Shown here one piece after another: positions 1-32,000 of a stretch of 32,000 nt of DNA (within the stretch, counting starts at the first letter, position 1; every line of letters begins with the position of its first letter). This DNA comes from Promethearchaeota archaeon. Its GTDB lineage: Archaea > Asgardarchaeota > Lokiarchaeia > Sigyniarchaeales > Promethearchaeaceae. The notes under the pieces were generated by a model that worked only from the letters and a program-made list of their open reading frames with translations, made no database searches and was not told where the DNA came from. A program made the translations under genes and the position numbers. The stretch is from positions 690,001-722,000 of the forward strand of contig JAFGBS010000009.1 in assembly GCA_016933055.1 (NCBI GenBank). Reading direction: 5' to 3'.

Positions 1-2
1 TT

Positions 3-479
3 CAAAAAGCAACAAAAATCTTGAATCCATTTTCAAAAGGCACAACAGAAGACCAGAAAAATCGTTCTAAAGAAATCCTTGAAATAATTAATAATGTAGA
101 AAAACGTGCAGAACGAGTGACTAACTTAATGCGGGAATCGGGGTCTTTACGGCTAGTAACAATTCCAGAAAAACCAAGTTATGAAGAATTAAAACGAGCA
201 AGAGACCTCACAACATCGTATATTAATCTAGATGCAGTTCATATTAATCGAATTATCCATGAGAAATATCACCGATGTGAAATGTGCAGAAAAGTTCGTA
301 AGATCCAAAATAAATATATTCAAGCTATTGAGTCAGATTTTTCTAATATAATGATCTGGAAATCCCATATGCTTCTTGAAGAACCCATCGGATTAAATGG
401 ATTAAAAAAGCTAGGAAATGAAATTTTTGGTTCTATAATTGACGCACAATCAATTCTAAAACCAGAACCAACTCAGTGA
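3..479 (+). CDS. arsA: ArsA/GET3 (TRC40) family ATPase, C-terminal part, truncated by the window edge
   Basis: The frame is open from position 3. Motifs LRLVTIPEKPSYEE...VHINRII, CEMC (CxxC), R-K-Q-KYI and MLLEEPIGLNGLKK match the ArsA/Get3 C-terminus. The N-terminal P-loop lies outside the window. Confidence 0.85.
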   Translation, partial: QKATKILNPFSKGTTEDQKNRSKEILEIINNVEKRAERVTNLMRESGSLRLVTIPEKPSYEELKRARDLTTSYINLDAVHINRIIHEKYHRCEMCRKVRKIQNKYIQAIESDFSNIMIWKSHMLLEEPIGLNGLKKLGNEIFGSIIDAQSILKPEPTQ

Positions 480-632
480 TTTGTATCAATTCATGAGTTT
501 CCAATGCATTATTTTTCAACGGTTAAATAGCTGTTTAATTTAGTAATTCCTAAACAATCTCAAAAAACACCTATGATCTGAATGCACAAGTTTCATATTA
601 ATTCTCATATGTAGATAAGTAAAGTCGATAAA

Positions 633-974
633 ATGATAAAAATGACTCTATCTAAAGTTTTGGAATATCCCGAAGGAATTGATCAAGTAGCGTTTAATGC
701 GAGTGTATCTGATGGGAAAGTTCTAATCGATGTGTATACGGACTGGTGTGGGCCTTGTAAACGAGTAAAACCGATTTTTAAGGAATTATCCCAAGAATTC
801 CCTGATGTCAAATTTCTCTCTCTCGATCTAGATAACGCAAGATGGATTGGAGAGAGATTTGAAATCCATGCAATTCCTACCTTCCTGTTTTTCAAAGACG
901 GCCAAATGATCTATAAGCACCTCGGTGCGATGGGTAAAGATGGATTTATTCGATTGATCGAGGCTAAATTTTGA
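633..974 (+). CDS. trxA: Thioredoxin
   Basis: 113 aa with WCGPC active site and cis-Pro loop IPTFLFFKDG. Confidence 0.95.
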   Translation: MIKMTLSKVLEYPEGIDQVAFNASVSDGKVLIDVYTDWCGPCKRVKPIFKELSQEFPDVKFLSLDLDNARWIGERFEIHAIPTFLFFKDGQMIYKHLGAMGKDGFIRLIEAKF

Positions 975-975
975 A

Positions 976-2349
976 ATGTCAGAATTACATCAGGTACAAG
1001 AGTTTACCAAAGAAATTTCAGAAAAAGAGTTTAAATCCATATTAATAGATAATGATTTAGTTGTTGTTGACTGCTATGCCGATTGGTGCTCTCCTTGCTT
1101 GCAATTTAGACCGATATTTGAGAAACTTTCTAATGAATACACGAATATTAAGTTTATTTCAATAGACACTGATGGAACACAATGGATTGGGGAGAAATAT
1201 GACATAGATTCCATTCCCCGGTTCCTCTTTTTCAAAAATGCCCATTTAGTTTATGAGCATAAGGGTGCCTCACCGCTAGAGGTTTTTGAATATTTTATAA
1301 AAACTAAACTCCTAGGATTGCAGCTTTTAGATGAAATTAAAGAGGGTATTACCGAATCCGAATTTGAGGAACTCATAAAGGAATACGGGAAGCTAATAGT
1401 GGAGTTTCATCCCAGTGAGGACGATGAATCTGAACAACTGAAACCATTTTACATACCATTAATGGAAAATTATCCCGAAATAAAATTTCTTATAATAGAG
1501 TTAGATAGCAAGAAAACTCAATGGGCTCGAAAACGGTTCAATATAAAGGATCACTTTCCGTATTTCATAATATTTAACAATGGAGAAAATGTGTTATCTC
1601 ACCACATTCATCATCCAGAAGCGATAAAATACGCAATCGAGGAAAAATTATTAGGTAGAACACCCTTCACCCATGATTCACTTATGCCGGAGGAAAAATT
1701 TGACACCATAATCAATGCATATGAAAATGCTATTGTATTTATTATGAAAGAAGGCAGCAATACGAGTTCCACATTGCGGAATTATTTGTTCCACGTTGCT
1801 GAAAAATTTCCTGACCTCCCTATGGTTGCTTTAAAACTCGAAGAAAATCCCTGGTTAGTGGATAAATTCGGATTAGAAAAAGCTGAATTCACTCGATATG
1901 GAGAGGAAGGGAAAAAAATTCCATATTTCATATTTTATAAAAATAGTGAGATTGTTCATGAAACAGGACCAGTTGTTCCCACGCAATTTGAAGATACAAT
2001 TCAAGGAAAATTGTTAAAACTGTTTGCTGTCGATGAGTATGATCATGGATTAGAAGAAGGCAAATTTAATACAATTCTTGAAAATCCATTAGTAATAATG
2101 GATATATTCACAGTCTGGTGCCAACCTTGCATTGAAGTTAGGCCGATCTTCCGAAACCTTTCCAGAAAGTATTCAGAAATAAAGTTTCTATCCGTTGATT
2201 TGGATCATGCACGTTGGATAGGTGAAAAATTCGATATTGACTCCATTCCCTCTTTTCTATTCTTCAAGGATGGAGAAATGGTTCATAAACATGTAGGATT
2301 CTTAGAAGAGGACATGTTTGAGAAAAAAATCCAAGATAATTTAAAATAA
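976..2349 (+). CDS. Four-domain thioredoxin-fold protein (active WCSPC, two Cys-less domains, active WCQPC)
   Basis: Four ~110-aa repeats, each with the Trx strand/helix pattern and a cis-Pro motif (IPRF, FPYF, IPYF, IPSF). CxxC occurs only in domains 1 and 4. Starts 1 nt after the trxA stop. Confidence 0.9.
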   Translation: MSELHQVQEFTKEISEKEFKSILIDNDLVVVDCYADWCSPCLQFRPIFEKLSNEYTNIKFISIDTDGTQWIGEKYDIDSIPRFLFFKNAHLVYEHKGASPLEVFEYFIKTKLLGLQLLDEIKEGITESEFEELIKEYGKLIVEFHPSEDDESEQLKPFYIPLMENYPEIKFLIIELDSKKTQWARKRFNIKDHFPYFIIFNNGENVLSHHIHHPEAIKYAIEEKLLGRTPFTHDSLMPEEKFDTIINAYENAIVFIMKEGSNTSSTLRNYLFHVAEKFPDLPMVALKLEENPWLVDKFGLEKAEFTRYGEEGKKIPYFIFYKNSEIVHETGPVVPTQFEDTIQGKLLKLFAVDEYDHGLEEGKFNTILENPLVIMDIFTVWCQPCIEVRPIFRNLSRKYSEIKFLSVDLDHARWIGEKFDIDSIPSFLFFKDGEMVHKHVGFLEEDMFEKKIQDNLK

Positions 2350-2366
2350 CTACCATTCTTTTTTCT

Positions 2367-2882
2367 ATGAGTAGTGATTTACTACTTTCAGTGGTTGAGG
2401 AACTAAAAGGAATTCAATCAAAAAATTTCATTAATAATATTTACGATCCCAATTTTTGGTTGGATTTTGTACCATTTCGCAGGAAACTCGCAGAAAAAAT
2501 TTCTGATAGATTATTCTGCTACGAACTTGAAGATACGTTCATTTTAGATCCCACAGGCACATTAAAGTATGATCTCTACTCGAAAGGCGAAATAGAAGTT
2601 CTTGAAGATACGAATACCGAAAAAGGTCGATTTTGGAAGCTGAAAATTATTTCCAAAGAGCCAAAAACTACTGCATTTGTAAATGTCCGATTAAAAGATA
2701 TACAGAATGGAATAAAAGTAGGGTTTTTTCTTTATGAATTGCATTTAGATTTAGGATTGCTAGATTCTTTGGGATTTGGGCGCGAAGCGGTATTATTTGC
2801 TACCCGAGCCACTTTACGTCATAGTATATCGATTTTTCATCATAAACTAAGGAATAAAATCTTATTCAATGGATCAGAATGA
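2367..2882 (+). CDS. Hypothetical protein, 171 aa, probably co-transcribed with the thioredoxin genes
   Basis: Clean ORF 17 nt after the previous stop, with protein-like composition. No family recognised. Confidence 0.65.
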   Translation: MSSDLLLSVVEELKGIQSKNFINNIYDPNFWLDFVPFRRKLAEKISDRLFCYELEDTFILDPTGTLKYDLYSKGEIEVLEDTNTEKGRFWKLKIISKEPKTTAFVNVRLKDIQNGIKVGFFLYELHLDLGLLDSLGFGREAVLFATRATLRHSISIFHHKLRNKILFNGSE

Positions 2883-2994
2883 AAACATTAACAACATCAA
2901 CCTCTCATAAAAATATTCTTTTGAATTATTAATACACAATGATTCGCTATAACATCCGTTCGTTTTTTTCTCGCATTAGGAAGAAATTCCAGAT

Positions 2995-3192
2995 ATGGAT
3001 TCCAGTGTAAGTAAGGATCGTAACACAGTAGATGAAATGATTCGACGGGTTGAAAAAACTAGGGATAAAAAACGTAAATTGAATGATGGATGGATTAGGA
3101 TGGATGGAGCATCACCCAGAGGAAGTATGGGTTATTTTGATATGGATGTACAAAATAATGAAGAAAAAGAGTATCAAGGAAATGAAGATTAG
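2995..3192 (+). CDS. Small charged hypothetical protein, 65 aa
   Basis: ATG-started purine-rich ORF filling an otherwise empty gap. No homology recognised. Confidence 0.45.
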   Translation: MDSSVSKDRNTVDEMIRRVEKTRDKKRKLNDGWIRMDGASPRGSMGYFDMDVQNNEEKEYQGNED

Positions 3193-3222
3193 TTTTAATT
3201 TTCTTCTATAAAATTCAACTTT

Positions 3223-4500
3223 TTAAGTCCCTTCTTCAAAACCCATTACGTAACGTCTTTGTTCTTCTGTCCATTCGTCAATTTCGATTCCCATGGTTTG
3301 TAATTTGAGAAATCCGACTTGATTATCAATATCTTCGGGAACCTTGATTATTCCCGGATTGAAGATTTCTCTATTCTCAATGATGTATTTGGAAATAAGC
3401 GATTGTAAAGCGAAACTCTGATCCATCACCTCTGCGGGATGACCTTCAGAAAGTACTAAATTCGCAAGGCGACCTTGTCCTAGCAAATAAATCTTATTTT
3501 CATTGGGTAAAGTGAGTTCCTCAACATCTTTTCGAATATTTTTTCGCGTTGTAGCATATGCGTATAGGTCTTTTGTGGCAATTTCAATATCAAAATGACC
3601 TAGATTTCCGAGAATACATCCATCTTTGAGTTTATCAAAATGCTTCCTGGCAACTACATCACTACATCCAGTTGCAGTAAACACCACATCAGCTTGGCTA
3701 ATTGCATCATCCATTTTCATCACTTGGTACCCTGCATAGGTAGCTTTAAGAGCAGCAATGGGATCAATTTCAGTTACAATTACTTTTGCTCCTAATCCAC
3801 GCGCACGCAATGCCATTCCACTAGAGCAGTGTCCGTAGCCTGCAATTACTACAGTCTTACCCGCAAATAATATATGCATTCCATAAATCGCAGAAACTAT
3901 TCCTTGACCAGTACCTAGTTCATTATCAAACTCGTTTTTACATCGAGCATCATTAACTGGGAATAAAGGTATTTTCAAATTACCACTAGCTTCCATAGAC
4001 TCAAAACGCTTGACTCCCGTGGTAGTTTCTTCTTGGCAGGCAATTATTCCATTTTTAATTAGATCTGGATATTCTTTATGGGCAGTCACTATCAGATCTC
4101 CTCCATCATCAATTAAGATGTGAGGTTTCGCATCTAGTACTTGTCGAACACACCAATAATATTCCTCATTTGTGTTTCCATGCCATGCATATACATGCAC
4201 ACCATCTTCTACCATCGCAGCGGCTGCATCATCTTGGGTGGAAAGTGGGTTGGACCCACACATATAAACCTCAGCACCTCCAGCCATTAAAGTTCGAGCT
4301 AAATTCCCTGTTTCTTTGGTCACGTGCAAACATGCTCCAATTCTAATACCTTTTAGTGGTTTATTCTTGGAGAAATCTTCCCGGATAATACCTGCTGTCA
4401 CAGGCATTTTCCTTCCGGCCAAGTATAATCCTTCCCTACCTTTTTCTGCTAATTTTATATCTGCAACTTTATATCCTTCAGTCATATACATTAGATTCAT
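3223..4500 (-). CDS. ahcY: Adenosylhomocysteinase (SAH hydrolase)
   Basis: Motifs HVTKET, SNPLSTQD, DDGGDL, EETTTG, KxxFDN, GHFD and GRLANL...EGHP. The true start may be the ATG at 4491 or 4485. Confidence 0.97.
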   Translation of the reverse strand: MNLMYMTEGYKVADIKLAEKGREGLYLAGRKMPVTAGIIREDFSKNKPLKGIRIGACLHVTKETGNLARTLMAGGAEVYMCGSNPLSTQDDAAAAMVEDGVHVYAWHGNTNEEYYWCVRQVLDAKPHILIDDGGDLIVTAHKEYPDLIKNGIIACQEETTTGVKRFESMEASGNLKIPLFPVNDARCKNEFDNELGTGQGIVSAIYGMHILFAGKTVVIAGYGHCSSGMALRARGLGAKVIVTEIDPIAALKATYAGYQVMKMDDAISQADVVFTATGCSDVVARKHFDKLKDGCILGNLGHFDIEIATKDLYAYATTRKNIRKDVEELTLPNENKIYLLGQGRLANLVLSEGHPAEVMDQSFALQSLISKYIIENREIFNPGIIKVPEDIDNQVGFLKLQTMGIEIDEWTEEQRRYVMGFEEGT

Positions 4501-4610
4501 ATAATTTCATTTAAGGTTAATTATTGTTTGTAAAAATAGTTACATTTCTATACTAAATTAATAATATGACTATTAAGTGTTAAATTATATGGGGATTATA
4601 GTTAACACAT

Positions 4611-5393
4611 ATGAAAATCTCTGTTAATCAACGTCGACTTCTCAATATTCTGTACACAAATTCCCGCATCACTAATATTGAATTGGGTGAAATTTTACAA
4701 AAAAGTCGCCAAACTGTTTGGCAGTACTTGAAAAAACTCAATTTAAATGGTGCTGGATTCGAGAAAATACAAATACATAATCCCAATCGAGAAGACAATC
4801 GCATTTTTTTTGTAGAAATAAAGACAAATCCCGAAGAACCTGAAATAATTACAAAATTGAGCTCTATATTTGCTACAAAATCTATTGATGGCATCATTGG
4901 AACTACATCTTTGATGGTTAAGTTCCAAGTTCGGACAAGTGAAGAATTTCGAGCGGTTTTACGTAAAATCGATTCGATTATCGCGAAATCTCGATTTCAG
5001 TTCTATCACGTCATAGATATCCTAAATGTGTTCAAGGAGGCTGGACATGTATTTTCAGAAAATCTAGAAGAGACATTTCATACAATACGATTATCTAATA
5101 AACTCATTTCTCAAACTGACTTTCCTTATAAATGGTATATTCAATTAATTCCAAAAATATTGACCGAATATAATGAGATCGCAGAAAACTTCCTCGCTCC
5201 TAAAGATCAAATTATCGATCTATATCGAACTGGTCAAGAATTTGGACTCCTTGCAGTAGTACGAACACAATCAAAAGAAAAATACAGCGCAATGATCCAA
5301 GATTTATATTCAACTGGTAAATTTCAAGATTCCCATACAATTTTTGTTCTGGACGAACGCCTTCCTTCCACATTTAAGCCTTTCAGAATATAG
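4611..5393 (+). CDS. Lrp/AsnC-family transcriptional regulator: one HTH and two tandem ligand-binding domains
   Basis: N-terminal HTH (NSRITNIELGEILQKSRQTVWQYLKKL) followed by two beta-alpha-beta AsnC-like units. Confidence 0.75.
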   Translation: MKISVNQRRLLNILYTNSRITNIELGEILQKSRQTVWQYLKKLNLNGAGFEKIQIHNPNREDNRIFFVEIKTNPEEPEIITKLSSIFATKSIDGIIGTTSLMVKFQVRTSEEFRAVLRKIDSIIAKSRFQFYHVIDILNVFKEAGHVFSENLEETFHTIRLSNKLISQTDFPYKWYIQLIPKILTEYNEIAENFLAPKDQIIDLYRTGQEFGLLAVVRTQSKEKYSAMIQDLYSTGKFQDSHTIFVLDERLPSTFKPFRI

Positions 5394-5429
5394 AAAAAAG
5401 TTTATTTTTGCCTCTACGCTTAACTCTTT

Positions 5430-7550
5430 ATGTTTAGGATGGATATACTTTCAGAAGATGGATTTGCTCGACTCTGTAAACTTCATATCAAACAAGAAAA
5501 CCTGAAAATCAATACTCCTGCCTACATTCTACCAATCTCTGATTTTCTTTCGAAATTTCCGTCCTATCTTAATCTTGCAAACAAAAACAATGTGATATAT
5601 TCAATTTCTCACTATGCACAACATCTGCCAACGAACTTGGATCATCACCTGACATTATGTAACGAGAATACCACATATTATAATGGTGTTACAGAGGAAC
5701 CGGAAGCTTATATTCCAAACATTTCTTCTTCACCTTCTCGTGTTTGCTTTTTTTTCTCAAAACAGTGTCCTTCAATATTTTTTTCTGATGAATTTGCTAT
5801 TGAATGGTATAAGACCTTTTTTGAAGAAATATTTTCAGAGATTCAACAAAATCCAGAAAAATTTCGACAATTAGGAGGATTTGGGCTCATAGTAAATTTA
5901 CAGCATATTATAAATTATGAATTATTAGAACCAGTTCTTCGAGAATATTTAGATCACCCTATTATTAAGGAACATCTATTAGCTATCGAGTTTCAAGGAT
6001 TATTCGATAATAAATTAGATTACTCCTCATCAATAAACTTCTTTTTTCATCTGAAATCACTTCTTCCCGCTGATGTATTGTATATCGCTTCTGGGAACAT
6101 TAAACCGTATGAATATGGATTTATTATTAGTCTGGGATTTGATGCAATAGATTTAACCTATTTGATATATTCAGGATTTTCGGGATTATATTTTCATCAT
6201 GAGGAGGAAATGGAATGGGTACGAAAATTGAATTCAGAAGATGATTTTGCATGCGTATGCGAGTTTTGTAAAATTTTGCAAGACAATATCTCTTCCTCGG
6301 AATCTAATATTATCTCCTCCGAATATTATGCATTAATTGCGTTACATAATGTTAGTATGGGTCTTGTGGAATTAGATCGTATTCGAAATAATATTAAAAA
6401 TGGTAGTATCAGCACATATGTAGAAAAAAAATCAAACTATTCCCTATTTCTCCTTAGCGCACTCCGATATTTACGAAAAACCTACAAAAACCAGTTAACT
6501 CGTGTGCAATCTTTGAACAAAAGCACGAATTTACCTTGCACTAGTTCTTTATCATATTCAAATCCAAATGTTGAGAAATTCCGAAGATCAGTTATGGCAA
6601 ACGTGGAACCTAATTCTGAGACACGAATATGCATTTTTTTACCTTGTAGTATGGTAAAGCCCTATTCGAAGTCTAAATCTCACAGAAAGTTCCATAAAAT
6701 AATCCGTAGCGCATCTCGAAAATGGAATAAATATATCTCGGAAGTAATTATCACATCTCCTCTTAGTCTTGTTCCCCGAGAATTAGAAGAAGTATTTCCT
6801 GCAGCTCATTATGATATTTCCGTAACAGGGGATTGGGATGCTGAAGAACTTACTATTACCGCAGATGGTATTGTAAGTTGGATCGAAAAACTCCCAATAG
6901 ATGTGAAATTAATTGGTTTTCTTCATGGTGGTTACAAACAAGCATTTGAACTTGCTCTGTTAAAACTCAAAGATGAAAAACAACTCTATTATGACTATTC
7001 AATCGTACAGGATAATGATTCTTTCAAGAAGCTAATCGAAGAATCTATTCAATCCTTAGAATTGAATCATAAAAAGAATAAGGTCGATAGTTCTCTTTCT
7101 CGAGAAGAACTTACAATTAAAATGCTAGCAGACTTCCAATTAGGGGTTGGAGCTGGAAAAATATTGATAGGAACTACTGCTCGGTTCCTTCAATCTCGTA
7201 ACGAATTGTATAAAACCATCGTAGGATTTGAGAGTTATGGAAAGCTTCAACTGGCGAGATATGATCGATCGTCCGGACACATAAGATTAAATTATCACGG
7301 AGGGGAGAAACTTAAAAATCATTCTAATATTTCTGTCGTTTTAAACACTTCAGATATAACAGGCACAACCATATTCAAACCTGCTATCGCAAAAGTGGGA
7401 GAAAACTTATGTTCTGGTGATGAGATTGTCATATTGGGACCACAGAATGAATATCTAGGCATAGGATCTTTAATTGTGAACAGTAACACTGTTGCCCGAA
7501 TGAGAAGAGGAGCGGTCGTAAAAATCCGTAAAATGAAAAAAGAGGTTTGA
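5430..7550 (+). CDS. arcS: Archaeosine synthase ArcS (TgtA2): TGT-like domain, catalytic domain, PUA domain
   Basis: TGT-type Zn site CVCEFC...HN; PCSMVKPYSKSKSH; TSPLSLVPRELE..FPAAHYDISVTGDW; C-terminal PUA domain (GDEIVI...GIG...RGAVVKIR). Confidence 0.92.
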   Translation: MFRMDILSEDGFARLCKLHIKQENLKINTPAYILPISDFLSKFPSYLNLANKNNVIYSISHYAQHLPTNLDHHLTLCNENTTYYNGVTEEPEAYIPNISSSPSRVCFFFSKQCPSIFFSDEFAIEWYKTFFEEIFSEIQQNPEKFRQLGGFGLIVNLQHIINYELLEPVLREYLDHPIIKEHLLAIEFQGLFDNKLDYSSSINFFFHLKSLLPADVLYIASGNIKPYEYGFIISLGFDAIDLTYLIYSGFSGLYFHHEEEMEWVRKLNSEDDFACVCEFCKILQDNISSSESNIISSEYYALIALHNVSMGLVELDRIRNNIKNGSISTYVEKKSNYSLFLLSALRYLRKTYKNQLTRVQSLNKSTNLPCTSSLSYSNPNVEKFRRSVMANVEPNSETRICIFLPCSMVKPYSKSKSHRKFHKIIRSASRKWNKYISEVIITSPLSLVPRELEEVFPAAHYDISVTGDWDAEELTITADGIVSWIEKLPIDVKLIGFLHGGYKQAFELALLKLKDEKQLYYDYSIVQDNDSFKKLIEESIQSLELNHKKNKVDSSLSREELTIKMLADFQLGVGAGKILIGTTARFLQSRNELYKTIVGFESYGKLQLARYDRSSGHIRLNYHGGEKLKNHSNISVVLNTSDITGTTIFKPAIAKVGENLCSGDEIVILGPQNEYLGIGSLIVNSNTVARMRRGAVVKIRKMKKEV

Positions 7551-8668
7551 ATCTAATGACTAATAAGAAAATTGCTGACTTAATTCAAGAACAAACTCAA
7601 CACTTACGGAGTATAGCAACAGAAAAAATCCAATCCTTTAAGGATCGTGACCTATCTCGACCGGTAACTTCGTGGATTAAGGAAGACCGTCTTCAAAATG
7701 AGATGGGTTACGAATTCACGATTATTTTTAGGACGTGTGCTTGTAGTTGGGTGCGTTCTGATAGTGCTGGCTGTACAATGTGTGGGTATTATAATGATAA
7801 AGGACCAGATTCAATTCCTCAAAAATTAATTCTAACCCAAATGCAATATGCAGTAAATAAACATTTATCTAAACTAGAAGAAATTCAGAAAAATGGGGGA
7901 AAAACTACTTTGAAGATTTTTTCTTCTGGAAGTTTTTTGGATGATGAAGAATTTTCCCCAATTACTCGCTTAGATGTCATCAATAAAGCTATTAAATTGC
8001 CCTCTATCGATCATGTCTTAGCAGAATCCCGTCCTGAATTTGTAAAACATGAAACATTGGATCCGATAATTGAAATCACAGGAAAAGGCTCTTTCGAATT
8101 AGGAATAGGAATGGAGAGTTCCAATGATTATGTTAGAAAAACACTAATCAACAAAGGTTTTACGTCCATGGATCTTCAACATTCAATGAAGATCGCCCAA
8201 AATTCCCATGTATTAGTCAAAACTTATCTCCTTCTTAAACCACCTTTCCTAACGGAGAAGTTAGCGATTCGTGATGCAGTTACAAGTATTAAAAAAGCAA
8301 TATCTTGGGGAGCGAACTCTATTTCCTTAAACCCAGTGAATATTCAAGCCTACACTTTAACCGAATACTTATTTAACAACAGAAAATACCGCCCTCCATG
8401 GATTTATTCTGTAATATCGGTATTTCAACAAGCTTTAAGCCCATCAATTATGGATAAGGTATTGATTTTATGTTCCCCAAGTGCATCGGGATCATTTCGT
8501 GGGGTTCATAATTGTCATGATAAATCATGTAACACACGATGGTTAAATATATTAAATGAGTTCATCAAGACCCAAGATAAGAAAATTATCGATCCCGATC
8601 ATTTAACATACAATGATTGTTCATGCTGGGGCGAATATAATGTTTTTTTGGAGTATTCCTCTATCTGA
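7547..8668 (+). CDS. raSEA: Archaeosine biosynthesis radical SAM protein RaSEA
   Basis: IIFRTCACSW...GCTMCGY cluster motif, KIFSSGSFLD, ESRPEF, KTYLLLKPPFL and YRPPW. Overlaps the arcS stop by 4 nt if the TTG start is used; an ATG at 7556 is an alternative. Confidence 0.92.
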   Translation: MNLMTNKKIADLIQEQTQHLRSIATEKIQSFKDRDLSRPVTSWIKEDRLQNEMGYEFTIIFRTCACSWVRSDSAGCTMCGYYNDKGPDSIPQKLILTQMQYAVNKHLSKLEEIQKNGGKTTLKIFSSGSFLDDEEFSPITRLDVINKAIKLPSIDHVLAESRPEFVKHETLDPIIEITGKGSFELGIGMESSNDYVRKTLINKGFTSMDLQHSMKIAQNSHVLVKTYLLLKPPFLTEKLAIRDAVTSIKKAISWGANSISLNPVNIQAYTLTEYLFNNRKYRPPWIYSVISVFQQALSPSIMDKVLILCSPSASGSFRGVHNCHDKSCNTRWLNILNEFIKTQDKKIIDPDHLTYNDCSCWGEYNVFLEYSSI

Positions 8669-8815
8669 TAAATCTTGTATTATACTTGAAATTCATTTGC
8701 ACGTAAACAGATAAACATAAACGATTACATCACGATAACGATTATATAAACAATAAGAAGAAAATCTGGGAACTATAAATCTTAATATTTAAAGATATTT
8801 TATTGAGGGTAAATT

Positions 8816-10858
8816 ATGAGTTTAACAATCGATGCTCTGCTAAAAAGTCAAGGGGAAGTACATATACAAAATGTAGAAATACATTGGTATTTTACTCTCC
8901 AATCTGATGAAGAGGAAGCAATTGAAATCCATGGAATATACAATATCGATTCCTTTTATGATTCTTTTACAACTGAAATACAGAATGCACGAACACAAAC
9001 CACGGGATTTTATGAAATATTTGACAAACTCCTATTCACTCATGCAGAAACTCAATCTACGTTCATTATAGGAATTAATCATATAACTGAATATGATTTA
9101 AGCGATAATACCCTCACAATTGAATTTATATTTCATAGAAGCATTCCACAAGTTGCATTCGAACTAGAATTTCCAGTAATAGCAAGTGTCGCTGAAATTA
9201 AAGACTCCAATGAAAATTTAATAATGCTAGAAAGCTTAATCCATAAAAATCTTCACATACATTTCAGTGACCACGTGTTTAAAATACCTCGTTGTAATCG
9301 ATGTTCAAGCGCACTTACCTTGCACAATCAAGTAGATATTGAAGAAGAGGTGATTAACGAGGATTTTATTTGCATGGATTGTTATATAGCAATTAATAAT
9401 TTTTATAATATTCTTGAAAATGAAGTATTCAAAATTGCAGATCCCTCGACAATCAAAGAGCAACGCGATTATCTCGTGAAATTCATAATTGCGGGTAAGA
9501 AGAACGCTTCTCAATTTGAAGAAATACAACTCCAACATTTTTACAATTTATTGATTATCTATGTCGAATATATGAGTGATAATTTAGATAGAGAAGGGGT
9601 CAAACAAAAAATTGAATCTATAATAACTATTGGAATGACGCATAATTTTTCTAAATTAAGGGAGGGAGCTGAGAATCTAATGACCAAATTAAATTTAGAA
9701 GCCATCGAAATTCCAACGCATCAAGAACCCGAATTTGGCGAATCCCAAATTTTTTCTTCTCAGCAACCTAATTCTGAGCCCCTTCCTCCTCCAGTGCCGC
9801 TTGGCACTCCTTCTCCGTCCACAATTATACCTCAAGATCCAGAATTAACTGAGGGTCTTCAATCCTTAGAATTTGTCCAAGAAGAACTCAGATCCACATT
9901 AGAAGCTCTTAGTAAAATAGAATCCGATTTAATCCCCAAACCTATTACCCCTATCGATAAGATGAAAGCTTTAAACACGGATTTAGAGGATTTTGAATCC
10001 ATCCCAACTTTTGATGATATTAAAGAGACTTTTTCTGATTTAGAATCCTTAGATTTTCCGGACATCCAATTTGGAATCGACTCAAATCAAGAAAATATAG
10101 ATGATGAGTCTATCCCAGAGGAAATTCAGAGAAAAATTGCTGCTCTTGATGAATTGAGTGTACCAAATGATGAAATCCTTGAATTAAATACCTCTAACAC
10201 TATTAATCCAACCCTTGATACTTCATCTGAATATAAAGACGAATTTGGAGATGAATCATCGTTTCAAATGCCCACTATCCAAGAATTACCTGAACAAAAG
10301 GATCACTTATTAGATTCTGATTATACTGAAGCACAAGATTTAGAATTTCCATCCTCTGAAAATGAACAGCTCTCCCCAGCTTGGAGGGCTATCCCTGATA
10401 CCATCAATCCACCACCTCGAATGAATCCACCTCCCCCGGTGGTAACTCCGCCACCTCGAATGAATCCACCTCCCCCGGTGGTAACTCCGCCACCTCGAAT
10501 GAATCCACCTCCTAGTGTTACTCCCCCTTCTTTACAATTAGATTCATCTCAACCATCAGTTGTACAAGTTCCGGAACTAAAAAAAAATACTCTAATGGGA
10601 TCAATAGAACCCAAAATTATACCAAAACCATCATTTTTCAATTCCTCTAATCATACTCATGCTCATTCATCTGCAAAAGTTGTTAAAAATAGTGAAAATA
10701 TAGTTAAATCCCAAGATGTGCCCAAACCGAAGGAAAAAAGAATAGTGAAGAGAGACCGAAGAGGAAAGCATAGAAAAATCATATGCAGTTTTTGTGGAGC
10801 CACGCTATCTGAAAATGAGAAAAACTGCCCAAATTGTGGATCAGTGATAAAAAAATAA
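8816..10858 (+). CDS. Hypothetical 680-aa protein: internal Zn finger, acidic and proline-rich disordered region, C-terminal Zn ribbon
   Basis: CNRC...CMDC; long D/E/P/S-rich region; repeated PPPRMNPPPPVVT; basic patch; CSFCG...CPNCG at the C-terminus. Confidence 0.85.
   Translation: MSLTIDALLKSQGEVHIQNVEIHWYFTLQSDEEEAIEIHGIYNIDSFYDSFTTEIQNARTQTTGFYEIFDKLLFTHAETQSTFIIGINHITEYDLSDNTLTIEFIFHRSIPQVAFELEFPVIASVAEIKDSNENLIMLESLIHKNLHIHFSDHVFKIPRCNRCSSALTLHNQVDIEEEVINEDFICMDCYIAINNFYNILENEVFKIADPSTIKEQRDYLVKFIIAGKKNASQFEEIQLQHFYNLLIIYVEYMSDNLDREGVKQKIESIITIGMTHNFSKLREGAENLMTKLNLEAIEIPTHQEPEFGESQIFSSQQPNSEPLPPPVPLGTPSPSTIIPQDPELTEGLQSLEFVQEELRSTLEALSKIESDLIPKPITPIDKMKALNTDLEDFESIPTFDDIKETFSDLESLDFPDIQFGIDSNQENIDDESIPEEIQRKIAALDELSVPNDEILELNTSNTINPTLDTSSEYKDEFGDESSFQMPTIQELPEQKDHLLDSDYTEAQDLEFPSSENEQLSPAWRAIPDTINPPPRMNPPPPVVTPPPRMNPPPPVVTPPPRMNPPPSVTPPSLQLDSSQPSVVQVPELKKNTLMGSIEPKIIPKPSFFNSSNHTHAHSSAKVVKNSENIVKSQDVPKPKEKRIVKRDRRGKHRKIICSFCGATLSENEKNCPNCGSVIKK
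10412..10512 (+). repeat. Perfect 39-bp coding tandem repeat, about 2.6 copies
   Basis: Unit ccacctcgaatgaatccacctcccccggtggtaactccg at 10412-10450 and 10451-10489, partial copy at 10490-10512. Encodes PPRMNPPPPVVTP. Confidence 0.95.
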
Positions 10859-10886
10859 GAAATTGTTTTAAAAATAAAAAAATGGA

Positions 10887-13139
10887 TTATTTTCTTGCGT
10901 AAATAAATCTTGTATAAGAACTGGTATCTGGCATCTGTAATGGCATTCCTTTTCGTTTGCGAATATCCATAATTACTTGTTCTTGTAAGTGGGGTGGAAC
11001 TGGCTCAAAGCCCAAAAATTCGTATCCAAAAAACGCTTTTCCTTGGGTTGCACCACGAAATTCATCTGCAATACCAATTTGTTCAGCTACTGGAAGTTTT
11101 CCGATAACACGTTCAAAAGCTCCTTCATTTCTAATTTCTTGAATTTGTCCACGATGCTGTGAGAGAATTTTTACAATAGATCCTGCCGATCCCGCTGGAA
11201 CTTTTATATCTACTTTCTGAATTGGTTCAAATAATTTTGGATTAGCTGATAAAAATCCAAGCGCAAGGTTGGAAAACATCATACTAGCTATCTCGTTGTA
11301 ACCAGTATGTGCAGGGTCAACATGAACTTCTGCATCTGTAAATGTGCAGAGCAGACCCAGCGCAGGCTCCTTTGCCAGAATGGCGTTCGACACCCAGTCT
11401 CTAAATGCTGACACACAATAAGATTTGATCCTATCTAACCGCTGAAGTCCTTTGGTTCCATCCAGTAAGATATTAGCTTCATATACATCCCATATTTTAC
11501 GAGCTTCTTTTGCATCCCATCCCGCCTTATCTCGTAAAATCTGTGCTCGAACTTTTGCATTCATTTCTGCATGCACTTCTCCACTATTTATCAGGTCGAT
11601 GGTTGCCTGATCGAGTGGAGTCATCTGCATCAAAATTCTGTTGTGTCCATTGCTTGACTTGGTGTAAAATATTTGCCCTTCCTTTGTAATCTTTTCACGA
11701 TACACAATAATGGGTTCCCCAACTTTGATCTTTACTTGTTCATTGATCCGTTTAGTAAGAATTTCAATTTGTAATGGGTCAATCCCACTCAGAATGTATT
11801 CTCGTGATTCCTTTTCAAGATGGAATTTGGCTGTATTGTCAGCCATAAGCCATTTTTTAACGACATCTCCGAGCTTAGCGAGGTCTTGGGGATTCTCAGG
11901 TATAATAGAACGACTAACCACTGCTTCACATGCATATTTTATCTTTTCGAAGGAGGGTGGTTCTTCATCTTCATCATCTTTATCAGGTACCAACTCTGGT
12001 CCCACAAAGGTTTCTCCTGCTGGAGTAATAAAACCGAATAATGCGAATAAATTACCAGCGGGTACTTCAGGCATATCGAGTATATCAGTCAACTCCATGA
12101 TTCCCAAGCGTTTTACGCGTTGTTTTTCCTTTCTCCCTACAAGATATACGCTCTCACCTGCTTTCAGAGTTCCCGAATAGATTCTTCCGATTAAAGTAGC
12201 CCGAAAACTTCTGGGATCGATAAAAATCTTAGAAATTATGCCCATAAGAGGACCATTTCGATCGGAATTCATTAGGGATTTACCGAGTTCGGAGTCCCAA
12301 TCTACATTATCTATCAATTTCTTAACGCGGTATTTAGAAGCAGTAATGGGATCTGGAAGATGATCTACAATCATCCGAAGAAGTGTGTCATCTAAGGGAA
12401 GATTCTTGCGAAGCCAGGGGATATCTCCTTCATTGTATTTCTCAAACACTTTTAATGGGTGGATCCCCTTATCTTGTAAAATTTCATAGGTGAATCCCCA
12501 ACCGTCCTTGGCAGATCCTATAGCGACACTATTATATTGGAAGGAACACGTCCAATCTTCATTCTTGGGCTGAATTTGACGGATAATATCATTACAATCA
12601 TTAATGATCTTATCAATACGAGCATAGGTTTCCTTAGGTTCGAGCCTTAATTCGGAAATTAAGCGATCAACCTTATTGACGAAGATCACAGGTCTGCACA
12701 TTTCTTCACCCACAGCAAGTCGAATATTTGTTTCAGTCTGAGTCATTAACCCTTCCAAAGCATCAACCAAAACCACAGCTCCATCACTAGAACGGAGTGC
12801 TCGAGATACCTCTCCCGTAAATGATAGGTGACCTGGTGTGTCATTGATTTGAAAAATATATGGAACCTTGTCATCTTTTTCACGGGGATCGTTAAATGCC
12901 AGTAATACAACCGATGTGAAGATTGTTATACCTCGAGCTTGTTCTTCATCATCAGTATCAGTCATTTGTAGCTTTCCAGCATCTTCCTCTCGCATAAGAC
13001 CAGCACGTTTCAATAGAAAATCAGCTGTGGTGCTTTTACCGTGATCTATGTGCGCTACTATAGAAAAAATTCGCTTTTTATCATATCTATCGGAAGATAC
13101 TAGATTCCTTATTTCATCTGCGTTTTTAACTTTAACCAA
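10887..13139 (-). CDS. fusA: Elongation factor 2 family GTPase, probably the Asgard paralog aEF-2p
   Basis: G1 AHIDHGKST, G2 RGITI, G3 DTPGH, G4 NKVD and EF-2 domains II-V. Diphthamide loop reads HVDPAHTGYNEI instead of the canonical H.D..HRGPAQI. TTG start. No ribosomal-protein neighbours. Confidence 0.9.
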   Translation of the reverse strand: MVKVKNADEIRNLVSSDRYDKKRIFSIVAHIDHGKSTTADFLLKRAGLMREEDAGKLQMTDTDDEEQARGITIFTSVVLLAFNDPREKDDKVPYIFQINDTPGHLSFTGEVSRALRSSDGAVVLVDALEGLMTQTETNIRLAVGEEMCRPVIFVNKVDRLISELRLEPKETYARIDKIINDCNDIIRQIQPKNEDWTCSFQYNSVAIGSAKDGWGFTYEILQDKGIHPLKVFEKYNEGDIPWLRKNLPLDDTLLRMIVDHLPDPITASKYRVKKLIDNVDWDSELGKSLMNSDRNGPLMGIISKIFIDPRSFRATLIGRIYSGTLKAGESVYLVGRKEKQRVKRLGIMELTDILDMPEVPAGNLFALFGFITPAGETFVGPELVPDKDDEDEEPPSFEKIKYACEAVVSRSIIPENPQDLAKLGDVVKKWLMADNTAKFHLEKESREYILSGIDPLQIEILTKRINEQVKIKVGEPIIVYREKITKEGQIFYTKSSNGHNRILMQMTPLDQATIDLINSGEVHAEMNAKVRAQILRDKAGWDAKEARKIWDVYEANILLDGTKGLQRLDRIKSYCVSAFRDWVSNAILAKEPALGLLCTFTDAEVHVDPAHTGYNEIASMMFSNLALGFLSANPKLFEPIQKVDIKVPAGSAGSIVKILSQHRGQIQEIRNEGAFERVIGKLPVAEQIGIADEFRGATQGKAFFGYEFLGFEPVPPHLQEQVIMDIRKRKGMPLQMPDTSSYTRFIYARK

Positions 13140-13158
13140 TTCAATTCACTTTAATTAA

Positions 13159-13197
13159 CACAAACTAGGAATACTACATGCTCCTAGTTTTTATGTG
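13159..13197 (-). promoter_or_regulatory. Hairpin just upstream of the EF-2 start
   Basis: aaactagga (13162-13170) and tcctagttt (13182-13190) form a perfect 9-bp inverted repeat, extendable by cac/gtg across a bulge. Confidence 0.45.
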
Positions 13198-13556
13198 GGA
13201 ATACACAGCATTTAATTTTAATTTTTTCAAAATTCAACATAATATTTAATGAACATCCGTAACGGGGAGTTTCCTCCCATAATATACGCACTCTTGATTT
13301 AATTCTATCGTTGAAGCTTCACATCTTTTATAAAAGCTTTCAACTAAATTGGAAGTTAGTCAATAGAAAAAACTACTCAATTAGAAGGATTGATCCACTC
13401 TTTTTTAGAGTGAATTGCATTCATTTTCCGTAGGATATAAAGGAAAAAATTTTTGATATTTTTCCAATATCTATTTTTCACACTTTATTTTTCTCTGTAA
13501 GTATTATTGTTATTTTAAGTTCACAGAAGATTAATAAGAGTATATCATCAATTATA

Positions 13557-15060
13557 ATGCAAAAAATGGACAAGTGGACACCCGAAAAACGTGTTATCAC
13601 AACACTCAATCACGAAGAACCGGATCGAATCCCGATTCATGAAGGAAGTATCGAGATACCAGAATTAGCCCAATCGACAAATGCGTTAAATGAAAAACCA
13701 GGCTTATTATTTATGCCATACGGAATTACTCGAATACTCACTACTTCTTGGGTTCAACCAGTAAGAAAAACATTCTTTAAGATTCTCAAAAAACCAAGTG
13801 TGTTAGATCCAATTATAAAACCTGCTTTCAATCAAACAACAGGGTTATTCCGGAAATATAGGGTAGATTTAATTGGATATACTGCAGGCATCCCTATGAT
13901 TTTCAGTGAGAAATTGTATACCGATTTCTACGTAGATAACCTCAAGCGTCGTGTTATGGGACCACACAATAACATTGTCACAGAATTGCCATCAAACAAC
14001 AAAGGTGGTGCGGTTCAGAGAAATGGTTTTCTAAATGGACCTGAAGATTATGAAAAATATATGGAATTTGATTCCGATCATCCGGGAAATTATTTTTTCA
14101 TCATCAATTTCCACGCTATCCTTTAGATATAGAAGTTTACTCGGATTTAATCCGTTTAACTACGCTACAAGCCTATTACGTGGTTCTCTATCCTATGGGA
14201 TAGGTGGAACCACTTCATAGGTTATAGCGTAGGTGTTCCTTAAACCCGTGAGAAATTGCGATGAGGTGTCTTAGACACCCAACTTTCGGCATTTGACGGT
14301 ATATTACGATAGTTTTAACTGTTTGGGATTACCTACTTATCAGAAAGGTCGGAATAGATGTTAATTACCCAAAATTCTAAAAATCGCTGAAGGAAAAATA
14401 GCATTTATGTTCTATATTCACGGGGCAGCTTTTTTCGAAATGATGTCTGATATGTTCGGATTTGTGACCCTTTTTAAGTTATTGGTTAAAAATAAAGTAT
14501 TCATAAAAAAGGTGGTAAAAGATCTTAGTGATTATACATGTGACGTAGCAAAACATCTCCTAGAGCGAGGTGTGAGGATATTTTATATGGGAGATGATCT
14601 TGGATTAAAAGGTAAAGGGATTATATCACCTCGAATGTATGAGGATTTTTTCCATGAGAGTATAAAAAAATTTACTCGGATTGTTCATGATAAAGGGGGA
14701 TACATAATTCGACATTCTTGCGGCTATTTTAAAGAATATATTCCTTTTTTCCAAAAAGAACATATTGACGGCCTGCATCCTTGGGAGTCTAGTGCTGGCA
14801 TGGACATTTTTGAAGGGAAACAAAAGTGGGGTAACGAATTTACCCTGGTAGGCAATGTACCAATAGGTATGCTTTCGCATGGTAGTCGAAAGGAAATACG
14901 AGATTATGTATTAAATTTAATCAAAATATGTGGTCTTGGTGGGGGATATATTGACGCTTCATCGCACTCCATAGTGCCGTCCTGTAAATGGGATAATTAT
15001 CTAACTATGTTATGGACATTAAAGAAATATGGAAAATATCCAATTGATTTGAGTATTTAA
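13557..15060 (+). pseudogene. URO-D / MtaA-CmuA family (methyltransferase-fold) gene split by a ~260-bp insertion
   Basis: The 5' ORF (13557-14126) has the family N-terminus (KRVITTLNHEEPDRIP). The 3' frame is open from 14365 (LPKILKIAEGKIAFMFYIHG) and carries GDDLG...ISP..Y, HSCG and GNV motifs. Removing e.g. 14104-14362 fuses both parts into a 414-aa ORF. Confidence 0.8.
14103..14362. mobile_element. Structured non-coding insertion element, copy 1 (family not recognised)
   Basis: Interrupts a gene, contains several hairpins and shares four ordered sequence blocks with 18450-18654. The ends are approximate to within a few nt. Confidence 0.65.
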
Positions 15061-15530
15061 AATCATCATAAACAGAAAAAACTCCTATTGTTTTTTTTAA
15101 TTACAGACATTTACTCGATTCATTATTTTCAACCGCATTTCATTATTTACTATCATTATATTTTCTCCTAATTTAGAGGGTTTTCTAACAACAAATTTCT
15201 CCATCCTTCATAACCTAAGGCATCTACTATTAAGCTTTTATGTGATTCAAAGTATGAGTTCTTAGAAAATGCTTTCTAAGTTACATTTATCGATGATATT
15301 TTGCAAATACATTTATAATTAAATTAATTTACTCGTTATTATCGATCTAATGTATAGATAATTACCGGGTTACGAAATGGGTGGTTTATTTATCTTATTT
15401 GTTCCCAGATGTTGATATATTTAATGAATTATGAAAAATTTCGAAATAATCATCTCTACGAAAAAAAATTATGTAAATCACAATAGAAGAAAGTGAAAAA
15501 AAAGAAAACTTAGAAAAAATTTTTCACCCA

Positions 15531-16988
15531 TTAGACATTCAATTCTCTCATAATTTGCTTGTTCTCTGCGACTTTCTCAGGAGTTAATGGATAGAATATC
15601 CAGAAAATGATAGTCCCTATTAGCAAGATTGCACCAGGTATAACACCAATCATAAATCGAATTCCCAATAGCATGGCACTTAGACTACCTCCATTCAAAA
15701 GGATATAATTTTGCAATTCAGCCAAAGTCGCAACATCTACCGGAAAGCCTGTATAATTTTGCACTAGTGTTATTATTCCTTCATCAATGGTCGCTACTAA
15801 TCGTGTTAACAAAGCAAATATTCCCACCATTATTGCTTTATAACCGGATCTTGTTCTCACAACAAAATCATCCGTTACATCTAACATCATTATTGTCCAC
15901 AAAAAGGCCCAAGTAGATCCCATTGACATACCACACACGAAGAAAATCACATAAATATAAATCAAATTAGCGCTAACCGATAAAAATGCATAGGAAATAC
16001 TCAAGAACAACCCACCGAACACCAAGGCTCTCTTTAAATTATTGGTTTTTTTCACGTACCACATCCAAAGTGGTACAGAAATAATTGTACCAGAGAAGAA
16101 GACGATATATATCCACATTTCTCCTCCTGGCTCAAACCCAAGCACAAACGTACTAACAAATGGTCCCATCGACATCAACATTCCAATTCCAATATTGAAT
16201 GCTGTCATGATGATAAACGCTATAATAAAACTTCTCTGCTTGAGGACTGATAGTAAATGTTTGAAGAATTCTGGTCTCGGTCTATCTTCCCCTTGATCAT
16301 TATAATACCGATCTATTACTTCTCGATCCTCTCGTGCTCCGGGGAGGAATAATACAGCCCCGATAAGACCCAATCCTGCGACTAATGCCCCCATCCACAC
16401 AAAATTATCACCAGTAGCCGCAAGTAAGATAGAGGGAAGTAAAAATCCAGCGGCTTGGGCTGCAATGTCAATGTATGTAAACCAATATGTGAACTTTCTT
16501 CTCTCTTTATTCGTACGGAATAAATCTTGTCTCAATGCTCCAAGATTGACTCCTATTAACGAACCAAATGTGTCATAAAGGAATAAAGATCCTAATAACC
16601 AAAAAAAAGTCGGCCATGGAGTTACGGTTACCTTAGGTGCCGTAAAAAGTAAGTAAATGGAAAAACACCACGGAACTATGCTTATAACGATCCAAGGAAA
16701 CCTTCTACCCCACTTTTTGGTCCATTTGAAGTTTCGATCAATTAACCATCCCATCAGTGGATCATTAATCGCATCGTACACGGCAAAAATCGTTAAGCAG
16801 GCAAATATATAATTCCATTGCAATCCTAACCTTGTACTATAAAAATATACTATATATATACCTTGTACGGAAGATAAGAGGGTTACAACAAATTGGAACG
16901 TGCTATTAGAAGCGTATCTCCACCATGGATGCCGTGAAGTTTCTTCTAAGAAAGAAAATGGTATTGAATTGTCTTCTGTCATAAACAT
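15531..16988 (-). CDS. MFS transporter, glycoside-pentoside-hexuronide (GPH/MelB-like) family
   Basis: About 12 hydrophobic segments; YDAINDPLMGWLID, GRRFPWI, LFLYD, and C-terminal FYPLT.E motifs. Confidence 0.9.
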   Translation of the reverse strand: MFMTEDNSIPFSFLEETSRHPWWRYASNSTFQFVVTLLSSVQGIYIVYFYSTRLGLQWNYIFACLTIFAVYDAINDPLMGWLIDRNFKWTKKWGRRFPWIVISIVPWCFSIYLLFTAPKVTVTPWPTFFWLLGSLFLYDTFGSLIGVNLGALRQDLFRTNKERRKFTYWFTYIDIAAQAAGFLLPSILLAATGDNFVWMGALVAGLGLIGAVLFLPGAREDREVIDRYYNDQGEDRPRPEFFKHLLSVLKQRSFIIAFIIMTAFNIGIGMLMSMGPFVSTFVLGFEPGGEMWIYIVFFSGTIISVPLWMWYVKKTNNLKRALVFGGLFLSISYAFLSVSANLIYIYVIFFVCGMSMGSTWAFLWTIMMLDVTDDFVVRTRSGYKAIMVGIFALLTRLVATIDEGIITLVQNYTGFPVDVATLAELQNYILLNGGSLSAMLLGIRFMIGVIPGAILLIGTIIFWIFYPLTPEKVAENKQIMRELNV

Positions 16989-17102
16989 TACCTCTACTTA
17001 ATCACTTGATCACATCGAATTATCTTTCATATAAGCATTTAGTTTCCACAAAGTTACATAAAAGGATAGCAGTGTCTGATTAATATGAATAGAGCTACTG
17101 AT

Positions 17103-17142
17103 ATTACTATAAATTACTATATATTGTTATACATTTCTGTAA
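17103..17142. promoter_or_regulatory. Four 10-bp phased direct repeats in a divergent promoter region
   Basis: attactataa / attactatat / attgttatac / atttctgtaa, in exact 10-bp register. Confidence 0.4.
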
Positions 17143-17180
17143 TAATTCCTCCCGTTTACTAAGTCCCGCACAAATCAACT

Positions 17181-17188
17181 TTTATATA
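17181..17188 (+). promoter_or_regulatory. TATA box of the downstream URO-D-family gene, probably a leaderless transcript
   Basis: TTTATATA ends 22 nt before the ATG at 17211, matching typical archaeal TATA-to-start spacing. Confidence 0.55.
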
Positions 17189-17210
17189 GAAAGATCACTC
17201 ACACAAACTT

Positions 17211-18380
17211 ATGGAATTAAAAGAGAACATCCAAGATGCAAAAAATCACATGAGTGCATGGTGGGATCATGAAATCATTAATCGTCCCATAATCGGATAC
17301 ACCTATCGTAAATTTAACTTTAAATCCTCTGTGCCGTATTCAAGTTGGGATTTAGCGAAAAATAATGATGCTATTGAAATTATTTATGATAAGTTTATTC
17401 GAAACTCAACAAACCAGAAATGGGGGGCAGAAATGTTCCCTAATTTTTGGCCAAATTATGGTCCTGGAATTATGGCTGCAGTTTTTGGCTGTGAACCCGA
17501 ATACAAAAATAGTACAGTCTGGTTTCACCACCCTATTTCTCTTGATGACATTGTACCTTTATTAGAAAGTGCACAATTAAACTCAAATAATAAATGGTAC
17601 GCACGATTACTTCAAGTCACGCAATTTGTTGCTGAGAGATCTAACGGACAATTCTCCGTAGGAATGAGTGATATTGGAGGAGTTTTGGATATTCTGTCCT
17701 CATTTTTAGGTCCAACAGAAATAATCATTGCTATGCGACGCAATCCAGGAATTATAGATACTTGCCGGTCAATAATATTAGAGAAATTAATAAATGTATA
17801 TGATGATTTGCAGAATATTATTGATAATTATAATTTGGGTTGTAACGGGTGGCTAAATGTTTGGTGCCCGAAACGATATTATACGATCCAATGTGATTTT
17901 GCAGCAATGTTATCGCCTAAATATTTTAAAAGATTTGCACTACCTGATATCATTACCCAAGCAGAACATTTGGATTATGCAATATATCATTTAGATGGGC
18001 CCAATGAGATCCCTCACATAGCCGATTTACTTGCTGAACCTTCCATCACTGGTATCCAATGGGTTCCCGGTATAGGGCAACCCTCAACGGAATCAGAAAA
18101 ATGGTTTCCTCTGTATAATAAGATCCAAGACGCAGAGAAAAATCTAGTACTTGATTGCTCCCCCTTTGGTATATCTTATTTATATAAAAAATTGAAACCT
18201 GTCGGCTTATTCGTAAGAACCTATACTTTGAACCGAATAATCGCAAAAATGTATCTACCAAAGTTTATAAAAGGATGGGGTGATTTTTTTGGAAGGAAAC
18301 CCTCTAAACTCGGAGAAGATATGATGATAGTGAAAAATAAATTTCGCTTGAAAATTATGAATGCAGCTCATAGCATGTAA
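17211..18380 (+). CDS. URO-D superfamily / corrinoid methyltransferase-like protein
   Basis: WPNYGPG, DIGGVLDILSSFLG, IQCDFAAMLSP..F..FALP, YHLDGP and IQWVPG motifs. Confidence 0.8.
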   Translation: MELKENIQDAKNHMSAWWDHEIINRPIIGYTYRKFNFKSSVPYSSWDLAKNNDAIEIIYDKFIRNSTNQKWGAEMFPNFWPNYGPGIMAAVFGCEPEYKNSTVWFHHPISLDDIVPLLESAQLNSNNKWYARLLQVTQFVAERSNGQFSVGMSDIGGVLDILSSFLGPTEIIIAMRRNPGIIDTCRSIILEKLINVYDDLQNIIDNYNLGCNGWLNVWCPKRYYTIQCDFAAMLSPKYFKRFALPDIITQAEHLDYAIYHLDGPNEIPHIADLLAEPSITGIQWVPGIGQPSTESEKWFPLYNKIQDAEKNLVLDCSPFGISYLYKKLKPVGLFVRTYTLNRIIAKMYLPKFIKGWGDFFGRKPSKLGEDMMIVKNKFRLKIMNAAHSM

Positions 18381-18449
18381 TTTTTGTTTTCAGTTCAAGT
18401 TTATCTAATTACCTTTGGTGTTTTGTATAAACTTTTCGAATTCTGTGTA

Positions 18450-18654
18450 ATCAAATTTGTACACACTACTCTATAAACCACGAGCTACGCTAAAAACCTA
18501 CCCGTGGAATAATTAGGATAGGTTCTGTTAGCATAGGTGTGCTTATAAGCCATAAATTATGGGATATCATCAAGAATTCGCTGGTGATTCCATTAGATAG
18601 ATCTAGTTCGTCAAAAAGGCAGTTTACGATGTGGAAAATTGTGGAATAGATGTT
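18450..18654. repeat. Structured non-coding element, copy 2 (diverged relative of 14103-14362)
   Basis: Carries ctacgctaaaaaccta, tagcataggtgt, ttacgat and ggaatagatgtt in the same order as copy 1. Lies between convergent genes. Confidence 0.6.
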
Positions 18655-18672
18655 GTCTATTTAATTATGCGG

Positions 18673-20850
18673 TTATTTTTTACGATTAAGGATTACATTA
18701 TAGAGATATAATGCTCTAATGAATGGTCCAGTTGCATAAGAGGCAAAATCTACGCTTGTAGAAGTGCTCCAATTTTCCAAAGTACCCCACATGATTTCGT
18801 TTGTTGCTCGATCCTGGTTATGCTGAAAATACATGTAATGAGAATGAAATCCAAAACCTGCTTCGGCATATTTCAGAAATGTACGATCCCAGATAGCCAG
18901 TTCCAATAAACTTTCAATTGCTTGACACAATTCAGATCCTCCAATGACCGGAAATCCCATTGATTTATAGGTGGTTACGGGTAAACCTCCTGTTATAATG
19001 TTATTCTTTATGTCTCGAACCCCAGATCCCCACATATAACTTAGAAGATGCCATGCTGCACTTCGGGCATGATCTAACCATTCATTTTCCTTTGTCAGCT
19101 CATATAATTTGGAAAAACATTTAATACAACCCACTGCAGTAACCAAATCCCCTTGATGATTAGCCGCGTCGGTTTCAAAATATATTCCGTAATACTCTCC
19201 ATCCTCCAATAAATTCAAGCAAGCATGTAATGCAGCCGAACCCGCGTCTTGAATTATATCATCTTTATATATAAACCCCCACCAAAATAGTAGTGTAGCA
19301 GGATAAATACATGCTAAAGTTTTGCGATCCCAAAAGATTTCTCCATCCTCTCTCAACTCTTGATCCCAAAGTCCGTCTTCTCTTTGATATTTCATTAAAA
19401 ATTCTATGGTTAATTGAATTGCACTTCTCAATCTTTTTTTCATTGCATCTATTGAATCTGAAGATGAATGTTCATTGGATAGTTGGAGTAACACTTGGAA
19501 TAAATTATAAGCTATTTGACCCGAAAAAGGAGGAGAAACCACCAATAGTTCGTATTTTTTAAAAGCTCCGGGATTATTTATTTCACGAAAAAAAATCAAG
19601 AAATTTTCTACAAGGAAATGCCATACACCATTTTTTAACTGGTCTTTTATGGGGGGTAAGTTCCATAGAACTTTCCTACCTTTTTTATCCCGCTCAATTG
19701 GAAAGAAACCTGTAAATCCTTTTTTCGGATCTTGGATTCTTCCCGTGGTCCAGTAATCAAGTTCTTCATTATACGTATCTAAATAAGCCCCTGCTATAGG
19801 TCCTGTTTGAATTAACGAATCATCAAGGAGTGGTGGGAGAAATTCTTTTGAGAGAATGTTGAGATATTTTCCATCTTTCATCCACGAATACAAAGCCATG
19901 GTTCCTGTAATATATCCTAAGGAAAAACAATTCCCAATTGTTGTTAATCCCATTTTATCATATATATATCCCTTATTCTTATCTGATATGCAGTTGATGA
20001 AACTGGAGGGCATTTTTCCAGACTTAGATTCTAATAGGAAATGTTCATACAAAGTGTTAAATGAAAGTATTGCCTCTGTCTTTAAATTATCTTGATATTT
20101 GATTGGGAGAGGATCCATGGGAAGTATATTGAGAAGTTTTTCTTTTATAGGAGTCACAAAATCACCTCGACCGGCGATAATACAGAATTTAGTTTGCTTT
20201 TTCACCTTAATTTTTTGAGAAAGCAAGACTTCATTCGCATTAAATTTTGCACGGAAATTTTGAATTTCTGGCTGATTTAACCCAATTATGCCAGAATAAA
20301 GAGCCCCCGAATGAATTGTCCATACTTGCCCAAAAGCTCCCGTTGGAGGCACTTTAAGTGAAAAATTTTGAGGATTTTCCACTTTTCGATATTTATTTCC
20401 TGATAAATTGATGTAATCATATTGATTGGAATTAAAGAAATTTATTTGAATTATTAGGATTAAATTTCGGTTAGAAAAATTTCCTTGAAAGTCAGAGTTA
20501 ATATATATTACAGGAGAATTATCTTTTATCATTAGTAAAAGATCCACGCCATTAGTAAGAGTAACTTTAAGTTCATAATCGCCATTAGATTTTCTCACTG
20601 TTGAGTAGGAAAGTACTTTTAACTTTTTATGACCCAGTTTCATTGAAATTTGAGTTATTGCTGATACCCGTTCATTCTCTCGTTTAATTTGAATACTTCC
20701 GATTTTTCCTTCTGATTCCGTATCATGCTCAAACAGAAATATATTGTTCTCAATCGCACTTCTCATAGCTAATGATTGTAAATACGTTCCTAATAAATCC
20801 TTAATTTTATCCTCAAGAATTAAAAGGAAGAAAATCGTTGAAGTATCCAA
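18673..20850 (-). CDS. Hypothetical protein with a beta-rich N-terminus and a probable (alpha/alpha)6 six-hairpin glycosidase-like C-terminus
   Basis: Repeated helical hairpin patterns (FLMKYQREDGLW, LYELTKENEWLDHA, GGLP). Start uncertain: TTG at 20850 or ATG at 20766. Confidence 0.6.
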   Translation of the reverse strand: MDTSTIFFLLILEDKIKDLLGTYLQSLAMRSAIENNIFLFEHDTESEGKIGSIQIKRENERVSAITQISMKLGHKKLKVLSYSTVRKSNGDYELKVTLTNGVDLLLMIKDNSPVIYINSDFQGNFSNRNLILIIQINFFNSNQYDYINLSGNKYRKVENPQNFSLKVPPTGAFGQVWTIHSGALYSGIIGLNQPEIQNFRAKFNANEVLLSQKIKVKKQTKFCIIAGRGDFVTPIKEKLLNILPMDPLPIKYQDNLKTEAILSFNTLYEHFLLESKSGKMPSSFINCISDKNKGYIYDKMGLTTIGNCFSLGYITGTMALYSWMKDGKYLNILSKEFLPPLLDDSLIQTGPIAGAYLDTYNEELDYWTTGRIQDPKKGFTGFFPIERDKKGRKVLWNLPPIKDQLKNGVWHFLVENFLIFFREINNPGAFKKYELLVVSPPFSGQIAYNLFQVLLQLSNEHSSSDSIDAMKKRLRSAIQLTIEFLMKYQREDGLWDQELREDGEIFWDRKTLACIYPATLLFWWGFIYKDDIIQDAGSAALHACLNLLEDGEYYGIYFETDAANHQGDLVTAVGCIKCFSKLYELTKENEWLDHARSAAWHLLSYMWGSGVRDIKNNIITGGLPVTTYKSMGFPVIGGSELCQAIESLLELAIWDRTFLKYAEAGFGFHSHYMYFQHNQDRATNEIMWGTLENWSTSTSVDFASYATGPFIRALYLYNVILNRKK

Positions 20851-20975
20851 TTAGTAGCGTATGTATATACTATTTTATTTAAAGTTGAGAAGGAAACTGA
20901 GTAAAGAAATATTCTTTCAATAATCAGATGGGTTAGGTGTTATTTTCCTTAGCTTATTTTTTCCTTTTAGTTTGT

Positions 20976-22457
20976 TTACGAAATAACCATTTGAACAATA
21001 TGATCCAATTCTATTCGATATGGTAAGATGCATTCCTTTAGAACGAATACAGCTCTAATCGATTCTTCAAATTCATACTTTTTAGGGATTGAGATATTTA
21101 TGATCTCTATTTCTTTAAAAGTTCGCCCCTTAAATTCTGCTGAAACAAGATCTAAAAAGTTAGTGTATGTTCGAGTTTCTTCAACGTAACTATATCCCTC
21201 TTTGATAACTAAATCTGGGTGTTTAGCCTTAAATTTTTCAAAATTCCGTTGTCGGTCTGTCTTAGGACCTCTCCTCATGTAGGTATCCGAAATATGGAAT
21301 TTTGATGTATAAAACGCAATACAAAACCGTTTTTTTATTGCATCAAAATAGATTGAATATTCCACAGAAGGAAACCTTTCAGAATGGTCAAATTCTTTAC
21401 TAGCAACGTTTTTTACAGATTCTGCAATCGAATATAGTTTATCACGAATTTTTGTATAGTGGGAATCTGAAATCTGCACGTTTTCAATTACAACGTAATG
21501 GGAATTTATTTCTTTACTTTCAGGATTTATCTCAGAAAGGGGATCGTTCATAAAAAAAGAATCTATGGAAGGATTTTTTAGGAAACTCTCAATCTTCTTC
21601 GAACAATATATCCATGCTCTTTCTGATATCGATGCTGCCACATTGCGCATTTTATCTGTGGGGTCCATAATCAACAGAAAATCGTTCTGGAAACGGGGAA
21701 CCTTCCGTAATTTATCTGTAGAACGATTAAAAAAATCGACAGATATGTATGGTAAGGTGTGAAAATTTCTAAATATATTCCAGATGCTACCAAAATAACA
21801 TATTAATAGCTCAGCTGCATATCCGATAAATCCCCCCCGCGCAATAGGGGCTTTGTCTCCGTAGGAATAGTTGTTTTTAAAAAATGCTTTTAAAATTCTA
21901 ACATCATCTAATTGAGTAGAACCAAGATTTTTTTGAATAAATTCACTGTGATAAAAAGTCCGATCAACTGCAGTGATAGGTCCTTTCTTTTGTATATAAT
22001 TTTCTGGTAGAAAAAAGGAAAACACGATATCCACCTCATAACCCTCAGTTCGAGTGGAAACATATGGATGTTCTGCGTAAGCAATATAAACTTCTTCAAA
22101 ATCATCAGCTTTTAAAGCGGGAATCACCCATTGGTCACAAAGTCTTCGGAAAAGAGCACTAATTTTTGTCCGATTTTTCGCATCTTGTTCAATGACCTCT
22201 TCGTAGTCCTTGGGATTCAAAAAAATAAACAGATCAATATCAGAATCATGACGTAAATGGGTCTGCTTAATACCAGTAGATCCTTGGGCTGAAATAAAAT
22301 CAAACCTAAAATTATGATGATACTTGTTATAATTCTTCAAAATTTCTTTAATTTGAGACAAGATCCTTTTAATTTTCTGGTTTTCTTGATCAGTCGGTTG
22401 AATCTGATCTAATATTTCAGAACGAATTGAACTAAGCATCTTGTCCAAATTCATCAC
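20976..22457 (-). CDS. cca: Archaeal class I CCA-adding enzyme
   Basis: GS...THLR.DSDIDLF nucleotidyltransferase motif, YAEHPYV, AVDRT..H, GGF.GY..ELL and DP.D..RNVAAS. Confidence 0.95.
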   Translation of the reverse strand: MMNLDKMLSSIRSEILDQIQPTDQENQKIKRILSQIKEILKNYNKYHHNFRFDFISAQGSTGIKQTHLRHDSDIDLFIFLNPKDYEEVIEQDAKNRTKISALFRRLCDQWVIPALKADDFEEVYIAYAEHPYVSTRTEGYEVDIVFSFFLPENYIQKKGPITAVDRTFYHSEFIQKNLGSTQLDDVRILKAFFKNNYSYGDKAPIARGGFIGYAAELLICYFGSIWNIFRNFHTLPYISVDFFNRSTDKLRKVPRFQNDFLLIMDPTDKMRNVAASISERAWIYCSKKIESFLKNPSIDSFFMNDPLSEINPESKEINSHYVVIENVQISDSHYTKIRDKLYSIAESVKNVASKEFDHSERFPSVEYSIYFDAIKKRFCIAFYTSKFHISDTYMRRGPKTDRQRNFEKFKAKHPDLVIKEGYSYVEETRTYTNFLDLVSAEFKGRTFKEIEIINISIPKKYEFEESIRAVFVLKECILPYRIELDHIVQMVIS

Positions 22458-23215
22458 TTTTGTGGAGCCTTAAAAGCATCCAATAAAATATCTAAATTGC
22501 CCTCACGATGCATTTTTTCACGATGTAAAATTGGCACAAGCACTCGATTCTCTCCCAAGTCTTTGTCTTTTTCGATCATAAAATCTAAACAGGCCACTTT
22601 TCCATCCTTAATAAATAAACGCGTGGACATGTCTTCCAAAAAGTAAAATCCGTTGGGTAATGTACCTATTTTTTTGAGGGCTGTCTTCTCTTTCGATTCC
22701 GTAATAAATTTCTGAATTTCGATGTCTTCGTGATACATACTCCCTGTTATTAGAGACATATGCCGTATAAAACCAGGAGGATTTTCAAATTCTAATACTT
22801 CGGGGATTATTTCTTTAGCAATCAATCCACTGTGAACGCATGTTTCAAGGCCCCTACTTCCCATATAGGTCAAAACTTGGATTTTTTCCCCTATTTTCTG
22901 TTTTATACTCAACTCGGGTGCTAATCCAGATTTTACTATTGCATCCATAACTTCTCGATAAATCTCACTTTCCCTATGAAATTTATTCAAATCATTCGAG
23001 TGATATACCTTTAGGTGAATTCGCATGTCATTTTGTAAAACTGCTCCATAAATCTGTAATAATAGGGGCGATTTGTGTCCTTTATAAATCCATATCACTT
23101 TCTTGTTATCATCAACAATTAGATATACGCCATCTTCCCTAAGATTCTCACTCACTAAATTTTGTGCCTTTACTGCTTTAGCCTGAAGCTCTTGTGTAAT
23201 CGTAAACAACTGCAT
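22454..23215 (-). CDS. Single gelsolin-like domain plus C-terminal extension (Asgard 1DGelX-like)
   Basis: L...VYLIVDD..KVIWIYKG..S gelsolin-type strand pattern. The C-terminal block (PPGFIRHM...LPNGFYFLEDM..RLFI.DGKV..LDF) resembles, from memory, the X domain of Loki 1DGelX proteins. Confidence 0.65.
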   Translation of the reverse strand: MQLFTITQELQAKAVKAQNLVSENLREDGVYLIVDDNKKVIWIYKGHKSPLLLQIYGAVLQNDMRIHLKVYHSNDLNKFHRESEIYREVMDAIVKSGLAPELSIKQKIGEKIQVLTYMGSRGLETCVHSGLIAKEIIPEVLEFENPPGFIRHMSLITGSMYHEDIEIQKFITESKEKTALKKIGTLPNGFYFLEDMSTRLFIKDGKVACLDFMIEKDKDLGENRVLVPILHREKMHREGNLDILLDAFKAPQK

Positions 23216-23325
23216 GTATGCGGTCTCCCCATGATTCGTAATATCTCGATAATATCTTGAAATATTATCGTTGTCTAATAAAATAAATATAATAACTCAA
23301 TATATAATAATCGCGTGGTATTAGC

Positions 23326-23571
23326 ATGGGAAATGTGATTTTTCAGATAAACGGGGAGCAGTACAAGATTATCAATAAAAGTAATTTGATAATTAAACCC
23401 GAATTGATGAAAAAAGTGGAAGATTTCGTTGAATTTTCAAATTTTATACGAGATAAAACAGAAAATCAATCAGAAGAAGTATTGCAAGCATTGTCAGGTG
23501 CAATTTTAGATCCCTATGTATTGAAAATAACTCTCAATTTGGATAGTCGAATCATAGAATTAGATGCGTAA
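23326..23571 (+). CDS. Hypothetical protein, 81 aa
   Basis: Clean ORF with an AT-rich TATA-like upstream region. No family recognised. Confidence 0.55.
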   Translation: MGNVIFQINGEQYKIINKSNLIIKPELMKKVEDFVEFSNFIRDKTENQSEEVLQALSGAILDPYVLKITLNLDSRIIELDA

Positions 23572-23625
23572 ATATAGTGAACTGTCGCAATGTCTTAATT
23601 TTATGCAGTATTTTAACTTATATAC

Positions 23626-25041
23626 ATGATTGATGTTTTATTAATTAATCCACGCACAGAAGCGAGTTCCGTACAGAATTATGATAGAGAACCTCCCACC
23701 GGATTAATGATCTTAGCTGCTATTCTCGATAAACAAGGATACTTAGTCGAAATTATGGATTGTTCAGTTGTACAAAACGCATTTGAATACTTACGCTCTA
23801 ATGCGATAAATTTTCGGATGATAGGACTGACATGTCTAACCAATACATACTATCAAGCAGTACAATTAGCGAAAACCGCTAAGAGATATAACCCATCTAG
23901 CTATATTATCATGGGTGGTGCACATGTTTCTTTTCAATATGAAGAAGCTTTCGAAGATATGCCATTTTTAGATGCGATCTGCATTGGGGAGTCTGAGATC
24001 TCCTTTCCATATTTAGTAAATTTATTTCTCGGACAATCATCTTATGAATTTCTATATGATCAATCTGAAATATCAGAGACTAAAAATGATCCGGGAAAGT
24101 CTCGAAAATTACTAAATACAGCAACAGATTTACCCAAAGGTATCATATATCCTTCATCAGTCAAACTTGACAGTTTTACTAAAGCCATCTTGGGAATAGA
24201 GGTCTATGATGGTTCTTCACAAAAAACATCTCTTTCTATTTATCAATTTCCAGATCCTGTCAATATTAAAAAAGTTCCACTTCCTGCCAGACATCTAATT
24301 AATGCCTATCATGTAGCTGATGTGATAATCAATCGAGGATGTCCAAATAATTGTTCATTTTGCTCAAGGACAAAATTATTTCCTACCGTTAGAATTAGAG
24401 AAATCTCAGATATTATGGCGGAGTTAGATCATATATTGAGTATTCCCAGCTATCAATTTGTCAATTTTTATGACAATATCAATCTAAGTACTTCATTTTT
24501 TCATGATTTTTTAGATGCATTGATTGAACGGAGATTTAGACTTCCATGGGGTGCTGAATTACGTGCTGATAAATTGGTAGAACGGCAAGTAGATAAGATG
24601 AATCAAAGTAATTGTAAAATCATTGCTACGGGTGTAGAATCAGCTGCTCCTGAAGTTTTACAGCTAAATGTAAAAAACCAAGATCCCCAAAAAGTCGCAG
24701 AAGGCATAAAATTGTTGAAAAAGTATGGCATTGCCGTTCAAGCATATTTTGTTGTAGGTTTACCAGGAGAAACCACGGAAACATTTGAAAAAACTCTGGA
24801 TTATATTCGTGAACTTCCATTACAAGAGGAAATTGATAAGATTGAATTTTTCCCAGCAACGCCATATCCCGGATCAGATCTTTTTACCAAGAGGAAGGAT
24901 TTTGGATTAAAAATACTTACAAAAAACTACAATATGTACAATTGTAAAGAAATAATTATGGAGACTAAGACTCTTAGCTATAAAGAAATATCCATAATGA
25001 TGGATTCAGCAAAATCCTTAAAAAAACGACTTAATTTATAA
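23626..25041 (+). CDS. Cobalamin-binding radical SAM protein
   Basis: N-terminal B12-binding pattern (PPTGLMILAA...GGAH), CPNNCSFC, F.DN, GVES and YFVVGLPGET...PYPGS. Confidence 0.92.
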   Translation: MIDVLLINPRTEASSVQNYDREPPTGLMILAAILDKQGYLVEIMDCSVVQNAFEYLRSNAINFRMIGLTCLTNTYYQAVQLAKTAKRYNPSSYIIMGGAHVSFQYEEAFEDMPFLDAICIGESEISFPYLVNLFLGQSSYEFLYDQSEISETKNDPGKSRKLLNTATDLPKGIIYPSSVKLDSFTKAILGIEVYDGSSQKTSLSIYQFPDPVNIKKVPLPARHLINAYHVADVIINRGCPNNCSFCSRTKLFPTVRIREISDIMAELDHILSIPSYQFVNFYDNINLSTSFFHDFLDALIERRFRLPWGAELRADKLVERQVDKMNQSNCKIIATGVESAAPEVLQLNVKNQDPQKVAEGIKLLKKYGIAVQAYFVVGLPGETTETFEKTLDYIRELPLQEEIDKIEFFPATPYPGSDLFTKRKDFGLKILTKNYNMYNCKEIIMETKTLSYKEISIMMDSAKSLKKRLNL

Positions 25042-25136
25042 CTTAACCGGGCTTTATCTGTATCGTCGCCGTAAACTTGAAAAAGAAAGATTGCTGTTAT
25101 CAATACGCATAAATTATGAACTAATAGGGTGAAATC

Positions 25137-25727
25137 ATGAAAGAAGACCTTCTCCCCGAAATTAAGAATGGATTTTCGTTTTCTTGTCAAAAATGTGGAA
25201 GATGTTGTCAAGGCTATGGAGAAGGATTCGTGTTTCTCTACGATAAAGAACTGCTTAAAATCGCAAAAAGACTTAAAATTTCCGTGCAAGAGTGTGTAAC
25301 AAAATACGTTGATGTCATAAACACTGAATACAAAATCCGAAATAGGAAACTGCAACCAACAAAAAAGAAAATATTTTTAAAATCTCTTGTATTGAAACAA
25401 GACTCAAAAGATGGTTCTTGCATATTTTTGAACCCTAAAACTCATTTATGCCAAATATATGGTGCAAGACCTTTTCAATGTCGCTCATGGCCTATGTGGC
25501 ATCCATTAATGACCGATAAAACAGAATTACGAGAAGCGCAAGAAAAATGCTCAGGATTTCAGTCTAAGGATGGCTTTATCTCACGATCTCAAATTCTCAA
25601 TAGTCTAGAAGCGGAATTAAAAATTGAGTATACATTTGTAAAAACTATGAGGAAAAACGGGAACGATATTCGAAAGACATTCAAATTCTTAAAAAATACT
25701 CAATTTACAGATAATATTGCCGTGTGA
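25137..25727 (+). CDS. YkgJ-family cysteine-cluster (Fe-S/Zn) protein
   Basis: FSCQKCGRCC...CIFL...LCQIYGARPFQCRSWP...C.G. Confidence 0.9.
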   Translation: MKEDLLPEIKNGFSFSCQKCGRCCQGYGEGFVFLYDKELLKIAKRLKISVQECVTKYVDVINTEYKIRNRKLQPTKKKIFLKSLVLKQDSKDGSCIFLNPKTHLCQIYGARPFQCRSWPMWHPLMTDKTELREAQEKCSGFQSKDGFISRSQILNSLEAELKIEYTFVKTMRKNGNDIRKTFKFLKNTQFTDNIAV

Positions 25728-25864
25728 GGGGTGGTTTTTGCCTCATAATTATACATTAACAAAAAACCACCAAAATTGTGATTCCATTAAGATATATTAA
25801 ATAATGACCAACGACAGAAAATATAAGTGTAACACGACAAATCGTGAATTAGGAGGAAAATTCA

Positions 25865-26533
25865 ATCATCAGTGATAAAAAATCTTCTCCCTTTGATGAC
25901 CTTGCGGAAAGATATGACCGATGGTTTACCAAAGAGGGGAAGATTATATACGCAATCGAGCTACTTGCTTTTAAATCCATAGTCCAGCAGTTACCAAGAC
26001 CATGGCTTGAGATAGGGGTAGGTAGTGGTCGTTTTGCCCAAGCCTTGGGGATACCTACGGGTATAGACCCCTCCACTAAATTGCTTAAGATGGCTAAGAA
26101 TCGAGGAATAAATGTGCAATATGGTAAGGGTGAGGATAAAATATTTCCTAAATCTTCGTTTGGGACAATTTTTCTCATCGTAACTCTCTGCTTTCTTAGT
26201 TCACCTAAGAAAACTTTTACCGAAATTCACCGAATCCTTCATCCGGACGGAAAGGTTGTCATTGGTCTGGTAACATTAGAAAGTGCTTGGGGACAGTTGT
26301 ATGAGAAACAAAAAAGAAAAGGGCATCCATTCTATAGTTATGCAAATTTTTTTACATATGACGAAATCTTAGAGATTTTGCGAGAAACGGGATTTATAAT
26401 TGACAAGACTACATTAACACTATTCCAAAAACCGAATAATGTGGTGAATATAGAATACCCGCGTGAAGGTTATCATTCGGATGCTGGTTTTACGATAATT
26501 GTTGCTAAAAAACAAAACTTGACTAAATCGTAG
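25865..26533 (+). CDS. Class I SAM-dependent methyltransferase; the reading frame extends upstream of the ORF-track start
   Basis: In frame upstream of 26045: SPFDDLAERYDRWF...WLEIGVGSGRFA (SAM motif I), then GIDPS, LCF and L.PDG. No in-frame ATG/GTG/TTG between the stop at 25850 and 26045. The start given is the ATC after AGGAGG and is tentative. Confidence 0.8.
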   Translation: MISDKKSSPFDDLAERYDRWFTKEGKIIYAIELLAFKSIVQQLPRPWLEIGVGSGRFAQALGIPTGIDPSTKLLKMAKNRGINVQYGKGEDKIFPKSSFGTIFLIVTLCFLSSPKKTFTEIHRILHPDGKVVIGLVTLESAWGQLYEKQKRKGHPFYSYANFFTYDEILEILRETGFIIDKTTLTLFQKPNNVVNIEYPREGYHSDAGFTIIVAKKQNLTKS

Positions 26534-26678
26534 ACATTAAAGCAAGATTACATACTTTCTAGATACAGATTTCAAATACTGCTTAATAGTACCCAAATAA
26601 TACAGATTACTATTTTTCAACAATATTTAATACACTATAGCGACTTGGTTTACATGTACTCAGACAAGATGGATTAAC

Positions 26679-27926
26679 ATGCCGAAATACGATTTTTTCA
26701 TTGGAGAAGCTTTACTTGGTGAAGGTGTGGATGTAGCGCACGTAGACTTGATGATCGGTTCAAAAGCAGGACCCGTAGGCAGTGCCTTCGCAAATTCTCT
26801 CTCACAATTGTCCCAAGGTCACACACCTTTGTTAGCATGCATTCGACCCAATCTCATAACTAAACCAGCAACTGTGATCATTCCAAAAGTAACATTGAAG
26901 ACACTAGAAGACACAGATAAAATATTTGGTCCTGCTCAAACAGCAGTCGCCCGAGCAGTAGCAGATTCTCTTGAAGAAGGAATTATTCCCGTAGACAAAG
27001 TAGATGATTGGGTTATATGTGCATCTGTATTTATACATCCCAAAGCAGAAGATTACCGAAAAATCTATAATTATAATTATGGAGCAACAAAACTAGCCAT
27101 TCGTCGTGCACTGAAGAAATCTCCCTCGGTGGAAAAATTGTTTTATGATAAGGATCGTGCTAAACATCCGATTGCAAAAATTCGTGTCCCCCGATTATGG
27201 AGACCTCCTTATTTGCAAATTGCACTAGATCAACCCTCTTATCCCTATCACGAAAAATTACTCAAGCAAATTCCTACTTCCGATCGTATCATCCTAGAAG
27301 TAGGCACTCCCTTACTAAAAAAGGAGGGAATTGGAGTTGTGAAAAGATTAAGGGAGATCGTACCAGAAGCGTTTATAGTTGCAGATCTAAAAACTTTGGA
27401 TGTTGGTAAATTAGAAGTTGATTTTGCATTTGATTCCACAGCAGATGCGGCTGTATGTTCAGGTCTAGCCTCACCGGATAGTATAAATAAATTCATTATG
27501 GAAGCTCAAAGATTGGGGATCTATGCTTTTTTGGATATGATGGAAGTAAACAATGTTACTGCAAAACTCAATAAGCTCAAGGAGATTCCCGATGTTATAA
27601 TTCTTCATAAAGGTATCGATACAGAAGCGACCAAAGAAGATCCTAAGCAACGATGGGCAGCTATTCCAGAAATTAAGGAACATTATAAAAGTAAAAAATA
27701 CATTAGTGGAAAAGATCGTGTATTAATTGCAGTTGCGGGAGGAATAACGGATCTAACAGGAAAGTATGCGCTTGAGATGGGAGCAGATATTTTGATTGTC
27801 GGTCGATATATCACCAGTGCAAAAGACCCAAAACGAGCTGTGCGCAATCTCTTAAATATAATACCTGGAGATAGTGACATTGATCTGAAACGAGTTCATT
27901 CTGACGACGACGAAAAAAATGGGTAA
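26679..27926 (+). CDS. fae-hps: Bifunctional formaldehyde-activating enzyme / 3-hexulose-6-phosphate synthase
   Basis: Fae: IGEAL.GEG...AHVDLMIG, GHTPLLA, GPAQ.AVARAVAD. Hps: LQIALD, LEVGTPL.K.EG, ADLKTLD.G, AVAGG, VGRYIT. Confidence 0.95.
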   Translation: MPKYDFFIGEALLGEGVDVAHVDLMIGSKAGPVGSAFANSLSQLSQGHTPLLACIRPNLITKPATVIIPKVTLKTLEDTDKIFGPAQTAVARAVADSLEEGIIPVDKVDDWVICASVFIHPKAEDYRKIYNYNYGATKLAIRRALKKSPSVEKLFYDKDRAKHPIAKIRVPRLWRPPYLQIALDQPSYPYHEKLLKQIPTSDRIILEVGTPLLKKEGIGVVKRLREIVPEAFIVADLKTLDVGKLEVDFAFDSTADAAVCSGLASPDSINKFIMEAQRLGIYAFLDMMEVNNVTAKLNKLKEIPDVIILHKGIDTEATKEDPKQRWAAIPEIKEHYKSKKYISGKDRVLIAVAGGITDLTGKYALEMGADILIVGRYITSAKDPKRAVRNLLNIIPGDSDIDLKRVHSDDDEKNG

Positions 27927-28175
27927 AAAAAACTCCAGTTCCAGAATTCAAATCAATAATTTTTCTGTTTTCTTATGTTGTTGAGCTAAGTATATTAGAT
28001 GAATCCCAATACATAACAAACCGATATAGAATAACAAATCAACCGCTATAGTTCTATTTATCGCTTTATATGTCTAAAAAAAGGTTGAAATAATAAAAAA
28101 AGAGAGATTATCAAGGAATTATGGAATTGATTTCCAAATTCACGCTTTCAATTGGATTTTTCTCCTTTTCGGCGT

Positions 28176-30674
28176 TTATATGGGTCGCGAATTCGCTTGA
28201 AATACAGGTCCTATAATCTGGGAATACAAAGTGGCAAATCCTTCTTGTGTGGAAACCACAGCGATTATTTCATCCTCTACTTTGGAGAAAGGTGCTAAAA
28301 TTACTTCCTCTGCGTCCTTGGTCACGGCAATGAAATTACCCGCCGATTTCATTTGACGGAATTGAATATTTCCCAGAGCCTTCATCCTACCTATGATTGT
28401 CTCGAATTCAGGGGTCCAATGTGTAGTATAGAAGAATCGCGCAGCTTTACGAGTGTAAGCCATCTGACTCATCTGTTCCATGATCTTTGGCACTACTTGA
28501 TGAGTAACCACAATAATCGAACTTTTAACTCTTGCGAGCATATCATTCACAAGTTCTATGATAGCAGGAAGTCCAATAACATGCCAGGTAGTAGCTTCTG
28601 GAACTTCAATGATGGATGCAGATGCGTGTAAAATATCACTTAATTTATCCTCATTATTAATGGCAATTTCAGTTGCTTCATCGATACCATTCATGAATTG
28701 AAGAGTAAAATCAGCAATTGCATCTTTAGTATTTTGAATGTTTTCGTTTATTGTTCGGGTTAACGATTGTTGTAAAAATGATGCATTTTCTTGATATTTC
28801 GATTTGTGATCCTCCAACATAGCATGCAGTTTATCATTCAATTCCTTGCATTCATTTTGGAACAGATCAATTTCATCATTGAGGTATTTTTCTGATCGAG
28901 TTAAAGCTCCGTCATATTTTTCATTCTGTGTGGTTTTGACTTGATTTTTATCCGCTTCAAAGTTTTTTGCGTGTGCAACATTTTTCTCTTTGGTTGCATT
29001 CAGATGATTAGTTATATCCGTTATCTGTTGAGAGCTTTCTGTAGTTACCTTATTCTTTGCTATATTGTGGTCTTTGTCCATTTCACTATACCATTCAGCG
29101 ACATTATTTTTCACTTCGTGGTTACTATCGTCATAATGACTTAGTGCATTCTTTAAATGACGGCTTATCGCTGCATCATATTCTGTATGATGAGTCTCTA
29201 ACGTACTCTGGGTAAGATCTTTAAGTTTAACGGTGGTGTCTTTGCAATGGTTAATATTTTTTGTAAAAGTAGCATCAATTTCTGCGGATAAATCCGCTGC
29301 TAAACCTTCCATTTCAACATTTACAGAATCATGTGCCTTTTTATCCAGTTCATCAGTTTCTTCTTTTAATTTATCATTTTCTTTAGTAAGTATCTCTCGA
29401 TTTTTCTCAGTGTACTCTGATGTACTAGCCGTAAAACCCTCCTTCACAGTTGTAGATAGTTTTCCTACACGTTCTCGGACTTCTTTATTCAATGCTTTCC
29501 ATTCATTATGTTTTCCAATAAATAATGCCTTGAAAGCACTACCCCTTTTAGATAAATCATCAGAGAGTCCTGAGAGTTTGCTGGAAATATCTGCTAAGTT
29601 ATCGATTAACATGAGGGTATTTTCTTCAAAGCCACTCACATTTTGTGTTAATAAGGATTGAAGATTATCCGTAGTTGATTTGATATGATCAGCTTGTTCA
29701 TATAAGAGTTTGGTAATGGTTCGTTTTAATTCGTCAATAACATCATACATTCGAGCCATGTATTTGGCTAAAATCTCTTCTAGTGACGGTTTCAGGGCTT
29801 CTGCATGCTCTTTATGGAAATCAACATGCTCATCCAGTTGTTTTTTAATTTCGGTTTCTAATTTGCTAACTCTCTTGGCAAAATCCTTTAATAAGTCTGC
29901 AATAATCGAGTTAATACCATCTTTCGCTGATATTATACCTTCATCATAATTAGATACAAATCCATCAGCAATCCCTTTTAGTTGCTGATTTAGATTGTCA
30001 ATTATTGAATGAAGGTCTGTTTCTAATATCTTGGTTTTGGAAATATGCGATTCCGAAATATGATCCAATTTAATATTTAACGAGGTATTATCTTCTGTAA
30101 ACTTATTGGAATGATTGTCCCAAAGTGTAGATGCCTCTGTTTCTACTTCTCGTACATCTTTTTCAAGCTTTGCATAGGTGTCTCGAGCGGTGGTTGTAAA
30201 CCTGTCTTTAGCTTTCTCAATCGCAGCCCGTTTTTCGGAATCATGTTCATCCGAACCTCTAAAGAATTCTTCGATTTGATTCTTTACACGTTCATCAATC
30301 TCTTCCACTGAACCAGTACGAATGGATTCAAGATTATCAAAACGTTTTGATTGATCCTCCAGAACAGCATCCTTTATTTTCTCAATTTTTCCTCGGAACT
30401 TTTTCGATTCTTCAATTACTAAGGAAAAGTAGGGTTCAAGGGGGATATATCTGGACACAGATACTTCCGATTTAATTTCCTTAAGAAATTTTTCCTCGCA
30501 TAATTTATCTGTAATAGTTTTCACGAGCTCGTAATTCATTTCAAGATACGTTGCTATGAAACTAGCAGTTGCCTGGGGATTTCCAAGATATGCAATCAGC
30601 ACATCGATCTCTTCTTCATTTAGTCCGTATTGACTAAAAATAGATCTTGTCTCTTCTTTTAGTGACATGTTCAA
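28176..30674 (-). CDS. TrmB-like protein: N-terminal winged HTH, ~600-aa coiled-coil/helical region, C-terminal TrmB effector (PLD-like) domain
   Basis: YGLNEEEIDV..AYL....ATAS.IA...Y.P..P at the N-terminus; long E/K/D/L amphipathic helix; C-terminal WHVIG...ML.R.KSSIIVV...D.EEVILAP. Confidence 0.7.
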   Translation of the reverse strand: MNMSLKEETRSIFSQYGLNEEEIDVLIAYLGNPQATASFIATYLEMNYELVKTITDKLCEEKFLKEIKSEVSVSRYIPLEPYFSLVIEESKKFRGKIEKIKDAVLEDQSKRFDNLESIRTGSVEEIDERVKNQIEEFFRGSDEHDSEKRAAIEKAKDRFTTTARDTYAKLEKDVREVETEASTLWDNHSNKFTEDNTSLNIKLDHISESHISKTKILETDLHSIIDNLNQQLKGIADGFVSNYDEGIISAKDGINSIIADLLKDFAKRVSKLETEIKKQLDEHVDFHKEHAEALKPSLEEILAKYMARMYDVIDELKRTITKLLYEQADHIKSTTDNLQSLLTQNVSGFEENTLMLIDNLADISSKLSGLSDDLSKRGSAFKALFIGKHNEWKALNKEVRERVGKLSTTVKEGFTASTSEYTEKNREILTKENDKLKEETDELDKKAHDSVNVEMEGLAADLSAEIDATFTKNINHCKDTTVKLKDLTQSTLETHHTEYDAAISRHLKNALSHYDDSNHEVKNNVAEWYSEMDKDHNIAKNKVTTESSQQITDITNHLNATKEKNVAHAKNFEADKNQVKTTQNEKYDGALTRSEKYLNDEIDLFQNECKELNDKLHAMLEDHKSKYQENASFLQQSLTRTINENIQNTKDAIADFTLQFMNGIDEATEIAINNEDKLSDILHASASIIEVPEATTWHVIGLPAIIELVNDMLARVKSSIIVVTHQVVPKIMEQMSQMAYTRKAARFFYTTHWTPEFETIIGRMKALGNIQFRQMKSAGNFIAVTKDAEEVILAPFSKVEDEIIAVVSTQEGFATLYSQIIGPVFQANSRPI

Positions 30675-30783
30675 TATCGCCCATGTGTTTTTTAATAATG
30701 TAATTTTTTTGAAAGGCTAATAAATTTTTGATTCTACCTCGTTTTTAGAGTACTTCCTTAATAATAAATGATTAAGTTACTTA

Positions 30784-31809
30784 TTAAGATTTAAATGTAA
30801 AATCCGTCTGTTCAAGGGTATTTTTATTTATAAAGTCTTCAAGTTCATGGATGGATTTTGGTAACCCAATTCTAACTCCCCAGCCTTCAACTTCGAATGC
30901 AGAAAGTGCTGAAGCATATTTCGCGATTTTTTTTAAGGATAGATTGTTTAAGATACCATAAATAAAACCCGATGCAAAGGCATCTCCAGCACCAGTTGTA
31001 TCGGAAACAGTGACTTTATATATCCCTGATTCAACAACTTGATCTCCGTCAATCAATCTCGATCCTTTAGAACCTAATGATACCGCCATCTTCTTTAGAC
31101 CCCATGAAAGCATTTTTTTAATTCCTTTAATTGTGGTATTTTCTCCAGTCAATTCTTGAATTTCTTCACTATTCATACAGGCAAAATCAGACTGTTTTAC
31201 AAATCGGATCGCATCCTCATGTCTTTTCTTTATTATTGAAATAGAAGGACAAGCACATACAAACACATCATATTTTTTGGCATATTCAATTGCTTTTTGG
31301 ATTGCACCACAACTTTTTTCAGAGGTCAATGAGGTCCAAACGAGAATTTTGGCATCTTTTATCATTTCTTCCTTGACATATTCTGCATCTGCTAAATCCG
31401 CAGCACCTTTATAGACTAATATGGATCTGTCTTTTCCGTATCCGGTCATTAAAACGATTGATACGCCTGTTAAGTCCTCTTTAGTTCGCTTTACAAAAGA
31501 TATATCGACTCCTCTACTACGTAAATCCTCTAATGATATATTTCCATTTTGGTCCATCCCAACTACTCCAAGATATCGCGTCTTCAATCCAATAGATGCC
31601 AGATCTGCGGCAACATTGCATGCAGAACCGCCGGGGACTATGTGCAATGAGTCCACATTAACTTTACTAGAATATTCGATAGCAGTATATTTCTTAACCA
31701 CTTCTTGAGAGTATGTCTCAAATCTCATAACGTCTTTAACTGCCATAATCAGATCTGCAGATGCACCTCCTATAGTGACAACATCAATCTGTTTTTTTGA
31801 GTTTTCCAT
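30784..31809 (-). CDS. PfkB/ribokinase-family carbohydrate kinase
   Basis: PGGSACNVA, G.VG.D.NG, N.EE and DTTGAGDAF signatures. Confidence 0.93.
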   Translation of the reverse strand: MENSKKQIDVVTIGGASADLIMAVKDVMRFETYSQEVVKKYTAIEYSSKVNVDSLHIVPGGSACNVAADLASIGLKTRYLGVVGMDQNGNISLEDLRSRGVDISFVKRTKEDLTGVSIVLMTGYGKDRSILVYKGAADLADAEYVKEEMIKDAKILVWTSLTSEKSCGAIQKAIEYAKKYDVFVCACPSISIIKKRHEDAIRFVKQSDFACMNSEEIQELTGENTTIKGIKKMLSWGLKKMAVSLGSKGSRLIDGDQVVESGIYKVTVSDTTGAGDAFASGFIYGILNNLSLKKIAKYASALSAFEVEGWGVRIGLPKSIHELEDFINKNTLEQTDFTFKS

Positions 31810-31853
31810 GTGTATTCCTCCGATTAAGAATTTATAAAACTTAGTTCTATGAA

Positions 31854-32000
31854 TTATCTTAGCATTTTTTGAAAACTTGTGTACTCCGTGGATTTTTTCA
31901 TAATTCTCTTGCGATAATAAGCATTAATGCTATCTAAGAGTGCGATACCTGGAAACACATTATCTGCTTGATTAATGCTTCCATACATTGCGAAATCAGC
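31854..32000 (-). CDS. mtrH: C-terminal fragment of an MtrH-like methyltransferase, truncated by the window edge
   Basis: Not in the ORF track. Manual translation gives ADFAMYGSINQADNVFPGIALLDSINAYYRKR...*, resembling the MtrH C-terminal pattern (DF.LYGPI..A..VFP..A..D). Confidence 0.6.
   Translation of the reverse strand, partial: ADFAMYGSINQADNVFPGIALLDSINAYYRKRIMKKSTEYTSFQKMLR

Follow-up and report, generated by a model that had tools for sequence, protein, structure and literature searches.

A gene in archaeal DNA of the Promethearchaeota (positions 976..2349, + strand, of the 32,000-nucleotide stretch analysed here, hereafter the window) encodes a 457-residue protein, P0001, built of four consecutive thioredoxin folds in the active-inactive-inactive-active order of eukaryotic protein disulfide isomerase (PDI). 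We consider that the protein is probably a lineage-specific, cytosolic multi-module thioredoxin, reductase-type and equipped with binding modules, which converged on the PDI layout. The four modules would have arisen by serial duplication of the locus's own thioredoxin gene and subsequent decay, not by common inheritance with eukaryotic PDI. The fold, motifs, conservation, shared locus signature, narrow distribution and gene linkage that underlie this reading are established in the sections below.

Gene and module organisation

The frame at 976..2349 is open over 457 codons, and the gene is backed by Pfam, an AlphaFold2 model and full-length orthologs. Three of its modules passed the PF00085 (thioredoxin) cut-off of 23.5 bits, namely module 1 (residues 1-113, 976..1314; 81.5 bits, E 5e-23), module 2 (residues 114-228, 1315..1659; 27.8 bits, E 2.5e-6) and module 4 (residues 349-457, 2020..2349; 63.6 bits, E 1.8e-17), all on the + strand. 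Module 3 (residues 229-348, 1660..2019, + strand) gave, as a single sequence, a below-cut-off match to PF13848 only (16.5-16.9 bits versus 27; E 0.006-0.008), and was assigned to the thioredoxin fold from its family profile and structure. The AlphaFold2 model, for which the input was an alignment with 15 relatives, comprises four complete beta-alpha-beta-alpha-beta-alpha-beta-beta-alpha units (mean pLDDT 90.9, pTM 0.71). The four thioredoxin folds claimed in the original prediction, which was made from the sequence alone, were thus borne out by both Pfam (modules 1, 2 and 4) and the model. A C-terminal K-L-L-G/K motif is present on each of the four modules.

P0001 contains five cysteines: C33, C38 and C41 in the WCSPC motif of module 1 (nt 1087-1098, + strand), and C382 and C385 in the WCQPC motif of module 4 (nt 2119-2130, + strand). 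As predicted, CxxC is confined to these two modules. The protein is acidic, with a hydrophilic N-terminus and a C-terminus ending in ...QDNLK. The maximum 19-residue Kyte-Doolittle mean was as low as 1.14, and the protein, having no hydrophobic segment, carries neither a signal peptide nor a membrane anchor, the former being likewise in agreement with what had been predicted.

The redox-active modules

Modules 1 and 4 retain the WCxPC dithiol, the buried Asp and the cis-Pro, and are thioredoxins in the sense of PF00085. Six residues of module 1 are invariant in the family (D32, W37, C38, P40, C41 and P81), including the buried Asp32 and the cis-Pro81; C33 is an extra conserved Cys. Module 1 scored 81 bits against PF00085 versus 32 bits against PF13905. 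In structure comparisons, module 1 was closest to the thioredoxins of E. coli and Thermus (Z 18.8), and module 4 to A. fulgidus Trx3 (Z 19.3, rmsd 1.4 A). Rigid alignment of the whole model retrieved single thioredoxins only, matched to modules 4 and 1, and is therefore uninformative on the multi-domain arrangement.

Among the motifs of thioredoxin, PDI and DsbA, a Pro at the second variable position of CxxC (i.e., CxPC) is typical of low-potential reductases, unlike CGHC or CPHC. Both active modules of P0001 carry the reductase-like CxPC rather than CGHC, a point made correctly in the original prediction. The orthologs have WC[GSH]PC in module 1 and WC[QMATS]PC in module 4, and, as the middle residue varies, the redox properties of these modules may differ from those of classical thioredoxins. 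Modules 1 and 4 would most likely reduce client disulfides, and would then most likely be recycled by a thioredoxin-reductase-like flavoprotein of the same genome. The genome encodes a full-length protein of this kind, which scored 316 bits, just below the curated cut-off of 343.

The cysteine-less modules

In profile alignments to solved thioredoxins, the CxxC position is occupied by acidic DDES in module 2 and by SNTS in module 3, and the family-invariant P194 (module 2) and P316 (module 3) align with the thioredoxin cis-Pro. Of the WCxPC motif, the buried Asp and the cis-Pro, these two modules keep the cis-Pro alone; the first reading of the sequence had likewise found both Cys lost and the cis-Pro loop kept.

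Despite the loss of both cysteines, the two modules are recognisable as classical thioredoxins. PF00085 was matched by 10 of 13 module-2 sequences and PF13848 by none of them, while two of 18 module-3 relatives matched PF13848, below the cut-off. When family profiles were compared with the PDB sequence set, the best match of module 2 was yeast Trx3 (E 1e-11), and those of module 3 were classical thioredoxins of archaeal type (E 1.5e-8), among them S. solfataricus TrxA2 and the reconstruction of an archaeal ancestor (about 2e-8), with a module-3 insertion showing up as a 12-residue gap. Modules 2-3 were also modelled apart (pLDDT 91.5, pTM 0.80) and compared exhaustively with 48,161 solved chains. 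For both, the nearest structures were classical thioredoxins (Z 15.2-15.7, rmsd 1.7-2.0 A over ~104 residues), with module 2 next to Trx3 (Z 15.7, rmsd 1.7 A) and module 3 to A. fulgidus Trx3 (Z 15.2); no single PDI b or b' domain appeared in the top 50 structure matches of the two modules. A Foldseek search with modules 2-3 retrieved every kind of tandem thioredoxin (PDILT, ERp72 a0a, PDO, QSOX1, AhpF and ERp57 bb'; TM 0.32-0.48), and is non-discriminating.

Module 3 has five invariant residues, W293, K314, P316, Y317 and G331 (alignment A3). Every family member seen has the invariant W, the K-K-x-P-Y-F motif and an extra, conserved stretch of ~12 residues (around nt 1876-1914, + strand). This insertion lies directly before the cis-Pro within K-K-x-P-Y-F and borders the cis-Pro strand, beside the former active-site surface. 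In module 2, conserved His residues (in EFHP, FPHF and HIHHP, the last being part of HHIHHP in P0001) characterise the four-module clade; to judge from thioredoxin topology, the three motifs would fall on three loops lining the thioredoxin active site.

We compared the window gene with three orthologs by pN, which is given in place of dN/dS, as saturation of the synonymous sites is reached already inside the genus (pS ~0.8). The values were 0.17-0.25 for module 1, 0.22-0.24 for module 2, 0.18-0.21 for module 3 and 0.15-0.17 for module 4. Being similar in all four modules, they indicate that the cysteine-less modules are held as tightly as the active ones, and since modules 2 and 3 change as slowly as the active modules, they are probably functional. 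Their role would most likely be that of a rigid spacer and a client- or partner-binding platform between the two active sites, as in the b/b' pair of PDI. The sequence fits a protein whose heads are of the reductase type and whose conserved middle modules serve for binding or spacing; the reductase activity, client binding by modules 2 and 3 and the nature of the clients are inferred.

Overall shape

When the whole model was submitted to Foldseek, PDILT, PDI, ERp57 and ERdj5 came first (E about 1e-20). Among the predicted models of the ESM Atlas, the nearest shapes were all eukaryotic PDI-family clusters (TM 0.32-0.50), none of them prokaryotic, and TM values to predicted PDIA3, PDIA7 and ERdj5 models were 0.39-0.50. 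This likeness arises because P0001 consists of four thioredoxin folds in a row. The superposition on PDI proposed with the original prediction gave a divided answer: PDI-family proteins are the top multi-domain matches, but rigid superposition on solved PDI, ERp57 and PDILT reached TM 0.20-0.25 with an rmsd of 17-19 A, which corresponds to about one domain. The twisted-U arrangement of PDI is apparently not reproduced in the model, but this comparison is weakened by the flexibility of both multi-domain predictions and PDI itself.

These data bear on the possibility that P0001 is a functional analogue of PDI, namely a cytosolic disulfide isomerase, foldase or holdase, with modules 2-3 as the binding site for unfolded clients and with disulfide shuffling at the two outer active sites. 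The order of active and inactive folds is that of PDI, the inactive modules are conserved and module 3 has acquired a new conserved loop, and the nearest multi-domain shapes all belong to the PDI family. Nevertheless, both active sites are of the reductase type instead of CGHC or CPHC, and the solved PDI structures superpose poorly as described above, so that we regard a PDI analogue in this strict sense as rather improbable. The convergent cytosolic PDI-like protein raised in the original prediction is plausible as an architecture; as to its activity, the CxPC motifs argue for a reductase rather than a foldase or isomerase.

Origin of the modules

The modules of P0001 resemble each other and the single-domain thioredoxin encoded immediately upstream (P0002, 113 aa, WCGPC; 633..974, + strand; PF00085 E 5.3e-23). 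Module 4 is 49% identical to this single thioredoxin, confirming the close resemblance that had been noted earlier, and 47% identical to module 1, which is itself 41% identical to the single thioredoxin. Identities are lower for the cysteine-less modules: module 2 shares 28-30% identity with module 4 or the single thioredoxin, module 3 shares 26% with module 4, and modules 2 and 3 share 22.5% with each other.

These domains are united by a Trp that opens helix 3. It is found in all four modules (W70, W184, W293 and W414) and in P0002. Overall, 37 of 40 family domains have it, compared with a single one of 30 other rows, and all 18 PDI-family domains lack it. The other canonical thioredoxin of the genome (149 aa, WCGPC) is also without this Trp, which thus marks the locus, not the organism.

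In a maximum-likelihood domain tree (70 domains, 111 columns), of which the backbone lacks resolution, clades were recovered for module 2 (support 99/97) and module 3 (96/90), and the two were sisters with support of 99/93, although this grouping could be inflated by long-branch attraction. PDI a-type domains formed a separate clade under a small PDI sampling, and in the best tree the b and b' domains of ERp72 branched apart from modules 2 and 3. In AU tests, the data were compatible with one clade comprising every family domain (p 0.23). Forcing modules 1 and 4 together with PDI a domains cost 29 log-likelihood units and is disfavoured (p 0.02), whereas grouping modules 2 and 3 with ERp72 b/b' is not rejected (p 0.29), so that a very deep link between them is conceivable. 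The latter value is attributable to the very long branches of the b/b' domains and their thin sampling, which consisted of a single b and a single b' sequence. Both came from one ERp72-like protein, with domain boundaries set after human ERp72; the representative search yielded mostly PDIs with multiple active sites. The per-domain phylogeny suggested with the original prediction thus speaks against a PDI a affinity of modules 1 and 4, and is less discriminating for modules 2 and 3.

Altogether, the identities, the helix-3 Trp, the domain tree and the AU tests favour duplication within the locus, upholding the local duplication suspected in the original prediction. As duplication of the archaeon's own thioredoxin is favoured, P0001 is better seen as a convergent look-alike than as an ancestor of PDI.

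The opposite scenario, in which P0001 is an ortholog or direct precursor of eukaryotic PDI derived from the Asgard ancestor of eukaryotes, corresponds to the other inference of the original prediction, a model for how PDI arose in the Asgard lineage, if this is read as ancestry or orthology. One may cite for it the a-b-b'-a' order in an Asgard genome, the Foldseek ranking of PDILT, PDI and ERp57, the weak PF13848 match in module 3, and the AU result for modules 2 and 3 with b/b'. All of this is outweighed by the locus Trp common to all modules and missing from the PDI-family domains, by the affinity of the inactive modules to classical thioredoxins in both sequence and structure, by PF13848 scores below the cut-off in a family whose module-2 sequences mostly match PF00085, by the AU result against joining modules 1 and 4 to PDI a domains, and by the lack of a signal peptide, KDEL and CGHC. 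Moreover, the thioredoxin domains of the ER PDI family have been inferred to be bacterial in source (Schaffer, Iyer and Aravind, PMC7016017). Together with the distribution described below, these points leave descent of PDI from this protein extremely improbable, and the claim is not supported.

Relatives and distribution

A word-indexed search retrieved eight orthologs with all four modules at full length (455-461 aa, 65-67% identity) along with three-module relatives (340-355 aa, 35-41% identity by BLAST). Those relatives that bear a public name are called 'thioredoxin family protein' of Promethearchaeota archaeon. An exhaustive search of 1.84 billion representatives yielded 11 proteins (E up to 1e-30), of which about six are clusters of the family proper. 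These clusters include a distant four-module form with 34% identity (P0022), an a-b-b' form (P0016), an a-b'-a form (P0021), an a-b'-b' form (P0019), and a protein whose sequence begins within module 2, perhaps because the gene call is truncated (P0023). The three-module relatives P0013-P0017 and P0021 are a-b'-a, with the exception of P0016 (a-b-b').

The three-module relatives, at 35-46% identity to P0001, share the module-3 signature and the Trp with it, but lack module 2, lack module 4, or have module 3 doubled. The a-b'-a and a-b-b' forms are syntenic with the P0001 locus and lie beside the same Get3/ArsA-like ATPase gene, and P0019 is found beside this ATPase in rearranged surroundings. 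We considered whether a fourth module follows P0016 (locus L021). The next ORF there, of 55 aa, has no thioredoxin-like frame, and P0016 is therefore a true three-module form. Single, three-module and four-module forms occur side by side at one syntenic locus, where the dead modules can still be identified as thioredoxins. The steps of the process can thus still be read, and the family is a tractable natural case in which to study the conversion of catalytic into binding domains.

Surveyed with the module-3 profile, the protein was present in at least four of 400 sampled genomes of the phylum, which represent three genera and all belong to the window's own family. Within that family, three of 13 other species were positive, as opposed to none of 135 in the largest sister family; the survey scored the top candidates per genome, and many of the genomes are 65-90% complete. 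The Asgard survey proposed with the original prediction thus points to a protein that is not widespread, and a distribution this narrow is too narrow for the source of eukaryotic PDI. No full-length PF13848 match was detected in 400 genomes of the phylum, where half-model matches reached at most 33 bits and none fell in this family. We found no description of the four-thioredoxin protein in the literature on Asgard and archaeal thioredoxin, Get3 and PDI evolution; the architecture is real, conserved and, apparently, undescribed.

The locus and its neighbours

The stop codon of the single thioredoxin P0002 lies one base ahead of the ATG of P0001, and the two genes are probably co-transcribed. 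P0002 is a paralog of modules 1 and 4, and a single thioredoxin has been kept beside the multi-thioredoxin gene in loci L001, L002 and L004. The gene order typical of the family is Get3/ArsA-like ATPase, single thioredoxin, multi-thioredoxin protein, AdoHcy hydrolase (on the other strand), AsnC-type regulator and ArcS/TGT-like protein; in L004, which belongs to the three-module clade, the single and multi-thioredoxin genes are swapped. Downstream of P0001, a gene for a 171-aa protein (P0003; 2367..2882, + strand) starts 17 nt after the stop codon. It has no Pfam match, and its predicted fold is SRPBCC/CoxG-like (TM 0.78 to CoxG/SRPBCC clusters of the Atlas). P0003 is a clade-specific neighbour, with a 72% identical ortholog in L002 and none in L001. 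Two metatranscriptomes of the source study contain next to none of the sequence words of the locus.

The window includes the 3' part of the Get3/ArsA-like ATPase gene (3..479, + strand; PF02374 E 4.9e-20), for which the full gene encodes 360 aa (L024:1397-2479). The ATPase gene adjoins the multi-thioredoxin gene in seven of eight loci, and the neighbouring ATPases are orthologs of one another (56-83% identity) with an invariant C-x-M-C. Such a conserved pairing with a Get3-like ATPase bearing a eukaryote-type CxxC suggests a redox link to protein targeting or chaperoning, and this ATPase would be the leading candidate client of the reductase-type protein that we favour.

A stronger version is that P0001 is the dedicated redox partner of the ATPase, so that the multi-thioredoxin protein and the single thioredoxin keep or reset the CxxC of the ATPase, or handle its clients, within a redox-switched chaperone or targeting module resembling oxidised yeast Get3. 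Yeast Get3 turns into a holdase once its cysteines are oxidised. The proposal is consistent with the invariant C-x-M-C of the orthologous ATPases and with an adjacency that outlasts other changes: in L022 the ATPase is still adjacent though downstream synteny is lost, and in L020 it is still adjacent, in convergent orientation, between unrelated flanks. On the other hand, most loci are broadly syntenic, and the adjacency may therefore be inherited rather than selected; a gap of 154 nt separates the ATPase from the thioredoxin genes in the window; and no ATPase is found near the distant four-module P0022. A complex prediction for the ATPase (A5) and the four-thioredoxin protein (A1) had a score of 0.00, the mark being 0.32, and weighs neither way. 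Overall, a dedicated partnership seems to us a plausible minority view, with the odds against it.

It is also tempting to picture an independently evolved, prokaryotic and cytosolic counterpart of PDI that works with the Get3-like ATPase and the single thioredoxin as a redox-switched module for chaperoning or for tail-anchored proteins, although we hold this to be unlikely. P0001 would then amount to two reductase-type heads mounted on two dead thioredoxin folds that together bind clients.

Comparison with known systems

The fold common to every module of P0001 is that of classical thioredoxin (TrxA, PF00085; e.g., S. solfataricus TrxA2, 3hhv, and A. fulgidus Trx3, 4xhm), and all four modules find their best matches, in sequence as in structure, among single-domain thioredoxins. 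P0001 differs from them in joining four modules in one chain, two of which are without cysteines, and in the ~12-residue insertion of module 3.

PDO (P. furiosus, 1a8l) is, like P0001, a prokaryotic, cytosolic protein of tandem thioredoxin folds, and was among the Foldseek matches of modules 2-3 (E 7e-10; TM 0.32 to 1a8l). However, PDO consists of two units in about 225 aa, each with a CxxC, as compared with four units and CxxC in the outer two only, and no specific sequence affinity of P0001 to PDO was seen. Plant nucleoredoxin NRX1 is a cytosolic or nuclear protein in which active thioredoxin-like modules surround a degenerate one. NRX1 is eukaryotic, has three modules and belongs to the tryparedoxin-like branch (PF13905); no specific likeness to P0001 was seen, PF00085 scoring above PF13905 in module 1.

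The closest parallel in layout is PDI itself (PDIA1/Pdi1p, a-b-b'-a'). Both proteins consist of four thioredoxin folds of ~110-120 residues each, active-inactive-inactive-active, with the middle two devoid of cysteines yet conserved. Nevertheless, P0001 fails most of the features that define PDI. It is cytosolic, without a signal peptide, KDEL or another C-terminal ER-retention signal; it has WCSPC and WCQPC instead of CGHC; the x-linker and the acidic tail are absent; its middle modules are recognisable classical thioredoxins (PF00085, Z 15), not PF13848 b/b' domains; and its modules bear a locus-specific signature and are restricted to one archaeal family. An Asgard protein of a-b-b'-a' order should therefore be called a eukaryotic signature protein only with caution. 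The PDI blueprint, with active thioredoxin heads arranged around cysteine-less folds, seems to have been invented independently in P0001.

Variation within the multi-thioredoxin family

The modules of the multi-thioredoxin family are shuffled among its members, as seen in two three-module proteins (a, CxxC-bearing thioredoxin; b and b', the Cys-less types of modules 2 and 3, respectively). P0019 (L020:3096-4163) has the layout a-b'-b' and carries the module-3-type insertion in duplicate. P0016 (L021:1370-2425) is arranged as a-b-b', and no trace of a fourth module was found downstream of it in the locus. At least 90% of family members, three- and four-module forms alike, keep an extra cysteine of module 1, Cys33 (window 1072-1074), immediately C-terminal to the buried Asp in the motif V-D-C-[FY]-A-x-W-C.

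Module 2 (window 1315-1659) bears a His cluster at residues 145, 193 and 209-213 (EFHP, FP[HY]F and H-I-H-H-P), which is conserved in all nine close four-module orthologues and absent from distant relatives. Judging from thioredoxin topology, these residues would sit on the loops bordering what was once the active site, and the cluster may be a metal site.

Neighbouring genes

In seven of the eight loci, including rearranged ones, the multi-thioredoxin gene is adjoined by a gene for a Get3/ArsA-like ATPase. The copy at the window locus (window 3-479, plus strand; full gene, L024:1397-2479) encodes 360 aa with the P-loop GGKGGVGKSS and a C-x-M-C motif invariant in seven orthologues. On the 3' side, a plus-strand gene (window 2367-2882) encodes a 171-aa protein with no Pfam match and a predicted SRPBCC/CoxG/START-like fold (Atlas TM 0.78). 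Its counterpart in locus L002 is 72% identical; unrelated genes occupy its place in L001.

Other thioredoxins

The genome of the window encodes another canonical thioredoxin of 149 aa (L033:133-582, corresponding to G000:C17:288432-288881), with WCGPC, a charged N-terminal extension of ~40 residues and no locus-specific Trp at the start of helix 3. This protein is probably the housekeeping thioredoxin of the genome.

Two genomes of a different Asgard family (taxon f31), G330 and G335, encode ~355-aa proteins (L029:1294-2367 and L031:1287-2345, both minus strand), comprising a ~130-aa uncharacterised N-terminal domain, an active thioredoxin (WCQPC or WCQMC) and a Cys-less thioredoxin-like domain weakly matching PF13848, the Pfam model of PDI b-b'. 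These proteins look like an independent active-plus-inactive thioredoxin tandem.

Follow-up and report, generated by a model that had tools for sequence, protein, structure and literature searches.

The insert that splits a gene of the URO-D family in the DNA analysed here (the window, 32,000 nt) is, with high probability, a 263-nt nonautonomous DNA transposon (MITE) of a genus-restricted family, which entered the gene at the DNA level by cut-and-paste into a TA dinucleotide. The insert is short and lacks coding capacity, it belongs to a multicopy family dispersed over the genome, the family has terminal inverted repeats, and a target-site duplication was reconstructed at its borders. In the mechanism that we propose, a DDE transposase of the IS630/Tc1-mariner type, missing from the assembly, would have acted in trans. 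The MITE would have moved by cut-and-paste into the TA at the centre of the palindromic A/T-rich target TTTT-N3-TA-N3-AAAA, which would have happened to fall in codons 180-186 of a URO-D/MtaA-like paralog. The TA would have been duplicated by the insertion, and the frameshift together with an early stop would most likely have inactivated the paralog. Such an event is ordinary, the routine disruption of one paralog among several by a small transposon.

This is the only copy of the family that clearly lies in a conserved coding sequence, so that the sequence before the insertion can be deduced codon by codon. The copy thereby fixes the ends of the element, the TA duplication, and the palindromic target. 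It is also of help for annotation, since many candidate "structured RNAs" in this genome are copies of the same MITE family, and the exact ends can be used for finding the missing transposase in better Asgard assemblies. The coordinates of the features are collected in Table 1.

Table 1. Features of the interrupted gene and of the element, in positions of the window.
Feature	Positions	Strand	Basis or remark
N-terminal part of URO-D-family gene	13557..14102	+	182 codons; aligns with N-terminal parts of uninterrupted homologs
Left half of target site, TTTTTTCA	14093..14100	+	gene codons Y-F-F-I, outside the element
Left copy of putatively duplicated TA, now TC	14101..14102		family consensus TA-ATCAA; frame and length argument
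MITE body, 263 nt, no ORF	14103..14365	+	nhmmer family match, E = 1e-42; full-copy alignment
Small hairpin cggat-tta-atccg	14141..14155	+	sequence-variable spacer of the family
Central long hairpin	14159..14233	+	base conserved in the family, distal stem copy-specific
Small hairpin ggtgtc-tta-gacacc	14265..14279	+	different hairpins at the same position in other copies
Conserved 3' module	14292..14365	+	TTTGACG..TTTTACGATAG...GGAATAGATGTT[G>A]AT; common to several subfamilies
Right copy of duplicated TA target	14366..14367		
Right half of target site, CCCAAAA	14368..14374	+	gene codons P-K-I
C-terminal part of URO-D-family gene	14368..15060	+	230 codons and stop

Junction of the insert in the URO-D-family gene

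The sequence and the ORF list agree that the gene consists of two open halves in different frames (offset 1), as a previous sequence-only reading of this DNA had described when it placed an insert between them. The ORF of the N half (13557-14126) reads, past 14102, seven foreign codons of the element and then ends at TAG 14124-14126. The frame of the C half is open from 14365 to 15057, after TAA 14362-64 and before the stop at 15058-60, and its first internal ATG is found at 14407. This half corresponds to positions 147-346 of the Pfam URO-D profile, while in a full-length ortholog the Pfam URO-D match covers the C-terminal part, residues 151-405. The interrupted gene is a methyltransferase-like, URO-D/MtaA-like paralog, and the genome holds at least five URO-D-family matches, that is, at least four loci besides the interrupted one. 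Uninterrupted orthologs of 405-412 aa are known.

The alignment with uninterrupted orthologs that had been suggested as a check was carried out. We rebuilt the gene in silico for four removal lengths (259, 262, 265, and 268 nt), and each product was aligned with four orthologs of related genomes that lack the interruption and are about 50% identical. Removal of 265 nt, the element at 14103-14365 plus one dinucleotide, yielded a protein of 412 aa that aligned without gaps with the four orthologs and fixed the junction. The other removals needed a gap, leaving two extra residues (259 nt), one extra residue (262 nt), or one residue lost (268 nt). The cut at 14104-14362 formerly proposed, with a product of 414 aa, was therefore right in its length of 1 mod 3 and wrong in its exact junction. 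The closest uninterrupted homolog in a large protein collection was P0002 (407 aa), with identities of 59% (N half) and 69% (C half); its alignment with the restored protein was also gapless, and the DNA matched codon for codon over the junction.

After the removal of 265 nt the junction reads ...TTTTTTCATACCCAAAA..., and the uninterrupted site is expected to be TTTTTTCA-TA-CCCAAAA. The gapless and codon-exact alignment with the homologs implies that the T-run and the A-run are gene sequence and not part of the element. The order at the site, TTTTTTCA-TC-element-TA-CCCAAAA, matches the target palindrome of the family. This homolog alignment is the closest substitute for an empty site that could be had, and it argues for a 2-bp duplication of TA with a later change of the left copy to TC. 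The duplication at this place is one that we infer, as the left copy is not intact; a target-site duplication had not been recognised in the sequence-only reading. Five uninterrupted homologs represent the state before the insertion in place of a true empty allele. The sister species (G001) has no ortholog of the interrupted gene, so it offers no empty site of the same genus for comparison. In another genome of a single contig, G022, the ortholog was seen only as a 226-aa open frame matching the C half (L036, G022:C1:2564878-2568465), and it may be truncated or interrupted too.

A misassembly, which the previous reading had named as a possible refutation, is improbable: the whole stretch recurs in an independently built assembly of the probable source run, and run X2, from a hot springs metagenome of 2017 belonging to the one other study in which the gene occurs, contains a contig across the 3' junction. 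The short contigs of X2 were 100% identical to parts of the gene within 13597-14668 of the window, 3' junction included, and they place the same or a very close strain in a second sample, whose habitat label differs from the sediment source. The insert was present among these identical gene pieces, and X2 thus contained no empty allele.

The repeat family, its ends, and its target

The genome of this Loki-type Asgard archaeon comprises 3.76 Mb in 36 contigs and is 91% complete. When the insert was compared with it by BLAST, a check also proposed earlier, a single full-length relative (72% identity) and numerous partial matches were obtained. Three rounds of nhmmer then extended the family to 92 matches in 83 blocks on many contigs. 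These were made up of about 27 full copies (180-230 nt), about 47 matches to the 3' module only, and about 18 to the 5' module only, the conserved 3' module being about 75-90 nt long. Alignments with flanks showed that the apparent solo modules are sister subfamilies, which share one module and differ in the other, and not fragments.

Most copies have the ends TA-ATCAA...TTGAT-TA. The body of the URO-D copy runs from 5' ATCAA to 3' TTAAT, where the family consensus 3' end is TTGAT; counted with the TA, the terminal inverted repeats are TAATCAA/TTGATTA in most copies and TCATCAA/TTAATTA in the URO-D copy. In one copy (C17:281482-281903) the terminal inverted repeats are perfect over 16 bp. In at least four cases abutting copies have a single TA in common. 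Among 60 well-defined 3' ends, the flank after the TA showed R (73%), T (55%), N, and then A at +3 to +6 (85, 87, 70, and 68%). The 5' flank, taken from 30 asymmetric 5' ends, mirrored it, with T at -4, -5, and -7 (73, 70, and 67%) and a pyrimidine at -1. Considering that the two flanks mirror each other, the preferred target is the palindrome TTTT-N3-TA-N3-AAAA.

To find copies inside genes, we required that a block be flanked on either side by an open frame of 70 codons or more, the two on the same strand. In this test 80 of the 83 blocks failed, and the URO-D copy, with 215 and 210 codons on either side, was the only one clearly in a gene. Two weaker candidates were left: one of them, inspected over its full length, is intergenic, and for the other no gene split across the copy is seen in the ORF table.

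The window holds a second copy of the MITE superfamily at 18448-18657 (5' TG-TAATCAAATTTGTAC ... GGAATAGATGTTGTCTA 3'). It belongs to a subfamily with a different 3' half and sits between two convergent genes, 17211-18380 (+) and 18673-20850 (-).

The sister species also carries copies of the family, at nonorthologous places, and BLAST with the URO-D copy gave no family match in 59 other genomes of the order. A search of a collection of genome contigs with the 16-mer of the terminal repeat returned only chance matches in unrelated bacteria, and none of the 47 matches of the two-block pattern of the 3' module in a collection of metagenome contigs fitted the family HMM. As far as these searches reach, the family is confined to the genus. 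It appears to be undescribed, and our literature search found no paper joining Asgard archaea and MITEs.

Several contigs end inside family copies (C18:2930-3011, C35:46127-46208, C20:4586-4722, C30:124650-124785, and C23:17969-18058), and the ends of C18 and C35 are identical over 87 nt. Since repeats break the assembly, the copy number is underestimated, and young or similar copies, perhaps even an autonomous element, may have been left unassembled.

Transposase searches and comparison with known systems

The profiles DDE_3 (PF13358, IS630), rve, TnpB (PF07282), and Y1 (PF01797) had no match in the 91% complete genome. The same was true for mariner (PF01359), a profile whose control search matched none of the control genomes either. 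In the sister species (76% complete) neither DDE_3 (PF13358) nor TnpB (PF07282) was detected. An all-against-all comparison of the 2,847 ORFs of at least 150 aa revealed no gene with three or more copies that were at least 70% identical, and the few duplicated genes (PAC2, GATase, transporter, Ras-like GTPase, and similar) were of housekeeping type.

Other possible partners were also considered. Inverted pairs of family ends 0.7-6 kb apart, which could have delimited an autonomous element, enclose ordinary genes only, and the ORFs adjoining solo modules are ordinary genes as well. One IS110-type gene in the sister species and the IS630-type genes in two relatives (G005 and G018) were discarded for the lack of family ends. 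A DDE_Tnp_1 gene (IS4/IS5-type) at about 3190-3495 of contig C8 (7,655 nt) is decayed, with four in-frame stops; it is a single copy without family ends and was likewise set aside. The first ORF of C8 has a bacterial-looking signal peptide, and this contig may be a contamination of the bin.

Known systems resemble the family in part. Stowaway-like MITEs, such as SM1 of Sulfolobus, linked to ISC1048, are derived from IS630/Tc1-mariner elements. With the MITEs of this group the present family has in common a length of about 100-400 nt, the lack of an ORF, many copies, terminal inverted repeats, insertion into a TA that ends up on both sides, and a mostly intergenic location. It departs from them in that a cognate DDE_3/mariner transposase with matching ends, by which such a MITE would be recognised, was found neither in its own genome nor in the sister species nor at the inspected IS630 loci of relatives. 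Moreover, IS630/Tc1-mariner MITEs do not generally have the TTTT-N3-TA-N3-AAAA target, the conserved 3' module, or the conserved internal hairpin.

The Correia/NEMIS elements of Neisseria are orphan TA-flanked MITEs that form hairpins when transcribed and can lie next to or inside transcription units; no transposase is known for them. The present family is likewise an orphan TA-flanked family that folds into hairpins, but Correia/NEMIS elements are bacterial and unrelated in sequence, and their hairpins arise from the terminal repeats, while the main hairpin of the present family lies within its 5' half. Rickettsia palindromic elements (RPE) insert in frame into genes and are translated. Like the present family they are palindromic repeats of which a copy is found within a protein-coding gene; in contrast to their in-frame and translated insertions, the URO-D insertion adds 265 nt (1 mod 3) and meets a stop after seven codons. 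A survey (PMC11602168) presents prokaryotic MITEs at large as nonautonomous, mainly intergenic, and reliant on external transposases, and the present family conforms to that description.

Alternative explanations, fate of the gene, and folding

Three other kinds of insert had been put forward from the sequence. A nonautonomous IS200/IS605-type (PATE-like) or omega-RNA element, moved as single-stranded DNA with the aid of TnpA/TnpB, would be in keeping with the conserved hairpin of the 5' half, which shows some compensatory changes, with the sharply defined insertion site, and with the report of IS200/IS605 elements in more than 65% of Asgardarchaeota genomes (PMC13343696). We regard it as very improbable, considering that elements of this kind have no inverted ends, a one-sided target, no duplication, and a TnpA or TnpB/IscB partner. 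In the present family the ends are inverted repeats, perfectly matched over as much as 16 bp, and the target is symmetric on both flanks with a common TA; its own genome lacks a Y1 TnpA, and TnpB is absent from that genome and from the sister species. Upstream of the 3' modules there is no ORF, and no consensus structure was recovered for this module. The Rfam covariance-model scan that had been recommended also turned up nothing relevant in the whole window at the gathering threshold, and at a permissive one (E <= 10) only chance-level snoRNA/miRNA matches (E ~1) in the region, so that it was empty for the HEARO/omega-type families that Rfam holds as well as for group I and group II intron cores. 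Less credible still is an intron that the archaeal splicing endonuclease would excise from the RNA at a bulge-helix-bulge, or that would splice itself out. The ends of the insert can pair (CAUC/GAUG, UUCC/GGAA) and the removal of a length of 1 mod 3 restores the frame, but the pairing forms a symmetric 3x3 internal loop instead of two staggered 3-nt bulges. A scan for the pattern helix/3-nt bulge/4-bp helix/3-nt bulge/helix (hBHBh') gave only low-complexity U-run/A-run pairings, and each candidate either has its cut ahead of the in-frame TAA 14362-64 or takes out 3-10 codons too many with respect to the homologs. Only one of the 83 family blocks is clearly in a gene, the opposite of the pattern for an intron family. 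Two metatranscriptome runs of the source study contained no part of the stretch, and the contigs over the stretch contain no joint that bridges the insert. As for a new mobile structured RNA, the ends and the target are those of a cut-and-paste DNA transposon, and nothing points to retromobility.

Within the preferred reading of a MITE inserted at the DNA level, the reading frame is displaced and meets a stop codon within the element, 24 nt from its start, and the gene was therefore probably inactivated. Its loss would be tolerable, taking into account the other URO-D-family loci of the genome. Both halves, nevertheless, are still free of stops and frameshifts. In a simple neutral simulation, both halves remained stop-free in 53% of the trials at 1% divergence, 27% at 2%, 16% at 3%, 4% at 5%, and 1% at 7%, so that under this model their state is likely only if the neutral divergence since the insertion does not exceed 2-3%. 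The URO-D copy bears marks of decay (left TA to TC, TTGAT to TTAAT); 2 of the 30 strongly conserved columns of its 3' module are changed, which equals the family median, and no two assembled copies exceed 92% identity, a contig-end duplicate aside. The way in which conserved blocks adjoin variable ones suggests that most differences between copies predate the insertion, which makes a recent insertion from an unassembled source copy plausible.

These observations also give a small chance, unlikely as we judge it, to a gene that still works, and stays under selection, in spite of the MITE, either with the two halves made separately and reassembled (the C half from the ATG at 14407, with a promoter inside or downstream of the element) or with the insert removed from the transcript. 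The intact halves, gapless against the homologs, speak for it, as do the marks of decay set against the simulated stop-free chance at 5% neutral divergence and the want of any closely similar pair of assembled copies. On the other side, there are only loose limits on when the insertion happened, and at 1-2% divergence 27-53% of the trials would leave both halves intact; the split interrupts one TIM-barrel domain (in orthologs the Pfam URO-D match extends over both halves), no splice-like motif was found, and at least four other loci of the family exist. We consider it improbable, at a level somewhat below that chance, that the family is moved by a transposase of an unrecognised kind or uses its internal hairpin in a single-strand step, or else that the transcript is read past the insert or freed of it and the gene is functional, the last of which would explain why the halves are still intact.

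The RNA of the insert folds with -81.4 kcal/mol, compared with -60.7 +/- 4.8 for dinucleotide shuffles (z = -4.3). This value, the family of 92 matches, and the lack of any meaningful ORF, already stated in the sequence-only reading, bear out its general proposal of a mobile, noncoding, structured, and nonautonomous element in the URO-D gene; the stems and the two TTA-loop hairpins that it listed are all present. The base of the central hairpin is conserved (ACTACGCTA.AAGCC pairs with GGTT.TAGCGTAGG), and the hairpin was steadier than shuffles (z < -2) in 28 of 42 copies. A MAFFT alignment recovered the basal stem alone, since the distal parts differ in length, with a few compensatory changes (e.g., ACTATGCT/AGCATAGG). 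Both small TTA-loop hairpins fall in spacers of variable sequence, which hold different hairpins in other copies. In the 3' module it is the sequence that is conserved; 69 copies gave no consensus secondary structure. The folds are features of the element family rather than a mechanism by which the insert is excised from the mRNA, and the hairpins are not needed to explain the interruption of the gene.

The sequence of the distal stem varies by copy and is often a perfect 12-20-bp inverted repeat. Unrelated repeats of this kind occupy the same position of the central hairpin at C27:110244-110469, C17:733911-734116, C13:27776-27972, and C36:126716-126916 of this genome (G000). The copy-specific stems look like the result of strong selection for a stem, or of a process that makes local inverted duplications.
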